From contig CAZZCB010000002.1 of assembly GCA_964652835.1 (NCBI GenBank), positions 584 to 64,583 of the forward strand: DNA of 64,000 nt, given 5' to 3'. The first letter of the stretch is position 1, and each line of letters begins with the position of its first letter. This document shows, piece by piece, positions 1 through 64,000 of the stretch. Below the pieces are notes generated by a model. That model saw nothing but the letters and a program-made list of their open reading frames with translations. It made no database searches and was not told where the DNA came from. This DNA comes from an uncultured Candidatus Saccharibacteria bacterium. Lineage in GTDB: Bacteria; Patescibacteriota; Minisyncoccia; Phycocordibacterales; CSBR16-119. Position numbers and translations under genes: made by a program.

Positions 1-59
1 ATTTAGAAAATAGATTTAACAGAACTAAAAATAAATCAGTAGTTGATTTACAAAACGAC

Positions 60-602
60 ATGTCTGATGTTCAAGATCACATGAAATGGTTTTTACCTAA
101 CTCTGGTATCCAAAGAACATGGGGTAAAATAATCAAAATTTTACTTACCTTAAAATCTAATAAAAAAATCACAAATGATGAAATAAAAGAATTCCAAAGA
201 AAAGAATTTGGTAGGCTGAACAGTGATCACTGTAGACTTGAGTTTATGCCTCTTCCATGTCGGTCAACCAAGAAAAAAGATTGGTTTTATAATAAATTTG
301 AAATAGATTATCTTGAAACTAGAAAAAAATATATTGATAAAATAATGCCTTTGAGAATTAAGTTATTTCAAGATCTTATTAAAAAATATAGTCCCAAAAT
401 TATAATTTGCTATTCTTTTAGTTATTTAAAAAAATGGCAAGAAGTTGTTGGATGTGAGTTATTAGATAAATCAAATCTATATTATTGTAAAAATAATGGC
501 AGTAATTTCTTTGTCATACCTCATCCAACCGCTCATGGGATGACAAATAACGATTGGAACCAGATTATGCAAAATATTAAACGGATAAGTTTTTTATCTT
601 AA
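60..602 (+). CDS. Hypothetical protein. Possible uracil-DNA-glycosylase-superfamily-like fold; a C-terminal 'FFVIPHPTAH' resembles the UDG 'HPS' motif.
   Basis: Complete 180-aa ORF with AT-rich codon usage like its neighbours, followed by a hairpin terminator at 647-677. Motif resemblance only; no GE.PG motif. Confidence 0.4.
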   Translation: MSDVQDHMKWFLPNSGIQRTWGKIIKILLTLKSNKKITNDEIKEFQRKEFGRLNSDHCRLEFMPLPCRSTKKKDWFYNKFEIDYLETRKKYIDKIMPLRIKLFQDLIKKYSPKIIICYSFSYLKKWQEVVGCELLDKSNLYYCKNNGSNFFVIPHPTAHGMTNNDWNQIMQNIKRISFLS

Positions 603-646
603 AAAAACTTTAAGAAAGAGTAAAATAGATGTTTTGTAAAAAAATA

Positions 647-677
647 GAGCCCCGACGCACGGGGCTCTTTTGTTTTG
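647..677 (+). terminator. Rho-independent terminator, bidirectional (GAGCCCCG-acgca-CGGGGCTC followed by TTTTGTTTTG).
   Basis: Perfect 8-bp GC stem plus T-run on the + strand. The reverse strand reads hairpin plus TATTTTTTT, so it also serves the convergent gene 693..1436. Confidence 0.6.
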
Positions 678-692
678 TTTGTATTTCAACCG

Positions 693-1436
693 TTAGCGCA
701 AGGTTGGTCGTATTCTTGCGTGTGGCGGGTAAAGTCCGTAAAGAGCGAGTGTTCTGACGAGAAGTTTCTTTTCGTCCCAGCTCAACTCCACGAACTTGTA
801 ATAGGCGTCGGCATAGATAGGTTCTTTTGCTGCATACATCTTTCCTCCTCCATAACCCATCCATCCTTGCTCCATCTTCTGAACATCCCGGTGGCCAACC
901 ACCTTAGGAAGTTTGAAGTGTGGGTAGCCGTTGAAGTACACCTTGTCTCGACTGTGCTTGTCTCGTAAGAGGTTTTTCAATTCCTCTGACTCATCAACAA
1001 GCACTACTTTTCCTTTTGAGAATTCACCGAGATCAAATTCTTCTGGGCGGAATCGTTTCTTCAGCCCGTACTCTTTGAGGTTTCTCGAAAGGTCCCCCAA
1101 AGTCCGGAGCTTTTCCCAGTGGCCCATCCTTTCGATTAACCCTTGGGAAAGTTCGAGTTCGGTGAGAAGTATCTCTTCCGGATTTTCGACCGACGGAAGC
1201 TCCCCCAACCCTTTCTTCCTTTCGTAGAAGGTGGGGTATAGTTGCAGTCCGTAGGCATTCAAGCACCCTATTATGCTTGCGTATGTTACGGAGTGTTTCT
1301 GGAATCTATGATCCTCGAACAACTCCTGTTCCGAGTAGTTGTCGACGAGGTCTTGCAGGGTTTCCACACCCTCAAGATGTGCCAGACTTCGCTTAGCTGC
1401 GTTTGTTAGTCCGAGCTCTTGGTTCTTTATGTTCAT
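693..1436 (-). CDS. Hypothetical protein; compositionally distinct (higher GC) ORFan.
   Basis: 247-aa ORF with markedly higher GC than the flanks. No confident family match; 'VYFNGYPHF...VVGHRD' is loosely phosphoesterase-like. It has its own terminator. Confidence 0.5.
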   Translation of the reverse strand: MNIKNQELGLTNAAKRSLAHLEGVETLQDLVDNYSEQELFEDHRFQKHSVTYASIIGCLNAYGLQLYPTFYERKKGLGELPSVENPEEILLTELELSQGLIERMGHWEKLRTLGDLSRNLKEYGLKKRFRPEEFDLGEFSKGKVVLVDESEELKNLLRDKHSRDKVYFNGYPHFKLPKVVGHRDVQKMEQGWMGYGGGKMYAAKEPIYADAYYKFVELSWDEKKLLVRTLALYGLYPPHARIRPTLR

Positions 1437-1476
1437 GGTGTGTGCTTTTACGTGTATTCTATCATATAAAATTAAT

Positions 1477-1505
1477 TTGTCAAGTATAAAATAAAACAGT
1501 ATAAT
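1477..1505 (+). promoter_or_regulatory. Sigma70-like promoter TTGTCA-N17-TATAAT for uvrB. The -10 ends 6 nt before the ATG, so the transcript is probably leaderless.
   Basis: TTGTCA at 1477-1482, a 17-nt spacer, TATAAT at 1500-1505, ATG at 1512. Confidence 0.45.
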
Positions 1506-1511
1506 AGCCTT

Positions 1512-3536
1512 ATGAAGTTAAAACTCCAAAGTGAATACAAACCAGCCGGTGATCAGCCAGAGGCTATAAAAGGTCTCGTAGAAGGTCTCAAAAAAGGTAT
1601 GCGAAAGCAGACCTTATTAGGTGTGACTGGTTCTGGAAAAACTTTTACTGTTGCGAATGTTATCGAAAAAGTTCAAAAACCAACCCTTGTGATCGCTCAC
1701 AATAAAACTCTGGCCGCACAGCTTGCCAGCGAGTTTAAAGAATTTTTCCCAGAGAACGCTGTGCACTATTTCGTTTCTTACTACGACTACTATCAACCAG
1801 AAGCGTATATGGCGGCGAGCGATACTTATATAGAAAAAGATGCGCAGATAAACGAAGAGATAGATAGACTCCGCCACGCTTCGACGCAGTCACTCCTCAC
1901 GCGTGACGATGTGATCATCGTCGCTTCGGTTTCTTGTATTTACGGACTCGGTTCTCCTGAAGAATACAAACAAAGCAATATGATGCTCACAGTTGGAATG
2001 CAGATTGGCCGAAATGAACTGATGCGAAAGTTCATAAGTATTCACTATGAAAGAACAAATGCTGATTTGAATTCTGGGCAGTTTCGTGCTCTTGGAGGGA
2101 TGATTGAGATAATGCCGATCTCAGAAAACTATATGTACAGGATTAATTTTGCTGGCGAAGCTATTAGCGAGATTATAAAAATCGATCCCGTGTCTTCAAA
2201 GATAGAAGAAAAGCCAGAACATATTTTCGTTTTCCCGGCGAAGCACTTTTTAACAAATGACGACAAAAAAGAAAAAGCGATAAAATCTATCGAAGCGGAA
2301 TTAAAAGACCGGCTTAAAGTTTTAGAGAAAGAAGGAAAAATTCTCGAAGCTGAAAGATTAAAAAGAAGAACGCGTTATGACCTGGCTCTTATAAAAGAAG
2401 TTGGGTATTGTTCTGGTATTGAAAACTATTCGAGACACCTTTCAGGAAAAATGCCAGGCGAAGCTCCAGAAACTTTGCTTTCATATTTTCCTCATGATAA
2501 AGATGGTAAGCCAGAATTCCTAACTGTGATAGACGAATCACACGTGACCTTACCGCAGCTTGGCGCGATGTACGGAGGCGACGCTTCTCGAAAACAAAAT
2601 TTGGTTGAGTACGGTTTCAGACTTCCCTCAGCAAAAGACAACAGACCTCTTCGTCCAGAAGAATTCGACGCGCGCGTCGGTCAGGTTTTGTTTGTTTCTG
2701 CAACGCCGAGCGACAAAGAAAAAGAGCTAAGTGAGCAAATAGTCGAGCAAATAGTTCGCCCGACTGGACTTATCGATCCAATTCTAGAAATCCGTCCAGT
2801 GATAGAAGGAAAGAAATATAAAGGTCAGGTTCATGATTTTATTGACGAAGCAAAAGCTGAGATTAAAAAAGGTGGCAGGGTTATAGCTACGACTTTAACT
2901 AAAAAGATGGCCGAAGATTTGTCAGAGTATTTGAAAAATGAAGGAATAAAAGCTGAGTATGTTCACTCTGACATTAAAACAATAGAAAGAATAAAAATCC
3001 TAACACAGTTCCGAAAAGGGGAGTTCGATATTTTGGTTGGGGTAAACCTGCTTCGCGAAGGTCTTGATTTGCCTGAGGTAACGCTCATTGGAATACTCGA
3101 TGCTGACAAAGAAGGTTTCCTTCGCAGCGAAACTTCTCTAATCCAAACTATCGGACGTGCAGCGAGAAACGTAAACGGTCGCGTTGTTTTATATGCGGAC
3201 TCTATAACGAACTCGATGAAAAAAGCGATAGACGAAACAAACAGAAGAAGAGGCGTTCAAGAAGAATATAATAAAAAACATAAAATAACTCCGAAGACTA
3301 TTATCAAAAAAATCCAGGATATAACGCAGGCGATGGATTCGGATCATAAAAAGGCTGTAAAAAGAGAACTTGAGATTGATGAAAAAATCTTTGCGAAAAA
3401 TCCTAAAAAGCTGATCAAACTTAAAGAAAAACAAATGAATGAAGCTGTGAAGGAGCTCGATTTTGAGACTGCGGCCTTGCTTCGAGATGAGATTCGCGCG
3501 CTGAAGGAGAAGTTCGAGAATTTAAAAGAAGAGTAG
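1512..3536 (+). CDS. uvrB: Excinuclease ABC subunit B (UvrB).
   Basis: 674 aa. Walker A GSGKTFT, helicase motifs, and a C-terminal UvrB/UvrC interaction coiled coil ('ALLRDEIRALKEKFENL'). Confidence 0.95.
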   Translation: MKLKLQSEYKPAGDQPEAIKGLVEGLKKGMRKQTLLGVTGSGKTFTVANVIEKVQKPTLVIAHNKTLAAQLASEFKEFFPENAVHYFVSYYDYYQPEAYMAASDTYIEKDAQINEEIDRLRHASTQSLLTRDDVIIVASVSCIYGLGSPEEYKQSNMMLTVGMQIGRNELMRKFISIHYERTNADLNSGQFRALGGMIEIMPISENYMYRINFAGEAISEIIKIDPVSSKIEEKPEHIFVFPAKHFLTNDDKKEKAIKSIEAELKDRLKVLEKEGKILEAERLKRRTRYDLALIKEVGYCSGIENYSRHLSGKMPGEAPETLLSYFPHDKDGKPEFLTVIDESHVTLPQLGAMYGGDASRKQNLVEYGFRLPSAKDNRPLRPEEFDARVGQVLFVSATPSDKEKELSEQIVEQIVRPTGLIDPILEIRPVIEGKKYKGQVHDFIDEAKAEIKKGGRVIATTLTKKMAEDLSEYLKNEGIKAEYVHSDIKTIERIKILTQFRKGEFDILVGVNLLREGLDLPEVTLIGILDADKEGFLRSETSLIQTIGRAARNVNGRVVLYADSITNSMKKAIDETNRRRGVQEEYNKKHKITPKTIIKKIQDITQAMDSDHKKAVKRELEIDEKIFAKNPKKLIKLKEKQMNEAVKELDFETAALLRDEIRALKEKFENLKEE

Positions 3537-3549
3537 TGGGTATTAGAAA

Positions 3550-3577
3550 GGGCGTCGCTCCCGCGACGCCCTTTTTA
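3550..3577 (+). terminator. Rho-independent terminator after uvrB.
   Basis: GGGCGTCGC-tcc-CGCGACGCCC followed by TTTTT. Confidence 0.7.
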
Positions 3578-3801
3578 GATGCCTTAAGCATCAATTGTGT
3601 GTTCTCTCCAGTGAGAGCTACACGAATGTTTCCATACCGCACCGTATTATGTGCGATCTGATTCACCCCTCGCCAAAAACCTTTGGTTGAAGCTCACGAC
3701 TTTCCGGTTGAAGCCAACTGGATTGTTCGTTTTGCTTCTGTAGATCCAAAGGGCTACGCAACCGATCACAAGCCCTGCGCATGTGAAAATGAAACCGAGG
3801 C

Positions 3802-4023
3802 TCATTGTGTTCGGAATTTTACGCTTTTGATGTAATCACCGGCGCCTTCAAGAAGATCGCTCAGTCTGATGGAATATCTGATGTAAGCGGTCTTTAGGCG
3901 CTCTAACCTGGATTTCCTCCTTTTGTCACTTGGCGTGAGTAGCCAGTGAGCTACGAACGCAGTCCCCATAATGCCGAGCATTACGAAGGCTGTGTCAATG
4001 ATACCGAATTCTTCCATGGGCAA
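3802..4023 (-). CDS. Hypothetical small membrane protein.
   Basis: 73-aa ORF with one hydrophobic helix, in a higher-GC intergenic block between uvrB and uvrA. Confidence 0.25.
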   Translation of the reverse strand: MPMEEFGIIDTAFVMLGIMGTAFVAHWLLTPSDKRRKSRLERLKTAYIRYSIRLSDLLEGAGDYIKSVKFRTQ

Positions 4024-4218
4024 GCTGGTTTAGGTTGTTGGTAAAAAGAACAGTCGAGTGGATAGAGTAACCCAGAAATGATATTTTGGCAAGTGGGGAA
4101 AAATGCACTAAATATAATTACAAAAAAGGTCTTATCAGGAGCTCTTAATTGTGTTATAGTCTCTATATAAACCCCAAAGGAGTTCCGGAGGGGGATTTAT
4201 CGTATTTATATATATTCT

Positions 4219-6867
4219 ATGAAAAAACAAGAATTCGAAGCTGGGAAGATTGTGGTTAAGGGTGCAAAGACTCACAATCTTAAAAATGTAAGCGTTGAAA
4301 TGCCACGAAATAAAATGGTGGTTTTTACTGGTCTTTCTGGTTCTGGTAAATCTTCTCTTGCTTTCGATACTATTTTTGCTGAAGGCCAAAGAAGATACGT
4401 TGAATCTCTTTCTTCTTATGCACGTCAGTTTCTTTCTCAAATGCCAAAACCAGACGTGGATGAAATCACAGGACTTTCTCCGGCTATTTCTATCGACCAA
4501 AAATCACGTTCGAACAACCCGCGTTCAACTGTGGCGACAATAACAGAAATCTACGATTATCTGCGTGTTCTTTATGCGCGTGTTGCCAGACCTTACAGTC
4601 CGATTTCAGGAAAAGAAATTAAAAAACTTTCAAACCAAGAAATCTCAGAATTTGTAAAAAACAAAATTAGAAGTTTAAAAAACTCTCCAAATAAAAAAGC
4701 GGTGATGGGTGTGGAGTACACAGAAGATTCTGTGCATATTTTCTCTCCAGTTGTTCGTGGACGAAAAGGCGAGTATTACCAAATGCTTTACGATTTCCTT
4801 GGCAAAGGATATTCAAAAGTTCGTGTGGACGGAGCGATAAAAAACCTACGCGACTCTATCGATTTATCAAAAAACAAAAAACACGAAATAGATTTGCTTG
4901 TAGATTCTTTTTCTTTTGGCGAAGCGCTGAACAGTACAGAAGATTTTGATATGCGACTTTCAGAAGCCATCGAGCGGGCGATCACAGAGTCAGATGGATT
5001 TGTACGTATTGTTGTTTCTGATTTCCATAACAAAGAAGAGGACAGAGAAAATATTTTAATGTCAGCAAAACTTATTTGCCCTGACGACGGTTATACTTTT
5101 CCAGAAATAGAGCCAAGACTTTTTTCTTTCAACTCACCATACGGAGCGTGTCCAGACTGTAACGGACTAGGAACTAAAAACTTTTTTGGTGATGAAGTTT
5201 GTGATACTTGTCACGGCGACAGACTCCGAGAAGAAGCTCTAAATGTTTTCTTGGGCGACCGAGAAAAAGGGATGAACATAGTAAAGTTCACAAATCAGTC
5301 TATTAAAGAAGCATATGATTTTATTACAAAAATAAAATTTACTAAAAAAGAAAAAGAAATCTCTATTTCTGTTTTGAAAGAAATTGAAGACAGGCTTCTT
5401 TTTATGCTTAACGTGGGACTCGACTATTTAACTCTAAACAGAAAAGCAAACACTCTTTCTGGTGGAGAATCTCAACGTATCAGACTTGCTTCACAGCTGG
5501 GGTCTCGTCTCGTGGGCGCTCTTTACGTACTCGACGAGCCGACTATTGGTCTTCACCAAAGAGACAACGACAAACTAATAAAAACCTTAGAAGACCTAAG
5601 AGATCTTGGAAATACTATAATCGTGGTTGAACACGATGAAGATACTATTTACGCGTCTGACTATATTGTCGACATCGGTCCGAAAGCTGGAGTTCATGGC
5701 GGGGAGATCGTCGTAGCAGATTATCTTGATAAACTTTTATCAGGAAAAGAAAATAAAACAAACTCACGAACAATAGCGTATCTTCGGGAAGAAGAAATTA
5801 TTCCTCTGCCTGAAAGTCGAAGAGATGCGAATAAAGGCTGGATAAAAATAAAAGGTGGAAAAATCTTTAACATAAAAAATATAAATGTTGAGATTCCGCT
5901 CGGCCGGATGACAGCCATAACTGGAGTTTCAGGATCTGGAAAATCTTCTTTCCTTTACGAGATTTTGCATAAAAACCTCCAAGCTCGTTTTGAAAGAAAA
6001 TACAGAAGCGCAAAAACTTTTAACTGCGCCGAATTTTCTGGAACAGAAAATCTAACACGCGCGATACTTATCGATCAGTCACCGATAGGTAGAACTCCGC
6101 GTTCGAATATTGCTACTTATACAGGAGCTTGGAGTCATATTCGTGATATGTTCGCTGCGACAGACGAGGCACGTTTCCGTGGCTTTAAAGCAAATAGATT
6201 TTCTTTTAACGTAAAAGGTGGAAGATGTGAAGCCTGTGAAGGAAAAGGTCTTCAGTCTGTGGAGATGCACTTTTTGCCGACAGTTTATGTGACTTGTGAT
6301 GTTTGTAATGGAAAAAGATTCGACAAAGAAACTCTAAAAGTAAAATACAAAGGTAAAAATGTTTACGATGTTTTGCGAATGACAGTCGAAGAAGGTTTGG
6401 AATTTTTTAATGACATTCCAGCTATTTACGACAGACTTAAAACCCTGTCAGATGTCGGACTCGCATATGTCGAGATTGGTCAACCGGCGACGACTCTTTC
6501 TGGTGGAGAAGCTCAACGTGTAAAAATATCTTCAGAACTTTATCGCCCAATGACAGAGCGAACTATTTACCTACTAGACGAGCCGACGGTTGGACTTCAC
6601 TATGATGACGTGGCGAATTTGATTTCAGTTTTAGATAAATTGGTTTATAAAGGAAATACAGTTGTGGTTATCGAGCACAACTTGGATCTTATAAAAGTCG
6701 TTGACTATATAGTAGACCTTGGACCTGAGGGAGGTGAAAATGGTGGAAAAATTATGGCAAAGGGAACTCCAGAAGAAGTTGCCGATAATGAAAAATCTCA
6801 CACTGGAACATATCTTCGAAAAACTTTGATTAAAACAAAAAGAGCGATGAAAAAAATTTCGAAGTAA
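4219..6867 (+). CDS. uvrA: Excinuclease ABC subunit A (UvrA).
   Basis: 882 aa. Two ABC ATPase modules ([10 protein letters not shown] and GVSGSGKSS Walker A, LSGGE signatures) and CxxC zinc-finger pairs. Confidence 0.95.
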
Positions 6868-7019
6868 TTTTTAAAAGACCAGAATAATCTGACATTAATA
6901 AGTCAGATTTTCTTCCACCTCGGCGATTTTGTAAACAATCGCCTCCGGTGAGCCTTTTTAAAATTACTTCTAGGGGGTAAAAAAAGATTGTGTCCAGTTT
7001 ATAACAGTATAAGAAAGAT

Positions 7020-7058
7020 GAAAAAATAAAAAGAGAGCCCGACTACGTGTCGGGCTCT
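7020..7058 (-). terminator. Rho-independent terminator on the minus strand (AGAGCCCGAC-tacgt-GTCGGGCTCT then a T-run on the minus strand).
   Basis: Perfect 10-bp stem. The minus strand reads hairpin followed by TTTTTATTTTTT. Confidence 0.55.
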
Positions 7059-7324
7059 TGTAATCCACTATCGGAGTGGATAATGACATCGAAAGCGGAT
7101 GGCTCTCTCCATCCGTTCATCTCTATCTGAGTTGGATCATGCTCCATCGGCGCCTCGATTGGCGCAGTATTCACTTCTTTGTTGCTTCGTGTTAAAGAAG
7201 CAACCCAGAAGACAATGAATAGGATAAAAATGCACAGCAGAATCCACCCAAGAACTTTGTCTATTCGGTCAAAAGAGGGTAGTGCTTCCACTACTTCTTT
7301 TTGGTGGTTTTTTTCAGGGTTCAT
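7043..7324 (-). CDS. Hypothetical small membrane protein.
   Basis: 93-aa ORF with a TM helix (VLGWILLCIFILFIVFWVASL), followed by the minus-strand terminator. Its 3' end overlaps the hairpin. Confidence 0.35.
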   Translation of the reverse strand: MNPEKNHQKEVVEALPSFDRIDKVLGWILLCIFILFIVFWVASLTRSNKEVNTAPIEAPMEHDPTQIEMNGWREPSAFDVIIHSDSGLQEPDT

Positions 7325-7359
7325 GGCGAAGGGCTTTTACTTTATGCTATATTTATCCT

Positions 7360-8571
7360 GTGAAAAGTCAAGATTTACCGAAATTAACAGATGGCCCAGG
7401 TGTATACCTCTTTAAAGAAAAAGGGCAGATTTTGTATATTGGGAAAGCGACGTCTCTGCGTGACCGAGTAAAAAGCTACTTCGGAAAAGATTTGTTTAAC
7501 ACTCGCGGGCCTATGGTCCTAGATATGGTTACGAAATCAGATTCTTTAGAATTTTTCCAGACAGACTCTGTCTTAGAAGCTTTGATCCTCGAAGCAAATT
7601 TAATTAAAAAACATCAACCCGTCGCTAACACAAAAGAAAAGGACAATAAAAGTTTTTATGTTGTGGCAATTACCAAGGAAGATATTCCTAAGGTGATAAT
7701 TTTAAGAGAACGTGAACTAAAAACTATAAACTATAAACTAAAAACTACTTTTGGACCTTTTCCGAACGGTTCGGTAATACGTGAAGCACTGCGGATCATC
7801 CGCCGGATTTTTCCATTTCAAGATGAAAACTCTCTAAAGAAAGATCAAAAAGAATTTTACCGACAGCTGGGACTTTCGCCCGACTTTACAAAAAACGACT
7901 TTAAAAATACGTACGAAGAAAACATTGAAAATTTGATTTTATTTTTCAAAGGTAAAAAACGCGAAATAGTAAAAAAACTTGAAAAAGAAATGATGAGCCT
8001 TGCGAAAGAAGAAAAGTTTGAAATGGCAGACGCTTTAAAGAAAAAGATTTTTGCGTTAAACCATATAAAAGATGTTTCTTTAATCAAAAAAGAAAATACA
8101 GAAAACAGAGAAAAAGCTTTTCGTATTGAAGGCTACGACGTTTCTCATACTGGTGGAAGCGAGATGGTAGGTGTGATGACGGTGGTTACAAACGGCGTCA
8201 CGGAAAAATCAGAATACAGAAAATTTAAGATAAAAGGTTTTGATAAGTCTAACGACGTCGGTGCTCTTCGGGAAATTCTTCTTAGACGTTTTGCTCATAC
8301 TGAATGGGTCTACCCAAATATGATTGTTGTCGACGGGTCTGTGGCTCAAAAAAGAGCTACTGAAAAAGTGTTAAATGAAATCGGTGCTGCTATACCTGTT
8401 ATTGCTGTCGTGAAAGATGAACGCCATAAGCCGAAGGCACTTCTGGGTGGTAAAGACTATATAAAGGGTAGGGAAGACGCGATAGTTCTAGCAAACTCCG
8501 AAGCACATAGATTTTCTATTAAATACCATAAGGATCTCCGGGGAAAGAAGTTTCTTGGTATTAAAAAATAA
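7360..8571 (+). CDS. uvrC: Excinuclease ABC subunit C (UvrC), short form lacking the C-terminal HhH domain.
   Basis: GIY-YIG motif 'GPGVYLFKEKGQILYIGKATSLRDRVKSYF', RNaseH-like region 'RIEGYDVSHTGG', 'IVVDGS'. The ORF track opens at GTG 7282; the in-frame GTG at 7360 gives the usual ~12 aa before PGVY. Start uncertain. Confidence 0.8.
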   Translation: MKSQDLPKLTDGPGVYLFKEKGQILYIGKATSLRDRVKSYFGKDLFNTRGPMVLDMVTKSDSLEFFQTDSVLEALILEANLIKKHQPVANTKEKDNKSFYVVAITKEDIPKVIILRERELKTINYKLKTTFGPFPNGSVIREALRIIRRIFPFQDENSLKKDQKEFYRQLGLSPDFTKNDFKNTYEENIENLILFFKGKKREIVKKLEKEMMSLAKEEKFEMADALKKKIFALNHIKDVSLIKKENTENREKAFRIEGYDVSHTGGSEMVGVMTVVTNGVTEKSEYRKFKIKGFDKSNDVGALREILLRRFAHTEWVYPNMIVVDGSVAQKRATEKVLNEIGAAIPVIAVVKDERHKPKALLGGKDYIKGREDAIVLANSEAHRFSIKYHKDLRGKKFLGIKK

Positions 8572-8742
8572 TTTTCCACGTTTTGAACACGGTAAAAACG
8601 AAATCTCGTGTAAAATATAAACATGGATCCCAATAGAAGCCACGGTCGCTTTGGGTTATATAAAATATGAAAAAAGATTTCACTAAAATTAAAAATTTAA
8701 CCACGGTGAGTTGCGATATTGTCGCGACCTGCTTCTAACGGG

Positions 8743-9756
8743 ATGAATTTAAATTCTAAAATAAAAGTCGGTGTTATTCGTGGTGGAATCACTCCAGAAT
8801 ACTACATGTCGCTTGCGGCTGGTTCATACATCTTAAACCATATTCCAAAAGACAAATATCAACCTATCGATATTTTGATAACAAAAGATGGAACTTGGCA
8901 CAAACAAGGCGTGGCTATGGAGCCTCGTGATTTGAAAAAACATGTAGATGTTGTTTTCAATACTTTGTACGGTGTTTATGGTGAAGATGGGAAGCTTCAA
9001 GATTTTCTAGATGAAATCGGTGTGCCGTACGTCGGCTCTGATCCTTTTTCTTCTTCGATGACAGCAAACAAGAAAAAGAAAAAAGAAAGGTTAAACGATC
9101 TCGGAATCAAAACTCCAAAATATTTTATCTTACAAGGTCTTCTAAAAATGGAAGATGAAAAAGAGCAATTAGAATTCCTGCGTAAAAAAGCGATGGATAT
9201 TTTCAGAAAGATTCATCCACCTTGGATTGTAAAACCAGTTTTAGGATCTGCTTCCACCTTCACATATTTAGTTACAACTTTCACTGACCTTATCTACCTA
9301 CTAAACGACCTAGCGGACAAATTCGATGAAATAATCGTCGAAGAGTTTATTGAAGGAGCAGAAGTTGTCTCTGGTATTTTCAACGGACTTCGCGGAGAAG
9401 AAGAATACGTTCTTCCACCTTTTGAAATTCAAAAACCTGGAAAAATACTCGACTACGAAACTAGGTTTAATAAAAAGCACGCACTCCGGATGCTCGACAA
9501 AAAACTCGCAGAGCACAAAGACGCCATCGCAGATATTATGAAAACTTTGCACAAAGAGTTTAACCTGAGCGACTATTCGACAGCGAACCTGATACTTTCT
9601 CCGAAAGGCGGTATTTATGTTATTGAAGTCGACAGTCAGCCGATACTAGGTGAAGGGGAAATCCTGCCTTCTATGATGGAGGAAGTCGGATGTCCCGACC
9701 ATATTTGGATAGATCACTTAATCCAAAGAAGGATAAAAAGAGATGTTTTGGGCTAG
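8743..9756 (+). CDS. ddl: D-alanine--D-alanine ligase.
   Basis: 'KVGVIRGGITPEYYMSLAAG' matches the Ddl N-terminus (GGxSxEhxVSL). 'LYGVYGEDGKLQDFLDEIGVPYVGS' matches the central domain. ATP-grasp C-terminus. ATG at 8743 is preferred over the TTG at 8719. Confidence 0.85.
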   Translation: MNLNSKIKVGVIRGGITPEYYMSLAAGSYILNHIPKDKYQPIDILITKDGTWHKQGVAMEPRDLKKHVDVVFNTLYGVYGEDGKLQDFLDEIGVPYVGSDPFSSSMTANKKKKKERLNDLGIKTPKYFILQGLLKMEDEKEQLEFLRKKAMDIFRKIHPPWIVKPVLGSASTFTYLVTTFTDLIYLLNDLADKFDEIIVEEFIEGAEVVSGIFNGLRGEEEYVLPPFEIQKPGKILDYETRFNKKHALRMLDKKLAEHKDAIADIMKTLHKEFNLSDYSTANLILSPKGGIYVIEVDSQPILGEGEILPSMMEEVGCPDHIWIDHLIQRRIKRDVLG

Positions 9757-9814
9757 GTAAATACATTTTGCAAAAAAAACAAAATTGTGTACAATACTTG
9801 CCATGCCCATAAAA

Positions 9815-9887
9815 GGGCCTATAGCTCAGTTGGTAGAGCAGTCGCTTTGCAAGCGAAAGGTCAGGAGTTCGAATCTCCTTAGGTCCA
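9815..9887 (+). tRNA. tRNA-Ala (anticodon TGC).
   Basis: GGGCCTA acceptor stem, D-arm GCTCAGTTGGTAGAGC, anticodon loop TTTGCAA, T-arm GGAGTTCGAATCTCC. No encoded CCA. Confidence 0.9.
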
Positions 9888-9895
9888 CAACAAAA

Positions 9896-9932
9896 CAAAA
9901 AGCCATCTTGTATTTCAAGATGGCTTTTTGTT
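9896..9932 (+). terminator. Rho-independent terminator after the tRNA.
   Basis: AAAAAGCCATCTTG-tatttc-AAGATGGCTTTTTGTTTTG. Confidence 0.7.
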
Positions 9933-10065
9933 TTGTCTGTGGCCAGCAAAGCACACAAACTGCTTTGTGTGCGTGGAGATTCGAAAAGCGCAGGTATATT
10001 GCGAAGCAATACCGAGCTGGGGTCGAGAACACTTAGGCTTTTTCGAAAACCTGAGAAAAAGACTT

Positions 10066-10092
10066 AGTGATTCGTGACCGAATCTCCTTAGG
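10066..10092 (+). repeat. Direct repeat of the tRNA-Ala 3' end (att-like remnant).
   Basis: 'CCGAATCTCCTTAGGTTCAC' versus the tRNA 3' end 'TCGAATCTCCTTAGGTCCAC' (one mismatch). An inverted copy 'GGAGATTCGAA' also lies at about 9975-9986. Confidence 0.5.
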
Positions 10093-10160
10093 TTCACGCA
10101 CTATTGACATAATTAAAAAATAAGGTAATCTGTAAATCAGAAACCAGAAATCCATATTCC

Positions 10161-10385
10161 ATGCCACGCACACTCAAGACCGACAAATTCTTCTTGTATA
10201 AACCCACCAAAAGTGGACCTCGAAGGAACAGCATCTTCATTGGGGTTAACGATAAATTCGAAGGAGGGGTAAGTAATGTTAACCTCCAGGATCTGATCGA
10301 ATTCTTGGGAAAGAACAATATCGACCCTTCTGATGTTCCCATGGAAAGGTTCATGGCCTTCATATCAGTCAAGAAAAAATCGTAG
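10161..10385 (+). CDS. Hypothetical small protein.
   Basis: 74-aa ORF followed by two + strand hairpin terminators (about 10408-10450 and 10520-10555). A competing antisense ORF at 10094..10372 is not preferred because it lacks a terminator. Confidence 0.3.
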   Translation: MPRTLKTDKFFLYKPTKSGPRRNSIFIGVNDKFEGGVSNVNLQDLIEFLGKNNIDPSDVPMERFMAFISVKKKS

Positions 10386-10615
10386 TCAGTATGACCGCGA
10401 TAGCCGCCCGTAAGGAAATACCTTAACGGGTGTTTTCTTTTTATTCACTCAAAACTCCTTTTAAATATTGAAGCTCCGTAGCTAATCGGTTTATAAAATT
10501 AATATTAAAGTCCACCTTATCAAAATCCGCACCCGAAAGTGCGGATTTTGTATTTCTGTGTGCTTAGTTGACTTTCAGTCCCAGAAAATTAGAATGAAAT
10601 AAAACTCACTTAAAG

Positions 10616-10999
10616 ATGATAGTACAGAACAAAGAAATCTGGAGTCTTCTCTTGAAGAAGATAAACAAGAAGGGCGAAATGACGATTATCCGTTATTATC
10701 CATTCATAAGTGGACCGCTAGGGGAAGACTCATTCGTTGCCGAGGATGAAGTCAAAAAGCAGGGTGCAATTGGCGAAATTGATCCCGGTGCGTCAAAAGT
10801 GGTTAAGATGGTTGAGTTGATCCTTAGTCGGGCAACATCGCTCGCTGGTATGCCCCGGGATAATAAAACTTCGGTTATGTGTCAATTCCGAAAGCGAAGT
10901 GGCGAAGTTGTCACCGTGTACTTTTCCCACTACGAATCTCAGAGGGTTATCTCTGAAAGAATTCGTTCGTCATCTTTAGGGATTCCAGTTCCTTCCTAA
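10616..10999 (+). CDS. Hypothetical protein (higher-GC ORFan).
   Basis: 127-aa ORF followed by a GC-rich terminator GCCCCGAGCGC-acat-CGCGCTGGGGC plus T7 at about 11013-11050. Confidence 0.4.
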   Translation: MIVQNKEIWSLLLKKINKKGEMTIIRYYPFISGPLGEDSFVAEDEVKKQGAIGEIDPGASKVVKMVELILSRATSLAGMPRDNKTSVMCQFRKRSGEVVTVYFSHYESQRVISERIRSSSLGIPVPS

Positions 11000-11070
11000 G
11001 GCTCAGCCTTCCAAGTCCAAGCCCCGAGCGCACATCGCGCTGGGGCCTTTTTTTATGCTATATTTAATCA

Positions 11071-12180
11071 ATGACAAAAGAATCAATAATTTTCCTTCTA
11101 TCTGTTAGCGTGGTAACTCTTGGACTTTCATTTTTCACCGCTTTCCTTTATACCAAAGCTATTCCGATGAGCCCGTTACTTTCTCGCGGTATTCGTATCG
11201 CTGGATTTGTTTTTCCGTTTATTTTTGTTTTAGCGAACGCTCTCAGCCGTTTTTCAAATCTAGAGTTTGTAAAATGGATATATACTTTTATGAGTGTTGG
11301 TGCTGGGATAGCTTTTTATCTACTGCTCGGGGCTATTTTACTCGGGCTTCTGATGCTTCTTTATAAAATTTTCGGAAAAAGTCTGCCAGTATACGTATCT
11401 TGGATTGTTTTGATTACTTCAACAGCGCTTTCGATTTTAGGATTTATACAAGCCAGAGATATCAAAAAAGTTTCTTATGAAGTGGCGATAGAAAATCTTC
11501 CTCGAGGTTTTGAGAATAAAAAAGCAATACTTTTCTCTGACACTCACTACGGTTTGGTAAATAATAAAAGAGCTGTAAAAAGGTTAGTCAATAAAATAAA
11601 CGGAGAAAACCCCGACTTGGTTTTTATTGCTGGCGACCTCTTTGATGGACCTGATGTAAAAACTTCACCGATGACTGCTCTTTGGTCACAGATGTCTTTG
11701 AAGTATCCTGTTTTTTACGCACCAGGAAATCATGAAGAATACGGGAACTACGGTAAGTTTATAACATCAATAAAAGATGCTGGATTTTTTGTGCTTGAGG
11801 ATCAGGCTGCGACTTTCAACGGAGTAAATATTGTTGGTTTAAAATACAGAAGTAAAAATAAAGAGGCAGAGGTGGCTGAAGTTTTTGAGAATTTAAATAT
11901 TGAAAATGATTTTCCAACTTTTGTTATAAACCACCCGCCGACTTTTTTAGAAACTTTAGAAGTTAACGGCGCTGATCTAATGATGTCAGGCCACACTCAC
12001 AGAGGACAGTTTTGGCCGCTTAGATATATCACGAAAGCGATTTATGGAAAATATCATTACGGACTAAATACTTTTAAGGGTTTGCAAATCATAACAACAA
12101 GCGGAGTAGGCACAGCTGGTCCACCAGTAAGACTTTTCAATACCCCAGAGATTGTTGAAATAACTTTCAAGGCAAAATAG
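11071..12180 (+). CDS. Membrane-anchored metallophosphoesterase (calcineurin-like).
   Basis: Four N-terminal TM helices, then the motifs 'ILFSDTHYG', 'IAGDLFDG', 'GNHEEYG', 'NHPP' and 'GHTHRGQ'. Confidence 0.75.
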   Translation: MTKESIIFLLSVSVVTLGLSFFTAFLYTKAIPMSPLLSRGIRIAGFVFPFIFVLANALSRFSNLEFVKWIYTFMSVGAGIAFYLLLGAILLGLLMLLYKIFGKSLPVYVSWIVLITSTALSILGFIQARDIKKVSYEVAIENLPRGFENKKAILFSDTHYGLVNNKRAVKRLVNKINGENPDLVFIAGDLFDGPDVKTSPMTALWSQMSLKYPVFYAPGNHEEYGNYGKFITSIKDAGFFVLEDQAATFNGVNIVGLKYRSKNKEAEVAEVFENLNIENDFPTFVINHPPTFLETLEVNGADLMMSGHTHRGQFWPLRYITKAIYGKYHYGLNTFKGLQIITTSGVGTAGPPVRLFNTPEIVEITFKAK

Positions 12181-12221
12181 TATCTTGCCTTTTTTGAGTT
12201 GGCGTTGTATAATCTCGAAGA

Positions 12222-12443
12222 ATGTTTATATATATGGGGTCGTTGGCTACGGGTCGACATTCGAGCATTCCCCGCTCTTTAGCACTTGTCCGTTTTGGAC
12301 AAAAAGAAATCACCAAAAGCTTAGGTGATGAAATCAATGAAATGTTCAGAGAACTTTCTTCAGGTGAAGACAGCGAGCTGGATTATGACAGCGGTTTTAT
12401 TATCGAGACCGGAGGTGGAAAATTACCCGCAATATTAGAGTGA
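12222..12443 (+). CDS. Hypothetical small acidic protein (questionable).
   Basis: 73-aa ORF in a 430-bp intergenic block, followed by a strong 12-bp palindromic hairpin at about 12538-12575. Confidence 0.2.
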   Translation: MFIYMGSLATGRHSSIPRSLALVRFGQKEITKSLGDEINEMFRELSSGEDSELDYDSGFIIETGGGKLPAILE

Positions 12444-12634
12444 GTAATTTTGTTTTATTCCTAGGTGTAGACTTAAAATACTTAACCTGGAATTTGTCCG
12501 CAAGGACGAAAAAATAATAGTGAGCATATCGCTGTTATGAAAGACCGAAACCATATGGTTTCGGTCTTTCTCGTTTTGCTGTATTCCACAGTTTTCTGGC
12601 AGAAATATTGTTTTTTATTGGTATAATAAAAATA

Positions 12635-15553
12635 ATGAGGAAAAAAATATCTTTTTTAATTTTAACTATTCTAGCTGTCGGCAGTTTGTATTTCTTAGCT
12701 TTCCCTAAGGGGGATGAGGTTTTTGCGGGGGTTGGTTCAGTCATTGATGTTATTAAAATTGACTCAAGCACAACTAATGGCCCGACCACTTCGGCCGATG
12801 ATAATTACGGATACTCTGTAAGCAATATTGGCGATTTAAACAATGATGGAATTGATGATGTTGCTGTTGGCGCACCTGACGATGATGCCGGAGGATTTAG
12901 TCGAGGAGCGGTTCATATTCACTTTATGAACACAGACGGATCTATTGATTCTACAGTGGAAATAAACGACTTAACTGCGAATGGTCCCACACTTAGTAAT
13001 CTAGATCGTTACGGTACTTCTGTTACAGGTCTTGGCGATTTAAACAATGACGGCGTCATAGATATTGCCGTGGGAGCACCAAGAGATGACTCCGGAGGTG
13101 TTGACTTCGGTGCTTTCTATATTCACTTTATGAACACAGACGGATCTATTGATTCTACAGTGGAAATAAACGACTTAACTGCGAATGGTCCAGACTTTTC
13201 TGGGACGTGGCCTTATTTTGGTTCAAGTATTGACGGATCTGTGGATCTAAACGCAGATGGTGTGAATGATATTATTGTGGGCGCACCGCTTGATGATGAA
13301 AGTGGATTTAACTTCGGTGCTTTCTATATTCTATTTATGAACACGGATGGTTCTGTTGATTCGACTGTTAAAATAAACGACTTAACTACAAATGGTCCGG
13401 CCTTAGATGAAAGCTATTCTTATGGTGCGTCTGTTTCTTTTGTGGGTGACATAAATGATGACGGTGTTGTAGATATTGCAGTAGGGGCAGACAGTGACGG
13501 CTCTCTAGGCGCGGGTAGAGGGTCCATGTTTATTCACTTTATGAACATAGATGGCTCTATTGATTCTACTACCAAAATTAACGGTAACACCAGTAATGGA
13601 CCAACGCTTCTTAATAATGGTCTTTACGGTTCATCTATTAGAGGGATTGGGGATCTAAACGCAGATGGCGTGGAAGATATTGCTGTCGGGGCTCCCGGTG
13701 ACTCATTGTTGGGTGCCACATATTTACATTTTATGAATGAAGATGCTTCTATTTACAGGACATTTAAAATGACATCGGCAAACCAAGATGGACTGGTTCT
13801 GAGTTTAGGTGCCTCATATGGCTATTCCATTGCGCATTTGGGTGATTTTAATAGTGACGGCGTGGAAGATATTGCAGTTGGAGCTTTAAACGAAGAAGCC
13901 TTTTTTATCCATTTTCTGGAATTAACACCAGATGTTTTGGTTACTCAAACAGGATCAGATACTACTGTTTACGAATCAGGTCTGACAGACACAATCAATG
14001 TAGTGCTTGATTTCGTTTCCCCAAATGATCCCGTAACGGTTACGCTTGTAAGCAGTAGTCCAGATATGATTCTCGATCAAACAACTCTCGTTTTCGATAA
14101 TTTAAATTGGGATACTCCCCAAGCTGTTACCATATCTGCTGTAAATGATACCGAAGTGGAAGGAGCAGAGGTTGCAACCATTTCTTATATAGTTGAATCA
14201 GATGATGTTGCTTACGACGGTTACGCCATTTCTAACACATCTGTTAATATTGTAGACAATGATTCTGGTGTTCTCTATACTATTATTATGGATTATGGAA
14301 GTTATGATCTTTCTGAGGACGGAGATGTGAATATTGTAGACGTAGTTCTCTCGGGTGACCCAGGGGATGATGTTACTGTTACTCTTATCCCAGACGATCA
14401 GATTACACTAGATATTGAGGAATTATTTTTTACATCCGGAGACTGGGACCTTCCTCAGACAGTAACTATCACAGCAATCGACGACCTTGATGTTGAAGGT
14501 CTTCACGATGGTCTTATATCTTCAACTTCTTCTTCATTGAACCCAGATTTTAATAATCTTTCTATTGCCGATGTATCTCTTTTAATTCTAGATAACGATG
14601 TTGGTGTAGTTGTGACAGAAACAAATACCACTACTGAAGTCACAGAAGGGGGCGCCACAGACACTTTTAGTGTGGTGATGTCAACGCAGCCTACCGATGA
14701 CGTTGTGGTAACGATGTCTTCAGATGCGCAAATTTCTTTGGATGCAAATATTCTGACATTTACAACTCTAGATTGGGATACCTCGCAAGTGGTCACCGTA
14801 ACAGCCATAAACGACGCAGTTATAGAAGGTAACCACACTGGTCTTGTGGGATTTGCAGTCTCTTCTTTCGACGTAAACTACGATCTCTATTTATTAGAAG
14901 ATGTTACTGCATCTATAACAGATAACGACCCAGAACCTGAGCCAGATCCAGAGCCACAGGCTTCAGGGTCTTCAAGTAGTTCTGGTTTTATAATGCCTCA
15001 TATTCGCTTCAAGGACAAAATAAAGGACACAGATTTTCGGTTTGTAGATTTGGAAGCTTACGCGCCATACACCATAACTTACTTTGAAATATCAAACACT
15101 CCAGATTTCTTCATTAAAGAAACTTATCAAAGAGAATACACACAAAAAGATTTGTATTGGGATCTGTGTAAGGGTCTTTCCTCGTGCGTTTCTGGAGAAA
15201 AATTAGTTTACGCTCGTTTTTACAGCGACGTTGTCGGAGTTCGTGAAGATGTTATATCTATAAACTACAATCCAAAGCTTGAGTGTCCGTACTTTAAAGG
15301 ATTCCTGCGAAAAGGTTCAAAGACAAATGATCCATTAGAAGTGAAAAAAGCACAAGAATTCTTAAATAGGGAATTAAATATCAATCTAGACATAGACGGC
15401 ATTTTTGGAAAGTATACAGATAGGGCCGTTAGAGACTTCCAAGAAAAATATCCACAAGAAATCTTATTCCCATGGCAAGGGTTAACTAAATCAACAGGTT
15501 GGTGGTATATCACAACATCAAGATATGCAAATATTTTAATGGGATGTAAATAA
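12635..15553 (+). CDS. Large secreted FG-GAP/integrin-alpha-like repeat protein with Ig-like/Calx-like middle domains and a C-terminal peptidoglycan-binding-like module.
   Basis: Signal anchor MRKKISFLILTILAVGSLYF. At least 7 repeats of 'DLNNDGxxDxAVGAP.DD..G...GA..IHFMNTDGS'. A PEPEPDPEP linker, 'SGSSSSSG', then the C-terminal 'LEVKKAQEFLN...DGIFGKYTDRAVRDFQ' (PG_binding_1-like). Confidence 0.8.
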   Translation: MRKKISFLILTILAVGSLYFLAFPKGDEVFAGVGSVIDVIKIDSSTTNGPTTSADDNYGYSVSNIGDLNNDGIDDVAVGAPDDDAGGFSRGAVHIHFMNTDGSIDSTVEINDLTANGPTLSNLDRYGTSVTGLGDLNNDGVIDIAVGAPRDDSGGVDFGAFYIHFMNTDGSIDSTVEINDLTANGPDFSGTWPYFGSSIDGSVDLNADGVNDIIVGAPLDDESGFNFGAFYILFMNTDGSVDSTVKINDLTTNGPALDESYSYGASVSFVGDINDDGVVDIAVGADSDGSLGAGRGSMFIHFMNIDGSIDSTTKINGNTSNGPTLLNNGLYGSSIRGIGDLNADGVEDIAVGAPGDSLLGATYLHFMNEDASIYRTFKMTSANQDGLVLSLGASYGYSIAHLGDFNSDGVEDIAVGALNEEAFFIHFLELTPDVLVTQTGSDTTVYESGLTDTINVVLDFVSPNDPVTVTLVSSSPDMILDQTTLVFDNLNWDTPQAVTISAVNDTEVEGAEVATISYIVESDDVAYDGYAISNTSVNIVDNDSGVLYTIIMDYGSYDLSEDGDVNIVDVVLSGDPGDDVTVTLIPDDQITLDIEELFFTSGDWDLPQTVTITAIDDLDVEGLHDGLISSTSSSLNPDFNNLSIADVSLLILDNDVGVVVTETNTTTEVTEGGATDTFSVVMSTQPTDDVVVTMSSDAQISLDANILTFTTLDWDTSQVVTVTAINDAVIEGNHTGLVGFAVSSFDVNYDLYLLEDVTASITDNDPEPEPDPEPQASGSSSSSGFIMPHIRFKDKIKDTDFRFVDLEAYAPYTITYFEISNTPDFFIKETYQREYTQKDLYWDLCKGLSSCVSGEKLVYARFYSDVVGVREDVISINYNPKLECPYFKGFLRKGSKTNDPLEVKKAQEFLNRELNINLDIDGIFGKYTDRAVRDFQEKYPQEILFPWQGLTKSTGWWYITTSRYANILMGCK
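12917..13395 (+). repeat. Intragenic tandem repeats of about 204 bp, with two about-71-bp copies identical at the nucleotide level.
   Basis: 'ATTCACTTTATGAACACAGACGGATCTATTGATTCTACAGTGGAAATAAACGACTTAACTGCGAATGGTCC' occurs at about 12917-12987 and again at about 13121-13191. A diverged third copy is at about 13319-13395. Confidence 0.85.
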
Positions 15554-15556
15554 AAC

Positions 15557-15587
15557 AAAAGAGCCTGAAGGCTCTTTTGTTTTATTT
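15557..15587 (+). terminator. Rho-independent terminator.
   Basis: AAAGAGCC-tgaa-GGCTCTTT plus TGTTTTATTT. Confidence 0.65.
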
Positions 15588-15665
15588 GTGGATAACTAGA
15601 CACGAATATAAAAAATCATTGTTATAATAAAAACAATTATCAGTTAATTCTTAATTACTTTTATT

Positions 15666-17549
15666 ATGAATCAAAACAAAGAAGAGGGAGCTGTGGAGAT
15701 GAGCAAGGGGATGGTAGGTGTTGGGGTCGCTCTGGCACTTGCGCTAATTATTGGATTTTTTGTATATCCGAATATTCTTCATCAAAAAGGAGAACTTGCA
15801 CCAGACGCTCCAAAAAATTTGGCGGGTACAGCGGGAGATGGAATTCTTGATTTAACCTGGACTGCTCCAGCAGACGGAGGGTCTCCTATCACCTCATATA
15901 ATGTTAAATATGATGTTGTTGGTGGTGAAAATGAAACTATTGTTGATACTCGTACAAATAAAGCTTTCTATACTTTGACAGGGCTTACAAATGGTGAGAC
16001 TTATACGGTGTCTGTATCTGCGGTAAACGCAATAGGCGAGGGTCTGTATTCAGCTACGGCAGAATTTGGACTTGATGCGGTTGATGTGGGTGCGCCTCCA
16101 ACCGCCGCAACAAATCTTTCTGCTACAGGAGGTCAAAATAAAGTTAACTTAACCTGGGATGCTGCAGCAGAAAAAGGGTCTGCTATTACTGACTATATTG
16201 TTGGTTATAGAGTGAAAGAAAGTGGTCTTGATTACACAGAAATTTCTACCAAATCAACAAACACAGCATATTCAGTATTAGACCTTGCTGATGCTACTAT
16301 CTATGAGTTTGTTGTTTATGCTGTCAGTGATGCGGGAAATAGTGCGGCCTCTGCTGCTGCTACGGCTACCACTCTACCAGCTCTTGATCCTGGTGTAGAC
16401 CTTTCAATATCTACTGAGCCAACTGTTACCGTAACAAGTAACAGCGCGGAGATAACTTGGGGAACATCAAAATCAGCATCTTCTCAAGTTTACTACGGGG
16501 TAACAGACAGTATGGGGTCAATGACTGAAAAGATGAATACGACTCCGATGGTTAAAGGGCACACAGTAAGCCTCAGCTCCCTTGCTTCTTGTACGATCTA
16601 TGTTTACAAAGTTGCGTCTTTTGACTCTGAGGAAAATATGGTTGAAAGCACGGCTGGTGAATTCACCACTGCGGGCTGTAAAGGAGACGCTTCTGTGATA
16701 ACTTACTCAAAAGACAAAGCAACAGCAGATACTGGGGTTACAGTTACAGCTAAGGTTTCAGGAAGAGGTCTTACTGTTACAGTTCCAGCAGCGGTTGTTA
16801 CAGGATCAGACGTGGCAATCCAAGCACTAAAAGTTTCTAAAGATGAGGTTGTCGCAGAAATAGCGAAACCTGCTGGAAAAGAATGGATTGGTTCACCTTA
16901 CATCCTAAACGCTATCGAAAACGCATCCACAGAAGTAACATCTTTTGATAAGCCGGTAACAGTTTCTATAGATTACCAAAATGAAGATGTTGGAAATGTA
17001 GATCCAAATACGTTAAAGATTTGGCACTATGAAGATGGGGCGGGATGGAGAGAGTTATCTTCTTGTTCTACTTCGTTAAACGGTGTTGGTGGAACTGTGA
17101 CTTGTTCCACAACCTCATTCTCTGTGTTCGGTTTGTTTGGTGAAGAGGGTTCTGGTGGCGGTGATACTGGAGGTGGTGATAATGACCCCACGCCTTCTCC
17201 TTCAAGACCTTCTACTACAACAGGAAGTGTCCCTACAAATCCGATAGTTGTTAATCCTCCAATGGATAACAATGAATATAATTTTACAAAAAATCTATGG
17301 GTAGGAATTCGAGATATGGATGTAAAACTACTACAAAGATTTCTAAACCTAAAAGGATTCACTGTTTCAACAGACGGACCTGGATCAGCGGGGCAGGAAA
17401 CTGAATTCTTCGGAGCTAAAACAAAACAGGCTTTGATCAAGTTTCAAGAAGCTTACAAAGTAAATATTTTAACTCCGATAGGTCTTAATTTAGGAACAGG
17501 ATTCTTCGGGCCTCAGACAAGAAATTATATAAATTCAATGTCTAACTAA
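15666..17549 (+). CDS. Secreted fibronectin-III-repeat surface protein with a C-terminal peptidoglycan-binding-like module.
   Basis: N-terminal TM/signal. Two FN3-like units ('LDLTWTAPADGGSPITSYNVKYD', 'VNLTWDAAAEKGSAITDYIVGYR') and a PAP-N-like FN3 ('AEITWGTSKSASSQVYYG'). A Pro/Thr/Ser linker. C-terminal 'LLQRFLNLKGF...FGAKTKQALIKFQ'. Confidence 0.75.
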   Translation: MNQNKEEGAVEMSKGMVGVGVALALALIIGFFVYPNILHQKGELAPDAPKNLAGTAGDGILDLTWTAPADGGSPITSYNVKYDVVGGENETIVDTRTNKAFYTLTGLTNGETYTVSVSAVNAIGEGLYSATAEFGLDAVDVGAPPTAATNLSATGGQNKVNLTWDAAAEKGSAITDYIVGYRVKESGLDYTEISTKSTNTAYSVLDLADATIYEFVVYAVSDAGNSAASAAATATTLPALDPGVDLSISTEPTVTVTSNSAEITWGTSKSASSQVYYGVTDSMGSMTEKMNTTPMVKGHTVSLSSLASCTIYVYKVASFDSEENMVESTAGEFTTAGCKGDASVITYSKDKATADTGVTVTAKVSGRGLTVTVPAAVVTGSDVAIQALKVSKDEVVAEIAKPAGKEWIGSPYILNAIENASTEVTSFDKPVTVSIDYQNEDVGNVDPNTLKIWHYEDGAGWRELSSCSTSLNGVGGTVTCSTTSFSVFGLFGEEGSGGGDTGGGDNDPTPSPSRPSTTTGSVPTNPIVVNPPMDNNEYNFTKNLWVGIRDMDVKLLQRFLNLKGFTVSTDGPGSAGQETEFFGAKTKQALIKFQEAYKVNILTPIGLNLGTGFFGPQTRNYINSMSN

Positions 17550-17812
17550 ACCTAAAATAAGCTAAATAAAACAGGCACCTTTTTGACAAAGGTGCTTGTT
17601 TTAGTAATATATATAACGATATTTAGTAAGGTACTTGACAAATGGTATACATTTAGTGTATAATCCGTCATGTATAAAAACCCTAAAGAAAAAGTAATAA
17701 GGGTCAGCATTGTTCGTTCAGAGACACAATAAGAGACAAAAAGTCTTTTATAGGTGTCCTTTATCAGTTAGTTATTAGTAGAAAGCTTATTAGTTTTTAA
17801 AAGACATATTAT

Positions 17813-20806
17813 ATGAAGAAATTCAAGAAAAATATCTCAAAGACAATTTTCGCTTCATTCTTTGTTTTACAGTTTGTGGTATCGACAGCGTTCATGCCAC
17901 TTGCTGCTAACGCACAAGAAGTAGCGGCTGAAGAATCTTCGAAAGAAGAAGTCTCAGAGGCTCAAAAAGAGGAAGCGCCAGAGGTGACAGAAGAAGTTGT
18001 CTCAGACGTTAAAGAAGAAATTTTAATAGAAGACATAAAAGACTTAGAAGAGGTTGTCTCTGTCGAATCAACTACAGTTTCAGAAGAAATTGTCCTTGAT
18101 GAATCAGCGGCGCCTGTAAAAGAAACTGAAAGCCCTGTTTTCCAAACAGTAGGTGCTCTAGCTTCTGTAAAAGTTTGTAAGGTGATAATCGACTCAGAAG
18201 GAAATATCGTTTCTGACTGGTCAGCTTATCCTGGAGCAACTTTTTCTACAAATCTTAATTTTCAAGGGGCTCAGTACTCTTTTGAATTTTCAACATCTGG
18301 AGAAATAAATTACGCAGACGGGTATGCTTTCGCTGCTGTTTGTGATACCCAGGAATTTGCAATTGATACTTCAGTAGAAGGTCTTAAGTTTGTTAAATAT
18401 ACAGAAGAAGACCCTGCTGGACCATACTCTTGGGTAAGAAATTACTTCGAGGGTGACGCTCAAGGTGAAACTGGATTGTATAACAATCTTGGTGGGGCAA
18501 TGTTTGCGCCGTTCACATCAGAAGATACTGCTTATGACGGTCAATTCGAATTAAACGGAAATGATAGTGGTTTTGATACTACAACTCTTTTCCTTGTTAA
18601 CGAAGAAATAAAAACCGTTAACCCATCTTGTGATAAAGATTTAAATCTTATTACAAACGGAGGATTTGAAAATCCAAACGTTGGTGGAAACTGGAATATT
18701 TTCCAAGACGGAACATCTGGTCTTGGTTGGATGGTTGCTTGGGAAGGTTCTGCAGGAAATAATTCTGTAGCCAATCTTGAAATCCACGGAGGCGTGGCCG
18801 GATGGGAAGCTTCAGAAGGAAATCAATATGCAGAGCTTGACTCTGACTTTGATGGACCAACTGGCTCAATTCAAAATGAATCAGCATCAACTAGAATTTC
18901 ACAAGTATTAAACACTGTCCCTGGACAAACTTATGAAATATCTTTTGACTTTGCTGCTCGTCCTGGAACTGATTATGCTGACAATCGACTCGGACTATAT
19001 CTTGACGACGTTGCTTGGGATACAAGCTTTACGAGAACAAACGTTGACGGTACACAACCAAACTGGGTTACAATAACAAGAACTTTTACTGCTGTTAAAT
19101 CAACAACAATAATTTCTTTTGCTGACCTAGGTACTCCAGACTCTTTCGGAACTTTACTTGATAACGTTTCTGTAAAATGTATCGATGGAGGTCCAGTGGA
19201 TATAAATATTCCACCAAAAATAGTTGTTAACCCACTTGAAGTTTGTTTACCTCTAACTGCTACAACTTATGACTTCCTGGCAGGAGTTACAGGTGAAGAT
19301 GCAGAAGACGGAACAATTACTTTAACAGAGGCAAATTACACTCACAATATTATTTTTGGAACAGCTGGTACTTATACTATTAACTACACTGTAACTGATA
19401 GCGACGGCGCTACTGCGACTGACTCTCGAACAGTTTTTGTAAAAGAAAATTGCGGAGGTGAGCCAGAAGAATGTCCAGCAATCATTAGAGTTAGTGAAAA
19501 TGGAAGAGAAGGAATGGTAGAAGTTTCAAGACTTAACCCAAGATGGGTAAACTCAATCCCAGGAAGCTCTGCAGAATGGGTATGGAACAATGCTGCTATC
19601 CCAGTTTTCCCTGATCGACAAAACGGAGGAACATTCACAGTTACTGAAACATTTAATATTGTTGGTAACCCAGAAGCTTCTGAAATAAAGATCGCTGCTG
19701 ATAACGTGTACTCTGTGGTTGTAAACGGTAACACTGTTTACGGTAACCCAGCGCTAACACCAGCAGATATTGAAAACATTACATCTCCAGAGTCTCGATT
19801 CGGAGTTGTATACTCACACGCAATTCCAGCTAATTTACTAAACACTGGATCAAACACAATCGTAATACGAGCTGTTAATCAAGAGTGGCCACTAGTTCTA
19901 ACATCAGCAAATGTAGACACTAACCCAGCAGGATTAATGTATGCACTTACAGTAAACGAAGATTGTGATGACGGCGATGGTGGTGATGGAGGAGGAAGTG
20001 ACGATTTAACAGTCGTTGTTTCAGACTCTTGTGTTGAAAGAGGAACAGAAAACTTTGACTTTTTGTCAGGCATAACTGTTACTCACACACTTCTAAATGG
20101 TAATGTAACTCTTGTAGAAGGTGATAACGTAACAATTACAGAATCTGTTGACTTCAATGTAAACGGAAACTACACAGTAACTTACTCATTCAATATTCTA
20201 GGAGAACAAGTTTCAGAAGACCGAATAATCTCAATACAAGATGATTGTGGTAACGGTGGAGGCGGAGGAAATGGTGGAGGAGGTTCTTCTTCATCAGGTT
20301 CTCGAAGAAATTCTGACGGTGAAGTATTAGGTGCTACAAGTTGTGTTGCATTTACTACATACAACCGATCAGGAAACACAGGAGGAGAAATTAAAGCCCT
20401 ACAAACATTCCTAAACCTATACATGAACGCAGGATTAACAGTTGATGGAGTTTATGGAGCAACAACAGTACAAGCTGTTCACGATTTCCAAGCTTTCCAC
20501 TGGAAAGAAGTTATCGATCCATGGACACCACCACTTTCTCCTAACACTACAGGATGGCAATACAAGACAACAAGAATGACTATAAACGCTATTATTGATT
20601 GTCCAGAAGCCCCAGTATACCTAGAAGATCCAGGCGTGATGTACCAAGTACTAGAAGTAACAGACCAAAAAGAACTAACAACAGGCGAACTTGAAACAAT
20701 CTACAATTTACTAGCAGAGGCTCAGTCAGGAAATGTTCTTGGCGCTTCATCAGTAAATAGTATTGATTACTCAAATCCAAATTTTGACCTAATGTTCGGA
20801 AAATAA
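17813..20806 (+). CDS. Large secreted surface protein: acidic N-terminal region, a DUF642-like jelly-roll domain, Ig-like domains, and the C-terminal peptidoglycan-binding-like module. Paralog of 24159..26051.
   Basis: Signal peptide MKKFKKNISKTIFASFFVLQFVVSTAFMPLAANA. 'NGGFENP...GW...LEIHGG..GWEA.EG.QYAELDSD'. 'GGGGSSSSGSRRN' then 'GEIKALQTFLN...DGVYGATTVQAVHDFQ'. A strong terminator lies at 20860-20899. Confidence 0.8.
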   Translation: MKKFKKNISKTIFASFFVLQFVVSTAFMPLAANAQEVAAEESSKEEVSEAQKEEAPEVTEEVVSDVKEEILIEDIKDLEEVVSVESTTVSEEIVLDESAAPVKETESPVFQTVGALASVKVCKVIIDSEGNIVSDWSAYPGATFSTNLNFQGAQYSFEFSTSGEINYADGYAFAAVCDTQEFAIDTSVEGLKFVKYTEEDPAGPYSWVRNYFEGDAQGETGLYNNLGGAMFAPFTSEDTAYDGQFELNGNDSGFDTTTLFLVNEEIKTVNPSCDKDLNLITNGGFENPNVGGNWNIFQDGTSGLGWMVAWEGSAGNNSVANLEIHGGVAGWEASEGNQYAELDSDFDGPTGSIQNESASTRISQVLNTVPGQTYEISFDFAARPGTDYADNRLGLYLDDVAWDTSFTRTNVDGTQPNWVTITRTFTAVKSTTIISFADLGTPDSFGTLLDNVSVKCIDGGPVDINIPPKIVVNPLEVCLPLTATTYDFLAGVTGEDAEDGTITLTEANYTHNIIFGTAGTYTINYTVTDSDGATATDSRTVFVKENCGGEPEECPAIIRVSENGREGMVEVSRLNPRWVNSIPGSSAEWVWNNAAIPVFPDRQNGGTFTVTETFNIVGNPEASEIKIAADNVYSVVVNGNTVYGNPALTPADIENITSPESRFGVVYSHAIPANLLNTGSNTIVIRAVNQEWPLVLTSANVDTNPAGLMYALTVNEDCDDGDGGDGGGSDDLTVVVSDSCVERGTENFDFLSGITVTHTLLNGNVTLVEGDNVTITESVDFNVNGNYTVTYSFNILGEQVSEDRIISIQDDCGNGGGGGNGGGGSSSSGSRRNSDGEVLGATSCVAFTTYNRSGNTGGEIKALQTFLNLYMNAGLTVDGVYGATTVQAVHDFQAFHWKEVIDPWTPPLSPNTTGWQYKTTRMTINAIIDCPEAPVYLEDPGVMYQVLEVTDQKELTTGELETIYNLLAEAQSGNVLGASSVNSIDYSNPNFDLMFGK

Positions 20807-20955
20807 AACTAAACAAACAGAAGTAAGATTTGTTCTTGATGTAAAATGTACTTTATACAAAAGACCCGCCGGCGCTTGCGCCGGCGGGTCTTTTGTTTTC
20901 CACAAACTTTTAAAATATTTTTATTTTTTAATTGCTATAATATAAACAGATATTT

Positions 20956-21453
20956 ATGAAAAATAAAAGTTTTTCAAAAACCAAATTTAACATTGCTTGG
21001 GCTTCTATCGTCACTATCTTTATTGGCGCTGTTGTTTATGTACCAGCGCTCAAGTTTTCTCAAAAAGAAAAAGAAGTTGTTTACTATAGAGTTCCTGTTT
21101 TTGTTAACATGACGCCTTCTACTGAAAATGGAGGTCAGCCTACAAATTCAGAGTCAGAAAAAGAAGAACCTTTAATAAAAGTATCTAATTCTCGTATCAC
21201 TAAAGATTTAAAATTAGGTGACGTTGACGAAGAAGTTAAGCTCCTACAAGAGTATCTTAATGGTAGAGGATTTCTTGTTGCAGAGTCTGGACCTGGCTCA
21301 CCAGGTCAAGAGACGACAAGGTTCGGCGCCGGAACTCGCGACGCCCTGATAAAGTTCCAAGAAGCAAATGCGGAGCTTATCCTAAAACCTTTTGGTCTAA
21401 AAGAGGGAACAGGAGTGGTGGGTAAAATGACAAGAGATTTAATTAACTCATAA
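20956..21453 (+). CDS. Small membrane-anchored protein with a peptidoglycan-binding-like C-terminal module.
   Basis: N-terminal TM (IAWASIVTIFIGAVVYV). C-terminal 'VKLLQEYLNGRGFLVAESGPGSPGQETTRFGAGTRDALIKFQ' is nearly the same module as the 15666 gene's C-terminus. Confidence 0.6.
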   Translation: MKNKSFSKTKFNIAWASIVTIFIGAVVYVPALKFSQKEKEVVYYRVPVFVNMTPSTENGGQPTNSESEKEEPLIKVSNSRITKDLKLGDVDEEVKLLQEYLNGRGFLVAESGPGSPGQETTRFGAGTRDALIKFQEANAELILKPFGLKEGTGVVGKMTRDLINS

Positions 21454-21456
21454 TAT

Positions 21457-22824
21457 ATGAAAAAAATATTTACAGTGTTCTTACTAGCAGTGATTTATTT
21501 CGCTCCTTTTTCTGCTCGTGCAGAAAGCATTCCCCCTTCAGCTCCGCTTAATTTAGAGATTACAAACCTCGGAGATTTAACAGTCATGCTTTCTTGGGAT
21601 CCGCCGGCATCAGAAGGTGATTCACCAGTGGGTGGGTACATTATTTACTATGTAGAAAGGGTTTACGGTGATACTTTTATGATAGAGGGTCCAGTTACAA
21701 CTTTCACTACGGGAAAATTAAAGGCTGGAGCTTCTTATGACTTCTGGGTTGTTGCATATAACGCCTATGGGGAAGGTGACATATCAGAGAGAGTTAAAGT
21801 CGTGCCCACAGAAGACGTTACTGGGCCTGTTATAACAGTAGCTCCACAAGTTTCTTCTGTAACAGACAAAACTGCAAATATATATTGGGAAACAGACGAA
21901 TATGCTTCTACATATTTAAATTTTGATGTCCATGGAAATGGTCCACACAACTCAATAAATATTAAAGGTCTAAGTCTTACTCACGATGTTTCCTTAAGTG
22001 GTCTTTTGCCTTGTACTACTTATTTTTACAACGTTACGAGTTCTGATGCCGCTTCAAATACCGTAAGGTCGGATGTAAGTTCGTTCAAGACTAACGGATG
22101 CCTCGGCGCTATTTTAGATGAAATAGAAAGTAGTCTCGGTCTTCCAGTCGATTCGCTGTCTGTAAATTTTGAAAGAAGTGGTGTTGAGGTTTCTCTTCTT
22201 CCAGATTCTTTTGATCTAGAATCTATTTTCCAAATTAAAAAATTAAGCATAGCCGATGTCGATGCAAACGTCGGATGTCCAGCCGGAAACAAACCTATCG
22301 GAGGTCGGATCTACGATATAAAACTTCTAGAAGAATATGACAGACAAGCATCTCTTAAAAAACCAGCGACGGTAACAATGTCTTACGACCACTCAGAACT
22401 CTCTGGTGTTGATGAATCTTTGATCTCAATGTTCCACTACACAGACGAGTCAGGATGGGTAAAGCTTAACTCTTGTACCTTGGACAATGAAAGAGATGAG
22501 ATAACTTGTGAGACAGAGAGCTTTTCAAAATTTATGATTTCTTTTGGTGAAGAATATAAATGCAAGCCTCTTATGAAAAATCTTTCATTTGGAAGCTATC
22601 ATGTAGATGTATTTTCTCTTCAGGAATTTTTAAATAAAAATGGTTTTATGGATTCTTTTAAAGATTCTACTTTTAAGGGGGTAGAAGAGAAGAGGTTATT
22701 CGATGGAAAAACCGCCAAGGCTCTCCGCAGTTTCCAGGAAGCCTCTGGGATAAATGGAATAGAAAAAACACTCAGATTTCTGGGTCCAAAAACAAGAGAT
22801 TTTATAAATAACCAAAATAAATAG
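21457..22824 (+). CDS. Secreted FN3 / purple-acid-phosphatase-N-like repeat protein with a peptidoglycan-binding-like C-terminus.
   Basis: Signal peptide. 'LTVMLSWDPPASEGDSPVGGYIIYY' (FN3), 'ANIYWETDEYASTYLNFDVHG' (PAP-N-like). C-terminal 'LQEFLNKNGF...GKTAKALRSFQ'. Confidence 0.7.
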   Translation: MKKIFTVFLLAVIYFAPFSARAESIPPSAPLNLEITNLGDLTVMLSWDPPASEGDSPVGGYIIYYVERVYGDTFMIEGPVTTFTTGKLKAGASYDFWVVAYNAYGEGDISERVKVVPTEDVTGPVITVAPQVSSVTDKTANIYWETDEYASTYLNFDVHGNGPHNSINIKGLSLTHDVSLSGLLPCTTYFYNVTSSDAASNTVRSDVSSFKTNGCLGAILDEIESSLGLPVDSLSVNFERSGVEVSLLPDSFDLESIFQIKKLSIADVDANVGCPAGNKPIGGRIYDIKLLEEYDRQASLKKPATVTMSYDHSELSGVDESLISMFHYTDESGWVKLNSCTLDNERDEITCETESFSKFMISFGEEYKCKPLMKNLSFGSYHVDVFSLQEFLNKNGFMDSFKDSTFKGVEEKRLFDGKTAKALRSFQEASGINGIEKTLRFLGPKTRDFINNQNK

Positions 22825-22904
22825 TTAAATATCAAAAATATTGGTAAAATTAGTCTAGTGAACTAGGTACTTGATTTTTATTTTATTTATGTTATAATAT
22901 AGAG

Positions 22905-24044
22905 ATGAAAAAAAGCTTTAAAAAATACTTTATCCCAAACCAAGAAAACGACCATAAACCTCACTTTCTAAGAGAAAGGTCTGTTCTTGTTATTTTGGCT
23001 ATTGCCTCAATACTTTTATTCGCCTCAGTCATCGGTACTTACGTTGTTAAAAACTCAAAATTCTTAGCTGCTATACAATCAGCCTTTTTGGTTGATCTTG
23101 CAAACGAAGACAGGGCAGAGCAAGGTGCTGGCAAGCTTGTTATGAACGACGAACTTGTCTTAGCTGCTCAGTTAAAAGCAAATGATATGGCACAAAAAAG
23201 TTACTTTGCCCACACGAGCCCTGAAGGCTTAACTCCTTGGCATTGGTTCGGACAAGCTGGCTACGACTATATCTACGCTGGAGAAAACTTGGCTGTTAAC
23301 TTCAATAGATCTGAAGATGTTCAAAGAGCGTGGATGAATTCACCTCTACACCGAGCAAACATTTTGAATAATAGATATAAAGAAATCGGTATCGCTACTG
23401 CAGAAGGTATGTATAAGGGTGAAAAGACAACCTTCGTTGTTCAGATGTTCGGAACGCCGACTACTACAAATCTTAATACTACTCCCGCCCCTCAAACAGC
23501 GTCAGTAAATGATATTCCCGACGCAGAGGAGCCAGCAGAGCTCGTCGCTTCTGTTGATTTAAATCCAGAGGTGGAAGGAGAATCTATTGTAAAACCTGAA
23601 GTTAAAAAAGAAGCCCCGGTAGAATCTACGCCAGAGCCTTCTGTAAAAACTCAAACAAAAGTTGCGCAGATAGAAAAACCAACTCAGGCCGAAACTAAAA
23701 CAGAAGTTTCTACAGAGGTGTCTGGTCCTGAAAACATTTTCACTGAGACAACAAACCCTCTATACGAAGGTCAGAATGTCGCCGGAGCGGAAGACCCTCA
23801 AACTGAAGTAACTTATACAAATTGGTTTGAAAGATTTTTAGTGAATCCTGGAGATGCGGTAAACAAAGCTTATGTAATACTCTTCGTAATAATCCTATTT
23901 TCTATAATTCTGAAGATATTTATCGCGATAAATAAGCAACATCCAAAAAATATTGCTTACGGAGTATTGCTCCTAATCCTGGTTCTGATATTTATGTATA
24001 TCAACCAAGAGATATTCATACAGCCAGTAGTGGCATCAGTCTAA
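22905..24044 (+). CDS. CAP/SCP/PR-1 (YkwD-like) domain protein with an N-terminal TM, a Thr/Pro/Glu-rich linker and a C-terminal TM.
   Basis: 'LAAQLKANDMAQKSYFAHTSPEGLTPWHWFGQAGYDYIYAGENLAVNFNRSEDVQRAWMNSPLHRANIL' matches the CAP-domain consensus (GENIA...WMNSPGHRANIL). Confidence 0.75.
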   Translation: MKKSFKKYFIPNQENDHKPHFLRERSVLVILAIASILLFASVIGTYVVKNSKFLAAIQSAFLVDLANEDRAEQGAGKLVMNDELVLAAQLKANDMAQKSYFAHTSPEGLTPWHWFGQAGYDYIYAGENLAVNFNRSEDVQRAWMNSPLHRANILNNRYKEIGIATAEGMYKGEKTTFVVQMFGTPTTTNLNTTPAPQTASVNDIPDAEEPAELVASVDLNPEVEGESIVKPEVKKEAPVESTPEPSVKTQTKVAQIEKPTQAETKTEVSTEVSGPENIFTETTNPLYEGQNVAGAEDPQTEVTYTNWFERFLVNPGDAVNKAYVILFVIILFSIILKIFIAINKQHPKNIAYGVLLLILVLIFMYINQEIFIQPVVASV

Positions 24045-24158
24045 TAAAACAAAACAAAAAATACCGTATGTCAATACGGTATTTTTGTTGACAACATGAA
24101 AATATCAGAACATAATGATAAATAAGGAAGATTACTTTTAATAAAAGTTCTTAAGGGC

Positions 24159-26051
24159 ATGCAAATGTCATATTTATCATTTAATTTTATTAATATTATG
24201 AAAAGAAATATTTTAACTAAGGTTTTGAGTTTGTTTACTATATTTGCGATGACTTTTAACGTCGCTTTTGCAGCTAACGAAACTATTACTATTTGTCACG
24301 TTCCACCGGGAAATGAGGGAAATCCTCAAACTTTGAATATATCTATTAATGCTTGGGAAAACGCTCATGATTCTGGAACGGGCGAGCATTCAAACGATTA
24401 TGAAGGGCCATGTGATGGCGATGAAGAACCAGCACCCTTGGTTTGTGCGGAAAATCTAAGCATAGTAAATGGTGGTTTTGAAAACCCTTTAGTAGGGAAT
24501 GAATCAGGATGGCAACTTTTCCCAAACGGAACAGTTGATTTGGGCTGGACGGTTACTTGGGTTTCTCCAGATGGAAATGCTCCATCAGAGGCAAACCTAG
24601 AAATTCACGGCGGTGTTAATGGATGGGAAGCTTTAGAAGGAGGGCAATACGCAGAGCTTGGATCAGATTATGGAGACCCTGCAGGAGGATTAGCTGCGAC
24701 TAAAATTTCTCAAGAATTCGATACAATAGAAGGAGCCACTTATGAGATTGCTTACTCTTTTGCTGCAAGACCAAACACATCAGAAGATGAAAATATTTTA
24801 AAAGTTTACATAAATGGTGACGAAGTAGAGTCTCATGGGCCAGTTGCCGGAGGAGAATCTAATCTTTGGTCTACTTACTTTATTGAATTCGCAGCCACAG
24901 GAGACTCAACAGAAATTTCTTTTGAAGACGCGGGAACAGTAAATTCAGTCGGAACATTTCTAGATGATGTTTCTGTTATCTGTGTTTCTGATGCAGAAGT
25001 TCCAGAAGTATGTTTACCGATTGTTAGAATCAGTGAAAACGGAAGAGAAGGAATGGTAAAAGTTACAAAGGTTAACCCAAGATGGGTTCCTTCAATCGCC
25101 GGAACTAACGCTAAGTGGGTATGGAACAATGCATCAATACCAGTATTTCCAGACAGACAAGATGGTGGAGTGTTCACAGTTAATGAAACAATCAATATTG
25201 TAGGAAATCCACAAGACTCTGAAATCAAAATAGCTGCAGACAACGTATACTCTGTTGTTGTAAACGGTGACACTGTTTACGCTTACAGTGGTAACCCAGC
25301 TTTGACTCCAGGAGATATCGAAAATATTCCATCTACTGATTCTAAGTTTTCTGTTGTGCATGAACACACAATTCCAGCTAACTATTTAAACACAGGATTA
25401 AACACAATCAAGATAAGAGCTGTAAACCAAAAATGGACACCAGTTCTAACATCAGAAAGTACAGCTACAAACCCAGCAGGTTTAATGTATGCACTGACTA
25501 TTAATGAAGATTGTGATGGTGGGGGAGATCAAGAAAACGATGAACCAGCAGATGAACAACCAGAAGAAAATGACGAAAGTGAGCCAAACGATCCAGTTTC
25601 TGAAACTGAAGACGAATCTGTAAATATAGAAGAAGATAATAACCAAAATTCAGGAAGCTCTTCATCAGGCTCACGAGCCTCTGGAGGCGGAGCAGTTCTA
25701 GGAGCTTCTACAGAAGGAGAAGTTCTCGGAGCTTGTGTTCCTTTCGCTATGTATCACAAAAAAGGTGATGTTGGTGGGGAGGTTGCAAAAATCCAAGAAT
25801 TCTTAAATGAACAAATAAATGCAGGACTTACAGTTGACGGAGTTTATAACGAAGCAACTGAAAAAGCTGTTCACTCTTTCCAACAAAAATATTTCGAGCA
25901 AGTAATCTCACCTTGGGTTCCGTCATTTATGGCGAGAACAACAGGAAAGTGGTACAAGACAACTAGAATGATGGCAAACAAAATTATTGATTGTCCAGAA
26001 GCTCCAGTTTATCTTGAAGACCCAAAGATTATATACGAAGTTAAATGGTAA
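24159..26051 (+). CDS. Secreted surface protein with a DUF642-like jelly-roll domain, a conserved middle domain and a peptidoglycan-binding-like C-terminus. Paralog of 17813..20806.
   Basis: Signal anchor. 'NGGFENPLVGNESGWQLF...LEIHGGVNGWEALEGGQYAELGSD'. An about-170-aa block about 60% identical to the 17813 gene ('VRISENGREGMVKVTKVNPRWV...NPAGLMYALTINEDCD'). An acidic DE-rich linker, 'GSSSSGSRASGG', then 'EVAKIQEFLN...DGVYNEATEKAVHSFQ'. Confidence 0.8.
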   Translation: MQMSYLSFNFINIMKRNILTKVLSLFTIFAMTFNVAFAANETITICHVPPGNEGNPQTLNISINAWENAHDSGTGEHSNDYEGPCDGDEEPAPLVCAENLSIVNGGFENPLVGNESGWQLFPNGTVDLGWTVTWVSPDGNAPSEANLEIHGGVNGWEALEGGQYAELGSDYGDPAGGLAATKISQEFDTIEGATYEIAYSFAARPNTSEDENILKVYINGDEVESHGPVAGGESNLWSTYFIEFAATGDSTEISFEDAGTVNSVGTFLDDVSVICVSDAEVPEVCLPIVRISENGREGMVKVTKVNPRWVPSIAGTNAKWVWNNASIPVFPDRQDGGVFTVNETINIVGNPQDSEIKIAADNVYSVVVNGDTVYAYSGNPALTPGDIENIPSTDSKFSVVHEHTIPANYLNTGLNTIKIRAVNQKWTPVLTSESTATNPAGLMYALTINEDCDGGGDQENDEPADEQPEENDESEPNDPVSETEDESVNIEEDNNQNSGSSSSGSRASGGGAVLGASTEGEVLGACVPFAMYHKKGDVGGEVAKIQEFLNEQINAGLTVDGVYNEATEKAVHSFQQKYFEQVISPWVPSFMARTTGKWYKTTRMMANKIIDCPEAPVYLEDPKIIYEVKW

Positions 26052-26080
26052 AAACCTCAAAGTAACTAAAAAGTAATAGA

Positions 26081-26116
26081 AAAGCCCGGCGCGAAGCGCC
26101 GGGCTTTTCTATTTTG
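26081..26116 (+). terminator. Rho-independent terminator.
   Basis: AAAGCCCGGCGC-gaa-GCGCCGGGCTTTTCTATTTTG. Confidence 0.75.
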
Positions 26117-26148
26117 AAAACACCTCATTTTGCGGTATTATTTACCGT

Positions 26149-29112
26149 ATGGCAAAAGACTATAACCACAAAGAAATAGAACCGAAATGGCAGAAATTCT
26201 GGGAAGAAAATCACGTTTATAAAACAGAAGAAAATGGAAGTAAACCAAAACAATACATCTTAGATATGTTTCCATATCCTTCGGGGGCGGGACTTCACGT
26301 TGGCCACCCTCGCGGATACATCGGTTCTGACGTTCTTTCTCGTATGCGAAGAATGCAGGGCTTCAACGTTCTTCACCCGATGGGCTTTGACGCTTTCGGT
26401 CTTCCGGCTGAACAATACGCAATCCAAACTGGTGAGCATCCATCTGTTATCACAGAAAAAGCGATAGAGACATATAAAAAACAACTAAGCCTAATTGGTC
26501 TTTCGTATGATTGGTCTAGAGAAGTGGAGACGATAGATCCAGAGTACTACAAATGGACACAGTGGATTTTCCTAAAACTTTACGATTCTTATTTTGATGA
26601 AAAAGAAGGTAAAGCAAAACCTATCTCAGATCTTACCCTACGATTTGAAAAAGAAGACCCTTCTTGGAATTCAAAATCAGAAAAAGAAAAAGAGGATTTG
26701 CTGATGAATTACCGTTTGGCTTATGAAGGTTACAGTGAGGTGAACTGGTGTCCAGAGCTTGGCACAGTTTTGGCGAACGACGAAATAGTTGATGGTCCTG
26801 ACGGTAAACCTGTTTCAGAACGAGGCGGTTTTCCTGTTGAAAAGAAAAATATGCGTCAGTGGTTCCTGCGAATCACCGCGTACGCAGACAGACTTTTGTC
26901 TGGGCTTGAAACTGTATCTTGGCCAGAACACATAAAAGAAATTCAAAAGAACTGGATAGGGAAATCAGAAGGAGCTGAGATTGAATTTGCTTTTGCGGAA
27001 ACACCAGAGCATAAAATAAAAGTATTTACGACTCGCCCAGAAACTATTTTCGGTGCGACGTTTATTGCGGTGTCGGCCGGATATGCAAATGAGTGGCTTA
27101 AAAATGATTGGAACCCAAGCGATGAAATAAAAAACTATATTTCAAAAACTTTAAAAGAGAATGAAAACACCGACTTTAAAGAAAAAGAAAAAACTGGAGT
27201 TTGTGCTGACTTTGAAGTAGTAAATCCTGCGACAGGAGAAAATATTCCTGTTTGGATTACAAACTATGTTTTAGACGGAGTTGGAACTGGCGCGATAATG
27301 GCTGTTCCCGCACATGATGAAAGAGACTTTGAATTTGCAAAGAAGTTTGGGCTACAAATTAAACAAGTTATTGCACCAAGTTTTGTTGGGGATGGGATTA
27401 ACGCCCCGAGAGAGGGTGTTGAGACGATCGAAAGAAAAACCGTAACTGCTGTTATAAAAAATCCTAAAAATAACTTATATTTAGTTCTTAAAGAGAAAGA
27501 CAATAATGTTTTTGTTGGTGGCGGAGTAGACGACGGTGAAAGTGTAGAAGATGCTGTTAAAAGAGAGATTGTTGAAGAGACTGGATATAAAAATATTGAG
27601 ATAAAAACAAAAATGTTTGAGCATTTATTTGCTCATGGTTTTAGACATACAAAACAATTAAATCAAAAGACAGACGATACATTCTTCTTTATTGAGTTGT
27701 TAGACGAAGATAAAGTTGAAAGTGAAGCTGACACGGAAAGACATAATGTTTTGTGGGTCTCTGAGGGTGAAATAGATAAGGTTGTAACATGGGAGCACCA
27801 TAAATTTTTCTGGAATCTTTGGAAAAACGGAAAAATATTTGATGGAGAAGGTGTGCTGGTTAATTCAGCAGAATTTAATGGCCTAACGTCAGAAGAAGCA
27901 AAATCAAAAATCACAGAATTCGTGGGAGGGAAAATGGTTATGAAATACAAAATGCGTGATGCTATTTTTGCACGACAAAGATATTGGGGTGAGCCAATTC
28001 CACTTAAGCGTGTGGACGGTTTGATTAATCCTCTTTCTGAAAACGAGCTCCCACTAGAGCTTCCAAACGTTTCTTCATATAAACCGGCGGGGAATGGTGA
28101 ATCTCCACTTGCAGGCGTTTCTGAATGGGTAGAAAAAGGTTTTGAAACAAATACGATGCCTGGCTGGGCAGGATCTTCTTGGTATTTTTTGCGATATATG
28201 GATCCGAAAAACAGCCAAGCTTTTGCCGGAAAAGATGCGGTGAAATATTGGCAAGATGTGGACGTGTATGTTGGCGGCGCAGAACATGCGACAGGGCACC
28301 TTTTGTATTCACGTTTTTGGCATAAAGTTTTAAAAGATTTGGGATATGTTCCGACTGAAGAACCTTTTAAACTTTTGAAAAACCAAGGACTTATACTCGC
28401 AAGCGACGGAAGAAAAATGTCTAAGCGATGGGGAAATGTAGTGAACCCAGATGAGATGGTGGACCGTTTCGGTGCGGACTCTTTTAGACTTTATGAAATG
28501 TTTATCGGGCCTTTCGAACAATACACTTCTTGGAACACAGACGGACTTGTGGGAACAAGAAGATTTTTAGAACGTGTATGGAGAGCGAAAGAAAGAATCG
28601 GAGAAGAAAATAAAGAGGTTGATATTTTGGTAAATAAAACTATCAAGAAAATCACGGATGATATAGAAAATTTCAGATTTAATACTTCTGTTTCTTCGAT
28701 GATGATTTTGGTAAATAAAATGGAAGAAGCACCATCTTTTTCAAAAGAAAACTATTTAGATTTCCTAAAAATTCTTGCGCCATTTGCTCCGCATATGACA
28801 GAAGAACTTTGGCAAGAACTCGGAGAAGTTCGCGCCTTAAAGGATGCTGCGCGAACCGATTTTGCTAAATCGTCAATCCATCTTTCTGATTGGCCAAAAG
28901 CTGACGAATCAAAACTAAAAGATGAAAAAGTAAAAATAGCTGTTCAGGTAAACGGAAAAGTTCGCGACGAAATAGAAATCGCCCCTGACGCTTCTGAAGA
29001 AGAAGTTAACGATTTGGTTTTATCACGTCCTATTATTCAAGACTTCGTCCGTGAAGAAAAAATCAAAAAGTTTATTTACGTAAAAGGTAAGATAGTGAAC
29101 ATCGTTATCTAA
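26149..29112 (+). CDS. leuS: Leucyl-tRNA synthetase carrying a Nudix-hydrolase domain inserted in the CP1 editing domain.
   Basis: 'PYPSGAGLHVGHPRGY' (HIGH-class), editing motif 'TGAIMAVPAHDERDFEFA', 'KMSKRWGNV' (KMSKS). The inserted about-160 aa contain a canonical Nudix box 'GGGVDDGESVEDAVKREIVEETGY'. Confidence 0.93.
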   Translation: MAKDYNHKEIEPKWQKFWEENHVYKTEENGSKPKQYILDMFPYPSGAGLHVGHPRGYIGSDVLSRMRRMQGFNVLHPMGFDAFGLPAEQYAIQTGEHPSVITEKAIETYKKQLSLIGLSYDWSREVETIDPEYYKWTQWIFLKLYDSYFDEKEGKAKPISDLTLRFEKEDPSWNSKSEKEKEDLLMNYRLAYEGYSEVNWCPELGTVLANDEIVDGPDGKPVSERGGFPVEKKNMRQWFLRITAYADRLLSGLETVSWPEHIKEIQKNWIGKSEGAEIEFAFAETPEHKIKVFTTRPETIFGATFIAVSAGYANEWLKNDWNPSDEIKNYISKTLKENENTDFKEKEKTGVCADFEVVNPATGENIPVWITNYVLDGVGTGAIMAVPAHDERDFEFAKKFGLQIKQVIAPSFVGDGINAPREGVETIERKTVTAVIKNPKNNLYLVLKEKDNNVFVGGGVDDGESVEDAVKREIVEETGYKNIEIKTKMFEHLFAHGFRHTKQLNQKTDDTFFFIELLDEDKVESEADTERHNVLWVSEGEIDKVVTWEHHKFFWNLWKNGKIFDGEGVLVNSAEFNGLTSEEAKSKITEFVGGKMVMKYKMRDAIFARQRYWGEPIPLKRVDGLINPLSENELPLELPNVSSYKPAGNGESPLAGVSEWVEKGFETNTMPGWAGSSWYFLRYMDPKNSQAFAGKDAVKYWQDVDVYVGGAEHATGHLLYSRFWHKVLKDLGYVPTEEPFKLLKNQGLILASDGRKMSKRWGNVVNPDEMVDRFGADSFRLYEMFIGPFEQYTSWNTDGLVGTRRFLERVWRAKERIGEENKEVDILVNKTIKKITDDIENFRFNTSVSSMMILVNKMEEAPSFSKENYLDFLKILAPFAPHMTEELWQELGEVRALKDAARTDFAKSSIHLSDWPKADESKLKDEKVKIAVQVNGKVRDEIEIAPDASEEEVNDLVLSRPIIQDFVREEKIKKFIYVKGKIVNIVI

Positions 29113-29114
29113 TT

Positions 29115-30839
29115 ATGGTTAAAAAAGTTTTTAATTTATTAAACAGGGAATTCGGAAACATAAACCAGGCCGCGATTATTCTCGGAACTTTTACTTTGCT
29201 TTCGCAAATACTTGGTCTTGTGCGAGACAGAATGTTCGCGCACCAGCTCGGGCCCTCTGCTTCACTCGACGTCTACTACGCAGCTTTTAGAATACCTGAT
29301 TTTATTTTCGTTTCTGTTGCTTCACTCGCGTCTGTTACAGTGCTACTTCCTTTTCTGGTGGAAAAACTTGGCGTAAAAGAAGATGGCGAACTAAACGGAA
29401 ACAGCGCGAAAGCGAAGAAATTCTTAAACGACACTTTCACTGTTTTTCTTCTGGCGATGATTTTTGCATCAGTCCTTTGTCTTATTTTTATGCCGTCCCT
29501 CGTTAAGCTTGTGGCGCCAGGGTTCACTGGGCAGGAGCTAAAAGACCTCGTTTTACTTAGTAGGATCATGATTTTGTCGCCTATCTTTTTAGGGCTTTCG
29601 AACCTTTTCGGGTCCGTTACCCAGATGTTCAAAAAGTTCTTTGTTTTCGCTCTTTCTCCTCTTTTTTACAATATAGGTATAATCATGGGTGTTTTGGTCT
29701 TTTATCCTCTGTGGTGGCTTCCAGGGCTTGCATTTGGGGTTGTTTTGGGCGCTCTGATGCATATGCTTATACAATTCCCAGTTTTGGTAAAACACGACTT
29801 TTTACCGAAAATCTCTTGGAAAGTGAATTGGTCTGATTTAAAAGAGATGATCATAACTTCGCTTCCACGAACTATCGGGCTTTCGCTTTCGACTATCTCG
29901 CTCATCGCTATTGTGGCGATAGCTTCGCTGATCGGTGAAGGCGCGATTTCTATTTTTCAATTTTCTTTGAATCTTCAAAATGTGCCTCTCGGTATAATCG
30001 GTATTTCATATTCTGTTGCAGCGTTCCCTACACTTGCTCGTTTTTTCCGAAGTGAAAAGATGGACGAATTTGTTTCTTATATTGCTCTCGCTGCGCGTCA
30101 GATTATTTTCTGGTCGCTTCCGGTTATGTTTTTGTTTATCGTTCTCCGCGCACAGATTGTGCGTGTGATCTTAGGGACTGGGAACTTTACATGGGATGAC
30201 ACCAGACTTACCGCTGCGTCACTCGCTCTCTTTGCGATATCTATTTCTGCGCAAAGTTTGATACTTTTGTTTACTCGTGGATACTACGCAGCAGGGAATA
30301 CAAAAAAACCTCTTTCGATAAATATTTTCTCCACATTACTTACGATAGTTTCTGCATTTTATTTGGTTCATGTTTTTAAAACAAATGAAGTCTTTCAGTA
30401 TTTCTTTGAGTCGCTACTTCGAATCGAAGGTATTGCTCATTCAGAAATAGTGATGCTTCCTCTGGCGTATTCTTTAGGATCAATACTAAATGCATTTTTC
30501 CTTTGGATTTATTTCAGAACTGATTTTAAAGTTCGGGACAACAAAGATTCTTTCCTTATGAAATCTTTTTTCCAAAGTTTCGCCGGAGCTTTCTTTATGG
30601 GTTACGTCGCCTATGCATTCCTCGGCGTGTTTGATAATTTCTTAGATATAAATACTTTCTGGGGAATACTCGGACAAGGTTTCTTCTCTGGGGTTTTGGG
30701 AATTTGCTCTGGATACGTTGTGCTTAAAGTTTTGAAAAATGAACAGATAAATCAAATAGAAAATGCACTAAGCAAGAAACGTTTCTGGAAAACTCCTGTT
30801 ATTAAAAGTGGGGACAGTGATCTTCATCCCTTGAGTTAA
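29115..30839 (+). CDS. murJ: Lipid II flippase MurJ (MviN).
   Basis: 574 aa with about 14 TM helices. N-terminus 'AAIILGTFTLLSQILGLVRDRMFAHQLGPSASLDVYYAAFRIPDF' is typical of MurJ. Confidence 0.85.
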   Translation: MVKKVFNLLNREFGNINQAAIILGTFTLLSQILGLVRDRMFAHQLGPSASLDVYYAAFRIPDFIFVSVASLASVTVLLPFLVEKLGVKEDGELNGNSAKAKKFLNDTFTVFLLAMIFASVLCLIFMPSLVKLVAPGFTGQELKDLVLLSRIMILSPIFLGLSNLFGSVTQMFKKFFVFALSPLFYNIGIIMGVLVFYPLWWLPGLAFGVVLGALMHMLIQFPVLVKHDFLPKISWKVNWSDLKEMIITSLPRTIGLSLSTISLIAIVAIASLIGEGAISIFQFSLNLQNVPLGIIGISYSVAAFPTLARFFRSEKMDEFVSYIALAARQIIFWSLPVMFLFIVLRAQIVRVILGTGNFTWDDTRLTAASLALFAISISAQSLILLFTRGYYAAGNTKKPLSINIFSTLLTIVSAFYLVHVFKTNEVFQYFFESLLRIEGIAHSEIVMLPLAYSLGSILNAFFLWIYFRTDFKVRDNKDSFLMKSFFQSFAGAFFMGYVAYAFLGVFDNFLDINTFWGILGQGFFSGVLGICSGYVVLKVLKNEQINQIENALSKKRFWKTPVIKSGDSDLHPLS

Positions 30840-30933
30840 AATACAAAAGACGCTCCGTGGGAGCGTCTGCAGCTGGTCAGTGACCGAACGAAAGACCTAG
30901 GTCTTTAGTATGTAAAGTGTTCTAAAGAACTAT

Positions 30934-31245
30934 GTGCCGTGGTGGCGGGAAAGAGATGAGCTCTCGGCTGGCCTGAAACCCTTTAACTCTCCAGACATCC
31001 GTCGACTCATCTCCCCCCTCACCAACCGCAGACACTGTTTTTGGACCTGTTTTTATTATAGGGGATTGGGGTCCGCTCGTCAAGGGGTTTCTTTTCCCTT
31101 GAAGGAAAAGAAAGTGATGAACTCAGAAAGTCTATACTTTCCTCAAACAGCATCACTTTCTAAAGCAAATCAAATAAATTTCTTAACGATATATTTTAAG
31201 CGTCGAAATATTTTAGTTTTAAGTGCCAAAAACGTTGGAAAATAA
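30934..31245 (+). CDS. Hypothetical protein (higher-GC ORFan, questionable).
   Basis: 103-aa ORF in a compositionally distinct 400-bp block. No motif found. Confidence 0.2.
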   Translation: MPWWRERDELSAGLKPFNSPDIRRLISPLTNRRHCFWTCFYYRGLGSARQGVSFPLKEKKVMNSESLYFPQTASLSKANQINFLTIYFKRRNILVLSAKNVGK

Positions 31246-31257
31246 TAATTTTATAGA

Positions 31258-31290
31258 TTGACAGAATAGGTTTATATGTGGTAATATTTT
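31258..31290 (+). promoter_or_regulatory. Sigma70-like promoter TTGACA-N18-TAATAT upstream of the XRE regulator.
   Basis: TTGACAGAATAGGTTTATATGTGGTAATAT, about 20 nt upstream of the ATG at 31309. Confidence 0.45.
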
Positions 31291-31308
31291 TTTAGAAAAC
31301 TAACCAAC

Positions 31309-31590
31309 ATGAACATTGGAAAAACCATTACGTTGTTGCGCAGGTCTTATACTCCTAAGATGACGCAAGCTGAGTTGGCAAAAATTTCAGGCCTGACACA
31401 GGAATACATCTCAATGGTGGAGCATGGTAAGAAAAGCCCTGGATTCACAACCCTTCAGAAATTGTCGAAGGCTCTTAATGTTCCGATTTTCGTCCTCGTG
31501 TTGCTTTCAGAGCACGAATCACTAGATGAGTCTTGGAACGATTTACTGGGAGATGTTGTCTTAAAAATCAAGAAAAAAAACAAAGCTTGA
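31309..31590 (+). CDS. XRE-family helix-turn-helix transcriptional regulator.
   Basis: 'MTQAELAKISGLTQEYISMVEHGKKSPGFTTLQKLSKALNVPI' is a Cro/C1-type HTH. Confidence 0.75.
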   Translation: MNIGKTITLLRRSYTPKMTQAELAKISGLTQEYISMVEHGKKSPGFTTLQKLSKALNVPIFVLVLLSEHESLDESWNDLLGDVVLKIKKKNKA

Positions 31591-31615
31591 ATAGTTGAGA
31601 ACTAGCCGCCAAAAT

Positions 31616-31648
31616 GAAAGTCCCCGCGCATGTCGGGGCTTTTTCATT
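31616..31648 (+). terminator. Rho-independent terminator (AAAGTCCCCG-cgcatgt-CGGGGCTTTTT).
   Basis: GC stem plus T-run, followed by a second GC-rich 9-bp stem-loop at about 31672-31712 (CCCGCCTCG...CGAGGCGGG). Confidence 0.65.
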
Positions 31649-31757
31649 TACAAACTTTATTTTTTCTTTGGTTCCCGCCTCGACTCGCGGAGCTTGTCGA
31701 CGCGAGGCGGGTTGGTTCTTCTCCGCCTTCGCCAAGGGCTACGGACGGACTTTTGGA

Positions 31758-33935
31758 CTATTTTTTACTTTCTAATTTATGGGGATTATGATTCGGACAT
31801 TTTTTGTCAGAACATCTTTCAGGAATTGTCTTCGTCCCTTCCATCATCAGCTTTCCGCACATTGGGCACATGTTACCAGTTGGTTTTGTTTTGATTGCGT
31901 GTTTACAGTCTGGGTAGTTTGAGCAAGAGTAGAAGATTCCAAATCTTCCTTTTCGCTCTACCATCTCTCCATCTTTACATTCTGTACACTTCACGCCTGT
32001 TTTTCTTTTTGCCACTTCGGCTTCATCTTCTTTTATAAATTTACATTTTGGATATCGTGAGCAAGAGATAAACATTCCGAAACGTCCTTCACGAAGAACT
32101 AGTTTTCCTTGGTGTTTTTCTCCACAAGTCGGACACATTTCGCCGATTTCTTTTGGTGGTTCGAGCTCTTTTCCTTCTTCTGTTCGAGCTCCGACGCAGT
32201 TAGGGAAGTCAGAGCAACTCATAAATTTACCGTTTTTTGAAAGTTTGAAAACCATTGGTTTACCGCAAACAGGGCAAGGGAACTCTGCCGGCGCGTCTCC
32301 GATGTTTGTAATTTTTTCAATACTATCTTTTTCTTTCAGAGCTTTTGTAAATGGTCCGTAGAAATCAGAAAGAGTTTTTACATATGTCGCTTTTCCGATA
32401 GCTATTTCGTCTAAGTTTCCTTCCATTTCAGAAGTGAAAGAGTCAGAAATATAGTTTCCGAAATTGTTTTCTATGAAAGTAGAAACGACATCTCCTGTGT
32501 CTGTCGGCACCAGCGCGCGCGCTTCTTTTGTCACGTATCCTCGGTCGACAATAGTTTTAATAATAGAAGCATAAGTCGAAGGACGACCGATGTCTCTTTT
32601 TTCAAGTTCCTTGATCAGTCCAGCTTCTGTATATCTGCCTGGTGGAGCTGTTTCTTTTTCTTCCATGTTCGCTTTGATCAGCGCGAGCTCATCTTTTACA
32701 GAAAGTTTTGGAACTTCCACGTCTTCACCGCGAGAACGTGTATCCACCGCAAGCCAGCCCGGGAAAAGTATCCGAGATCCATTTATAGAAAAGTTTGGGA
32801 TTTTTTCTCCGCCTATATTTGCAGAAACTTTTGTTCGCAAAATCTTTGCAGGAGTCATCTGTGAAGCTATCGCTCTTTCCCAGATTAGAGTGTAGAGTCT
32901 TTTTTCGTCTTCTGTTGTGCCGAGGCTAGCGCGCATTGGGTTTGTTGGACGGATTGCTTCGTGCGCTTCTTGAGCGTTTTTAGATTTTTTAGAATATACG
33001 TTTGCGCGAGCGTACTCTTTTCCAAAATTTTTCTCTACGTACTCTAGCATTTGAGATTGCGCTGTTTTTGAAAGGTTCGTACTGTCTGTTCTCATATATG
33101 TGATCAGACCTTTTTCGTAAAGTTTTTGCGCGACGCCCATTGTTCTAGACGGGGCAAAGCCCAGACGCGTCGAGGCGACTTGTTGCATTGTTGAAGTTGT
33201 GAAAGGCGGTCTTGGCGCCCGGGCAGCCTCTGTTTCTTTTACGGCTGTTACAGACCAATTTCCTTTTTGTGTATTTTCGAAAATATCTTCAGCTTCTTTT
33301 TTATCCCAAATTTCTTTGTCACAAGTAAAAAGCATTTCATCCTTTTCTTTCTTAAGAAGCGCTGAAAGTATGTAGTATTTTTCTGGTACGAAACCTCTGA
33401 TTTCTCTTTCGCGTTCCATTATTATTCTTAGCGCAGGGGACTGAACTCGTCCAGCTGAAAGTCCATATCGAACTTTTTTCCAGATAAGTCCTGAAAGGTC
33501 ATAACCAAAAAGTCTGTCCAGAACTCTTCGAGCTTCTTGAGCGTTTTTTAAATTCATATCAACTTCCCGAGGGTGCTTTAAAGCTTCTTTTATCGCTGTC
33601 TCTGTGATCTCGTTAAAGACTATTCTCTTTGGGTTTTTTAGTCCTAAGGCTTCGGATAAGTGCCAAGCGATAGCTTCACCCTCGCGGTCGAGGTCGGTTG
33701 CCAGGACTACTTCGTCTGCGGTTTTCGCTATTTCTTTTAGTTCAGAAACAACCTTCTTTTTTAGAGGAGAGATTTCGTATGTTGGAGTAAAACTGTTTTT
33801 AATATCGACGGCTTTTTTGTTTGACTTTGGTAGGTCTCTGATATGCCCAACAGAAGCACGAACCACGTACTTGTTGTCTAGATATTTTTCTATTGTTTTC
33901 GCTTTTGAAGGCGACTCAACTATTAGTAGTTTCAT
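31758..33935 (-). CDS. topA: DNA topoisomerase I.
   Basis: TOPRIM N-terminus 'MKLLIVESPSKAKTIEKYL', active-site region 'ITYMRTDSTNLS', and four C-terminal C4 zinc ribbons (CPVCGK..., CPTCGE..., CTECKD..., CPMCGK...). Confidence 0.95.
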   Translation of the reverse strand: MKLLIVESPSKAKTIEKYLDNKYVVRASVGHIRDLPKSNKKAVDIKNSFTPTYEISPLKKKVVSELKEIAKTADEVVLATDLDREGEAIAWHLSEALGLKNPKRIVFNEITETAIKEALKHPREVDMNLKNAQEARRVLDRLFGYDLSGLIWKKVRYGLSAGRVQSPALRIIMEREREIRGFVPEKYYILSALLKKEKDEMLFTCDKEIWDKKEAEDIFENTQKGNWSVTAVKETEAARAPRPPFTTSTMQQVASTRLGFAPSRTMGVAQKLYEKGLITYMRTDSTNLSKTAQSQMLEYVEKNFGKEYARANVYSKKSKNAQEAHEAIRPTNPMRASLGTTEDEKRLYTLIWERAIASQMTPAKILRTKVSANIGGEKIPNFSINGSRILFPGWLAVDTRSRGEDVEVPKLSVKDELALIKANMEEKETAPPGRYTEAGLIKELEKRDIGRPSTYASIIKTIVDRGYVTKEARALVPTDTGDVVSTFIENNFGNYISDSFTSEMEGNLDEIAIGKATYVKTLSDFYGPFTKALKEKDSIEKITNIGDAPAEFPCPVCGKPMVFKLSKNGKFMSCSDFPNCVGARTEEGKELEPPKEIGEMCPTCGEKHQGKLVLREGRFGMFISCSRYPKCKFIKEDEAEVAKRKTGVKCTECKDGEMVERKGRFGIFYSCSNYPDCKHAIKTKPTGNMCPMCGKLMMEGTKTIPERCSDKKCPNHNPHKLESKK

Positions 33936-34007
33936 TATTTTGAAGTTTAATTAAAAGTGCTTTAAGCGCACAGCTTTCATAAGTAATACTACGAATTTTT
34001 AATTTAT

Positions 34008-34047
34008 GCAAATAGGGGAAAGAAAAAGCGCGGGGGACTCCCGCGCT
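34008..34047 (-). terminator. Rho-independent terminator on the minus strand (AGCGCGGG-agtc-CCCCGCGCT followed by TTTTTTCTTT).
   Basis: The minus strand reads GC hairpin followed by a T-run; it lies downstream of the ORF 34070..34402. Confidence 0.55.
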
Positions 34048-34069
34048 GTTCTTCAGTGCTTATGAGCGC

Positions 34070-34402
34070 TCATGGAGAAATCTCTACTCGCGCCCATGTC
34101 ATGTTTGCCCGAAGAGTTATGTTGGGTAGGATTGCTTTAGATCCTATCACCACGACGGTGATATTCCCCTTGTCCATTTGTTTGCCGATGACGTTCAAGA
34201 TATCACTTACCCCGTTAACTGGCTCTTCAATTGTGTCACCAGATTCATTCAACATAACCTTGGCAATATCAGAATCAGTTGCATCTATGAACACCATAGT
34301 TGTTCTGACATCTTTGGATATGTCGTTGATAAAATCCAGTAGCCTGCCGGATTCATGGGACTCTTCGTCAGATAGAACCAATGTGCTCGTTTCGTTTCTC
34401 AT
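34070..34402 (-). CDS. Hypothetical protein (higher-GC ORFan).
   Basis: 110-aa ORF. The minus strand is chosen over the overlapping + ORF because of the minus-strand terminator and the upstream TTGACT-N17-CAATAT. Confidence 0.35.
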   Translation of the reverse strand: MRNETSTLVLSDEESHESGRLLDFINDISKDVRTTMVFIDATDSDIAKVMLNESGDTIEEPVNGVSDILNVIGKQMDKGNITVVVIGSKAILPNITLRANMTWARVEISP

Positions 34403-34419
34403 GGTTGTGTTTTTCTAGA

Positions 34420-34482
34420 TATTGCACTTTTTGCGGGTTTAAGTCAAGCCCGCACCTTTCGAGTGCGGGCAGGCTTAAAATT
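34420..34482 (-). promoter_or_regulatory. Pair of mutually exclusive GC hairpins between dprA and the downstream gene; overlaps a TTGACT -35 element.
   Basis: GCGGG-tttaagtcaa-CCCGC and GCCCGCA-cctttcgag-TGCGGGC share the CCCGC segment. Confidence 0.3.
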
Positions 34483-35328
34483 TTATCTTCGATGAACTTT
34501 TCCGTCTACTTCTTTTATAAGTCCGCGGAGTTCGAGCATTGAGATTAAAATATTTACTTCTGAGATTGGTTTTTCGCAAAGCATCGCCAGTTCTTCTTTA
34601 GACTTTGGCTCGCTCAGTAGTTTGAAAATCAAATATTCTTCATCGGGTAAATCTATAACAATTTCTTTTGGCTCTTTTGGCGCAAGTCCTAAGGCCTCTA
34701 AAATATCTGCGCTTTTAAGAATCGGCACAGCGCCAAGACGCAGGAGTTCGTTCGTGCCTTTAGAAGTCGGCGAGCTGATATTCCCAGGCACAACCAAAAC
34801 CTCTCTATTATAGTCTGTTGCGAGTCTCGCCGTGGTTAAGGTTCCAGACTTTTCCTCGGCTTCTATTAATAGAACAGCGTCAGAGAGTCCGGCGCCTATT
34901 CTGTTTCTTTGGATAAAGCTCCAGTTTGTGGCTTTAAAGTCCGGCTCGAATTCTGAAAGTAAGCATCCGCCAGCTTCTAGGATTTTCCTTGAAAGACTAA
35001 AATTGCTTTTTGGATATAGAACTTTTGGATCAAGACCAGAGCCGGGAACGGCGACTGTTTTGAGTCCAGCTTTTATAGCGGACTGGTGTGCTATAGAGTC
35101 GATACCGAGAGCCATCCCAGAAACTATCACGATGGGGTAGCCGGCGAGCTTTTCTATTAGCTTTTCGCAGACCATTTTCCCGTAGGTGCTGTGTTTTCGT
35201 GAACCGACCACGGTCAAAAACTTCATTTCCTCGTCAGGGAAATTTCCTTGTATATAGAGTTTTTTCGGTGGCTCAGGTATTTCTTTTAGACGATATGGAA
35301 TATTGTTAAATTCTTCTATCGGATACAT
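34483..35328 (-). CDS. dprA: DNA processing protein A (DprA/Smf).
   Basis: Rossmann-like DprA core 'VVGSRKHSTYGKMVCEKL...IVSGMALGIDSIAHQSAIKAG...TVAVPGSGLD' and a C-terminal winged-helix region. Confidence 0.9.
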   Translation of the reverse strand: MYPIEEFNNIPYRLKEIPEPPKKLYIQGNFPDEEMKFLTVVGSRKHSTYGKMVCEKLIEKLAGYPIVIVSGMALGIDSIAHQSAIKAGLKTVAVPGSGLDPKVLYPKSNFSLSRKILEAGGCLLSEFEPDFKATNWSFIQRNRIGAGLSDAVLLIEAEEKSGTLTTARLATDYNREVLVVPGNISSPTSKGTNELLRLGAVPILKSADILEALGLAPKEPKEIVIDLPDEEYLIFKLLSEPKSKEELAMLCEKPISEVNILISMLELRGLIKEVDGKVHRR

Positions 35329-35366
35329 ACTTTCTAAATTGTATCATTTTTTGTATAATACCAAAT

Positions 35367-36629
35367 ATGTTAGATATCAAATTTATTCGCGAAAATAAAG
35401 ATATAGTAGATCTTGCTATAACTAAAAAGAAGGTAAAGCTTAATTTAGATGAGCTTATAAAGGCGGACGACGAGCGTCTTGTGGTTTTGGCAGAAGTTGA
35501 ACGTCTTCGGGCGAAGCAAAACTTGGTGAGCGAGCGTATGCCTCAGCTTAAGGATGAATCAGAAAAAGCCGAGCTTATTCGTCAAATGCAAATCTTAAAA
35601 GAGGATTTGAAAAAAGAAGAAGATAAATTAAAAGAGATTATGGATGTTTGGCGAGGGCTGATGCTACGGGTGCCAAACGTTCCCGATATTTCTGTTCCAG
35701 ACGGAGACAGCGATGCAGATAACAAAGAAGTAAAAGTTTGGGGAGAAAAACCAGAGTTCGATTTTAAACCAAAAGACCACGTTGAAATAATGACAAAGCT
35801 TGATATGGTGGATTTTGAACGTGGAACGAAAGTTCACGGATTTCGAGGTTACTTTTTGAAAAACGATGGAGCGATACTTTCAATGGCTATTTGGCGATAT
35901 GCGATGGACTTTTTCGGAAAGCGTGGATTTACTCCGATGATAGCGCCAGCTATCGCAAGAAAAGAGCATTTCTTTGGAACAGGACACTTGCCGGGTGACG
36001 CAGAAGATTTATTTGAAACTCAAGACGACGACTATTTATCTGGAACAGCTGAAGTGCCGGTTATGGGTTATTACTCAAACGAAGTTTTGACAAAAGCTGA
36101 TCTACCTAAAAAGTTTTTAGCATTTTCTCCTTGTTACCGAAGAGAAGCTGGAAGTCACGGAAAAGACACGAAAGGACTTATTCGTGTTCACGAGTTCTAT
36201 AAAGTAGAACAAGTTATTTTGTGCGAAGCGAGTCATGAAGAATCTGTAAAACTTCACGAATGGTTAAATAGAAATACAGAAGAATTTATCGAAAGTTTGA
36301 AAATCCCATATCATACAGTTATGAACTGTGGAGGAGATCTTGGTCTTGGTCAGGTTAAAAAATATGACATCGAACTTTGGGTTCCAGGTGAACAAAAATA
36401 CAGAGAAATTTCTTCTGCTTCATATTTCCACGATTTCCAAACACGAAGATTTAATATCAGATATAAAGACGAAGAAGGAAAGATCAGATTTGCGCACTCG
36501 CTGAACTGTACAGCTATACCAACTCCAAGAATCCTTGTTTCTTTGGTTGAAAATTTCCAGCTAGCTGACGGATCGATAAAAATCCCAGAAGTGCTTGTCC
36601 CATATTTAGGAAAAGATAAAATCTCTTAG
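35367..36629 (+). CDS. serS: Seryl-tRNA synthetase.
   Basis: N-terminal coiled coil. Class II motifs 'FRGYFLKNDGAILSMAIWRY', 'GTAEVPVMGYY' and 'FSPCYRREAGSHGKDTKGLIRVHEFYKVE'. Confidence 0.95.
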   Translation: MLDIKFIRENKDIVDLAITKKKVKLNLDELIKADDERLVVLAEVERLRAKQNLVSERMPQLKDESEKAELIRQMQILKEDLKKEEDKLKEIMDVWRGLMLRVPNVPDISVPDGDSDADNKEVKVWGEKPEFDFKPKDHVEIMTKLDMVDFERGTKVHGFRGYFLKNDGAILSMAIWRYAMDFFGKRGFTPMIAPAIARKEHFFGTGHLPGDAEDLFETQDDDYLSGTAEVPVMGYYSNEVLTKADLPKKFLAFSPCYRREAGSHGKDTKGLIRVHEFYKVEQVILCEASHEESVKLHEWLNRNTEEFIESLKIPYHTVMNCGGDLGLGQVKKYDIELWVPGEQKYREISSASYFHDFQTRRFNIRYKDEEGKIRFAHSLNCTAIPTPRILVSLVENFQLADGSIKIPEVLVPYLGKDKIS

Positions 36630-36634
36630 CGCTT

Positions 36635-37498
36635 ATGATGCGAGAGCGAATTACAAGTACGTCAAACGTAACAAAAGAACGTCGCAAGAAAACTTTTGTA
36701 AAAACCCTATGGATACTTTTGGCGTTTGTAGTTTTCTTGATCGGTCTTGCTTTTTTGTCGCATTTGGATGAACTTCTGATAAAAGATGTTTCTGTAACCG
36801 GAAATGAAATTTTAGAGCAGGAAGATATTAAAAAAGAAACGTTTAAAATTCTTTCGAAGAAAAGATTGCTTGTCTTCGCGGGTGAAAACAAACTTATTTA
36901 TTCAAAGAAAAATCTGGAAGAATCTTTAAAGAAAGCTTTTCCTCGGATTTTGAGTATAGAGACATCTCTTGAAGGTAAGACAATATTTTTTACAGTAGTG
37001 GAAAGAGAAAGGGCTCATCTTTGGTGTGGGGAAGAGCCTCCAACATATGACGATAGATCTCTTGAAAGAGAGTGTTACTTTTTAGACAACAGTGGATTTA
37101 TTTTCGATAAGTCTCCACAGTTTTCTTCTGGAGTGTATTTTACTTTTTATTCAAATATCGGAAGTGAAAATCCTATCGGTCAGCATATTTTAAATTTTGA
37201 TTTCTTAAAAGATGTAGAGTCTTTGATCACCGGTGTAAACGACCAAGGTTTTCCTGTGCACTCTTTGGTCGCCAAAGCAGATGGTCAATATGAACTTCTT
37301 TTTAATATGGCAACAGTTTCGAGGGACTATCCTAAGCTTCTTTTTACGTCTGATCAGACTATCGGCGAGGTTTACAACAAGTTCATGTCTATCGTAGAAG
37401 AAGATCCTTTCCGAACAGACTTTATTGAAAAACCAAACAGACTAGAGTATATTGATGCCAGATTCAAAAATAGAATCTTTTACAGGTTTACAGAGTAA
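36635..37498 (+). CDS. Cell-division protein FtsQ/DivIB-like (TM plus POTRA).
   Basis: N-terminal basic segment, a single TM (LWILLAFVVFLIGLAFL), 'IKDVSVTGNEILEQEDI' is POTRA-like. It sits beside other housekeeping genes. Confidence 0.5.
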   Translation: MMRERITSTSNVTKERRKKTFVKTLWILLAFVVFLIGLAFLSHLDELLIKDVSVTGNEILEQEDIKKETFKILSKKRLLVFAGENKLIYSKKNLEESLKKAFPRILSIETSLEGKTIFFTVVERERAHLWCGEEPPTYDDRSLERECYFLDNSGFIFDKSPQFSSGVYFTFYSNIGSENPIGQHILNFDFLKDVESLITGVNDQGFPVHSLVAKADGQYELLFNMATVSRDYPKLLFTSDQTIGEVYNKFMSIVEEDPFRTDFIEKPNRLEYIDARFKNRIFYRFTE

Positions 37499-37499
37499 A

Positions 37500-38567
37500 A
37501 TGTTTTTTAATTTATTTAAGAAAAAGAAAATACAATACGACAAAAACCTAAATGAAAGTATTCATTTGGGTTTTTGGGAAGATTTGGCTAAAAACAAAAA
37601 GCCTTTTTTTGTATTGGCTCCAATGGCTGACGTTACTGATATCGCTTTTAGAAAAGTTATTGCTAAATATTCACGTCACGGGCAGGTAGGCGGTGGCCCT
37701 GATGTTTTTTGGACTGAGTTCGTTTCTGCAGACGGACTGAATTCTCCTGGAAAAGACAAGCTTATGATAGATCTTGCTTTTGGGCCAAACCAAAAACCTA
37801 TCGTCGCGCAGATTTTCGGATCAAAAGAAGAAAATATGGAAGCTACTGCAAGGCTTTGCGTAGAGCTCGGTTTTGATGGGATAGATATAAATTTTGGTTG
37901 CCCAGACAAAGCGATAATGAAGCAAGGCTGTGGCGCTGGCGCAATACAAAATCCCGAGCATTCAATAAAAATAATACAGGCGGTCAAACGTGGCGCTGGG
38001 AATTTGCCCGTGTCTGTAAAAACAAGACTTGGTTTTAATAAAAATGAAATAGATACATGGATTCCCAAAATTCTATCTGCCGGTGTTTCAGCTCTGATAA
38101 TTCACGGACGAACAAAAAAAGATATGTCAAAAGTTCCAGCGAGATGGGATGATATCAAAAAGGTTGTAGATCTGGTTCGGGCGTCCGGGCTTAAAACTTT
38201 AGTTATTGGAAACGGAGACGTTTTAAATTTAGAAGACGGCGCGCAAAAAGCCGAGCAGTCAGGTGTGGATGGAGTTATGCTTGGGCGTGCAATTTTTGGG
38301 AATCCGTGGCTTTTCGATTCTTTGAAAAAAGAAGTTCCTGTAAGAGAGAAATTAGAAGTGATGCTCGAGCACACTAAAACTTTTGCAGAGTATTTGGGCG
38401 CACATAAAAATTTCAACATAATGAAAAAGCACTACAAGGCTTATGTGAACAATTTTCACGGAGCAAAAGAGCTTCGGATAAAGCTTATGGAATCTGAAAG
38501 TGTTGATGAGATAGAAAAATACACAAAAGATTTCCTTGACGAGCACGGTGATGTGTCCTATTTTTAA
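37500..38567 (+). CDS. dus: tRNA-dihydrouridine synthase (Dus family).
   Basis: 'FVLAPMADVTDIAFRKV', 'GFDGIDINFGCPDKAIMKQGCGAGAIQNP', 'VSVKTRLGF', and a C-terminal helical domain. The ATG at 37500 overlaps the upstream stop (TAAAATG). Confidence 0.85.
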   Translation: MFFNLFKKKKIQYDKNLNESIHLGFWEDLAKNKKPFFVLAPMADVTDIAFRKVIAKYSRHGQVGGGPDVFWTEFVSADGLNSPGKDKLMIDLAFGPNQKPIVAQIFGSKEENMEATARLCVELGFDGIDINFGCPDKAIMKQGCGAGAIQNPEHSIKIIQAVKRGAGNLPVSVKTRLGFNKNEIDTWIPKILSAGVSALIIHGRTKKDMSKVPARWDDIKKVVDLVRASGLKTLVIGNGDVLNLEDGAQKAEQSGVDGVMLGRAIFGNPWLFDSLKKEVPVREKLEVMLEHTKTFAEYLGAHKNFNIMKKHYKAYVNNFHGAKELRIKLMESESVDEIEKYTKDFLDEHGDVSYF

Positions 38568-38644
38568 TTTTCCTTTTAAAATTGTGTTAGTATAAATTTA
38601 TGTGGTCTTCGGATTGCATAATTATCAGTTTAATCAAAATAATT

Positions 38645-38761
38645 ATGGACAATACTAACGACAACACAATGCCAGAAGGAGAAATGCCAGAAGTAACTCC
38701 AGCAGAAGCACCAGCTACTGATGCTCCAGCTACACCAGCTGAAGAAACTCCAGCAATGTAA
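38645..38761 (+). CDS. Small acidic Pro/Ala/Thr/Glu-rich protein (38 aa), not in the ORF track.
   Basis: ATG...TAA translates to MDNTNDNTMPEGEMPEVTPAEAPATDAPATPAEETPAM. It is immediately followed by a strong terminator. Confidence 0.35.
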   Translation: MDNTNDNTMPEGEMPEVTPAEAPATDAPATPAEETPAM

Positions 38762-38774
38762 TTATTGCTGAAAA

Positions 38775-38815
38775 AAGAAAAAGGCCGGAGCCACAGGCTT
38801 CGGCCTTTTTCTTTT
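38775..38815 (+). terminator. Rho-independent terminator (AAAAAGGCCGGAGCC-aca-GGCTTCGGCCTTTTTCTTTT).
   Basis: Long GC stem plus T-run. Confidence 0.75.
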
Positions 38816-38864
38816 GATTGACTTTCCTTGCATAAATCTGTACATTCTGGGTTATAATTTAATT

Positions 38865-39293
38865 ATGTTAGAAAGTAACAAAAAGATTATAGGACGCCTA
38901 GAATATATAGACCTGCCAGACTTCGGTCTTTCATCTATTGTGGCAAAAATAGACACTGGTGCCTATAACGGCGCTATTCACACGACTCATGTTGTGGAGA
39001 AAGAGGTTGATGGCAAGAATGTCATAGAGTTTAGTCTTTTAGACCCTGACCACCCAGAATTCAAAGAAGACACTTATCAGGTAGATGACTTTCAAAAAAG
39101 ACTAGTTAAAAATTCAAACGGCGACTCAGAACTAAGATATGTTGTGCCAACTAAAATAATTTTAGCTGGAGAAGAGATAAAAGTTAAACTTAGTTTAAGT
39201 AATAGAAAAACACTAAAACATCCAGTTTTAATTGGAAGAAAAATTATTAGAAAACATTTTATTGTTGACGTAAACAAAAAATTCACTAAATAA
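38865..39293 (+). CDS. RimK-associated retropepsin-like aspartic protease (ATP-dependent zinc protease / DUF785 family).
   Basis: 'GRLEYIDLPDFGLSSIVAKIDTGAYNGAIH' contains the D-T-G-A aspartic-protease signature. The gene directly precedes rimK. Start taken at the internal ATG 38865, after the terminator. Confidence 0.65.
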   Translation: MLESNKKIIGRLEYIDLPDFGLSSIVAKIDTGAYNGAIHTTHVVEKEVDGKNVIEFSLLDPDHPEFKEDTYQVDDFQKRLVKNSNGDSELRYVVPTKIILAGEEIKVKLSLSNRKTLKHPVLIGRKIIRKHFIVDVNKKFTK

Positions 39294-39297
39294 AAAT

Positions 39298-40248
39298 ATG
39301 CGTATAGTTATTCTTTCAAGAAAACCAGATCTTTATTCGACAAAAAGACTTCTCGAGGCGGGTGTTAAATTAGGACACGAAGTTTCTATTATCGACCACA
39401 CAAAATGTAATCTTATAATGGAGAAAGCAAAGCCGGCTATTCGCGTGGGAAATGAATATATCAAAGACGTTGATATTATTATCCCAAGAATCGGTGCTTC
39501 TGTTACTGTTTACGGCGCAGCTGTTATTAGACAGTTTGACCTGATGGGTGTTCCATCGACACTGACTTCAACAGCGCTTATTCGTTCTCGCGACAAGCTT
39601 CGATCTCTTCAAATACTTTCAAAGTCAGGAGTAGGAATTCCCAAATCTGTTTTTGCTCGTCACCCAAAAGCTGACGACGTGAAAACAATGATAGCCGAAG
39701 CGGGTGGAACTCCAGTTATTTTAAAACTCCTAGAAGGAACTCACGGAACAGGTGTTATCAAAGCCGACTCCGTTTCTTCTGCAAAATCTGCGGTTGAAGC
39801 TTTTTCAGGAATTAAAAAAGATATTATTGTTCAAGAATTCATTGAAGAAGCAAAAGGAAAAGATATAAGAGCTTTTGTTGTTGACGGGGAAGTTGTGGGT
39901 GCGATGGAACGAAGCGGACAAGGTGACGAATTCCGTTCAAACCTTCACAAAGGAGGAATCGCTCGTCCAATAGATCTGACAATAAAAGAAAAAGCTGTTG
40001 CTGTGGAGGCTGCGAATTTACACGGACTTACAGTTGCCGGCGTGGACATGCTTATTTCTGCTCGTGGTCCGCTTATTATCGAGGTTAACTCGTCTCCTGG
40101 ACTTCAGGGTATCGAACGCGCAACAGGCGTTGATATTGCCGGGAAAATAATAGAAGCCTCTGTAAAGAAAATAAATAAAAAAATAAAAGACAAAGAAAAA
40201 TCAAAAGGTAAAAAGAAGAAGAAAAAGAAAGTAGATAATAATGAATAA
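39298..40248 (+). CDS. rimK: Ribosomal protein S6--L-glutamate ligase RimK (ATP-grasp).
   Basis: 'MRIVILSRKPDLYSTKRLLEAG', ATP-grasp motifs 'VILKLLEGTHGTGV' and 'AGVDMLISARGPLIIEVNSSPG'. Lys-rich tail. Confidence 0.85.
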   Translation: MRIVILSRKPDLYSTKRLLEAGVKLGHEVSIIDHTKCNLIMEKAKPAIRVGNEYIKDVDIIIPRIGASVTVYGAAVIRQFDLMGVPSTLTSTALIRSRDKLRSLQILSKSGVGIPKSVFARHPKADDVKTMIAEAGGTPVILKLLEGTHGTGVIKADSVSSAKSAVEAFSGIKKDIIVQEFIEEAKGKDIRAFVVDGEVVGAMERSGQGDEFRSNLHKGGIARPIDLTIKEKAVAVEAANLHGLTVAGVDMLISARGPLIIEVNSSPGLQGIERATGVDIAGKIIEASVKKINKKIKDKEKSKGKKKKKKKVDNNE

Positions 40249-40274
40249 AAAAAGAGCCTGCTTTCGCAGGCTCT
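40243..40274 (-). terminator. Rho-independent terminator on the minus strand, bidirectional (AGAGCCTGC-gaaa-GCAGGCTCT followed by TTTTTTTATT).
   Basis: Palindromic GC stem between the convergent rimK and the 40288..40818 gene. Confidence 0.6.
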
Positions 40275-40287
40275 TTACTTGTCAGTT

Positions 40288-40818
40288 CTAGTGTGACGTA
40301 TGAAGTCTTTTGATTACGAAGAACTTCTCCATGACGCAAACAGTCACAGTCCGCCCCCTCCTGGTTTTTAGCGCTTGGTGGTCGGAGGTAGGTATTACTC
40401 TCACTCTCTCGCCCCCATAAGTCCTTATAATAGAAGGCTTCAAATCATCACTCTTCTTTTGCATACCCCTAAATGCAATTCGTATTGATCTTTTTAGAGT
40501 GGAAGATATACCGACGCCACCAACTCGGCGGATCTTAAAGTCGGCGTATTCTTGATCAGACTCGTACAGACGAGCTTCATAGTGCAAGTAGAAACACGAA
40601 TCTGTCTCGCCCGTAATGGTTAACCGTAAATATTCTACGGAAACAGGGTAGTTGATCGCCAGAGAATCGCCAACCTCTTTTGCAAAGTTATTAGCGAATT
40701 CTTCAATCTGGTGAGTCTTAAGCGTGGACACCTCCATTTCTCTCACTACAACTATTTGGCTATTAGCTTTTGTGACAAAAGCCAAAGCAAGAACGAAAAA
40801 GAGCACCTTGGTTTTCAT
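40288..40818 (-). CDS. Hypothetical secreted protein (signal peptide; higher-GC ORFan).
   Basis: 176 aa. N-terminal 'MKTKVLFFVLALAFVTKANSQ' is a signal peptide. No recognised domain. Confidence 0.5.
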   Translation of the reverse strand: MKTKVLFFVLALAFVTKANSQIVVVREMEVSTLKTHQIEEFANNFAKEVGDSLAINYPVSVEYLRLTITGETDSCFYLHYEARLYESDQEYADFKIRRVGGVGISSTLKRSIRIAFRGMQKKSDDLKPSIIRTYGGERVRVIPTSDHQALKTRRGRTVTVCVMEKFFVIKRLHTSH

Positions 40819-40899
40819 CGTGTTGGGTTTTGAAATTTATCTCATATTGGAAGGCTTAAGTCAAACACTCATTTTTTAATTTTTTGGTATAATGTTTCC

Positions 40900-41928
40900 A
40901 TGTCAGAATTAGCATTATATAGAAAATACCGCCCGTCAGCTTTCGATGAAGTTTTAGGGCAAGATCATATTGTTAAAGTTTTAAAAGGGGCTTTAAAGCT
41001 CGGGAATATTTCTCACGCATATCTTTTTCATGGACCGCGTGGTACAGGAAAAACATCTATCGCTAGAATCGTAGCGAGCGAGCTCGGCACGAAAGACCAC
41101 GATATTTACGAAATCGACGCCGCTTCAAATAGAAAAATAGAAGATATTAGAGAAGTTCGGGATTCGGTCCGAACGATGCCTTTTGATTCAAAGTATAAAG
41201 TTTATATAATAGACGAAGTGCACATGCTTACAAAAGAGGCCTTCAATGCACTTCTTAAAACCTTAGAAGAACCGCCAGCTCACGTAATATTTATTTTAGC
41301 TACGACAGAGCTAGATAAAGTTCCTGACACTATCGTTTCTCGTTGTCAAACTTTTACTTTTCACAAACCAACCATTTCTATCTTAAAAGATTTAGTTATC
41401 TCTATTGCTAAAAAAGAAGGAGTGGCGATAGACAATGCTGGAGCTGAGCTAATCGCTCTGCTTGGTGACGGGTCTTTCCGAGACACGCAAAGTACTCTGC
41501 AAAAAGTAATGTCTTTTTCTAAAGATAAGAGCTTAAGTATAAAAGAAATAGAAGAAGTGACAGGTGCGCCGAGCAGTGAGTTGGTAAATGATTTCATCCT
41601 TTCTTTGGTGGAAGGAGATTTACAAAAAGGTTTTCAGGCTTTAAAAAACGCTGAAGAAAAAAATATCGACATAAACACTTATCTAAAACTTATTTTAATA
41701 AAATTAAGATTAGCACTTTTGATGCGCTATGCTCCAGAGATGAAAAAAATCTTAGAAGAAGAGATTATAGATTCTGATAAAGAATTCTTCAAAGAAATAC
41801 TAAAAGATAAAAAGGGAATAATTACTTCGAAAACATTAGAGACGTTGCTTGAAGCAGAAAAGCAAATAAAACACACTTTTGTTAAAAGTCTTCCCTTGGA
41901 AATGGCTTTAACTAAGATTATTTCTTAG
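40900..41928 (+). CDS. dnaX: DNA polymerase III subunit gamma/tau, short form.
   Basis: 'YRKYRPSAFDEVLGQDHIVKVL...HAYLFHGPRGTGKTSIARIVA', DExx box 'KVYIIDEVHMLT', SRC motif 'VSRCQTFTF'. Only domains I-III (342 aa). Confidence 0.8.
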   Translation: MSELALYRKYRPSAFDEVLGQDHIVKVLKGALKLGNISHAYLFHGPRGTGKTSIARIVASELGTKDHDIYEIDAASNRKIEDIREVRDSVRTMPFDSKYKVYIIDEVHMLTKEAFNALLKTLEEPPAHVIFILATTELDKVPDTIVSRCQTFTFHKPTISILKDLVISIAKKEGVAIDNAGAELIALLGDGSFRDTQSTLQKVMSFSKDKSLSIKEIEEVTGAPSSELVNDFILSLVEGDLQKGFQALKNAEEKNIDINTYLKLILIKLRLALLMRYAPEMKKILEEEIIDSDKEFFKEILKDKKGIITSKTLETLLEAEKQIKHTFVKSLPLEMALTKIIS

Positions 41929-42027
41929 TTTTCCACAAAATAAAGCTTTTATTACCCGGCTAATTTGTTATGGTTAGACTATAGGTATTTCAAATATTGA
42001 TTTTACTATTAAGAATAAAATATAAAA

Positions 42028-44223
42028 ATGTTTAAAAAAATAATATATATCCTAACTATCATCGCGCTCTTTGTATTTCAACCGAATACCATGAGCGCTT
42101 CGGTTGAAAATATCACCATCCTTAGTAAAAGCAATGACGGTGTTTTGGGAAACTCTCATTCATCCGACGGTATGTTGTCTAAGGATGGAAATTTTGTTGT
42201 ATTTATTTCGCAGGCTTCAAACTTGGTTGCCGGGGACACAAATGATTTAGCGGATGTGTTTGTATATGAAATAGAGACTGATACAGTTGAAAGAGTAAGT
42301 ATTAGTACTCTTGGTGTTGAATCAAATGGCGAATCTTTTGATGCAGACATGTCTGGAGATGGAAGATATGTTGTTTTTGTTTCTGGTGCTACAAATCTTG
42401 TACCCGGAGATACAAATGGTGATGATGATATTTTTATTTACGATAGAGATACTAACTCTATTGAGATCGTAAGTATTGGATTGGGTGACGAAAAAACATC
42501 CTCAGTATCCTCATCCTCAGATGGTGCATCAGCGATGCCATCAATATCTTTAAATGGAAGGTATGTTGTATTTGAATCTGTTGCCACTAACCTAATTGAA
42601 GGTGACACCAACGGTGAAAGTGATATTTTCATTAGAGATCTTCTGTTAGATACTACTGAAAGAGTTAGTATTACTAATGAAGGAAATGAGGCTGTTGGCT
42701 ATTCTGTCGCCCCAGCAATGTCAAGCGATGGAAGATATGTTTCTTTTTTATCAGAGGATAATACTCTCGTCTCCGGAGACACAAACGCTCTTTCAGATTA
42801 CTTTGTAAGAGATCTGTTGCTCAATACTACTGAAAGGGTAAATGTTAGTTCAGAAGAAGTAGAGTCAAACGGTTTATTGTCTACGGTTACAAGACATGGT
42901 ATTTCAAATGATGGAAGATATGCTGTATTTTCTTCTTTGGCCACAAATCTTGTACCTGGAGATACAAACGGAGTTGATGATATTTTTGTTCGCGATATAG
43001 AGATTGGTACGACAGAGAGAATAACACTAAGACCAGATGGAACTGAGGCTAGCGACACTACCACAACTTTCCCCTCAGGAATTTCATCTGATGGTAGATA
43101 TGTTTCTTTTTATTCTGGTTCACCACAGTTTGTTGAAGGGGACACAACGTCTGGCGAGTATAATTATGACGTTTTTGTTAGAGATTTATTGCTCGATACA
43201 ACTAGAAGAATTAGCTTATCTCAAGATGGAGAAGAGGGGAATGCTGGTTCATATGCATCCGTGGTGTCACTAACCGACGGGGGAAGGTATGCGGTATTCA
43301 ACTCAGGGGCAACCAACTTTGTGGAAAACGATATAAATGCCGTAGATGACGTTTTTCTTGTTGAGATATCAGATGAAGATGGAATATCGTCTGTTATTGA
43401 AAATGCGGCACCAAATACAGGAGATATAGATGAGAACGGGTACATTGATTCAATTGAGCAGAATGTTTCTTCTTTTGTTAATTCCGTTTCTGGAAATTAT
43501 ACTTCAGTTGTTACAACAGGCGATTGCTTCTATAATTCAAATCTTAATTCAGAGGCAGAATCAGAACTTGCATCAGAAGACGCAGAATACGACTATCCTT
43601 TGGGAATTATTTCTTTCGAAGTTAATTGTCGAGAAGCAGGTGAGACAGCAACAGTTTCTGTTTATTGTTTCTGTAATCAAACACCACTAGAAGGCTTGGT
43701 TGCTAGAAAATACGACCCAGATACTGGTGAATACACGACAATAGAATCTGCCGTTATCGAAGAAGTAACTATTGACGGTCAAAGAGCTTTGAAGATGACA
43801 TATGATGTTGTCGACGGTGGATCTTTAGATGAAGATGGTCTTGAAAATGGTACTATTATCGACCCAGTTGGATTTGCCAAGCCGGCTGCCGTCGTGCCGG
43901 CGAGTAGTTCTGGAAGTTCAAGTTCTTCTGGATCAAGACCAAGAATAAATTTAATTGCTCAAGCTCCAGTACAAAACACATCAAATGATGTTTGTGTAAA
44001 ATCTTCATTCAAAACTTTAATGAAAAAAGGTTCTAAGTTTGGTGAAGTTTCAAGACTACAAGAAGTTTTAAATGCTTCGGGCTTTAACTCTGGCATCGTT
44101 GATGGACTTTTCGGACCGATGACAGACCTAGCTGTAAAAGCTTTCCAAACAGAAAACAGCCTAGATTCTGATGGTATCGTTGGGCCGATGACGAGAGGGG
44201 TTTTGAATTTGAAGTGTTTGTAA
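42028..44223 (+). CDS. Secreted 7-bladed beta-propeller (PD40/TolB-like repeat) surface protein with a canonical C-terminal PG_binding_1 domain.
   Basis: Signal anchor. Seven about-48-aa repeats 'S.ATNLV.GDTN...DIFVRD....TERVS'. 'SSSGSSSSSGSRPR', then 'FGEVSRLQEVLNASGFNSGIVDGLFGPMTDLAVKAFQTENSLDSDGIVGPMTRGVL'. Confidence 0.75.
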   Translation: MFKKIIYILTIIALFVFQPNTMSASVENITILSKSNDGVLGNSHSSDGMLSKDGNFVVFISQASNLVAGDTNDLADVFVYEIETDTVERVSISTLGVESNGESFDADMSGDGRYVVFVSGATNLVPGDTNGDDDIFIYDRDTNSIEIVSIGLGDEKTSSVSSSSDGASAMPSISLNGRYVVFESVATNLIEGDTNGESDIFIRDLLLDTTERVSITNEGNEAVGYSVAPAMSSDGRYVSFLSEDNTLVSGDTNALSDYFVRDLLLNTTERVNVSSEEVESNGLLSTVTRHGISNDGRYAVFSSLATNLVPGDTNGVDDIFVRDIEIGTTERITLRPDGTEASDTTTTFPSGISSDGRYVSFYSGSPQFVEGDTTSGEYNYDVFVRDLLLDTTRRISLSQDGEEGNAGSYASVVSLTDGGRYAVFNSGATNFVENDINAVDDVFLVEISDEDGISSVIENAAPNTGDIDENGYIDSIEQNVSSFVNSVSGNYTSVVTTGDCFYNSNLNSEAESELASEDAEYDYPLGIISFEVNCREAGETATVSVYCFCNQTPLEGLVARKYDPDTGEYTTIESAVIEEVTIDGQRALKMTYDVVDGGSLDEDGLENGTIIDPVGFAKPAAVVPASSSGSSSSSGSRPRINLIAQAPVQNTSNDVCVKSSFKTLMKKGSKFGEVSRLQEVLNASGFNSGIVDGLFGPMTDLAVKAFQTENSLDSDGIVGPMTRGVLNLKCL

Positions 44224-44245
44224 GAAAGTAAAAGTTAGATTATAA

Positions 44246-44286
44246 AAAGCTCGGGGCGCGCTTCGCGCGCCCCAAGCTTTTTTATT
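44246..44286 (+). terminator. Rho-independent terminator (AGCTCGGGGCGCGC-ttc-GCGCGCCCCAAGCT followed by TTTTTT).
   Basis: 14-bp GC stem plus T-run. Confidence 0.8.
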
Positions 44287-44341
44287 TAAAATATGATATA
44301 AAAAATAAGGAAGCACAAAAATCACCAAAACACATAAGGCC

Positions 44342-44659
44342 ATGGTACAATACAAAATCAAGATCGAGCCTTCAGTACTTGCCGATTCAAAAGGCAAGAA
44401 AGATCTGGTACTGGTGGCGGTGGGTAAACATCAGATTTCTCGTGAAGGGGAGTGTCTTAGCCTTCGCACCAATTACCATGTTACAGTCATCGATGACGAG
44501 GGTTTGCGGTGCCCAGGTCAAACTCTTCGTGTCGATGTGCCACGCGAAGGTGGATACACCATTATCTTGGGGCATCCAGACGGAGCCTCGAGGGAGGTTA
44601 CAGACGAGGAGCTTTCAGGGTTGACCTTTGAGTTCGTCTCAAGCGAGGTGACACTTTGA
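44342..44659 (+). CDS. Hypothetical protein (higher-GC ORFan).
   Basis: 105-aa ORF followed by the terminator GAGCGCCAGA-tttc-TGGCGCTC plus T6 at about 44678-44710. Confidence 0.35.
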   Translation: MVQYKIKIEPSVLADSKGKKDLVLVAVGKHQISREGECLSLRTNYHVTVIDDEGLRCPGQTLRVDVPREGGYTIILGHPDGASREVTDEELSGLTFEFVSSEVTL

Positions 44660-44828
44660 GCACCAGATTATTTTCGGAGCGCCAGATTTCTGGCGCTCTT
44701 TTTTCTTGATTTTTTTGAAGTTTTAAGGCACAATAATACCCGTTATTAGTTTATAGCTAATACTTACGATCTTGCCGGAATATTAGATTTTTCTAAGGCC
44801 TGCGAGATTTAAACAGAGCAATTAATTT

Positions 44829-44899
44829 TGCCGGATCGTCTAATGGTAGGACTCTGGTTTTTGGTACCAGCTATCTAGGTTCGAGTCCTAGTCCGGCAG
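44829..44899 (+). tRNA. tRNA-Gln (anticodon TTG).
   Basis: Acceptor TGCCGGA/TCCGGCA, U8, D-arm GTC-TAATGGTA-GAC, anticodon stem CTGGT/ACCAG with loop TTTTGGT, T-arm CTAGGTTCGAGTCCTAG. Confidence 0.8.
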
Positions 44900-45104
44900 C
44901 AGCCAAGTGAGAGCTATCGAGACTCTTAAAATCGCTATATTTTCCAAAGCATTTTAAGAACGAGTCATGGGCACGAACCCTCCAAAGGGGGTGTCCTAGA
45001 CTCTTCAAGTTTCGGTAGAAATCAAAGGTAACTATTCCGCACATTGCATACCTGCTGAGAGCAGTATCCAGAACAGAAAGCCATCTGAGAAGGTGGTTTT
45101 TTGT

Positions 45105-45139
45105 TTGACTTGCACTATACCCCCTAGGGGTATATAATG
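45105..45139 (+). promoter_or_regulatory. csoR-cop promoter with an embedded CsoR-type operator (perfect IR TATACCCCC-TA-GGGGGTATA).
   Basis: -35 TTGACT/TTGCAC, -10 TATAAT at about 45133-45139. The 20-bp GC-tract inverted repeat at 45116-45135 sits in the spacer and overlaps the -10. It resembles known CsoR operators (ATACCC...GGGTAT). Confidence 0.6.
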
Positions 45140-45421
45140 CTAAGTATGAAATATATGGAAGATAAAAGTAAAGGAAAGATTATCCGTCGCCTCAAGCTTA
45201 TCGAGGGGCAGATTCGAGGCCTGCAAAAGATGATTGAAAGCGATACCTACTGTATTGACGTGATCACCCAAACCTCTGCGGTCAAGCAGGGACTTTCCAA
45301 TGTGGAAGACTTACTGCTCGAAAATCATCTTGGTGGATGCATCCTGAATCAGGTGAAAGCTGGACAGACTGAAAAGGCAAAGCAGGAAATTTTAAAAGTT
45401 TATAAGCTAAAGAGAAAATAA
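45137..45421 (+). CDS. csoR: CsoR/RcnR-family copper-sensing transcriptional repressor.
   Basis: '[52 protein letters not shown]' carries the conserved Cys...His...Cys metal ligands of the DUF156 family. Confidence 0.8.
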
Positions 45422-45425
45422 TTTT

Positions 45426-47720
45426 ATGCACACACAGACATATAACGTAAAAGGAATGCATTGTGCCTCATGCTCATCTGTTATTGAAAAAACATTTAAG
45501 AAAGTCGAGGGGGTGCATTCTGCGGAAGTGAACTATGGTACAGAAAGGGCGAAGGTTTCCTTTGATCCTTCAAAAACCAGTCCTCATGACCTCTCTAAGC
45601 ATATCGAACCTCTCGGGTATTCTCTTGAGGTTCCCGAGACAGCGAACGAGATGGGTATGTCCGAAAGCGAACATGCGGCACATCTAGGGCTCAACCAATC
45701 TAAGAAAGAAAAACTTGCTGAGGTTAGTGATATGCGAACGAAAGTTCTCTCTGCAATTCCGCTGGCAGTTTTTGCCGCTTTCGTTATGGGTTGGGATATT
45801 CTCGCTGAGTACAGCATCGTTCCTGCAATGAGTTATACGCTCAAGGAATTCTTTCATCATCTCCTTCCGATATTTGCCACTTATATCCTTTTCGTCGTAG
45901 GTAAGCCGTATCTTCTCGGCTTTTATAGGTTTCTTCGATACGGTAAAGCGAACATGGATACGCTTATCGGTATCGGTACGGTAGCCGCCTTTTTATACAG
46001 CTTCGCTGTCAGTGCACTTGAGGACGTTCTTAGTCCGTTTATTAATGTCGAGTACCAATACTACGACGTAACGATTGTTGTTATCACCTTTATTGCACTC
46101 GGTAAGTACCTTGAAGCAAAGTCTAAAATTAAGACAGGTGATGCAATCGAGAAGCTTCTCAACCTTCAGGCGAAGACCGCTCTTGTTGTTCGTGATGGGA
46201 AGGAAATCGAGATTTCAGTGAATGATGTTAAGCATGGCGATTTCATTATTGTTAAGCCAGGTGCAAAGATTCCTGTTGATGGCGTTATTACTGAAGGGGC
46301 ATCTTTTGTTGACGAATCGATGGTTACAGGGGAACCGATGCCTGCCCAGAAAAAGATTGGTGACAATGTCGTATCGGGAACAATAAATACAAGCGGATCG
46401 TTCACTTTTAAAGCCACAAAGGTCGGATCAGAAACTCTTTTGGCTCAGATCATAAAGATGGTTGAGGACGCACAAGGAAGCAAGGCTCCCATACAGGCAC
46501 TGGCAGACAAAATATCAGCAATTTTTGTGCCCATAGTTCTTGTAATTGCATTCCTTAGTCTCGGCACATGGCTTATTGTCGGGTCGCAATATCTCGGATT
46601 TTCTCAGGCACTTTCATTTGGTCTCGTATCTTTTGTAGGAATTCTAGTGATCGCCTGTCCGTGTGCACTCGGACTTGCTACTCCAACCGCAATCATTGTG
46701 GGAGTCGGCAAAGGTGCTAAGGAAGGTATCCTCATCAAAGATGCGGCTACTCTCGAAAAGCTTCATAAGGTAAACACTATCGTCGTTGATAAAACAGGCA
46801 CAATTACAAAAGGCAAGCCGACACTTGTCGACATACAAAACTTATCTAGCTTAAAAGATGATGAACTTGTTTCAATCCTTGCCTCACTTGAGAAGAAGTC
46901 AGAGCATCCGATCGCGCACGCAATCGTAAATTATGCACAGGAGAAAAATATCTCAATATCTGATGTTTTCAATTTTGAAGGAATACAAGGAAAGGGTCTC
47001 AAGGGTGAGATCGGTGACACTGAGTATTTTGCAGGAAACGCAAAACTTGTGAGTGACCTCAAGATTTCATTTGACGCTGGTAAGTTAGATAAGTTCACTT
47101 TGCAGGGAAAGACACCTGTGATTCTTGCAACCAAAGAGAAGGTTCTTGGTTTCGTAATGGTGGCAGATGAGATCAAAGAGGAGTCAGTAGATGCTATTAA
47201 AAACCTCCATGCACTCGGTATTAAAGTGGTTATGCTTACCGGTGATGATGAGAAAGCTGCAAAGTATATCGGATCACTCGTTGGTATCGACGATGTTGTA
47301 GCCCATGTATTGCCACAAGATAAGCTTGAGAAAATAAAGGAGTTACAATCGCAAGGTCGCATTGTTGCAATGGCGGGAGATGGCGTGAATGATGCCCCTG
47401 CACTTGCCCAAGCCGATGTGGGTATTGCCATGGGGACGGGTACTGACGTGGCGATCGAGTCAGCAGGCATTACCTTGCTTGGCGGTGATATTTCAAAGCT
47501 GGTTAAGGCCATTAAGCTTTCCAAGATAACCATGCGAGGAATCAAGCAAAATCTTTTTTGGGCATTCATCTACAATGTTGTCGGTATACCGCTTGCGGCA
47601 GGAGCTTTCTATCCAATCTTCGGTTGGCTTCTGAATCCCATCTTCGCTGGCTTTGCCATGGCGATGTCGTCGGTCTCCGTGGTATCAAATTCACTTCGAA
47701 TTAAAGCTAAGAAATTATAA
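45426..47720 (+). CDS. copA: Copper-translocating P1B-type ATPase.
   Basis: N-terminal HMA '[12 protein letters not shown]', TM 'CPC' motif '[11 protein letters not shown]', 'DKTGTIT', '[10 protein letters not shown]'. Confidence 0.95.
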
Positions 47721-47722
47721 GC

Positions 47723-48730
47723 ATGAAAACACACACATTACACGTATCGGGTACACATTGCGCATCTTGCAAAATCTTGATTGAGGATATTTTGAATGAG
47801 CAAGACTTCATACAAAACGTTCGGGTTGATTTAAAGAAGGAAATTGTAGAAGTAGAAACTAATAGTGAGGAGTCTCCTCTAAGATTGGCGGAGATATTGA
47901 CTGATAAAATAAAGTCCAACGGCTACGTGCTTTCAGTTGCAAAGACTGTCAAGGAAAAACAGGTAGATGATGTTATTTGGAAGGCGTTGCCAATCGGTCT
48001 AGGCATTCTCATCCTCTTTTTCTTGCTACAGAAATCAGGGATTCTTAATCTCGGAATCGGGGGACAGGTCACACCAATCACAAGTTTCATTATCGGTCTC
48101 ATCGCTTCGGTTTCAAGTTGTCTCGCTATAGTTGGAGGATTGGTTTTGTCTCTTTCGGCAAAGATATCTCAAGACAATGTTAGCGACACGAAAACATTCC
48201 TGTTATTTCACACAGGAAGAATTGTCAGTTTCGCGGTCTTAGGTGGTGTGCTTGGAGTTGTAGGAAGTGCTATTGGAATCAACTTTACGCTTACCGCAGT
48301 CTTGGGACTTTTAGCCGCACTCGTGATGTTGTTGCTAGGTCTGAATTTGGTCGGAGTTTTTGCGAAGAATAAAATCGCTTTGCCGTCTGGAATTTTCAAC
48401 TTCTTTAGAAGGATTGAACACAAGACTTTTACACCTCTCATCCTCGGCTTCGCCACGTTTTTCCTACCATGTGGCTTTACGCAGTCGATGCAGGTTTCGG
48501 CGTTAGGTAGTGGGTCTTTTGGTTCAGGAATGCTAATTATGCTCGCCTTTGCCCTTGGTACATTGCCGATGCTACTGCTCCTCTCATTTGGATCTGCATC
48601 CTTTGCACATGGAAAAAACGCGCCTTTATTTTTCAAATCTGCCGGTATTGTAGTAATCGGTCTTGGACTGTTTGCACTACTTGCAGGCTTGGCTGGACTG
48701 GGAATTATCAATCCATTATTTAATATATAA
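47723..48730 (+). CDS. HMA (heavy-metal-associated) domain fused to a DsbD_2/CcdA-like membrane thiol-transporter domain.
   Basis: N-terminal 'HVSGTHCASCKILIE' (HMA). Polytopic membrane domain with conserved Cys in TM segments ('SVSSCLAIVGG', 'FFLPCGFTQSMQ'). Confidence 0.6.
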   Translation: MKTHTLHVSGTHCASCKILIEDILNEQDFIQNVRVDLKKEIVEVETNSEESPLRLAEILTDKIKSNGYVLSVAKTVKEKQVDDVIWKALPIGLGILILFFLLQKSGILNLGIGGQVTPITSFIIGLIASVSSCLAIVGGLVLSLSAKISQDNVSDTKTFLLFHTGRIVSFAVLGGVLGVVGSAIGINFTLTAVLGLLAALVMLLLGLNLVGVFAKNKIALPSGIFNFFRRIEHKTFTPLILGFATFFLPCGFTQSMQVSALGSGSFGSGMLIMLAFALGTLPMLLLLSFGSASFAHGKNAPLFFKSAGIVVIGLGLFALLAGLAGLGIINPLFNI

Positions 48731-48737
48731 TTACTTT

Positions 48738-49139
48738 ATGAACAAAACCGCTTCAATCATTATTACTTTAGCCCTTGTGGTAGGTCTCGGCATCATATTT
48801 GTTGGTGGATCAAAGCAAAAAATATCTGATACCACTTCAATACAGCAAGCCCAAAACGTAGAGATACGAGATGGTGTTCAATATATAACGATTGATGCTA
48901 AGGGTGGATATTCTCCAAAAATATCTTCTGCCAAAGCAGATATTCCTACCAAGCTTGTCGTTAAAACAAACGGCACCTATGATTGCTCATCATCCTTGGT
49001 GATCAAATCTATTGGATACCAGAAAGTCCTAGCTCAAACTGGAGAAGAAGTTATTGATATAGGCACGCCCAAATCTGGAGTTCCACTTCAAGGAGTTTGT
49101 GGTATGGGAATGTATAACTTCTCGATCAGTTTTTCTTAA
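48738..49139 (+). CDS. Periplasmic cupredoxin-like (Met-rich) copper-binding protein.
   Basis: Signal anchor. 'YITIDAKGGYSPKISSAKADIPTKLVVKTNG...CGMGMY' resembles the cupredoxin_1-type domains found in cop operons. Confidence 0.5.
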   Translation: MNKTASIIITLALVVGLGIIFVGGSKQKISDTTSIQQAQNVEIRDGVQYITIDAKGGYSPKISSAKADIPTKLVVKTNGTYDCSSSLVIKSIGYQKVLAQTGEEVIDIGTPKSGVPLQGVCGMGMYNFSISFS

Positions 49140-49788
49140 GGCAAGTAGATTTGCTTTTCTTTAAGTAAAATCTTGCTCTTAAAACAAGTAAGCAGTTCTC
49201 GTTTCTCTTCGATTGATCCATCTTTCAAAATAAACTTGGCGTAGTCTCTGATGTCTACGTCTTTTATCTGTATCTGTTGTTTAGTATTCAAAACTGACTG
49301 ATTGAATCGTTTGATTCTTTCAACTTCATATTTGATTTTCTCTTTCATCCCAATCTCATTGATATTTACTTGATCAATCAACTTTTCAAATTGCTGTATT
49401 AATTCAATCTCGTTTATATACCCACACTTACAATTTTTATCTTTAGATCTAGTACATCCATAATAGATATGCCTATTTACTGATCCGTCTTTTAGCTTTT
49501 TAAATTTTTCATCGGCACAGATTCCTGATCCACAAAGTCCACAAGTCATCATTTTTGTAAAAGCGAATTCTTTTGGTTCCTGAGTTCTAAGAACTTGGCT
49601 TTTCGTTTGTTCTTGAACCATATCAAAAAGATCTTTATTAATTATCGGCTCATGTTTTCCTGTATAAAAGTTTCCGCTTTTTCGTGGATATTCAAAAACC
49701 CCATAATAAAATGGATTTTGAAGTATGAGATAAATATTACTAAGAGTAAGACCTTGGTTTAAGCAAGGATAGTCCTTGCTTAAAAATT
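49136..49788 (-). pseudogene. Truncated large serine recombinase (C-terminal recombinase plus zinc-ribbon part only; catalytic resolvase domain missing).
   Basis: The ORF-track 161 aa carries 'CGLCGS...RHIYYGCTRSKDKNCKCG' (recombinase zinc ribbon). In-frame translation upstream of its Met continues '...LILQNPFYYGVFEYPRKSGNFYTGKHEPIINKDLFDMVQ' (recombinase-domain consensus) up to a stop at about 49788. There is no start codon and no N-terminal Ser-catalytic domain. Confidence 0.7.
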
Positions 49789-49823
49789 GACGTCATTACC
49801 ACCGCTTGTTACAATTTAATTAT

Positions 49824-50222
49824 ATGAAAAAATATATTCACAATTTTCTTAAGGTTATACTTTCTTTAATTTTAATATTTCCTGTTTTAGGAATTCTCGG
49901 CATTTTCCCAGCGCCAACTCGCGAACTTTATAACACAGACCTAGCGTTTTCATTTATTCAAATACTCGGAGAGGCTGGGTATATAAATTACATAATGGCG
50001 CTCGTGTATTTAGCGGCGCTTTGGGCGCTATGGACACGCCGTGAAGCTCTTGCCGCACTTTTAATACTTCCAATTGTTGTGAACATAATCGGATTCCACG
50101 CTTTTCTCGATGGCGGGCTACTTACCGCTGGCGCTGTTTTAGCAAACGTATTTTTACTTCTCAATATTTATTTCCTTTGGAAAAATAGAGCACAGTACAA
50201 GAATTTGTTTAGTAAAAGCTAA
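49824..50222 (+). CDS. Hypothetical membrane protein (4 TM).
   Basis: Hydrophobic helices throughout; TTGACG-N17-TACAAT promoter just upstream. Confidence 0.45.
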   Translation: MKKYIHNFLKVILSLILIFPVLGILGIFPAPTRELYNTDLAFSFIQILGEAGYINYIMALVYLAALWALWTRREALAALLILPIVVNIIGFHAFLDGGLLTAGAVLANVFLLLNIYFLWKNRAQYKNLFSKS

Positions 50223-50264
50223 CACAAGATTTTTTAAAAAACCTAAAAATAATTAAACTGAAAG

Positions 50265-50543
50265 ATGTCACAATCAGAAAAACTTTGGTTTAAAAGAAAG
50301 CTTTACGGATGGGGCTGGACTCCGAGTTCTTGGCAAGGCTGGGCCGTCACATTTATTTATATTCCTATCGTCATTTTTCTTCTTCTTATCAGAGAAGAGT
50401 CTGTCCCGGGGAACCCTGATTCCGGCAGTAACTTTTTAGTGTTCGGATTACCGTTTACTGTACTAACAGCACTTTTCGTTTTTATTGCATATAAAAAAGG
50501 TGAGTCTCCAAAATGGCAATGGGGTAAAAAGAAAGAAGATTAA
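50265..50543 (+). CDS. Hypothetical small membrane protein (2 TM, Trp-rich N-terminus).
   Basis: 92-aa ORF; 'LYGWGWTPSSWQGWAVTFIYIPIVIFLLL'. Confidence 0.35.
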   Translation: MSQSEKLWFKRKLYGWGWTPSSWQGWAVTFIYIPIVIFLLLIREESVPGNPDSGSNFLVFGLPFTVLTALFVFIAYKKGESPKWQWGKKKED

Positions 50544-50595
50544 AATTAAGCTTAAGCCCTTTCAATTTTCCTAAAATAATGTAAAGTAAGTATCA

Positions 50596-52074
50596 ATGTC
50601 ACACGGAGAAGTCGTAATACGATTTGAAAAAGTATTTTTTGAATATGGACCAAATAAACCCATCTTAGAAGATGTGTCTTTTTCTGTGCGTCGGGGAATG
50701 AAGGTTACTGTGATGGGTCAAAACGGCGCAGGGAAAAGTACTCTCTTTTCTTTGATTACAGGCGAGTCTAGTCCTGAAGACGGAACTGTTCACCTGGCAA
50801 ATAAAGCAACTATCGCTCTTTCAAGACAGGTTATACCTCGGGATGAGCTTGATCTTAGCGTTCGAGATTTTTTCCAAAAAGTTTTTAAAGAAAAAATCTA
50901 CGACATCGATAGACGAATAGATGATATTTTAGAAGTTGTAAATCTAGAAGGTCATGAAAAGATTCACGACAAAACTATCAGGTCTTTTTCTGGTGGGCAA
51001 CAAGCGCGTCTTCTTTTGGCTTCTGCTCTTATTCAAGAGCCCGACATACTTTTACTCGATGAGCCAACAAACAACTTGGACAAAGCTGGCATCGCTCACC
51101 TAACAGACTTTTTGGTTAATTACAAAAAGACGGTGATAGTTATTTCTCACGACGCTCACTTCTTGAATGCTTTTACAGATGCAGTTCTTTATCTCGACGT
51201 TTACACAAGAAAGATAGAGCAGTACGTCGGAAACTATACAGACGTGCGGGATCAGATAGCAGCGCGGATGGAGCGTGAAAATAGAAAGAACGCACTTTTG
51301 GCAAAAGAGATCCAAGCGAAAAAAGATCAAGCAAACAAATTTGCGATGAAAGGAGGAAACCTTCGTGCTGTGGCGAAAAGAATGCGAGACCTTGCTGCGG
51401 ATCTTGAAGAAGAAAAAGTCGACGTGCGAAAAGAAGATAAAACTATAAAAAGTTTTACTATACCTTTCCAGGAAGATTTAAACGGAGATATTTTAGAACT
51501 TTCTTCTGTGTCTCTTCTTAAAAATGGTAAACCGACCACAAAAAAAGTAAACATCAAAGTAAGAAAAAACCACCACCTTTTGCTCGCTGGTCCAAACGGA
51601 ATAGGGAAAAGTACATTGCTTGAATCTCTGGCGCACGGAAGAGCAGAAGGCGGAAAGATTTTACCTGAGGCGAGAGTTGGTTACTACAGACAAGACTTCT
51701 CAACACTAGATTTTAACGACACTCCATATAAATCTCTTTCAAATGCGATGTTAAAGATTTTCGGCAGAGTAGATGAACAACAAATCAGAACTGTTCTCGC
51801 TGGATTTTTAGTAAATGGTGAAATGGTTCATACAAAAATTGGAAGTCTTTCAGAAGGGCAGAAAGGTTTGGTTGCTTTTGCTCAGCTTGTGATAGAGCGT
51901 CCAGGGCTTTTGATACTCGACGAGCCGACAAACCACATAAACTTCAGACACCTTCCAGTTATCGCGAAAGCGTTAGACGAATATCAAGGGGCGATGGTTT
52001 TAGTTTCTCACGTTCCAGAATTCGTAGATCAAATCAGAATTGACGAAGTTTTAGACTTAGGGAAGAAAATATAG
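50596..52074 (+). CDS. ABC-F family ATPase (two tandem ABC domains, no TMD).
   Basis: Walker A 'GQNGAGKST' and 'GPNGIGKST', signatures 'FSGGQQARLLL' and 'LSEGQKGLVAF', Walker B 'LLLDEPTNNLD' and 'LILDEPTNHIN', with an inter-domain linker. Confidence 0.85.
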   Translation: MSHGEVVIRFEKVFFEYGPNKPILEDVSFSVRRGMKVTVMGQNGAGKSTLFSLITGESSPEDGTVHLANKATIALSRQVIPRDELDLSVRDFFQKVFKEKIYDIDRRIDDILEVVNLEGHEKIHDKTIRSFSGGQQARLLLASALIQEPDILLLDEPTNNLDKAGIAHLTDFLVNYKKTVIVISHDAHFLNAFTDAVLYLDVYTRKIEQYVGNYTDVRDQIAARMERENRKNALLAKEIQAKKDQANKFAMKGGNLRAVAKRMRDLAADLEEEKVDVRKEDKTIKSFTIPFQEDLNGDILELSSVSLLKNGKPTTKKVNIKVRKNHHLLLAGPNGIGKSTLLESLAHGRAEGGKILPEARVGYYRQDFSTLDFNDTPYKSLSNAMLKIFGRVDEQQIRTVLAGFLVNGEMVHTKIGSLSEGQKGLVAFAQLVIERPGLLILDEPTNHINFRHLPVIAKALDEYQGAMVLVSHVPEFVDQIRIDEVLDLGKKI

Positions 52075-52149
52075 GTAAAAACAGCAATGCTAATAATGGC
52101 TTACTAGGTATTGACATTTAACCCGAAATGTGATAGTGTGCACGGGTAT

Positions 52150-53199
52150 ATGCCAAGAAAAAGATTAAAAATTTCTGTTTTAATTCCGGCTCACAACGAA
52201 GAAAAAATGATTTCTGCGTGTATTTTGTCGTGCTTAAAACAAACAAGGAAGCCTGATCAAATACTTGTCGTTGATGACGGCTCTACAGACGGTACTTCAG
52301 AAATACTAAAAAAATATAAAGATAAAATTACTCTAATACGCATACCAAAAGCGACTGGTAATAAAAGTAAGGCGCAAGAGCTAGGCATAAAGAAAGTCAC
52401 AGGTGATATTTTTATTGCAACAGATGGAGATACTATAATTGATAAAAACTTCATTAAGCTTGTAGAACAAGATTTTAAAAATGACAAAGACCTATCTGTG
52501 GTAGCGGGATATGTTAAAAGTACGAAATATAATTTTCTAACATCATTAAGAGAAATTGACTATACTATTGGTCAAGATATCTATAAAAGAGCCCAATCAA
52601 CTATTGGTTTCGTATTAGTGGTTCCTGGTTGCGCTGGTGTATTTAAGACTAGTCTTTTTAGAGACGGAACTATAAATTTTGAGCACGATACTTTAACTGA
52701 AGATTTGGACTTTACTTATAAGATCAATAAAGCTGGACTAAAAATTAAATTCAACAGAAGGGCTGTGGTCTACACTCAAGACCCAGATACTTTATCTTCA
52801 TACATTAATCAAATGAGAAGATGGTATGGTGGTGGATGGCAAAACCTGAAAAAACACTTTGATGTTTCTGTAACTAAACCAAGCGCGGCATTGATGTTGT
52901 CGATGTCTTATATTGAAGGATTCATGTCTCCACTTTTGTTTTTCGTGGTGCCATTTTTAAATATGGTTTTTTTCCTTAAGCTTCTAGTACTATATTTAGT
53001 TTCAAATATAGTAATGGGTATATATTCGAGTATTAAGAAAGGTAGAATAGATTTACTTTTATACTCACCGCTTGGTGTAATTCTGACATACATAAACGCT
53101 TATGTTTTTTTCGAACAATTTTTCAAAGAGATGATTCTAAATAAAAAGAGTATGAAATGGTTTCATCCCGAAAGAAGATCTGAAGTAATTAAAGTTTAA
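52150..53199 (+). CDS. Processive family-2 glycosyltransferase (cellulose/chitin-synthase-like) with C-terminal TM helices.
   Basis: 'ISVLIPAHNEE', 'LVVDDGSTDGT', 'DGDT', 'QMRRWYGG' (QxxRW), plus C-terminal TM segments. Confidence 0.8.
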   Translation: MPRKRLKISVLIPAHNEEKMISACILSCLKQTRKPDQILVVDDGSTDGTSEILKKYKDKITLIRIPKATGNKSKAQELGIKKVTGDIFIATDGDTIIDKNFIKLVEQDFKNDKDLSVVAGYVKSTKYNFLTSLREIDYTIGQDIYKRAQSTIGFVLVVPGCAGVFKTSLFRDGTINFEHDTLTEDLDFTYKINKAGLKIKFNRRAVVYTQDPDTLSSYINQMRRWYGGGWQNLKKHFDVSVTKPSAALMLSMSYIEGFMSPLLFFVVPFLNMVFFLKLLVLYLVSNIVMGIYSSIKKGRIDLLLYSPLGVILTYINAYVFFEQFFKEMILNKKSMKWFHPERRSEVIKV

Positions 53200-53209
53200 T
53201 TTATATTAT

Positions 53210-53476
53210 ATGGCACCAATAGGAGGAATTTCAATGATGTTAAGTTTTATTATAATAATGATTGAAATGCTTATTAAAAAAATAAGTAAGGTTTTTAATT
53301 TTAAAAAAATAAATTATAAACAAAGTAGAAGTTTAGGATCTTTCTATTCTGTATTTATAGTTATTATTTTTGTTACTACGATCGGTTTACAGGTGAGACT
53401 AATTATAATAGAGTCATTAAAAAATAATAATTTTATTGTTTTGGCGGAAATGTATAATACTTTGTCAAATAATTAA
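53210..53476 (+). CDS. Hypothetical small membrane protein (very AT-rich, questionable).
   Basis: 88-aa ORF with hydrophobic segments; extreme AT content. Confidence 0.2.
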   Translation: MAPIGGISMMLSFIIIMIEMLIKKISKVFNFKKINYKQSRSLGSFYSVFIVIIFVTTIGLQVRLIIIESLKNNNFIVLAEMYNTLSNN

Positions 53477-53523
53477 AAAGTCTGCTATAATAAAAACGAA
53501 GATTTATAATTATTTAAAAATAT

Positions 53524-53676
53524 TATGGCAAAAAGAATGAGTCAGGATGTGAAGCCTCAGAACGCAAATCCAAGAAAGACAAAAAAGCGTTTGGCTGTTA
53601 AAAAGGCAATGCTCGCAGCAAAGAAAGATAAAAAGATGAGTGTATATAAAAGAGAAAGAGCGGCAAAGAAAAAATA
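53524..53676 (+). CDS. Small lysine-rich basic protein (50 aa), not in the ORF track.
   Basis: Translates to MAKRMSQDVKPQNANPRKTKKRLAVKKAMLAAKKDKKMSVYKREKAAKKK. A second 21-aa MAKGQQRSNKEAKKPKKPKAK ORF at 53711-53776 has a similar upstream sequence and is followed by the terminator at 53784-53819. Confidence 0.3.
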
Positions 53677-53783
53677 AGATTTATTATTAAAATATTTTTT
53701 TAAAAAATATATGGCAAAGGGTCAACAAAGAAGTAATAAAGAAGCTAAGAAACCAAAAAAGCCAAAAGCAAAGTAGTGGATAA

Positions 53784-53819
53784 AAAGAGCGGGCGCCGAA
53801 AGGCGCCCGCTCTTTTTTA
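53784..53819 (+). terminator. Rho-independent terminator (AAAAAGAGCGGGCGCC-gaaa-GGCGCCCGCTCTTTTTT).
   Basis: Perfect long GC stem plus T-run. Confidence 0.8.
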
Positions 53820-53896
53820 CCTTGCTTTTTTACATAAACAAGTGTATGATGTCAATACTTATTAATAAATAGACTAGAAACGCTGGTCTTTCACAT

Positions 53897-54469
53897 ATGG
53901 CAGAATTTAAAAGAAGTGGTGGATACGGAGATAAAAATAGAGGCGGAGGCGGATTTAAAAGAGGTGGTGATAGACCATCATCTTTCGGAGGGCGACCTTC
54001 TTTTGGCTCTAAATTTGGAGGAAGAAGCGACGGACCAAAAACTATGCACAAAGCAATTTGCGCAGGTTGCGGAAAAACTTGTGAAGTTCCTTTTAAACCA
54101 AATGGACAAAAGCCAGTTTTCTGTAATGACTGTTTCGGAGATCAGCGAGATGAAAATAAAGGAGGTTCTGAAAACAAATACGAAAAGAGAAATTTCAGTG
54201 AGCCAAGATTTCCGAAAGCTGCTCGTCCAGAAAGAGACTATGTTAAGCCAGCTACTTTAGGTTCTGATTTAAAGAAAGAGATTGATTCTCTAAACGCCAA
54301 GCTTGATAAAATAATAGACATGATGAAGCAAGGTATCAAACCAAAGTCACCTGAAAAAGAAAGAGATATTCCAGCGCTTCTAGCTGACATTGAAAGCACA
54401 GAGGGAAAATCAAAAAAGAAATCAACTAAAAAAGTTTCTGCTAAAAAAGCTAGTAAGAAAAAGAAGTAA
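53897..54469 (+). CDS. Gly/Arg-rich (RGG-like) protein with a C4 zinc ribbon and a Lys-rich tail; putative nucleic-acid-binding protein.
   Basis: N-terminal 'GGYGDKNRGGGGFKRGGDRPSSFGGRPSFGSKFGGRSDG', 'CAGCGKTCEVPFKPNGQKPVFCNDCF' (CxxC...CxxC), C-terminal 'KSKKKSTKKVSAKKASKKKK'. Followed by the terminator at 54490-54526. Confidence 0.6.
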   Translation: MAEFKRSGGYGDKNRGGGGFKRGGDRPSSFGGRPSFGSKFGGRSDGPKTMHKAICAGCGKTCEVPFKPNGQKPVFCNDCFGDQRDENKGGSENKYEKRNFSEPRFPKAARPERDYVKPATLGSDLKKEIDSLNAKLDKIIDMMKQGIKPKSPEKERDIPALLADIESTEGKSKKKSTKKVSAKKASKKKK

Positions 54470-54539
54470 AATATAAATACGGAAAATATAAAGGCGCGCC
54501 CAGAGGGCGCGCCTTTATATTTTCTTGTATAATCAGGGA

Positions 54540-54800
54540 ATGAAATATTTCGTATACATCTTGGAGTGCAGTGATAAAACTCTGTACGTCGGCTCTACAA
54601 CAGATCTTGAAAAAAGACTTCACGCTCACAACAATCTAAAATCTGGCGCCCACTACACAAAAATACGTCGTCCAGTAAATCTTAAATACTGCCAGTGGTT
54701 TAAAACTTACGCAAAATCTAGAAGCCGGGAAGCCGAGCTTAAAAGACTTACTAGGGAAGAAAAGCTTCATCTTATTAAAAATCATAATATGGTAAAATAA
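54540..54800 (+). CDS. GIY-YIG nuclease-family protein (YhbQ/UPF0213-like).
   Basis: 'KYFVYILECSDKTLYVGSTTDLEKRLHAHN'. TATAAT at 54527-54532 lies 7 nt before the ATG, so the transcript is probably leaderless. Confidence 0.8.
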   Translation: MKYFVYILECSDKTLYVGSTTDLEKRLHAHNNLKSGAHYTKIRRPVNLKYCQWFKTYAKSRSREAELKRLTREEKLHLIKNHNMVK

Positions 54801-54804
54801 AGTT

Positions 54805-55200
54805 ATGAATACATATAACTGGTATCAAACTTTAATAAAGCCCTCTTTCGCTCCGCCGTCTTTTCTTTTCGGACCCGTCTGGACAGTTCTCTACATAATA
54901 ATAGCCTACACTTTTGGCACAGTTTTTTATAAACTTTTCAAAGGCCAGATTCCTTTTATTATCGCTCTGCCATTTTTTTTAAACTTAGTTTTTAACTTTG
55001 CTTTTACTCCGCTTCAGTTCGGTTTAAAAAACAATCTATTTGCGGCGATAGATATTGCTTTAGTTTTAGGAACACTCATCTGGGCGATGGTTGCTATTTG
55101 GCCATATGCAAAATGGATTGTTTACGCAAATATTCCATATCTTCTTTGGGTAACTTTCGCGACAGCTCTCCAGTTTACGATTACTTATTTAAATAGATAA
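54805..55200 (+). CDS. TspO/MBR-family (tryptophan-rich sensory) membrane protein, short.
   Basis: 'WYQTLIKPSFAPPSFLFGPVWTVLYIIIAY' matches the TspO N-terminal consensus; it has 4-5 TM. Confidence 0.75.
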   Translation: MNTYNWYQTLIKPSFAPPSFLFGPVWTVLYIIIAYTFGTVFYKLFKGQIPFIIALPFFLNLVFNFAFTPLQFGLKNNLFAAIDIALVLGTLIWAMVAIWPYAKWIVYANIPYLLWVTFATALQFTITYLNR

Positions 55201-55203
55201 ATT

Positions 55204-55740
55204 ATGAAAATTAAGGTAGCTTCAACAAATCCACAAAAAATACAAGCAGTAAAAGATCTATCTTTAGAATATGATTTCCTAAAAGATTCATTTATAGAAG
55301 GCGTTTCTGTTCCATCAGGTGTTAGTGATCAACCCAAGTCTTTAGATGAAACTATAACCGGTGCTAAAAATAGAGCAAAATCAGCTTTTGAAGATTGCGA
55401 ACTTAGTTTTGGTTTAGAAAGCGGGTTAATGAACGTTCCAGAAACTAAAAGTGGACAGATGGATGTTTGCGTATGTGCCATTTATGATGGAAAGGAATTT
55501 CATCTTGGTCTTTCTTCTGCCTTTGAAGCACCTAAAAGAGTCACAGAACTAATGGCTGAAGGTATGAATATGTCAGATGCTTGTTTTGAAGCTGGGCTAA
55601 CAGATGATAAAAATATTGGATCTTCAGAAGGTCTTATTGGTTTATTAACTAAAAATAAAATAACAAGACTTGAATACACAAAACAAGCTGTGGCAACCGC
55701 TTTAATTCATTTGGAAAACAGAGATCTTTTTAATTATTAA
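55204..55740 (+). CDS. Non-canonical purine NTP phosphatase (YjjX-like inosine/xanthosine triphosphatase).
   Basis: 'KIKVASTNPQKIQAVK...VSVPSGVSDQPKSLDETITGAKNRAK' parallels the YjjX sequence 'VVCATTNPAKI...[22 protein letters not shown]'. Confidence 0.7.
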   Translation: MKIKVASTNPQKIQAVKDLSLEYDFLKDSFIEGVSVPSGVSDQPKSLDETITGAKNRAKSAFEDCELSFGLESGLMNVPETKSGQMDVCVCAIYDGKEFHLGLSSAFEAPKRVTELMAEGMNMSDACFEAGLTDDKNIGSSEGLIGLLTKNKITRLEYTKQAVATALIHLENRDLFNY

Positions 55741-56996
55741 ACACCAGCATCTTTTCCTGCCACGTATCCGGTCGTCCAACAAAGCTGGAGACTGTATCCT
55801 CCTGACGGCCTGTCGACGTTTAAAACATCTCCGACGATATATAAATTATCAAAAAGGCGTGAACGCATTGTTTTAAAATCTACTTCCGAAAGATCAACTC
55901 CGCCCGAAGAAACGATAGCCTTCTCTTTTCCTAAAAGGTCCGACACCTGCATTTTCAAATGTTTAATATTTTGAACTAAAGATATTCTTCCTTCGCGAGT
56001 GACGCTGTTGTTAAAAGTTTCCCCTGGAACGCCTGCTTTTTCTAGGGTTACTTCTACTAGAGAATTAGGGATTAAAGTTCCCAGAGAATTTTTAATCATC
56101 TTTTTATTTTCTGTTTTGAAAAGCTCTTGGAGTTTTTCGTTAAGTGTTCCGTAGTTTTCTTTCGGTAGTAAATCAAGTTCAATAAAAACCTCACCGTATT
56201 TTAAAAGTTCACCGACGTCTTTGCTCATATTGAGTACTGTCGGACCAGAAATACCAAAATGCGTAAAAAGAATTTTACCTTTCTCTACTTTTTGTTTTTC
56301 GCCGTCTTGGAAAAGTGAAAGCTTGATATCTGTTAGCGTTACGCCAGATAGTTTTTTAACCCAAGAGTCTTTTATGGAAATAGGCACGAGTGACGCATCG
56401 CTATCTAAAACTTTATGACCTAAATCTTTCAGCCATTTAAATCCGTCACCCGTTGAGCCAGTTTCTGGACGAGACGTTCCGCCTGTAGCTACGATAAATT
56501 TCTTTGCTTTGATTTTTTCACCATTTTCTAAAATCGCCTGTGTCACTTGTCCACCTTCTTTTTCTAATTTTTTAACAGGAGAATTTGAAAGTATTTCTAC
56601 TTGATTTTCTTTTAGATTTTCTACTAAAACGTCCCATACAGACTGCGCACGCTCTGTGATAGGGAAGGCACGTTTTTCGTTTTCAACTTTTGTATCAAGA
56701 CCCTTTGAAAGGAAAAAGTCGAGTGACTCTTTTACACCAAACGTGCTAAAGGGTGAAAACAGAAAAGGCTCAGCTTCTTTGTATTTTGAAAGTAGTATGC
56801 GGGTGTCGAATTCAGCATTTGTTATGTTGCATCTACCACCACCAGTTATAAGAAGTTTCTTGCCTAAAGAGTCGTTCTTCTCTATAAGAAGAACTTTTAA
56901 TTTCTTGTTTTGGCTTTTTGCCGTGCCTGCGGACATCATCCCAGCTGGACCACCGCCGATAACAACCAAATCCCAGATAGTGTCTTTTGTGTTCAT
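55737..56996 (-). CDS. HI0933-like FAD-dependent oxidoreductase (YhiN/aminoacetone-oxidase family).
   Basis: 'WDLVVIGGGPAGMMSA' (FAD GxGxxG) and 'LLITGGGRCNITN' hallmark. Start taken at the internal Met (MNTKDTIWDL). Confidence 0.8.
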   Translation of the reverse strand: MNTKDTIWDLVVIGGGPAGMMSAGTAKSQNKKLKVLLIEKNDSLGKKLLITGGGRCNITNAEFDTRILLSKYKEAEPFLFSPFSTFGVKESLDFFLSKGLDTKVENEKRAFPITERAQSVWDVLVENLKENQVEILSNSPVKKLEKEGGQVTQAILENGEKIKAKKFIVATGGTSRPETGSTGDGFKWLKDLGHKVLDSDASLVPISIKDSWVKKLSGVTLTDIKLSLFQDGEKQKVEKGKILFTHFGISGPTVLNMSKDVGELLKYGEVFIELDLLPKENYGTLNEKLQELFKTENKKMIKNSLGTLIPNSLVEVTLEKAGVPGETFNNSVTREGRISLVQNIKHLKMQVSDLLGKEKAIVSSGGVDLSEVDFKTMRSRLFDNLYIVGDVLNVDRPSGGYSLQLCWTTGYVAGKDAGV

Positions 56997-57161
56997 ACAC
57001 CAGATGTTAACATAAAACTTTCGTTTTTGGTTTATGTTTTTGTTCTTAAAGAAGGGAAGAGGGCGTACGAAGCAATACCTTAAAAACTTTGACAAAAATA
57101 AACTTTGTTGTAATATGGTTTTTGGATTCGTTCACAAACCACCCTAATCAATTTGAGCAAC

Positions 57162-57566
57162 ATGAAGAAAGTGGCAGAAGAAGCGTTTTTTGTCGGACCT
57201 CGCACCTTGTGGAACGAAATCCTGGACTCAGGTAACTCTGAGACCAGGATTTCCGTTGGCAACAATAACCTTCGCACTGAATATTATATGCGAAGGACTT
57301 CACATCCGAAGAAGATGGAGTGTATTCACATACTTCACTTCCCGTGGAAAAAGCATTTGGCTGAAGCGGGCTTTACTTGTGGGGACACCTGCATTGTTTC
57401 GCTCATTGAGGTTTCTAATGTGGTCGACACCCAGAACTCATCGGCTGCGATAATGGTCACTTCATTCGACCAACTTCAGGCGTATGTTCTTATCGATAAC
57501 TCTGAACAGTTCATGGAGCTGTATAAGCAACTTCGTGAGAACATGCGAACTCAGGTCGTCGTCTGA
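57162..57566 (+). CDS. Hypothetical protein (higher-GC ORFan).
   Basis: About 134 aa, followed by the GC hairpin plus T8 terminator at about 57585-57625. Confidence 0.4.
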   Translation: MKKVAEEAFFVGPRTLWNEILDSGNSETRISVGNNNLRTEYYMRRTSHPKKMECIHILHFPWKKHLAEAGFTCGDTCIVSLIEVSNVVDTQNSSAAIMVTSFDQLQAYVLIDNSEQFMELYKQLRENMRTQVVV

Positions 57567-57669
57567 TCTACCATTTTCGCCCAAGCCGCACATTCCCAGA
57601 AGGGGGTGGGCGGCTTTTTTTTGTGGATATTACTTCGCATTTAAAAATATTTTCTATATACTTATATAT

Positions 57670-58701
57670 ATGGATACAAAAATACCACCAAAATATTTTT
57701 TCTTTACTTTACTTATTTTAGCAATAGCTTTTACTTTGGTTCTGTTTAGACCATTTTTAACAGTTATAATATTATCCGCTTCGCTTGCTTTAGTCTTCAG
57801 TCCTGTCTACAAGTGGCTTCAGTCTAAGATGACTTGGCAATCAGGCTGGCTTTCTTCAGTTCTCACGATTTTACTTTTTGTTGTGATACTTTGTGGACCA
57901 CTCTTTTTTGTAGGGAAGTTAATGTTTCAACAATCAACAGACCTCTATCAGTCCCTGACATCGACCTATGATTCAAATGAGTTCTTAGAAAATTTAGAAA
58001 TAAAGATAGCTGGTTTCTTGCCAGATAGTATTGATATAGACCTGAAACAAAAAATAGCTGACGCCGCTTCTTCTATATCTGAAAACCTGGGAACACTTTT
58101 TAGTTCAACCCTGAACACTATTTTTTCTTTCTTCTTGGTAATACTTTCGATGTTCTATTTCCTAAAAGACGGAGACAGATGGAAAAGAGCGATTATATTT
58201 TTAAGTCCGCTTCCAGATACGTATGATAAAAAAGTTATTGAGAGATTAAAAAGAGCGGTTAACGGTATTATCTTTGGTTATCTTTTTATTGGGTTTGCCC
58301 AAGGCGCGCTACTGGGTCTTGGTCTTGCGATTTTTGGAGTACCAAACGCCGTCCTGTTCGGAGTTATCGCTGCGATAGCATCTCTTGTGCCAATGTTCGG
58401 AACAGGTCTTGTTGCGATACCAGTTATTTTATTTTTGTTTGCTACTGGCGACACTGCTTCTGCTGTCGGTCTTTCTATTTGGGCTGGAGTTGTTGTAGGT
58501 GCATCAGACGAAGTTCTAAGACCTCTTGTTATCGGAAACCATTTAAATATTCCTCCACTACTAATACTCTTTGCAGTTTTAGGAGGACTAGCATTTTTAG
58601 GACCTATTGGAGTTTTGATTGGTCCTCTAACACTTAGCCTACTTCACGCTCTTGTTTCTATATACAGAGATGGTGAAAAGAAAGTTGACCTTAGTGTATA
58701 A
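57670..58701 (+). CDS. AI-2E family transporter (PerM/UPF0118 permease).
   Basis: 8 TM helices with the typical topology and conserved 'FFLVILSMFYFLKDG', 'GLVAIPVILFL', 'LRPLVIGNHLNIPPLL'. Start at the internal Met after the upstream terminator. Confidence 0.8.
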   Translation: MDTKIPPKYFFFTLLILAIAFTLVLFRPFLTVIILSASLALVFSPVYKWLQSKMTWQSGWLSSVLTILLFVVILCGPLFFVGKLMFQQSTDLYQSLTSTYDSNEFLENLEIKIAGFLPDSIDIDLKQKIADAASSISENLGTLFSSTLNTIFSFFLVILSMFYFLKDGDRWKRAIIFLSPLPDTYDKKVIERLKRAVNGIIFGYLFIGFAQGALLGLGLAIFGVPNAVLFGVIAAIASLVPMFGTGLVAIPVILFLFATGDTASAVGLSIWAGVVVGASDEVLRPLVIGNHLNIPPLLILFAVLGGLAFLGPIGVLIGPLTLSLLHALVSIYRDGEKKVDLSV

Positions 58702-58739
58702 TATTTTTTAATTTATTATTTATTAAATTTATTTTTAAT

Positions 58740-59276
58740 ATGGCAAAAATAGTTTTAGCAATATTGGTTTTAGGTGGGGCAGCATTTTTGATTTTTTCTG
58801 GAGGCAATAAAGACGATGTAAAAACTGAGGAAAACACACAAGAGTCACAGAGTGCGGATCAGGTAAATGTAGAATCAAAAGATTTTGAAGAGAAGACAAC
58901 TCTTTCAAGGCTTATGGGTAAAGGCGGAAACTATATGTGTACTTTTGTTCACAATACACAGATGGGCGAGTCGACAGGAACAGTTTATATTTCAAACAAA
59001 AAAATCAGAGGTGATTTTGTCAGCAAGGTTTCCGTCCCAGGCCTTCCAAATATGGGTGACATAACTACTCACATGATAAGCGACGGAGAATCTGTTTACA
59101 CTTGGTCATCAATGTCTGCCGAAGGTTATAAAGTTCCGGTGGCGCAGGAAGACAAGACAGTTGAGTCTTCAGCCAGCGTTCCAGTAGATCAAGAACTTGA
59201 TTATAAATGTGTTGGATGGACAGCCGATCAGTCAAAGTTTTCTTTGCCAACAAATATTACTTTTAAAACAATCTAA
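58740..59276 (+). CDS. Hypothetical secreted/membrane-anchored protein.
   Basis: N-terminal TM 'IVLAILVLGGAAFLIF', acidic linker, then a globular domain. Terminator at 59284-59313. Confidence 0.5.
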   Translation: MAKIVLAILVLGGAAFLIFSGGNKDDVKTEENTQESQSADQVNVESKDFEEKTTLSRLMGKGGNYMCTFVHNTQMGESTGTVYISNKKIRGDFVSKVSVPGLPNMGDITTHMISDGESVYTWSSMSAEGYKVPVAQEDKTVESSASVPVDQELDYKCVGWTADQSKFSLPTNITFKTI

Positions 59277-59818
59277 ACAGAAGAAAAGCCCGCGCGGAGC
59301 GCGGGCTTTTTGTATGCAATAAAGAACTCGGTGGTTGCTTGGTGTTTGGTTTCTACCATTTGATTATCGCTTGCCAGACGAGGTCTTGAACCTGTCTTAT
59401 TTGTGGCGTAGATTCTCTGGCTACTTTCTTTTTTATTGGCCTCAGTATTCCAACTCTTGGGCGTGTCGGAGTGATCACGTGTCTTCCGCTGTTTCTGCTT
59501 CTCATGGGACTTTGATTTTTTATATTCTATAACATAAAAAATAAAAAGTCATCTTATATTTTTTTAAAAAAATCATAAAAAATATTTTGAAAATATTTTT
59601 TATCTAAAATAAAAAATTAAAAATAAATTTATTTTTAAAAATAAAAAAAGTTTTGCACAGTTTTTTTATTTTGCTCTATGTTTTTTTTCAAATAAGAAGT
59701 AAAATTTTAGTAACGTTCACTTCAAACAATCTTTCCTTCAGGCTTTTGCAAAAGTTTTAAGGAGAACGTAGGTTGATATTATTATTAGTATTTAATCACG
59801 CAAGTGATCCAACTAACA

Positions 59819-59923
59819 TGGCAAAGAAAAAAGCTGCAAAAAAGAAAGTTGCTAAAAAAGTAGCAAAGAAGAAAGTTGCTAAAAAAGCAGCAAAGAAAAA
59901 AGTTGCAAAGAAGAAGCGATAAT
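59819..59923 (+). CDS. 34-aa Lys/Ala-rich repeat mini-protein (histone H1/Hc1-like tail or cationic amphipathic peptide).
   Basis: MAKKKAAKKKVAKKVAKKKVAKKAAKKKVAKKKR, preceded by an about-180-bp almost pure A/T tract and followed by the terminator at 59941-59977. Confidence 0.4.
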
Positions 59924-59940
59924 TTTATCCCACTTACACA

Positions 59941-59977
59941 AAACCCCGCATTTGCGGGGTTTTGTGTTTCTTTTTTA
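59941..59977 (+). terminator. Rho-independent terminator (AAAACCCCGC-attt-GCGGGGTTTTGTGTTTCTTTTTT).
   Basis: GC stem plus a long T-run. Confidence 0.75.
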
Positions 59978-60005
59978 CAAAGCTTTTGTTTGATATAATG
60001 GGCGC

Positions 60006-60494
60006 ATGGAAACATTTAAATTAATTAGAAATATATTTGTAGTTTTATTAGCGCTCGGTTTTACTTTTCTTTTACTTAGTTATTTAAAAAATAAAGAAGT
60101 AGTGCAGGCGCCAGAAGATTCTTCAGATAAAGGAAATGAAACAGAAGTATTTTCTCTGACAAGCTTAAAAGGAGTTGAAATATTTATTGATTCGCCAAAA
60201 GAAAACACTGTTGTCTCAAGTCCTCTTAAAATAACAGGAAAAGCTCCAGGGAATTGGTTTTTTGAAGCGAGCGCGCCAGTCACGATAACAAACTGGGACG
60301 GACTGATCATCGGCGAGTCATACATAACAGCAAAAGGCGAGTGGATGACTACAGACTACGTACCCTTTGAAGGAGACCTAGAGTTTACAAATACAGAATA
60401 TGGAGATTATGGATTCCTGATTTTGCGAAAAGACAATCCATCAGGACTTCCAGAAAATGACGATGCTGTAGAGTTTAAAGTTTTATTTAAATAA
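60006..60494 (+). CDS. Gmad2-type immunoglobulin-like domain protein, membrane-anchored.
   Basis: N-terminal TM. 'SPLKITGKAPGNWFFEASAPVTITNWDGLIIGESYITAKGEWMTTDYVPFEGDLEF' matches the Gmad2 Ig-like domain pattern. Confidence 0.55.
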   Translation: METFKLIRNIFVVLLALGFTFLLLSYLKNKEVVQAPEDSSDKGNETEVFSLTSLKGVEIFIDSPKENTVVSSPLKITGKAPGNWFFEASAPVTITNWDGLIIGESYITAKGEWMTTDYVPFEGDLEFTNTEYGDYGFLILRKDNPSGLPENDDAVEFKVLFK

Positions 60495-60512
60495 AAAAGA
60501 AAGAAGGCCCTG

Positions 60513-60917
60513 CTAAGGGTCTTCTCTGTTTCCCGTGCTTAAACCCGGATCCATCTTTTTGAGTGTGGTCCACGACTTTAATTTAAAGTCGTATTTATAT
60601 TTTGCGCCGGGCGTCTTCACTACGAAGAATTTGGGCCCGGCGCTTTCTATTCTCATCTTTTCTTTTCCCAGGTCGTAGTCCTTATTCAAAAGACATCCGT
60701 GTGTACTCTCGGTGTTGCTTGAGAGGATAAAGATGTCACCACCTTTGTTTTTTGGGCATTTTATATGGCGGAGTATCCCTTCGCCAGGGATTACGTACAA
60801 GCGCTCTTTGCTTTTAGGGCAGAAGCGCCCTTCTTCGGGTATTAAAAAGTCGCAGCTTTGAGCATTTGCCCAGGTTGTGATGCAAATCGTCGCGGAGAGT
60901 AGGAAGATGTTTTTCAT
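60513..60917 (-). CDS. Hypothetical secreted Cys-containing protein.
   Basis: Signal peptide 'MKNIFLLSATICITTWANA'. 134 aa; converges on the bidirectional hairpin at about 60505-60530. Confidence 0.45.
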   Translation of the reverse strand: MKNIFLLSATICITTWANAQSCDFLIPEEGRFCPKSKERLYVIPGEGILRHIKCPKNKGGDIFILSSNTESTHGCLLNKDYDLGKEKMRIESAGPKFFVVKTPGAKYKYDFKLKSWTTLKKMDPGLSTGNREDP

Positions 60918-61262
60918 CGGATTTAGTTTTAAGGTGCTCTAAGAAAATTATAAAATGAATCCACATTTTGACAAAAGGTTTTTAAACAGTTACAAATATA
61001 GAGAACCAAAACATCACTTACCTGATGATAGCTCTTACATTAAAACTAAACCCGGTTGCCGCCACAATCCTTTTCCTTGGATTGGTGGCTGGGGTATATA
61101 TTGGATTTTTTTGGTGGCTGATCACCAAAGATCGTCCACCAAAAAGCAGCGACAAGTAGAATAAGGCCACCTCAAGGGGTGGCCTTATTTCTTTTAATCT
61201 GTAGATAAAAAATTCCTAATTTGCTACAATTTAACTGTAGTTATTATTTATATCTTATAAAT

Positions 61263-61457
61263 ATGGGAAAAATTTTGAAAATAATCCTTTGGGTTTTGGC
61301 TGCGATTATCGTGATCTATCTAGCTTTTGGTAGAACAAACAAAGAAGTCGTGGCTCCAACACCAGAGATGACTGGTGGACCAGCTGGCGATCGAGCGTTC
61401 CTACAAACAGATTTAGAGACAAACGCAGGCGCATCATCAGACTCTTCTATACAGTAG
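61263..61457 (+). CDS. Hypothetical small membrane protein.
   Basis: 'MGKILKIILWVLAAIIVIYLAF' TM; terminator at about 61469-61505. Confidence 0.3.
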   Translation: MGKILKIILWVLAAIIVIYLAFGRTNKEVVAPTPEMTGGPAGDRAFLQTDLETNAGASSDSSIQ

Positions 61458-61532
61458 TATTAAGAAAAAATACACATTTTTTCAAAAAGTGTGTATTTTT
61501 TCTTTAAAGACTTAAATGCTATAATACATTTT

Positions 61533-62933
61533 ATGTTAGATGCAATATCAAAAAAAATAGATTTTAAAAAAAATAAATACATATTACTAGGAGCTGCTTT
61601 CGTACTGCTACTTATTACTATAATCGGCGGTAATAAAAAAGAAGATCCAAGTCTTATTAGAAGTGGTGTTACTAGAGGAGATGTAAATTCTGTAATCAGT
61701 CTTTCAGGGAAAGTTGAGTCATCAAACGACGTATCACTTCGTTTCAATACAAGCGGAACTATTTCAAATGTTTACGTACAGGAAGGTCAGGCGGTGAAAG
61801 AAGGAGACAGACTTATGAGTCTAGATAACAGGTCTTTAGAAGCAGACTTGCTTAAAGCTACGGCAAACCTAGAACTTCAAAGAGCTGAGACTCGTGTTTC
61901 TAATGCAGAGCTGGACAGAGCAGTAGAAAGCGCTTATATAGAACTTCTAAACAATGACCTTCAGGCATATCCAAAAGATGAAGATGAGGACTACGACGTT
62001 GTTGTCCCTGTTGTTTCTGGTTCTTACACTGGTAAAAAAGAAGGAGTCTATAATATAGACATCTACGGATCAGCTGCATCTTCTGGTATTTCTTTTAGAT
62101 ATTCTGGGCTTGAACCTCAAGATACTGAAACTGTAAATCTTTATTCTATTTCAAAGCTTGGTAACCTAGGGCTTTATCTTCAGTTTGATGCAGACAGTAA
62201 CTACAGAAGTACTGAGTGGATTATTCCTATTCCTAATACAAGAAGTTCAACATATGCGACAGTGCTAAACAATTACAAAGAAGCTTTGGCGAGTCGTGAT
62301 GCAGGTGACTCTTCAAACGTATCTATAGAAATATCAAATGCAAAAATAAAACAAGCACAGGCGGAAATCGCTAGAATACAAGCTGACATAAGTGAAAGAG
62401 TTCTGCGAGCACCTTTTGACGGAACTGTTTCTTTTATCGGTCCACAAAAAGGGGAAATAGCTAGCACGACAGAAACAGCTATTTCTCTGATTTCTCCAGA
62501 AAGCTATGAGATTAAAATCCAAATCCCAGAAGTGGACTTGTCTCAAATACAGCAAGGTCAAGTGGCTGATATTACTCTAGACGCTTATCCAGGAGAGAAA
62601 TTTACTGGTTATGTAGTATCTATAGACCCAGCAGAGACTATTGTAGATGGAGTTTCTGTTTACGAAGCTTCTGTGTATTTTAACGAACAGGATCCTAAAA
62701 TTAAATCTGGAATGACAGCCAGTGTAAATATTTTTAGCGGTAAAAAAGAAAACGTTCTAAAAATCGGTAAGCAGTTCATAGAAAAAGATGAGATGGGAGA
62801 ATTTGTTTTAGTCTATATGGACGGCGAGCAAGTTAAAACATACATCACGACTGGGTTTGTCGGAACAGACGGATATGTAGAAGTAACTAGTGGACTTTTG
62901 GAAACAGATATTATAATCAGTAAATTCGAGTAA
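61533..62933 (+). CDS. HlyD/MFP-family periplasmic adaptor (MacA-like).
   Basis: N-terminal TM, biotin-lipoyl-like 'VISLSGKVESSNDVSLRFNTSGTISNVYVQEGQAVKEGDRLMSLD', coiled coil, beta-barrel region. Confidence 0.75.
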   Translation: MLDAISKKIDFKKNKYILLGAAFVLLLITIIGGNKKEDPSLIRSGVTRGDVNSVISLSGKVESSNDVSLRFNTSGTISNVYVQEGQAVKEGDRLMSLDNRSLEADLLKATANLELQRAETRVSNAELDRAVESAYIELLNNDLQAYPKDEDEDYDVVVPVVSGSYTGKKEGVYNIDIYGSAASSGISFRYSGLEPQDTETVNLYSISKLGNLGLYLQFDADSNYRSTEWIIPIPNTRSSTYATVLNNYKEALASRDAGDSSNVSIEISNAKIKQAQAEIARIQADISERVLRAPFDGTVSFIGPQKGEIASTTETAISLISPESYEIKIQIPEVDLSQIQQGQVADITLDAYPGEKFTGYVVSIDPAETIVDGVSVYEASVYFNEQDPKIKSGMTASVNIFSGKKENVLKIGKQFIEKDEMGEFVLVYMDGEQVKTYITTGFVGTDGYVEVTSGLLETDIIISKFE

Positions 62934-62934
62934 T

Positions 62935-64000
62935 ATGTGGACTTCATTAAGAGTTGGATTTCTCCTAGGTGTGCGTCAAATCCAAAGAGCTTCTATCTGG
63001 ACTACTCTTTTAATTATTTTTATCATGACACTTACGTTTTTAAATCTCGTAGGTGTTTCTGGTATTTTAGTTGGACTAATAGAAGGTTCGGTTGAAGCGA
63101 ACAGAAATCAATATACTGGAAACGTTTTTATATCGACCCCTTCTGGTGATCCGTATATAAAAGATACAAATTCAATAATCCAAACCCTGGGAACGATAAA
63201 AGAAGTCGATAATTTTTCTTATCGATATATTGGTAATGCATCCGCGGAAGCAAATTACAAAACAAGAAGAGATCAAAATGAAGTTAAAGACACTGTTGGA
63301 GCTCAAGTTGCAGGTATAGACGCCGAAAGAGAAGACGATGTTACAAATTTATCTAAATATGTAGTAGAAGGTGAATATCTAACAAACGACGATACTGACA
63401 GTATTTTGATTGGTGCAAACTTGCTTCGCCAATATGCGGCGGACTTTGGAGAGGGTTTTTCAACTCTCGACGACGTCGGTCCTGGAGTAAAAATCCGAAT
63501 GACGTACGGAGATAAAACTAAAGAATACACAGTAAAAGGGGTTGTAGACAGTAAGGTTAACGAAACCTCGCTAAGAGTTTTCATGATAGATGGGGAGTTC
63601 GTCAGATTTTTTGATCGATCAAATCTAAATGTAAATGAAGTTGCTGTTGTTGCTAAAGACGGCGTGCCAGAAACTGTTCTTAAAAATATTATTGTTAGAA
63701 GTACTACTCCAGGTGTTGCGAAAATACAAACAGCTGAAGAATCTATACCTCAGTTTCTAAACGATATTAAACTCGCATTCGGTATTCTTGGAAACATCAT
63801 CGGAGGTATTGGTATTGTTGTGGCGTCAATCACTATATTTATTATTATTTTTATAAACGCCATCACACGTAGAAAGTACATTGGTATTTTAAAGGCAATC
63901 GGTACAAAAGCACGGTCTATTCAGTTCGCTTATGTTTTGCAATCAATCTTCTATGCATTTTCTGGATCGGTTGTTGGTGTGGCGGTGCTTTACGGAGTTC
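62935..64000 (+). CDS. ABC transporter permease, MacB/FtsX-like (partial; continues beyond the window).
   Basis: Open frame from the ATG at 62935 to the window end. N-terminal TM 'IWTTLLIIFIMTLTFLNLVGV', a large periplasmic domain, then the FtsX TMs ('FGILGNIIGGIGIVVASITIFIIIF'). Confidence 0.7.
   Translation, partial: MWTSLRVGFLLGVRQIQRASIWTTLLIIFIMTLTFLNLVGVSGILVGLIEGSVEANRNQYTGNVFISTPSGDPYIKDTNSIIQTLGTIKEVDNFSYRYIGNASAEANYKTRRDQNEVKDTVGAQVAGIDAEREDDVTNLSKYVVEGEYLTNDDTDSILIGANLLRQYAADFGEGFSTLDDVGPGVKIRMTYGDKTKEYTVKGVVDSKVNETSLRVFMIDGEFVRFFDRSNLNVNEVAVVAKDGVPETVLKNIIVRSTTPGVAKIQTAEESIPQFLNDIKLAFGILGNIIGGIGIVVASITIFIIIFINAITRRKYIGILKAIGTKARSIQFAYVLQSIFYAFSGSVVGVAVLYGV

Follow-up and report, generated by a model that had tools for sequence, protein, structure and literature searches.

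What does a tiny uncultured bacterium of the Patescibacteria (CPR) do with a secreted protein that carries a beta-propeller near one end and a peptidoglycan-binding domain at the other? To our knowledge, little is known of how CPR/Patescibacteria recognise and hold their partners, except in a few cultivated Saccharibacteria. The protein is encoded by an ORF at positions 42028..44223 (731 aa plus stop) in the window analysed here, a stretch of 64,000 nucleotides; this ORF and all of its features described below lie on the forward strand. Its product combines a PD40-type propeller, a choice-of-anchor-U domain and a PG_binding_1 domain. These are catalogued domains and ordinary parts, and the protein is unsurprising in kind. 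The reading that we regard as probable is that of a Sec-exported adhesin or receptor, tethered to the wall non-covalently, the head of which is exchanged by recombination. A hypervariable, exchangeable head on a conserved stalk and a conserved anchor would make it a concrete candidate for a specificity determinant, and one that can be expressed.

Gene and genomic context

The ORF list gives the gene a length of 731 aa and exactly the extent that a first-pass annotation of the sequence had assigned to it. Its position between dnaX (upstream, 40900..41928) and a tRNA-Gln gene (downstream, 44829..44900) was also correctly described. A 105-aa ORF (44342..44659) and a terminator-like hairpin stand between the gene and the tRNA. 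The hairpin (44253..44273, or 44253..44283 with its T run; 9 G-C pairs, 30 nt past the stop codon) is a strong candidate, called by consensus scan only. A similar scan of the 99-nt spacer between dnaX and the propeller gene detects no sigma-70-like promoter. The gene exhibits no compositional anomaly, with a GC content of 0.33-0.40 against 0.34-0.45 in its neighbours. The protein aligns end to end with 15 full-length orthologs of 711-730 aa, the ORFs of which are all intact. A protein identical to it is found in a single record (P0274), on one 92-kb NCBI contig.

The N-terminus exhibits a Sec-type signal peptide (MFKKIIYILTIIALFVFQPNTMSA, 42028..42099, aa 1-24), in which KK marks the n-region and the core is hydrophobic. 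The AF2 model has an isolated helix at residues 3-16, and the propeller starts with a strand at residue 26. Ala24 is invariant across 16 orthologs, and cleavage would occur after this residue. The window also contains a gene for the lipid II flippase MurJ, which is consistent with an organism that makes peptidoglycan.

Stalk and putative wall anchor

The first-pass annotation had placed an acidic segment after the propeller and quoted the strings DGGSLDEDGLENG and SSSGSSSSSGSRPR, both of which are found in the protein. The acidic segment is indeed there, not as a free linker but as the Ca-type loop at the C-terminal end of a folded domain of 170 aa (43369..43887, aa 448-620). This domain is a stalk, or pre-anchor beta-sandwich, made of a choice-of-anchor-U domain and an N-terminal extension. 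The NCBIfam model NF041766 (choice-of-anchor U) matches residues 519-617 with 58.8 bits against a cut-off of 32 (E=7e-16). Two loops of the domain are acidic and DxDxDG-like (NTGDIDENGYID and DGGSLDEDGLENG), the residues C500 and C534 make up a near-invariant Cys pair, and an invariant D-P stands close to the end of the domain, which is probably stabilised by Ca2+. Modelling from 16 close orthologs performed poorly (pLDDT 34-64), which was remedied by a diverse alignment of 51 sequences (pLDDT 96.4, pTM 0.91). A high-confidence predicted model is now at hand for the choice-of-anchor-U module, for which there is no close solved structure. No other part of the protein is as conserved among the orthologs as the stalk, which has an entropy of 0.56 bits versus 1.33 for the propeller. 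An autoproteolytic beta-sandwich of the GAIN, ZU5 or FIIND type was considered and rejected, as we did not find a close fold together with a conserved His and nucleophile at the turn that precedes the last strand.

An exhaustive search of cluster representatives retrieved the stalk module in 2,454 of them (E<=1e-3). Most of the top 150 have 10-70 aa left between the end of the domain and the C-terminus, and in this stretch carry an xPNTG/LAxTG-type motif, to which many of the xPNTG-type proteins add a hydrophobic segment and a basic tail. At one locus (L010), two stalk proteins, one of them with NHL-propeller heads, adjoin a sortase gene (Pfam Sortase, E=6e-21). The motifs common to choice-of-anchor U proteins (NF041766) are APNxGDxNxDG, the Cys pair and DGGxLDxDGxxNGxIxDPxG. 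Of the relatives that we found, most are xPNTG-bearing sortase substrates, and they carry the 170-aa beta-sandwich directly before the wall-anchoring device, as does the protein under study. This protein itself has no LPXTG-type sorting signal, and no genuine one occurs in any ORF of the window. Among the top 150 relatives, the combination of an SSSGSR linker and PG_binding_1 is seen only in PD40 orthologs of about 700 aa. The choice-of-anchor-U domain, which the first-pass annotation overlooked, explains the anchoring logic. Judged from the sequences, the sortase anchor of most stalk relatives is replaced here by a putative non-covalent peptidoglycan-binding tail, which joins the anchors found downstream of this module. 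The literature that we found on "choice-of-anchor" proteins deals with other letters of the series, not with U.

Between stalk and tail lies a low-complexity Ser-rich linker (43888..43992, aa 621-655; AF2 pLDDT below 50). Within its Ser run (aa 626-637) begins an SSSGSRP motif (aa 631-638, nt 43918..43941), which is seen in nearly all of about 30 members of the PD40-stalk family, including representatives with less than 50% identity. Among the orthologs S633, S634 and G635 are invariant and the rest of the linker is variable. The tail (43993..44220, aa 656-731) is the PG_binding_1 domain that had been predicted, with a score of 53.6 bits against a cut-off of 23 (E=2.6e-14) and coverage of model positions 4-57 of 57. 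In the AF2 model it consists of three helices (pLDDT 76-89). Invariant residues Cys656 and Cys730 bracket the domain and probably staple it by a disulfide. The PDB sequence relatives of the tail include the N-terminal domain of the phiKZ gp144 endolysin (3bkh), SleB (4fet) and 1LBU. The tail thus matches in full length the three-helix wall-targeting domain (PG_binding_1, PF01471) known from phiKZ gp144, SleB and the Zn D-Ala-D-Ala carboxypeptidase. In those proteins the domain directs a hydrolase to its substrate, whereas in the present protein it is C-terminal, Cys-bracketed and apparently anchors a non-enzymatic display protein. Its assignment to PG_binding_1 suggests that the tail binds peptidoglycan.

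The window contains further proteins of this kind at 12.6-26 kb. Seven had been counted; we find six, since the CAP-domain protein at 22905 is without PG_binding_1. They had also been said to share the C-terminus of the propeller protein. This is correct for three of the six (12608, 17813 and 24159), the only locus proteins in which an SSSSGS[RF] linker is joined to a tail flanked by Cys residues, and incorrect for the other three. The PG-binding domains of those three proteins are insertion-bearing variants (about 41 of 57 model positions matched), and the PG_binding_1 anchors of the window split into two sub-types. The heads of the linker-bearing locus proteins are unrelated to the propeller protein. 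The window contains no further copy of the propeller or the stalk, so the "dispersed family" of wall-anchored binders proposed earlier stands as a common anchor module on unrelated heads, not as a family of paralogs.

The PG-binding domain could grip the wall of another cell rather than that of the producer. In such a reversed orientation, the protein would be secreted or loosely attached, the tail would hold the peptidoglycan of a host bacterium, and the propeller would bind the producer surface or another factor. This would suit the episymbiotic life on other bacteria that one report describes for cultivated Patescibacteria (PMC11623550). It would also suit the absence of a membrane or covalent anchor, and the closest solved relatives of the tail, which are wall-binding domains of phage endolysins acting on foreign walls. 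However, the stalk of the relatives stands just before sortase signals, which fix proteins to the producer's own wall, an arrangement that speaks for the C-terminus as the proximal end. Similar tails are borne by six window proteins with unrelated heads, as would fit a generic self-anchor. Moreover, the tail is conserved and the head hypervariable, the reverse of the pattern expected if host specificity lay in the tail. We therefore consider the reversed orientation unlikely, and retain that of a wall-tethered protein holding on to its own cell.

Propeller head

The PD40/TolB-like seven-bladed propeller predicted from the sequence is supported at 42103..43368 (aa 26-447) by its repeats, Pfam, AF2 and Foldseek. 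The Pfam PD40 model (PF07676) matches with 29.1 bits against a curated cut-off of 20.9, and the predicted structure is a closed seven-bladed ring (pLDDT 85-93). The seven tandem repeats and their quoted motifs are present as described, but their period is 58-65 aa (174-195 nt) rather than about 48 aa. The repeats start near residues 50, 108, 173, 231, 292, 352 and 415, with motif anchors at residues 53, 111, 176, 234, 295, 355 and 418 and a mean pairwise identity of 41%; seven in-register repeats are detectable at the DNA level too. The closure of the ring was read from the DSSP string of the predicted structure. This string exhibits about 7 x 4 strands, with only partial marking of strand A in blades 5 and 7, and gives a velcro closure in which the N-terminal strand (aa 26-31) is the outer strand of blade 7. 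The invariant residues make up the repeated structural motif (G-Y, S-A-N-L-V-G-D-N, D-F). The B and C strands vary least, and the inner A strands, the C-D turns and the D-A loops vary most.

The head shares with PD40/TolB-type proteins (PF07676, "GDTN...D-F" subfamily) the repeat S-x-D-G-R-Y-V-x-F-x-S-x-A-x-N-L-V-x-G-D-T-N-x-x-x-D-x-F. More than 8,000 propeller homologs are found across many phyla, usually annotated as "PD40 domain-containing protein" or "Tol biopolymer transport system component". Most of them are about 1,000 aa long with other C-terminal modules; the stalk and PG_binding_1 occur in 15 of the 120 matches listed.

TolB has an N-terminal alpha/beta domain in addition to a six-bladed propeller, and acts with its partner Pal in the periplasm of diderms. 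The present protein exhibits the same fold. It is not the TolB component of Tol-Pal, however: it has seven repeats, no Pfam match to the TolB N-terminal domain anywhere in its 731 aa, and dnaX and tRNA-Gln as neighbours. A looser relationship would be that of an envelope housekeeping scaffold, in which the propeller docks a conserved partner and links it to peptidoglycan, as a fused analogue of TolB-Pal. TolB gives the best structural matches of the propeller (Foldseek, E=1e-14), JGI labels many of its homologs "Tol biopolymer transport system component", and the direct fusion to a peptidoglycan-binding domain resembles the established TolB-Pal-PG linkage. The missing N-terminal domain and the seven blades against six speak against such a scaffold, as does the absence of Tol-Pal genes among the genes around the ORF (39.3-47.7 kb). 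A propeller that is 44-57% identical where the flanking proteins are 82-98% identical is not what docking to a conserved partner would lead one to expect. In addition, two mid-domain peptide patterns recover the full architecture from at least 7 of 185,579 species genomes (a lower bound), which does not suggest a core envelope function. We consider such a scaffold quite improbable.

Probable allelic heads at the dnaX-linked site

A view beyond that of the first-pass annotation is offered by the site itself. The gene directly follows dnaX in five genomes with flanking proteins 82-98% identical, and yet the pairwise identity among four of the five propellers is only about 45-57%. Amino acid identities between the window and the other loci, for RimK, DnaX and the PD40 protein, respectively, are 98%, 98% and 56% (L012), 95%, 92% and 57% (L004), 90%, 98% and 91% (L011), and 88.5%, 82% and 55% (L002). 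Divided by domain, the comparison with L002 gives 44% for the propeller, 89% for the stalk and 72% for the PG-binding domain.

The window and L011 share a tract of about 2.4 kb (41248..43645), which starts at codon ~117 of dnaX and stops at codon ~540 of the propeller gene, in the middle of the stalk. In binned profiles this tract is 99-100% identical, against about 76% for the L011 backbone. Within dnaX, pS between the two is 0.007 at codons 117-342 and 0.37 at codons 1-116. The DNA identity profiles exhibit sharp break points at ~41248, ~42000 and ~43650. The backbone of L011 is 88-98% identical to L002, and its 3' dnaX is window/L012-like; L011 is thus the likely recipient of the shared tract.

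Different domains of the window protein also have different nearest neighbours: P0001 for the propeller (98%), P0001, P0018 and P0027 for the stalk, and P0015 (92%) and P0020 (87%) for the PG-binding domain. Mosaicism extends beyond the window, as P0041 and P0008 are 45% identical in the propeller, 91% in the stalk and 86% in the PG-binding domain. Divergent heads between flanks of 82-98% identity, together with a tract of 99-100% identity in a backbone of about 76%, make the head look like a recombining allelic cassette that is swapped between related genomes. Codon-level positive selection was rejected, given a pN/pS of 0.14 inside the shared tract. The faster change of the head than of the stalk could partly come from relaxed constraint instead of selection.

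The compared loci are all metagenome assemblies (L002 and L004 are NCBI MAGs, L011 and L012 are Logan contigs), the window allele is on record from a single contig, and a chimeric assembly could mimic any one mosaic. The protein would then be an ordinary fast-evolving surface protein, and its switches of identity would come from chimeric contigs. In favour of this, the break points fall within conserved sequence, at which an assembler can pass from one strain to another. However, the divergent head between conserved flanks is common to the NCBI MAGs and the Logan contigs, which are independent sources. Domain-level incongruence is observed in many more orthologs, and every ORF is intact and of full length. 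An artefact of assembly is in our opinion very improbable, and it would touch the claim of recombination only, not the architecture. We accordingly keep to exchange of the head by recombination.

Proposed function

The analysis shows the domain architecture, the predicted fold, the anchor substitution, the synteny and the mosaic identity pattern; cleavage after Ala24, an outward topology, the binding of peptidoglycan and Ca2+, an adhesin function and the selective cause are our inferences. The signal peptide would be removed and the protein exported via Sec. The C-terminal three-helix PG_binding_1 domain would grip the producer's own peptidoglycan, the Ser/Gly-rich linker would span the wall, and the rigid choice-of-anchor-U beta-sandwich, probably stabilised by Ca2+, would serve as a stalk. 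On top of it, the seven-bladed PD40 propeller would face outward as a ligand-binding head. At the one site after dnaX, the head occurs in allelic types that differ deeply (about 45% identity), and lineages appear to trade these by homologous recombination. One homology arm would be dnaX with the 5' end of the gene, the other the conserved stalk. Purifying selection acts on each allele itself. Such a pattern is expected where a host cell, a phage or a predator puts frequency-dependent pressure on a surface protein for recognition or adhesion. A bolder version, which we find conceivable but doubtful, takes the propeller for the partner- or host-recognition head of an episymbiont, with ancient dnaX-linked allelic classes swapped across species via the stalk arm, and the invariant SSSGSRP motif, which unrelated wall proteins of the genome also carry, for a new processing, glycosylation or attachment signal of the cell wall in this phylum.

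There is only a slight chance that the protein is instead a wall-bound enzyme with a catalytic propeller, for instance a lyase or hydrolase whose substrate is a polysaccharide or a peptide: Foldseek does match the propeller to a seven-bladed oligogalacturonate lyase (TM 0.61, whole target) and to S9 peptidases, and PG_binding_1 is commonly joined to wall hydrolases, but the propeller of S9 peptidases is non-catalytic (gating), Pfam and NCBIfam give no catalytic domain for the 731-aa protein, the invariant residues are structural ones of the repeat motif without a single metal or His site, and the A strands, which line the channel, vary more than any other element.

Our literature search found nothing on peptidoglycan-binding surface proteins of Patescibacteria or on PD40 in Patescibacteria. 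For the adhesin or receptor that we propose, two surface proteins of epibiont-host systems offer a comparison. PilX2 of Saccharibacteria TM7x is a seven-bladed surface propeller (RCC1) at the pilus tip, required for host binding (PMC11623550), and EsrA of Actinobacteria is a surface propeller of the WD40 class on an Ig-repeat filament (PMC13622651). In both, as in the arrangement proposed here, a surface beta-propeller is found at the far end of a spacer. The propeller classes and the carriers differ from those of the present protein, and the likeness appears to be one of design, not of descent.

Gene context and propeller head

The ORF at 42028..44223 (forward strand, 731 aa) is a real gene, and it lies where the first-pass annotation had placed it, between dnaX (40900..41928, 100 nt upstream) and tRNA-Gln (44829..44900). 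A terminator-like hairpin of nine G-C pairs followed by a T run is found downstream (44253..44273). Between the hairpin and the tRNA lies a 105-aa ORF (44342..44659) with no family match; its position and length are kept in the NCBI MAG locus L002 but with 24% identity, and it is 69% identical in the Logan contig L012. On the other side, between rimK and dnaX, a 176-aa ORF (40288..40818, reverse strand) with a signal-peptide-like N-terminus and no Pfam match is present in the window and L012, and absent from L002 and L011, a second Logan contig.

The product exhibits a Pfam PD40 match above its cut-off. The seven repeats first reported are all identified (anchors at aa 53, 111, 176, 234, 295, 355 and 418), with a spacing of 58-65 aa instead of the proposed about 48 aa and a mean pairwise identity of 41%; five of the seven are found at the DNA level as direct-repeat copies spaced by 174-195 nt. 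A first AlphaFold2 run, based on an alignment of 16 full-length orthologs (A1), models aa 26-447 with pLDDT 85-93. The blade count is based on the sequence repeats together with the DSSP string of this model, in which seven four-stranded blades can be read; it supports the predicted seven-bladed propeller. In blades 5 and 7 the string marks the A strand only in part, and blade 7 is predicted to be closed by the N-terminal strand aa 26-31 (VENITI), a homolog of the TTERVS outer strands. The A strands, which line the channel, vary most among orthologs (1.89 bits), followed by the C-D turns (1.59) and the D-A loops (1.55); the B and C strands vary least.

Foldseek matches of the propeller model in the PDB include TolB (E = 1e-14), propellers of S9 peptidases and, at TM 0.61 over the entire target, oligogalacturonate lyase. 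By sequence, neither propeller nor stalk matches any solved structure; only the tail does (phiKZ gp144 endolysin domain, SleB, 1LBU). Readings of the protein as a TolB-like envelope scaffold, or of its propeller as an enzyme, are less well supported. The evidence best supports a wall-tethered display protein, a putative adhesin or receptor. It would comprise, in order, a signal peptide, a variable seven-bladed head, a Ca-type stalk, a Ser-rich wall-spanning linker and a PG_binding_1 anchor.

Stalk and anchor

A choice-of-anchor U domain, overlooked in the first-pass annotation, is present at aa 519-617 (NCBIfam, 58.8 bits vs a cut-off of 32). The acidic DGGSLDEDGLENG segment described earlier does exist, as the last loop of this domain and not as a separate segment. 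Poorly modelled with alignment A1, the stalk is predicted as a beta-sandwich (pLDDT 96.4, pTM 0.91) with a diverse 51-sequence alignment (A2), a confident prediction for a fold without solved structure. Invariant or near-invariant residues in A2 include two DxDxDG-like acidic loops, a Cys pair and a terminal D-P-x-G; from these motifs we infer that the stalk may bind Ca2+. Its variation among orthologs averages 0.56 bits.

The C-terminus is a PG_binding_1 domain as proposed (Pfam, aa 673-726, E = 2.6e-14, full model length). With the stalk as query, an exhaustive HMMER search returned 2,454 cluster representatives (E≤1e-3). Among the best 150 of these, the stalk domain is nearly always near the C-terminus. 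After it, most have an xPNTG, LAxTG or similar motif, in many with a hydrophobic segment and then a basic tail, which completes a sortase-type sorting signal. In the same 150, a long tail after the stalk is found only in PD40-family proteins of about 700 aa, with an SSSGSRP linker and PG_binding_1. At another locus (L010), a sortase gene lies alongside two adjacent genes whose products combine the stalk with SPNTG; one of these products has NHL-propeller heads. Since the stalk precedes sorting signals in the relatives and PG_binding_1 here, it can be regarded as a "pre-anchor" module. As judged from sequence, the PD40 family thus has a predicted non-covalent peptidoglycan-binding domain in place of the covalent anchor. 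MurJ is encoded in the window, consistent with peptidoglycan synthesis. A tail gripping the wall of the host rather than that of the producer is a less well supported reading. Many choice-of-anchor U proteins (among P0135-P0271) stop 13-20 aa past xPNTG, e.g. …VPNTGLGGSQLR, without a hydrophobic tail, which may be either a truncated sorting-signal variant or a systematic gene-call/assembly effect.

The C-terminus was thought to be common to seven ORFs of the main 12.6-26 kb locus. PG_binding_1 ends six of them (named by start coordinate: 12608, 15666, 17813, 20956, 21457, 24159), where insertions leave only about 41 of 57 model positions matched; the seventh, the CAP-domain ORF 22905, has no PG_binding_1, and the linker and Cys pair are shared by three only. 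One anchor sub-type (12608, 17813, 24159, 42028) has an SSSSGS[RF] motif and a PG_binding_1 domain flanked by a Cys pair; the other (15666, 20956, 21457) has a GPGSxGQET insertion and neither Cys pair nor Ser motif. No second copy of the propeller or stalk is found in the window. The suggested dispersed family of wall-anchored binders therefore holds for the common anchor module and not for the heads, which are unrelated (FG-GAP, fn3, DUF642/Ig).

The motif SSSGSR[P][K/R] (43918..43941, aa 631-638) is nearly invariant within an otherwise variable linker. Almost all of some 30 family members have it, even representatives less than 50% identical, and it precedes the PG-binding tail of the three unrelated window proteins 12608 (aa ~788), 17813 (aa ~825) and 24159 (aa ~500). 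It may serve as a signal for processing, glycosylation or attachment, or be a mere passenger of the anchor cassette.

Distribution and mosaic structure

Full-length orthologs (711-730 aa) derive from Patescibacteria MAGs. A scan with two peptide patterns, both from the stalk, finds relatives in at least seven of 185,579 species genomes, a lower bound. In five genomes, that of the window among them, the gene immediately follows dnaX. Amino acid identities to the window for RimK, DnaX and the PD40 protein are 98, 98 and 56% in L012, 95, 92 and 57% in L004 (an NCBI MAG), 90, 98 and 91% in L011, and 88.5, 82 and 55% in L002; by domain, L002 is 44% (propeller), 89% (stalk) and 72% (tail) identical.

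The nearest relatives differ by domain: P0001 for the propeller (98%), P0001, P0018 and P0027 for the stalk, and P0015 (92%) and P0020 (87%) for the tail, that of P0001 being only 70% identical. Other orthologs are mosaic too, P0041 and P0008 sharing 45% in the propeller, 91% in the stalk and 86% in the tail. Binned DNA identity between window and L012 is mostly 89-97% across rimK and dnaX, 41-67% from about 42000 to 43650, again 78-92% over the stalk end, linker and tail, and 71-87% downstream to about 44700. Against L011, rimK is 71-87% identical and the first third of dnaX 89-90%; between 41248 and about 43650 the identity is mostly 98-100% (two bins at 93-96%), and beyond that about 62%. 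Codon counts of dnaX agree with these profiles (pS 0.37 in codons 1-116 vs 0.007 in codons 117-342); pN/pS is 0.14 within the common tract. Because the L011 backbone is L002-like (mostly 86-98%) but its 3' dnaX is 100% identical to the window (92-94% to L012), L011 appears to have acquired a 2.4-kb tract (approximate length) from a donor resembling the window. Within this tract, otherwise nearly identical in window and L011, 43024..43095 (codons 333-356 of the PD40 gene) holds 12 synonymous differences in 24 codons, which suggests a small secondary conversion patch.

From the mosaic profiles, the codon counts and the variation pattern, the protein appears to diversify through the exchange of old allelic cassettes rather than through fast point substitution. 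Every sequence compared is a metagenome assembly, and the exact window allele is recorded from one contig only. A chimera could account for any one mosaic, but the pattern recurs in independent assemblies, which points to a biological origin; a pure assembly artefact is less well supported.

Stalk-borne, sequence-diverse beta-propellers are described in two papers on epibiont-host systems: PilX2, of the Saccharibacteria TM7x pilus (PMC11623550), and EsrA, of Actinobacteria (PMC13622651). They are alike in design and not homologs of the PD40 protein; by analogy, they make a propeller on a stalk plausible for partner recognition. None of the three domains is new to the domain catalogues, and public databases list the protein as "hypothetical" or "PD40 domain-containing". 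The analysis adds the corrected architecture, the anchor substitution, the stalk model, and the evidence that the head recombines as a cassette at one fixed position.

Other observations

Two tandem paralogs (711 and 710 aa) lie between mscL and sodA, away from dnaX, in the locus L001 (8001..12409). In L002, the propeller gene is immediately followed by an inserted 602-aa ORF (10230..12038) that has no Pfam match and is absent from the window; its C-terminal sequence (…SVYPNPNSGTFLV…) resembles a type-IX secretion sorting domain of Bacteroidota, which would be odd for a CPR (Patescibacteria) genome. Just past tRNA-Gln, at 45137..47720, the translations read as a probable CsoR-like metal-responsive repressor and then a heavy-metal (copper-type) P-type ATPase; the syntenic L011 genes carry Pfam Trns_repr_metal and E1-E2_ATPase.

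Follow-up and report, generated by a model that had tools for sequence, protein, structure and literature searches.

A copper-efflux cassette beside tRNA-Gln as a probable grounded, chimeric remnant of serine recombinase elements in Patescibacteria

In a window of 64,000 nucleotides (the whole stretch of DNA that was analysed), a set of copper genes lies between a tRNA-Gln gene and a truncated large serine recombinase (LSR) gene, and we consider this locus in all likelihood a grounded remnant of LSR-driven, phage-related elements that insert 3′ of tRNA-Gln in Patescibacteria (Paceibacteria-like hosts). Alignment with relatives indicates that two element lineages contributed to this remnant, which makes it a chimera. 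The first-pass annotation had read the region as the remnant of an integrated mobile element beside tRNA-Gln, and this was borne out by an empty site in the closest genome, L001, and by intact versions elsewhere. The L001 genome carries a homologue of g40900, tRNA-Gln, 667 bp and then an ABC-F gene (94% aa identity), and the interval between tRNA-Gln and ABC-F holds no cop genes and no recombinase.

The locus and its copper genes

Gene and profile calls reproduced the annotated order: tRNA-Gln, csoR, copA, HMA-DsbD_2, cupredoxin-like gene and minus-strand LSR fragment. The 3′ end of the tRNA-Gln(UUG) gene (44829-44900, + strand; ARAGORN, and Rfam at 58.3 bits) forms the left junction (attL side), and in alignment the DNA common to all copies starts directly after the tRNA end, ...GGCAG followed by CAGCCAAG. 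It opens with an element-derived trailer of the long T4 type (44901-45110, + strand), 98-100% identical to those of L081, L083, L084, L087-L089, L108 and L197. Inside the trailer are the 21-nt hairpin motif CATACCTGCTGAGAGCAGTAT (45047-45067), which recurs invariant in more than 120 metagenome contigs, mostly 50-150 nt past tRNA-Gln, and an intrinsic-terminator-like hairpin with its T-run (about 45080-45103). The trailer had no match in Rfam, and a scan of the window and trailer placed only two tRNAs above threshold; sub-threshold hits to Phe_leader, RNAI and RybB (E ≥ 3) were discarded as noise. RNAalifold gave no covariation signal over 45 trailer 3′ regions, because the search itself required an invariant hairpin, and the lone compensatory pair occurs in the second L190 copy only. 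L032 and L039, whose available flanks are short, have the motif and show no recombinase, so part of the trailer could be host-encoded.

Directly 5′ of csoR, a GC-rich palindrome, TATACCCCCTAGGGGTATA (45116-45134), overlaps a TATAAT box and is one G shorter here than in all other copies; it is a putative CsoR operator, a role we presume from known CsoR biology. The four cop genes that follow are all on the + strand and, as had been noted, tightly packed, with 1-10 nt between genes. The copper-sensing repressor gene csoR (45137-45421) encodes 94 aa, could also start at 45146 or 45155, and recurs with 100% identity in nine other contigs; its product has the PF02583 fold (84 bits), a RicR-like best NCBIfam match and, readable in translation, the C-H-C set C39, H64 and C68, which we take to be the ligands from knowledge of the family. 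Next comes copA (45426-47720, 764 aa), encoding a P1B-1 Cu(I)-exporting ATPase with E1-E2_ATPase, Hydrolase and HMA domains (TIGR01511 at 599.5 bits against a cut-off of 397), an N-terminal HMA (CxxC) and CPC, DKTGT, HP, YN and MxxSS motifs in the translation; nine contigs with differing flanks encode exactly this protein. The third gene (47723-48730, 335 aa) encodes an HMA-DsbD_2 membrane fusion (PF13386, 112 bits; PF00403, 39 bits), named 'sulfite exporter TauE/SafE/CopZ' in source annotations, and is 100% identical in L081-L088.

The fourth gene (48741-49139, 132 aa) had been described as encoding a Met-rich cupredoxin-like protein, a description that does not hold, as the protein has 3 Met and zero His. 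It is instead a homologue of the Cu(I) chaperone CupA, of predicted cupredoxin fold and with the Cys...CxMxM site: it matches the CupA structures 2MRY/4F2E in the PDB (E = 4.7e-07), where the Cys and CGMGM motif line up, has a hydrophobic N-terminus in translation consistent with membrane anchoring, and falls just under the cut-off of Pfam Cupredoxin_1 (26.4 bits against 27). It is a divergent allele, with 73% aa identity to the L082-family copy, and an exact look-up found it not on record.

Together these genes would make up a copper-efflux module of repressor, Cu(I) pump, HMA-DsbD_2 membrane protein and chaperone, with copper resistance as the predicted phenotype. Cu(I) would relieve CsoR repression at the palindromic operator, and the CupA-like chaperone would help hand copper to the CopA pump for export. 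The arrangement recalls copY-cupA-copA of Streptococcus pneumoniae, where a membrane-anchored, cupredoxin-fold Cys...CxMxM chaperone likewise accompanies a P1B-1 CopA and a copper-responsive repressor; however, the repressor here is of CsoR rather than CopY type, the gene order differs, the HMA-DsbD_2 protein is extra, and CopA has a classical HMA N-terminus, not a cupredoxin-like one.

The raised GC that had been attributed to the whole islet is confined to its left part. The block at 44900-48740 has GC 0.433, which exceeds every one of 515 background windows of equal length (mean 0.386, sd 0.017, maximum 0.425), and csoR, copA and dsbD have GC3 values of 0.41-0.46 where the window averages 0.33, but the cupredoxin gene and recombinase fragment are at 0.343.

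Intact relatives and the recombinase remnant

Dozens of loci share the arrangement of tRNA-Gln, motif, 0-6 kb of cargo (cop or defence genes) and a convergent LSR. Intact elements run tRNA-Gln, trailer (hairpin and terminator), cargo slot, convergent LSR, TerL, TerS and ParB/DNA-methyltransferase, with the LSR 3′ end overlapping the last cargo gene and a pseudo-tRNA stub plus trailer closing the far side. L082 and L086, two of the contigs that share the copper cassette of our locus, encode complete LSRs of 446 and 443 aa in which Resolvase, Recombinase and Zn_ribbon are all present (phrog_95, 6e-64); beyond the LSR, L082 carries TerL (phrog_38, 4.8e-79), a TerS candidate (4.2e-09) and two methyltransferases, and the shorter contig L086 a TerL homologue only (51% aa). 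The same LSR-terminase module occurs in IMG/VR contigs, and L222 has two terminase modules in tandem, between which no att-like motif or T-arm was found. Terminase genes belong to the intact relatives only, with none in the window.

These terminases make the element phage-related, and a satellite or other terminase-carrying element could also fit. Because capsid, portal and tail genes were not found near intact copies, in L082 (12.6 kb, the extent searched in an element seen only in part), L190 (12.65 kb) and L222 (21.5 kb), 'phage' is a tentative label; nor was a primase or replication module seen, only helicase-like cargo or restriction subunits.

The ends are best displayed by L190, a complete 12.65-kb copy with both ends and a 58-nt direct repeat, which has a real tRNA-Gln on one side and a decayed tRNA stub (attR) on the other; L191 and L217 show an attP-type junction. 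Upstream of the identical cassette in L084, L087 and L088 are three different tRNA-like stubs, none called as a tRNA or tmRNA by ARAGORN or Rfam, which we tentatively interpret as attP or tandem-array junctions. At our locus a search for direct repeats of the tRNA-Gln 3′ end near 49.8 kb had been suggested, and none was found in 44-51 kb or the whole window (no copy with three or fewer mismatches in 22 nt; 14-nt matches at chance level). By analogy with L190, attR was probably deleted together with the recombinase 5′ half. Because no att repeat or stub is left in the window, we infer integration at exactly this site from relatives.

The LSR gene (49136-49759, - strand) is a remnant and not an enzyme, because the PF00239 resolvase domain with its serine nucleophile, present in L082 (3.7e-19), L086 and L008, is absent. 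It corresponds to residues ~233-441 of the L008 enzyme; its frame is open to 49786, with homology beginning at 49759, and the ORF from ATG spans 49136-49621 (161 aa). The deletion of the N-terminal catalytic domain and the survival of the recombinase-domain tail and zinc ribbon, both called in the first-pass annotation, were thus confirmed: the PF07508 match covers only profile positions 42-100 of 102 (33.9 bits; the domain start is deleted), some 60 final positions, and is joined by PF13408 (28.5-29.2 bits, cut-off 25.3). Full enzymes have 441-446 aa, from which the remnant keeps the recombinase-domain end, zinc ribbon, coiled coil and C-terminus; the zinc-ribbon cysteines of CGLCGSG and CTRSKDKNCKCG do not vary within the cluster. 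Its best NCBIfam match is CcrB (3.5e-11), far under that model's cut-off. At the amino acid level the remnant shares 82% identity with L008 and L184, whose enzymes are intact, and 55-57% with the L082 enzyme. Recombinase homology stops at a deletion junction (49760-49786) with a hairpin, AGCAAGGACTATCCTTGCT, at 49762-49780, and DNA assigned to the host resumes at a promoter-like TTGACG-17-TACAAT (49787-49815), 5′ of a 138-aa membrane ORF.

LSR truncation is recurrent. At least seven different truncation endpoints occur within this locus's LSR clade, and L081 and L087 (100%) and L085 (99.9%) match L082 until they break off, at positions 4497, 4579 and 4972 of L082. A truncation point shared with L121 was considered and rejected, the breakpoints being ~4 codons apart and the upstream DNA unrelated.

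Might the remnant be retained as a functional protein, for example an att-DNA binder that blocks or steers integration or excision? Four differently truncated copies gave dS 0.64-1.40, dN 0.003-0.017 and dN/dS 0.005-0.017 over 125 shared codons, and the 90%-identity cluster has 12 members, each of them short yet uninterrupted over the remnant region. The catalytic domain is missing from every one of the 120 best database homologues (55-96% identical), some of which lie on 30-790 kb contigs, and the database search found no intact enzyme more than 82% identical to the remnant. However, truncation happens often and at times very recently, with truncated copies in the L082 clade 99.9-100% identical to the intact gene, so that a low dN/dS can be a legacy of intact ancestors; between fragment and intact enzymes no ratio was obtainable, because synonymous sites are saturated (pS 0.78-0.93). 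Remnants in L121/L195 and L085 carry frameshifts, no promoter signal above chance was found for the remnant, and the database set is biased, since short contigs cut genes and stop-codon remnants would escape retrieval. On balance we regard a retained function as unlikely. We would give as little credence to its wider form, in which the dead LSR C-terminal half is a domesticated protein selected beside the tRNA-Gln cargo slot in many Patescibacteria; such a protein may act as an att-binding guard against integration or excision by related elements, or may form with the trailer hairpin a fixed 'landing pad' for exchange of copper and anti-phage cassettes.

Mosaic structure and proposed history

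The islet joins two parts of different ancestry. At least nine contigs have copies of the block at 44.9-48.74 kb with 99.6-100% identity, and since csoR-copA-dsbD is ~100% identical where the ABC-F flank is 76% nt identical, it is a very recent arrival. At 48733-48745 identity to the L082 family falls abruptly from ~100% to ~71% (in tiles, pairwise alignment and segments); beyond this breakpoint the cupA-like gene has 71% and the recombinase remnant at most 66% nt identity, so both stem from another element lineage. Trailer type correlates with recombinase lineage, and the T4 trailer pairs with an L082-type LSR in 6 of 7 loci, the sole exception being this locus, where it stands with an L008-type LSR remnant. 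Cop operons are also carried by this locus's LSR lineage (L102 and L172).

The left block travels widely. It occurs in at least six distinct flank contexts, with flank GC of 0.36 in L081, 0.40 in L084 and 0.505 in L085, and adjoins tRNA-Gln(UUG) here and in L081 and tRNA-Gln(CUG) in L216. L081 is a different species (ABC-F 82% aa) that likewise has a cop islet between tRNA-Gln and ABC-F. The same DNA cassette has thus spread recently, essentially unchanged, into quite different host genomes.

Such spread bears on the initial proposal of a single old, vertically inherited island, with one integration, later integrase decay and one history from csoR to the fragment. That proposal could draw on the cupA′ and remnant region, which diverges about as much as the host flank (71% against 76% nt), and on the same placement of the islet in L081. 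It did not survive the rest of the comparison and we now hold it to be very unlikely: the trailer and csoR-copA-dsbD are 99.6-100% identical in contigs with no detectable flank similarity, and in L081/L083 the same identity stands beside an ABC-F gene of only 76% nt; the identity break is sharp; trailer type and recombinase lineage are mismatched, with cupA and the remnant of the other lineage; the closest genome lacks the islet; and the L081 remnant belongs to another LSR lineage (55-58% aa) and is cut at a different point.

A cop operon native to the host, beside which an unrelated prophage left a recombinase fragment, is in our view highly improbable. Diverged cop clusters are indeed common in this clade near the same genes, sometimes without a recombinase (downstream of ABC-F in L010, L011 and L017; in a 1-Mb contig in L150). 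Nonetheless the cassette recurs identically in unrelated contexts with a sharp left edge at the tRNA 3′ end, its GC is unlike that of the host, and other family members hold other cargo in exactly the same slot. Its last gene overlaps the recombinase at their 3′ ends and thereby leaves no room for an att site between them.

A metagenome assembly chimera, in which the identical 3.8-kb repeat mis-joined two genomes' flanks, is scarcely credible and was rejected: the block is an exact repeat of several genomes, the usual cause of mis-joins, but in L001 the left-hand (g40900, tRNA-Gln) and right-hand (ABC-F) flanking genes lie side by side, the series dsbD 3′ end, cupA′, rec′, m138, m92, ABC-F is found again in L090 and L091, which were assembled independently (the 48733-48745 junction recurring in L090), and L088 and L089 match the left part, from trailer to copA or dsbD, at 99.7-99.9%. 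IMG/VR held no exact match to the junction sequence.

We therefore return to a grounded remnant of two lineages, for which the following order of events is one of several possibilities, reconstructed along with the exact crossover point. An older element of the L008/T3 lineage would have occupied this tRNA-Gln, probably already with a cop operon, and would have been missing the 5′ ~53% of its integrase gene together with all the DNA past it, attR included. A circulating element of the L082/T4 lineage may then have delivered a near-identical trailer-csoR-copA-dsbD, and a crossover between the two cop operons where dsbD meets cupA would have removed the incoming integrase and terminases and the left half of the resident. 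The copper cargo would thereby have become a permanent part of the chromosome, unable to excise for want of a working integrase.

Known systems and significance

Intact relatives share the Resolvase, Recombinase, zinc ribbon order of the phiC31, Bxb1 and A118 integrases and of CcrB (SCCmec), and likewise place the integrase gene near one element end. They differ in the small size of the enzyme (441-446 aa) and in targeting the 3′ flank of tRNA-Gln, and the copy at our locus lacks the catalytic domain. The 58-nt identical segment shared by the L190 ends is much longer than the cores of characterised LSRs, which measure 2-12 bp.

A grounded integrative element is an ordinary kind of thing. Like grounded prophages and tRNA islets, ours has a tRNA-adjacent site, retained cargo, deleted mobility and packaging genes, a truncated integrase, an empty site in relatives and inserted DNA compositionally unlike the host. 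The classical island type that had been invoked nonetheless fits poorly: the element is phage-related and its integrase an LSR where theirs is usually a tyrosine integrase, the tRNA direct repeat is missing, the remnant is chimeric, and the cargo allele is near-identical across flank GC of 0.36-0.50. Shared with the tycheposons and PICI-like elements of Prochlorococcus are streamlined hosts, tRNA integration, a compact element with a cargo module (niche adaptation including metal homeostasis, or defence), terS in some, tandem arrays, and fragmented integrases and partial tRNAs left behind. Yet 910 of those 937 elements use tyrosine recombinases (bioRxiv 10.1101/2020.12.28.424599), whereas here all are LSRs, no replication module (primase or helicase-primase) was identified, the core is TerL, TerS and ParB-methyltransferases, the host phylum is Patescibacteria, and a conserved trailer hairpin accompanies the att region. 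The Patescibacteria family itself is undescribed: our search of the literature on Patescibacteria prophages, serine integrases and copper found no description of it, and a report of Paceibacteria prophages and islands (PMC12455944) leaves copper, integrases and tRNA unmentioned.

The locus offers a concrete route by which compact, terminase-carrying LSR elements beside tRNA-Gln would drop copper-efflux, restriction-modification and abortive-infection modules that the host then fixes by deleting mobility genes. A 3.8-kb cassette with essentially no substitutions across flank GC of 0.36-0.50 is direct evidence of recent inter-lineage transfer and suggests that copper stress exerts selection in these habitats. 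The integrases and their att pairs could serve as tools in a phylum that at present has no genetic system, and the strongly conserved truncated integrases and invariant trailer hairpin raise the question of host co-option of mobile-element pieces.

Copper genes and their spread

The tightly packed plus-strand genes that the first-pass annotation described after tRNA-Gln were borne out: four genes at 45137-49139 follow tRNA-Gln(UUG) (44829-44900; ARAGORN and Rfam agree), namely csoR (45137-45421; PF02583, 84 bits), copA (45426-47720; TIGR01511, 599.5 bits, cut-off 397), a gene for an HMA-DsbD_2 fusion (47723-48730) and one for a 132-aa CupA-like protein (48741-49139). The HMA CxxC, CPC, DKTGT, HP, YN and MxxSS motifs are all readable in the CopA translation. 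The 132-aa protein scores 26.4 bits for Pfam Cupredoxin_1 (threshold 27) and matches the Streptococcus pneumoniae Cu(I) chaperone CupA (PDB 2MRY/4F2E) at E = 4.7e-07, in an alignment that includes both the CxMxM motif and the Cys upstream of it; it is a clear CupA homologue. It had been called a Met-rich cupredoxin-like protein, which was overstated, since it has only three Met and no His. From knowledge of these families, CsoR, whose ligand set is C-H-C, would act as a repressor at the palindrome TATACCCCCTAGGGGTATA, which overlaps with the -10 box, until released by Cu(I). Cu(I) would then be pumped out by CopA, and copper delivery or handling at the membrane would fall to the membrane-anchored CupA-like chaperone and the HMA-DsbD_2 protein. 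This CsoR-operator-like palindrome (45116-45134) reads C5-TA-G4 in the window and C5-TA-G5 in every other cassette copy; the one-G deficit could be a real regulatory change or a homopolymer assembly error.

The compositional shift claimed earlier holds for 44900-48740, whose GC of 0.433 tops all 515 equal-length background windows (mean 0.386, sd 0.017, maximum 0.425) and whose genes have a GC3 of 0.41-0.46 vs. 0.33 for the window, but not for the cupA-like gene and recombinase fragment (GC 0.343). The ABC-F flank assigns the window to Patescibacteria (Paceibacteria/Nomurabacteria-like MAGs). Comparison with relatives gave an empty site: the closest genome, L001, with an ABC-F 94% identical at the amino acid level, has a homologue of the gene at 40900-41928, then tRNA-Gln, then ABC-F 667 bp on, and has neither cop genes nor a recombinase; both are absent from most of 80 syntenic loci as well. 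The same genome lacks the 731-aa PD40-repeat/peptidoglycan-binding protein and the 105-aa ORF (GC 0.50; no family match found) that lie just upstream of tRNA-Gln in the window (42028-44659), so the other side of tRNA-Gln is variable too. Copper clusters recur around the ABC-F/tRNA-Gln neighbourhood in related genomes: diverged csoR-copA-dsbD-cupA clusters lie on the other side of ABC-F in three loci (L010, L011, L017; about 11.5-21 kb) and a diverged cop cluster lies beside an oppositely oriented tRNA-Gln(CUG) in a fourth (L014, 0.6-5.2 kb), all 56-76% identical at the amino acid level.

Nine other contigs from independent assemblies encode the identical 764-aa CopA, and their DNA is 99.6-100% identical to window 44.9-48.74 kb, that is, to a cassette comprising the trailer (the DNA just 3' of tRNA-Gln), csoR, copA and dsbD. 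The shared DNA has a sharp left edge directly after the tRNA 3' end, where …GGCAG meets CAGCCAAG…. Cassette surroundings differ among contigs: tRNA-Gln(UUG) at the left end and other host genes beyond the right end (L081, L083), tRNA-Gln(CUG) (L216), S66 peptidase and NUDIX genes upstream (L084), or MazG, PyrG, FtsX and FtsE downstream (L085), with flanking GC of 0.36 (L081), 0.40 (L084) and 0.505 (L085); the ABC-F flank of L081 has only 76% nucleotide identity to that of the window. We conclude from these sequence comparisons that the copper cargo is mobile and a recent arrival.

Intact elements and the integration site

Two contigs, L082 and L086, carry the identical cassette followed by a complete large serine recombinase (LSR) of 446 and 443 aa, respectively, with Resolvase, Recombinase and Zn_ribbon domains (phrog_95 integrase, 6e-64), whose gene overlaps the cupA 3' end with its own. 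Beyond the LSR, L082 encodes the terminase large subunit TerL (phrog_38, 4.8e-79), then a small-subunit candidate, two DNA methyltransferases (one ParB-fused), an excisionase-like HTH protein and a helicase; the shorter contig L086 has a TerL homologue only (51% amino acid identity). The methyltransferase-TerS-TerL-LSR module was found again in IMG/VR contigs (LSR identity 43-88%), including a 25.5-kb viral contig (L222; IMGVR_UViG_3300014205_009253) with two such modules ~17 kb apart, separated by methyltransferase and unknown cargo and with no trailer motif or T-arm detectable between them. Neither the DNA read around intact copies nor a complete 12.65-kb copy (L190) showed capsid, portal or tail genes; we therefore name these compact phage-related integrative elements, which may be either autonomous phages or satellites.

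The trailer, 210 nt between tRNA-Gln and csoR, ends in a 21-nt hairpin motif, CATACCTGCTGAGAGCAGTAT (45047-45067 in the window; also in L102-L221), with a conserved CTATTCCG box before it and a terminator after it; an Rfam search of the trailer gave no match. The exact 21-mer occurs in at least 120 metagenome contigs. Among the matches listed it nearly always lies 50-150 nt 3' of tRNA-Gln (UUG or CUG), with a single case of the trailer motif 3' of tRNA-Trp(CCA) (L165, about 550-700), and a convergent LSR homologue very often comes next, whether immediately (+67-74 nt) or past 1-6 kb of cargo. Trailers vary in their upstream part, the hairpin domain, by which they can be sorted into discrete types that go with LSR lineage; this fits the idea that the variable part carries LSR recognition sequences.

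The direct repeat of the tRNA-Gln 3' end sought as a mark of integration has no copy anywhere in the window. In L190, one element end consists of tRNA-Gln, trailer and motif, adjoining the LSR, and the other, 12.65 kb off, of a decayed stub resembling a tRNA, a second copy of the 58-nt trailer segment and a variant of the motif with two mutually compensatory stem changes. Stubs joined to the LSR-proximal arm in two further loci (L191, L217) have the attP configuration. These forms account for the stubs that precede the cassette in L084, L087 and L088 (tRNA-like, though no tRNA is detected there) as either attP junctions or tandem-array junctions. Crossover must fall in the stretch from the tRNA 3' end to the hairpin.

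Two other arrangements were seen at such sites. Directly 3' of tRNA-Gln(CUG) in L008 (about 5780-5895) lies a second tRNA-Gln-like sequence with its D-loop split by a ~45-nt GC-rich hairpin, possibly a pseudo-tRNA, an att relic or an unusual intron. In L178 (716-6700) and L116, a diverged cop cluster lies between two direct copies of a ~150-nt long trailer, the second just after a tRNA-acceptor-like stub; there is no recombinase between the copies, so the arrangement resembles a cassette with att-type repeats at its two ends.

Chimerism, truncation and cargo exchange

The LSR remnant of the window (minus strand; frame open from 49136 to 49786, ATG-started ORF of 161 aa at 49136-49621) matches only the end of PF07508 and the zinc ribbon PF13408 and aligns with residues ~233-441 of the intact 441-446-aa enzymes, in agreement with its first description as a serine recombinase lacking the N-terminal catalytic part. 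It is 82% identical at the amino acid level to the intact enzymes of L008 and L184 and 55-57% identical to that of L082. At the dsbD/cupA boundary (48733-48745), the window goes from ~100% to ~71% identity with the L082 family. The L008/L184 lineage of LSRs is usually paired with trailer type T3; the window carries type T4 of the L082 lineage and is the sole exception in this pairing among seven T4 loci. Cop operons are also carried by the window-type LSR lineage (L102, L172). Mis-assembly is ruled out because two independent assemblies (L090, L091) reproduce the junction and right flank. The window is a chimera of two element lineages; the identity break, the T4 trailer with an L008-type remnant and the 99.6-100% identical cassette elsewhere speak against the single old island first proposed. 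In the simplest history, an already truncated resident remnant with its own cop operon would have occupied the site, an L082-type element would have entered the same tRNA-Gln, and the two cop operons would have recombined, deleting all intervening DNA.

Truncation of the integrase is recurrent. Three contigs are identical to L082 (L081 and L087 100%, L085 99.9%) up to three distinct breakpoints within the LSR gene, and L108 has a fourth; in the clade of the window we mapped seven distinct LSR endpoints, at residues 206-277, each beside different cargo: copper genes in the window and, at other truncated LSRs of the clade, type III restriction-modification (R-M), Eco57I/MmeI-type R-M with SNF2 helicases, AIPR abortive infection with R-M, or an HSP70-like/AAA cluster. 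Unrelated cargo genes mostly end inside the last LSR codons, the convergent overlap spanning 4-14 nt and in many cases exactly 8 (L224, L225, L226, L230, L082 and window 49136-49139). The last ~8 LSR residues differ from cargo to cargo, suggesting that the boundary of the cargo is at the recombinase stop codon. The interval from the LSR 3' end to the tRNA-Gln trailer is therefore a cargo-exchange site.

The 125 codons common to four differently truncated copies show strong constraint (dS 0.64-1.40, dN 0.003-0.017, dN/dS 0.005-0.017). The low ratio could equally stem from intact genes in circulation being truncated often and very recently, together with database bias, and 100%-identical intact/truncated pairs do occur in the sister clade. 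That the truncated protein is functional, or domesticated, would agree with the ratio, with the 12 of 12 members of the 90%-identity cluster that are short yet uninterrupted in the shared region, and with the lack of the catalytic domain in all of the best 120 database homologues; nevertheless, given those intact/truncated pairs and the existence of frameshifted remnants (L121/L195, L085), we consider it improbable.

Relation to known elements

In concept the locus is a grounded integrative element, ordinary in kind. It most resembles the tycheposon/PICI-like class known from streamlined Prochlorococcus genomes, whose members target tRNA genes, carry cargo modules and terS, form tandem arrays and leave fragmented integrases and partial tRNAs (bioRxiv 10.1101/2020.12.28.424599). 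The elements described here differ from tycheposons in using an LSR, in their core of TerL, TerS and ParB-methyltransferase genes, in the conserved trailer hairpin and in their host phylum, Patescibacteria. No description of this tRNA-Gln/LSR element family was found in the searchable literature. What makes the case moderately interesting is the element family itself, the single copper cassette sweeping across lineages and the constraint on truncated integrases.

Follow-up and report, generated by a model that had tools for sequence, protein, structure and literature searches.

Introduction

Stand-alone DNA-condensing peptides of about 30-50 mostly basic residues are represented by the protamines, which are Arg-rich, and by ScvA of Coxiella, which is Arg/Gln-rich; both are bound to a developmental stage and both differ in composition from the Lys/Ala-rich peptide described here. 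Chlamydial Hc2 (hctB) and the Hc2-like proteins (BpH1) of Bordetella, Burkholderia and Herminiimonas are built from consecutive Lys-rich pentamers with Ala, Val and Thr and without acidic residues, vary in repeat number in frame, and bind both DNA and RNA (PMC2848022). In Hc2, which measures 165-237 aa, super-repeats of 36 aa are combined with a C-terminal domain free of repeats. The C-terminal tail of histone H1 and the bacterial H1-like tails (AlgP/PhaF KPAA, HupB/HupS, DdbA) are Lys/Ala-rich polycations of low complexity without acidic residues, which are Pro-rich and disordered and are joined to a folded domain for specificity or dimerisation. The known tails bind DNA without sequence specificity, and KPAA-repeat tails bind DNA and polyphosphate granules, polyphosphate binding being described for AlgP (PMC9239181). 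At the level of gene organisation, ribosomal-protein autoregulatory leaders offer a further parallel, in which a conserved structured 5′ region precedes the gene of a small basic protein.

CPR bacteria are among the smallest known cells, little has been described of the nucleoid proteins that they possess, and almost nothing is known about gene regulation in the CPR lineage concerned here. We analysed a 64,000-nt stretch of DNA from this lineage (the window), in which a micro-gene for a Lys/Ala-repeat peptide lies behind an extremely A/T-rich tract.

Results

The features of the locus are collected in Table 1. The ORF of the micro-gene and its product, MAKKKAAKKKVAKKVAKKKVAKKAAKKKVAKKKR, agree exactly with the original prediction. 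The 34-aa product contains 19 K, 1 R, 9 A and 4 V and no acidic residue (59% basic, pI 11.7, 3.78 kDa); after loss of Met its expected mass is 3,646 Da. Its coding DNA is a tandem repeat with a period of 27 nt, 3.4 copies and 87% matches. The strong terminator expected directly after the ORF was found as a stem of 14 bp, 8 of them G-C, closed by a loop of 4 nt (AUUU) and followed by TTCTTTTTT; the stem begins 13 nt past the ORF end and is retained in relatives. Among eight sequences the terminator carried 11 one-sided changes, with pairing retained by G-U wobble in the plus-sense RNA, and since this variation keeps pairing only in the plus sense, it argues for transcription of the plus strand.

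Table 1. Coordinates of the features at the Lys/Ala micro-gene locus, given as positions of the window.
Feature	Position	Strand	Remarks
AI-2E-family transporter gene	57484-58701		Upstream of micro-gene; kept in relatives
Divergent gene, 50-aa basic protein	59353-59505	-	Shares the A/T tract with the Lys/Ala gene
Distal A/T-rich tract	59520-59636	.	Spacer between two divergent transcription units
Promoter-like site ATGACT-17-TAGAAT	59524-59552	-	From consensus scan; for the divergent small basic gene
Candidate promoter P1 with UP-like element	59637-59689	+	Start of conserved block; conservation switches on here in 16/16
-10-like hexamer TAAAAT, alternative promoter candidate	59700-59705	+	Invariant in 16/16
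Leader hairpin 1	59732-59765	+	Two-tier stem, 7 + 7 bp; loop UGCA; AAGGAG inside 3′ arm
Extended -10-like element TGATATTAT, possible second promoter	59774-59782	+	Nearly invariant; overlaps TTG 59773
Leader hairpin 2	59795-59808	+	5-bp stem AUCAC/GUGAU; GNRA loop GCAA; ends 9 nt before ATG
Micro-gene, 34-aa Lys/Ala polycation	59818-59922	+	ATG 59818; stop TAA 59920-59922
Intrinsic terminator of micro-gene	59936-59977	+	Stem-loop 59936-59967, then U-run
HlyD-type membrane-fusion gene	61491-62933		About 1.5 kb downstream of micro-gene; kept in relatives

The locus was compared with those of 16 distinct lineages, represented by MAGs labelled Candidatus Paceibacterota or Patescibacteria, which places the organism among the CPR bacteria (Paceibacteria-type). 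The results showed that a 24-37-aa version of the ORF occurs in all 16, each time directly upstream of the same Gmad2-domain gene, and that a syntenic ORF of this size is present 5′ of Gmad2 in every related locus with sufficient upstream DNA. Reading frame, ATG start, stop position and plus-sense terminator are all kept, the length differences are whole codons throughout, and the ORF DNA is 82% identical across lineages. In the 11 copies of equal length, the variable nucleotide columns are distributed 5/7/19 over the three codon positions, 12 codon columns vary synonymously only, and the stop, TAA or TAG, stays in position. Lys codons change solely between AAA and AAG, with AAG taking about 30-65% of them, in most cases around half, whereas its share in the genome is 24%. 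In seven lineages tested against random codon choice, the longest run of A has 6 nt, compared with about 9.8 expected from genome codon frequencies (P of about 0.01 each, the lineages not being independent); across all 16 lineages it ranges from 6 to 8. The family products have 24-37 residues arranged in (A/V/T)(A)KK(K) units, a charge of about +18 to +20 and neither acidic nor aromatic residues; proline is absent from all 16 variants.

This comparison shows that the ORF is a real gene and not a chance ORF. It bears out the proposal of a stand-alone Lys/Ala-repeat mini-protein gene, which has its own terminator, members in 16 lineages and a coding-type substitution pattern; the original prediction had named absence of the repeat from relatives as the sign of a chance ORF, and the repeat is present in 16 of them. 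As judged from the sequences compared, the detectable family does not extend beyond one narrow clade, an unusual distribution for a core chromatin protein. The clade is present in samples such as SRR24011151 and JGI 3300048589. The usual neighbours are the Gmad2 envelope protein and a transporter. In L003, the Lys/Ala unit lies directly upstream of pth, and L032 has Gmad2 without the unit. Two further sequences were set aside: the copy in L116, which might have been taken for a pseudogene, is an assembly-error copy, because its 1-nt homopolymer deletions break the Gmad2 gene as well, and L114 (Woesearchaeota) was a chance 20-mer match. The advice to discount the antisense 76-aa ORF proved sound, since this frame is stop-free as the codon-for-codon complement of AAR/GCN codons, and the variable third positions of the sense frame are its first positions.

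A longer, 49-aa reading from a TTG at 59773 was also considered. The extension is out of frame or stopped in L037, L112 and L113 (three of the seven lineages checked), and because the upstream frame is closed there, the start is placed at the ATG. The alternative of a TTG start with AGGAG as its Shine-Dalgarno sequence was rejected on the same grounds, and the AGGAG is moreover paired within hairpin 1. None of the 47 ORFs of the window has a Shine-Dalgarno sequence at proper spacing, and there is none before the ATG of the micro-gene; the AGGAG upstream of it is hidden in a hairpin, in a genome with no sign of Shine-Dalgarno use, a point that the original prediction overlooked. Other genes of the genome have TGnTATAAT 6-14 nt 5′ of their ATG.

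The 178 nt 5′ of the ATG show a mean identity of 87% across lineages, compared with 69% for Gmad2 DNA, and a seven-lineage comparison gave 91% identity here and 59% in the distal A/T tract. The original prediction missed this highly conserved region. Three promoter candidates were recognised on the plus strand, none of which is a strong sigma-70 match. The P1 block contains the A-run AAAAATAAAAAAAG, GTTTTGCACAGTTTT with the -35-like TTGCAC (59653-59658) and GCTCTATG with the -10-like TATGTT (59677-59682); its hexamers are imperfect and vary among lineages (TTACAC or TCCCAC for the -35, TATGCA or TATACT for the -10). The hexamer TAAAAT has no good -35 hexamer 16-18 nt upstream. The extended -10-like element is replaced by TGACATTAT in L130 and by TGAAATTAT in L132 and is otherwise invariant. 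Between the candidate promoters and the ATG lie about 105-130 nt of highly conserved sequence, so the leader is probably not the short one that had been described.

Two hairpins are predicted in this leader. Hairpin 1, obtained by single-sequence folding, forms in 16/16 lineages with -9.5 to -12.3 kcal/mol despite indels and with 96% of its cells paired, and it is not a DNA palindrome, because it contains three invariant G-U pairs. The loop of hairpin 2 is GCAA or GUAA in 14/16 sequences, and its closing pair changes from A-U to G-C in L122, L124 and L129. Both hairpins are retained in 16/16, with 96.7% of cells paired and with indels compensated, which likewise speaks for transcription of the plus strand. 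Covariation in the leader is thin: a single pair changes on both sides, which is seen in 3 sequences, and an equally high score was reached by 7 of 500 shuffles. No Rfam 15 family reaches its gathering threshold at the leader, two tRNAs being the only features of the whole window that pass; in a permissive Rfam scan of 59480-60010, the sub-threshold matches overlapped the terminator stem-loop or the distal A/T tract and left the conserved leader uncovered. A conserved ORF within the leader was dismissed, as indels disrupt its frame in L037 and L113. The leader motifs have no second copy within the window, and a leader 20-mer was absent from viral contigs.

The tract from 59520 to 59700 contains 20 G/C in 181 nt (11% GC, 89% A+T; mean of the 64-kb window, 38.8% GC) and is the most extreme tract of the window and the sole 180-nt segment below 15% GC in the whole 64 kb. 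Its minimum is the 100-nt window from 59554, with 4% GC. The description of the tract as almost 100% A/T therefore fits the core 100 nt (96% A+T) and is slightly overstated for the entire interval (89%). Its distal part has 4-14% GC in 100-nt windows; in relatives it has 10-23% GC and a sequence just 59% identical (seven-lineage comparison), which indicates that composition is conserved there and sequence is not. The suggestion that the tract includes an UP element gained ground, as its proximal end (59637-59650) is conserved and lies directly 5′ of the -35-like hexamer, the position of an UP element. The other suggestion, a DNA-unwinding-like element, did not hold: there is no DnaA box within about 1.2 kb of the tract and box counts are at chance level, no GC-skew turn occurs nearby and the cumulative skew is monotonic, and A-tracts phased at 10-11 bp are lacking from the tract. 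For want of a DnaA-box cluster, a skew switch and A-tract phasing, a replication origin, a DUE and phased curved DNA were all rejected.

At the far end of the tract, the minus-strand promoter-like site lies about 18 nt upstream of the ATG (59505) of the divergent gene. Fast-evolving homologues of the 50-aa basic protein, with the motif HxIVPxxxKxGxLxxKK, are found in L001, L033, L035 and L037; L112 has a frameshifted copy, and L113 and L129 have none. Judging by this distribution, the Lys/Ala gene does not require it as a partner.

For the peptide, AlphaFold run on the single sequence predicted one helix over residues 2-33 with a pLDDT of 92, a high-confidence helix for a single Ala/Lys repeat sequence being weak evidence. 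The hydrophobic moment at 100 degrees is 0.07, compared with a mean of 0.18 for shuffled sequences, and the mean hydrophobicity is -0.6. Because the repeat places a lysine every 4.5-4.8 residues, the lysines would surround the helix, and because the predicted helix is not amphipathic, a membrane-active peptide is unlikely. The earlier suggestion of a cationic amphipathic peptide finds no support in this moment and in lysines on every face, and an amphipathic antimicrobial peptide was rejected, since neither a large hydrophobic moment nor a hydrophobic face is present. A type I toxin was rejected as well: a hydrophobic stretch appears only when the frame is read from the TTG (49 aa), and that reading is not conserved.

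Searches for homologues of the peptide were empty. There was no match in Pfam-A and NCBIfam (hmmscan, E<=1), HC2 and Hc1 included, or in PHROGs, none among PDB sequences, none by phmmer in 1.84 billion representative proteins, and none in an HMMER-based search of 5.8 billion proteins with the 49-aa reading, in which the self-match was lost too. Because the query is of low complexity, these HMMER-based negatives say little; likewise, no homology to the H1-like, Hc1, Hc2 and HU families was detected by tests that the HMMER composition correction nearly blinds to such sequences. Exact look-up of five peptide variants in a protein cluster collection found none. A degenerate MAKKKAAKKK pattern gave 27 matches in viral contigs, almost all of them N-termini of unrelated larger phage proteins. 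In the literature we found no report of the Lys/Ala peptide or of CPR Lys/Ala micro-proteins, and string matches were to unrelated proteins.

Discussion

The reading that we favour, with moderate confidence, is that of an independently transcribed and translated micro-gene with a conserved promoter and leader, whose product is a stand-alone polyanion-binding protein of the H1-tail/Hc2 type. By analogy with the known systems, polyanion binding is the most likely function. The peptide shares with Hc2 and the Hc2-like proteins an unbroken series of short Lys-rich units, completed mainly by Ala, Val and Thr, a repeat region without acidic residues and with even positive charge, and a size that varies by in-frame gain and loss of repeats; the DNA and RNA binding of Hc2 is the activity that we propose for it. 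The repeat type of Hc2 is present ((A/V/T)AKK(K) units, 27-nt period, 24-37 aa by in-frame indels, no D/E), whereas a length of about 150-240 aa with conserved non-repeat flanks is not, the product having 34 aa in total and the family 24-37 aa with no flanking domain. Hc2 pentamers have 2 positive residues in 5, whereas the units of the peptide have 4-5 residues with 2-3 Lys. The Hc2 profile (PF07382) gave no hmmscan match at E<=1, where the composition correction suppresses such sequences, and the resemblance is likely a convergence. With the H1 and H1-like tails the peptide has in common a Lys/Ala-rich, low-complexity polycation free of acidic residues; unlike them, it has no proline, has a predicted helical structure and is a gene product in its own right, with a separate promoter and terminator. 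It has no residues outside the repeat and no Pfam match, and so neither the dimerisation domain of Hc1 (PF07432) nor the winged-helix domain of H1 (PF00538), and it has no counterpart of the KPAA repeats and N-terminal helical domain of AlgP/PhaF, lacking both proline and an extra domain. The locus is comparable to the autoregulatory leaders of ribosomal proteins in its conserved structured 5′ region before a small basic protein gene, with nucleic-acid binding proposed for the product, but it matches no Rfam leader family, and a regulatory interaction is purely hypothetical here.

With neither a domain fold nor membrane insertion, the peptide would most likely be a mobile polycation whose binding to polyanions is independent of sequence. 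Its likeliest target would be chromosomal DNA, with RNA or polyphosphate also possible, and by neutralising phosphate charge it might help to condense the nucleoid of a very small cell, in the way of the histone H1 C-terminal tail, chlamydial Hc2, the HupB tail and protamines. In E. coli, both Hc1 and Hc2 cause compaction of the nucleoid. Expression would start from the conserved promoter at the border of the A/T-rich, UP-like tract, giving a transcript with a leader of about 105-130 nt and two conserved hairpins. A regulatory site would most likely be found in this leader, for instance one for feedback by the product itself as an RNA-binding protein. Translation would begin, as in the other genes of the genome, with no Shine-Dalgarno sequence, at an ATG in unstructured, A-rich surroundings.

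Several other explanations were weighed against this one. A chance low-complexity ORF in A-rich DNA would fit the empty HMMER-based searches of 5.8 and 1.8 billion proteins and the occurrence of MAKKKAAKKK as the N-terminus of many unrelated phage proteins, but it is refuted by the conservation in 16 lineages, the coding substitution pattern, the fixed start and stop and the dedicated terminator, and its probability is negligible. As little credit is due to a lysine-codon leader peptide of an attenuator controlling the downstream Gmad2. The 19 Lys codons, the 13 nt between ORF end and strong terminator, the presence of another gene downstream and weak sub-threshold Rfam matches to amino-acid operon leaders speak for it, but these matches overlap the terminator stem-loop and are far under the gathering thresholds, the A-rich ORF offers no GCGGGG-type antiterminator partner, and Gmad2 is not lysine-related. 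Gmad2 also has a conserved TGnTATAAT of its own, and because this ends 6 nt before its ATG, the gene looks leaderless. The attenuator is effectively refuted because the unit and Gmad2 have separable contexts, the unit lying by pth in L003 and Gmad2 occurring without it in L032. It is quite improbable, although less so, that the locus is primarily a non-coding or dual-function RNA (leader plus A-rich body) to which the ORF is secondary. Such a gene would account for the higher conservation of the non-coding 178 nt (87%, against 82% for the ORF and 69% for flanking genes), for the conserved hairpins and for an sRNA-like equipment with its own promoter-like block and terminator. The coding signature stands against it, namely the 5/7/19 distribution, indels solely in frame, the fixed stop, Lys-preserving changes and avoidance of A-runs, as does the absence of any Rfam family at threshold, the sub-threshold matches lying outside the conserved leader.

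Polylysine-like peptides can be antimicrobial, and an exported cationic peptide directed at other cells, whether as an antimicrobial or in the host interaction of an episymbiont, might explain the HlyD-type gene downstream and the AI-2E-family transporter upstream, both kept in relatives. We consider this very doubtful, as the peptide shows neither a signal or leader sequence nor a hydrophobic face (moment of 0.07, under that of shuffled sequences), conservation does not extend to the hydrophobic N-terminal extension of the 49-aa reading, and the genes in between are set apart by promoters and orientations of their own. Nothing recognisable as a processing or immunity gene occurs among the neighbouring ORFs, of which several are without a family match. 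A lineage-specific, ribosomal-protein-like small basic protein associated with ribosomes or RNA, with the leader as an autoregulatory RNA mimic, is unlikely but deserves more weight. The smallest ribosomal proteins are very small and extremely basic, as is the Lys/Ala peptide; the leader is structured and more conserved than the neighbouring genes, as would be the case for an RNA bound by its own product, and pth gives the L003 unit a translation-related neighbourhood. However, a regular Ala/Lys repeat varying freely in number between 24 and 37 aa is atypical for a fixed rRNA pocket, no ribosomal family matches, and the usual neighbours are Gmad2 and the transporter, not translation genes.

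The polyanion-binding reading can be carried further, with a good deal more reserve. The peptide could be the smallest stand-alone chromatin or polyanion coat of bacteria, a 'bacterial protamine' or free H1 tail of an ultra-small CPR clade, and the upstream element of about 130-180 nt could be an undescribed cis-regulatory RNA by which the cell senses free polycation, or its own balance of polyanions, polyamines or Mg2+, and sets the level of the peptide; this combination is a tentative idea that is more probably wrong than right.

Genes of this kind are systematically invisible because of composition filters and trypsin. Billions of proteins were searched by profile and phmmer methods and the query itself was missed owing to composition filters, while trypsin-based proteomics would reduce the peptide to pieces of one to three residues; the family was revealed only by synteny and comparison at the DNA level. 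The upstream element, more conserved than the surrounding protein-coding genes, may represent a new regulatory RNA or promoter architecture and can be tested as such. If the proposed function is true, a free polycation of 3.6 kDa would be a very economical means of neutralising and packing DNA, RNA or polyphosphate, and an H1-tail-like repeat would be able to function without any folded domain.

A conserved Lys/Ala micro-gene in one bacterial clade

The Lys/Ala mini-protein ORF placed by the original prediction between an A/T tract and a strong terminator was confirmed (see the table of features). Its 34-aa product contains 19 Lys, 1 Arg, 9 Ala, 4 Val and no acidic residue (pI 11.7; 3.78 kDa), and the coding DNA repeats in tandem every 27 nt (9 residues), in 3.4 copies.

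Positions of the micro-gene, its signals and neighbouring features in the window
Feature	Position	Strand	Remarks
Bidirectional terminator	59284-59310		Common to the divergent 50-aa ORF and the gene upstream
Divergent 50-aa basic ORF	59353-59505	-	Separated from the micro-gene by the A/T tract
Promoter-like site of divergent ORF	59552-59524	-	
Promoter candidate TTGCAC-18-TATGTT	59653-59682	+	Conserved A-run as UP-like element; both hexamers vary between lineages
Promoter candidate TAAAAT	59700-59705	+	Invariant; without -35
Predicted leader hairpin 1	59732-59765	+	7 + 7 bp; -9.5 to -12.3 kcal/mol; folds in 16/16
Promoter candidate TGATATTAT	59774-59782	+	Nearly invariant; extended -10 type used by the genome
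Predicted leader hairpin 2	59795-59808	+	5-bp stem; folds in 16/16
Micro-gene ORF	59818 (ATG) to 59920-59922 (TAA)	+	Product MAKKKAAKKKVAKKVAKKKVAKKAAKKKVAKKKR
Micro-gene terminator	59936-59977	+	14-bp stem (8 G-C pairs) and T-run
Gmad2 extended -10, TGATATAAT	59991-59999	+	ATG at 60006
Minus-strand protein gene	60513-60917	-	
HlyD/YknX-type gene	61491-62933	+	

Profile searches with the product against Pfam, NCBIfam and PHROGs gave no match, and neither did phmmer against 1.84 billion representatives, the PDB sequences or a search of 5.8 billion proteins, in which even the self-match was lost. Profile methods were thus unable to decide whether the ORF is a gene, and synteny and DNA comparison were therefore used. 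Near-identical contigs (L001-L003) were found by exact look-ups. A metagenome scan with the downstream Gmad2-domain protein (60006-60494) returned 80 loci, and the closest with upstream sequence carried a 30-33-aa Lys/Ala ORF at the equivalent place (5/5). Genomes were also scanned with a 20-mer taken from the conserved block upstream, and five MAGs, titled Candidatus Paceibacterota or 'uncultured Candidatus Saccharibacteria', proved to carry the unit of leader, micro-gene and terminator; an archaeal match to the 20-mer was a chance hit. Searching proteins with Gmad2 and then looking up ten contigs yielded additional lineages. Among the loci so reached, the micro-gene was present wherever there was enough upstream DNA, its 3' half being visible in contig-truncated loci, and 16 distinct lineages carry it in total (products of 24-37 aa). 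In the Paceibacterota MAG ABC1.149 (L116, oriented 3820-4430), many 1-nt homopolymer deletions break both the micro-gene and Gmad2, most likely through long-read assembly error rather than pseudogene formation.

The original prediction had weighed a chance low-complexity ORF, absent in relatives; the repeat is instead present across the 16 lineages with a coding signature. Judged from these comparisons, the micro-gene is genuine and of greater interest than a chance ORF would be, and we infer a function for it below. With the tools used, it is detectable in one Paceibacteria-type clade only.

Coding signature and start codon

Length differences between lineages were whole codons throughout, and the stop (TAA or TAG) kept a constant position. 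Eleven copies are exactly 30 codons long; their variable nucleotide columns split 5/7/19 over the codon positions, and 12 codon columns were synonymous-only, 7 amino-acid-changing (confined to A/V/T/G or K/R) and 12 invariant. Lys codons changed only between AAA and AAG. AAA accounts for 76% of Lys codons genome-wide, and AAG for about half of those in the micro-gene in most lineages (range roughly 30-65%). In the seven lineages tested, the longest A-run was 6, where genome codon frequencies predict ~9.8 (P ~0.01 per lineage, the lineages not being independent); across all 16 it was 6-8. This placement of AAG fits selection against slippage-prone poly(A), and hence for faithful expression of the frame. 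The antisense 76-aa ORF had rightly been discounted: each of its codons is the complement of an AAR or GCN codon, which leaves no room for stops, and its first positions fall on the variable third positions of the sense frame.

Variation in the terminator pointed to the same strand, since all 11 one-sided changes among eight sequences preserved pairing through G-U wobble in the plus sense only; on these sequences, it is clearer strand evidence than the leader hairpins.

Gene callers were split between 34 aa (ATG) and 49 aa from a TTG at 59773 preceded by AGGAG. The TTG frame hits a stop in three relatives (L037, L112 and L113), and the start is therefore the ATG. A Shine-Dalgarno motif at proper spacing was found in 0/47 ORFs inspected in the window, and many window genes, Gmad2 among them, have TGnTATAAT 6-14 nt before the ATG; an extended -10 so close to the start indicates widespread leaderless or near-leaderless mRNAs in this genome. 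For both reasons, AGGAG appears to be no ribosome-binding site in any obvious sense, and in the predicted fold it forms the 3' arm of hairpin 1.

Conserved upstream region and A/T tract

Mean pairwise DNA identity over the 16 lineages was 87% in the 178 nt upstream of the ATG, 82% in the micro-gene coding sequence and 69% in Gmad2 coding DNA. In a comparison of seven lineages, identity was 91% in these 178 nt, 71% in the upstream gene for the 178-aa protein and 59% in the distal part of the A/T tract, and Gmad2 proteins were 50% to 72% identical to the window copy. The conserved block begins at ~59637 (AAAAATAAAAAAAG-TTTTGCACAG...) and extends to the ATG. Rfam gave no family at threshold for this region; all sub-threshold matches overlap the terminator stem-loop or sit in the distal A/T tract, leaving the conserved leader uncovered. 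The upstream element thus is, by alignment, unusually conserved and matches no described RNA family. The near-identical variants L001 and L002 show no difference over ~375 nt spanning the conserved upstream block and the micro-gene (window 59560-59935 compared), while their flanks differ by a handful of substitutions at the end of the 178-aa gene and by replacement of the minus-strand small gene. Either very strong purifying selection or a recent sweep or gene conversion would account for this invariance.

Hairpin 1 absorbs several indels by register shifts and contains three invariant G-U pairs, because of which it is not a DNA palindrome. The loop of hairpin 2 is GNRA (GCAA or GUAA) in 14 of the 16 sequences, and in three its stem closes with G-C instead of A-U. 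Over the leader, 96.7% of cells were paired, only one pair had double changes, and 7/500 shuffles scored as high, so that an RNA structure is plausible. The G-U pairs and GNRA loop favour hairpins acting as RNA; if so, at least some transcripts would start upstream of 59732, giving a leader of ~105-130 nt. There are three candidate transcription starts, among which sequence alone does not choose.

The A/T tract (59520-59700) has 20 G/C in 181 nt (11% GC) compared with a window average of 38.8%, and no other 180-nt stretch in the 64 kb falls below 15%; "nearly pure A/T" describes its core 100 nt from 59554 (4% GC) but not the whole interval. Relatives keep the composition and not the sequence, including L113 and L129, which have no divergent minus-strand gene. 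Neither a DnaA-box cluster nor a GC-skew turn nor helical phasing of A-tracts was found at the tract, which speaks against the suggested DNA-unwinding-like element. The alternative suggestion of an UP-rich promoter held in part: an A/T-rich promoter-upstream region is the best reading, but sequence constraint covers the proximal 14 nt only.

Genomic neighbourhood and other Lys-rich features

The gene order conserved across the clade (window and relatives' loci L117-L133) is AI-2E transporter, 178-aa protein, in some cases a small basic gene, micro-gene, Gmad2, a 130-145-aa minus-strand protein ending ...WSTGNREDP, a small ORF and an HlyD/YknX-type membrane-fusion protein. No family could be assigned to the 178-aa or the 134-aa neighbour protein. 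The divergent 50-aa ORF has no family match; its fast-evolving homologues (48-64 aa) share an N-terminal motif HxIVPxxxKxGxLxxKK, and it is very different in L001 and L002, apparently frameshifted in L112 and missing from L113 and L129. In the 509-nt contig L003 (1-509), leader, micro-gene and terminator are 99% identical and are followed by peptidyl-tRNA hydrolase (pth), a gene absent from the window, instead of Gmad2; L003 may represent another genomic context, an additional copy or a chimeric assembly.

Elsewhere in the window, a further small basic protein (53525-53677, plus strand; 50 aa, MAKRMSQDVKPQNANPRKTKKRLAVKK...) belongs to no Pfam, NCBIfam or PHROG family and has a protein identity of 98% in contig L111 and 92% in L032, with neighbouring proteins at ~65-70% only. 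Some 150-300 nt upstream of its gene, inside an 88-aa ORF (53210-53476), is a stretch (53224-53371) that ranks second in the window for A/T content. A treble-clef zinc-finger protein (PF23477; 53897-54469, plus strand) combines a Gly/Arg-rich N-terminus with a C-terminal tail rich in Lys (KKKSTKKVSAKKASKKKK), another Lys-rich low-complexity segment here attached to a folded domain. In viral contigs L004-L030, MAKKKAAKKK recurs as an N-terminal motif of unrelated 100-300-aa phage proteins, one family starting MAKKKAAKKK(x)PPFKEVTTGQEQP, and two short stand-alone Lys-rich ORFs occur (17 aa in L022, 48 aa in L026).

Possible function of the peptide

AlphaFold predicted one helix over residues 2-33 from the single sequence (pLDDT 92), a result read only as a propensity to form a helix. 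The hydrophobic moment of the helix (0.07) lies below the shuffled mean (0.18), and Lys recurs every 4.5-4.8 residues, so that charge lies all round the helix. Neither a signal peptide nor a hydrophobic segment was found. These properties speak against the cationic amphipathic peptide of the original prediction: the low moment and the two missing features argue against membrane activity, and the latter also against a type I toxin. An attenuator is excluded, as Gmad2 is served by a conserved promoter of its own, the unit and Gmad2 occur apart (the unit beside pth in L003, Gmad2 without it in L032) and there is no antiterminator partner. The remaining reading is a soluble polycation with a charge of +18 to +20, for which polyanions are the only plausible partners.

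Comparison of the lineages shows a coding unit that is conserved, is terminated on the plus strand, specifies a Lys/Ala peptide and has an upstream region under strong constraint. We propose that the peptide would be a sequence-independent binder of DNA, and possibly of RNA or polyphosphate, that neutralises charge and contributes to nucleoid compaction in a very small cell; the conserved promoter and leader would set its level, possibly with the peptide acting back on this structured leader. As the main rival, equally compatible with these data, the product would be a basic micro-protein associated with ribosomes or RNA, and the leader would be autoregulatory.

For the proposed nucleoid peptide, the closest functional analogues are Hc2 and Hc2-like proteins, which have Lys-rich pentamers with Ala/Val/Thr, lack acidic residues, vary in repeat number in frame and bind DNA and RNA (PMC2848022); others are the H1-like tails of AlgP/PhaF, HupB/HupS and DdbA (PMC9239181). 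Unlike these, the peptide has no profile match, flanking domain or proline and is five- to ten-fold smaller, so that membership in these families is unsupported and the likeness is probably one of kind, and convergent. By this analogy, the peptide is a new, minimal, stand-alone variant of bacterial 'H1-like' Lys/Ala polycations, encoded by a type of gene that eludes profile searches and tryptic proteomics.
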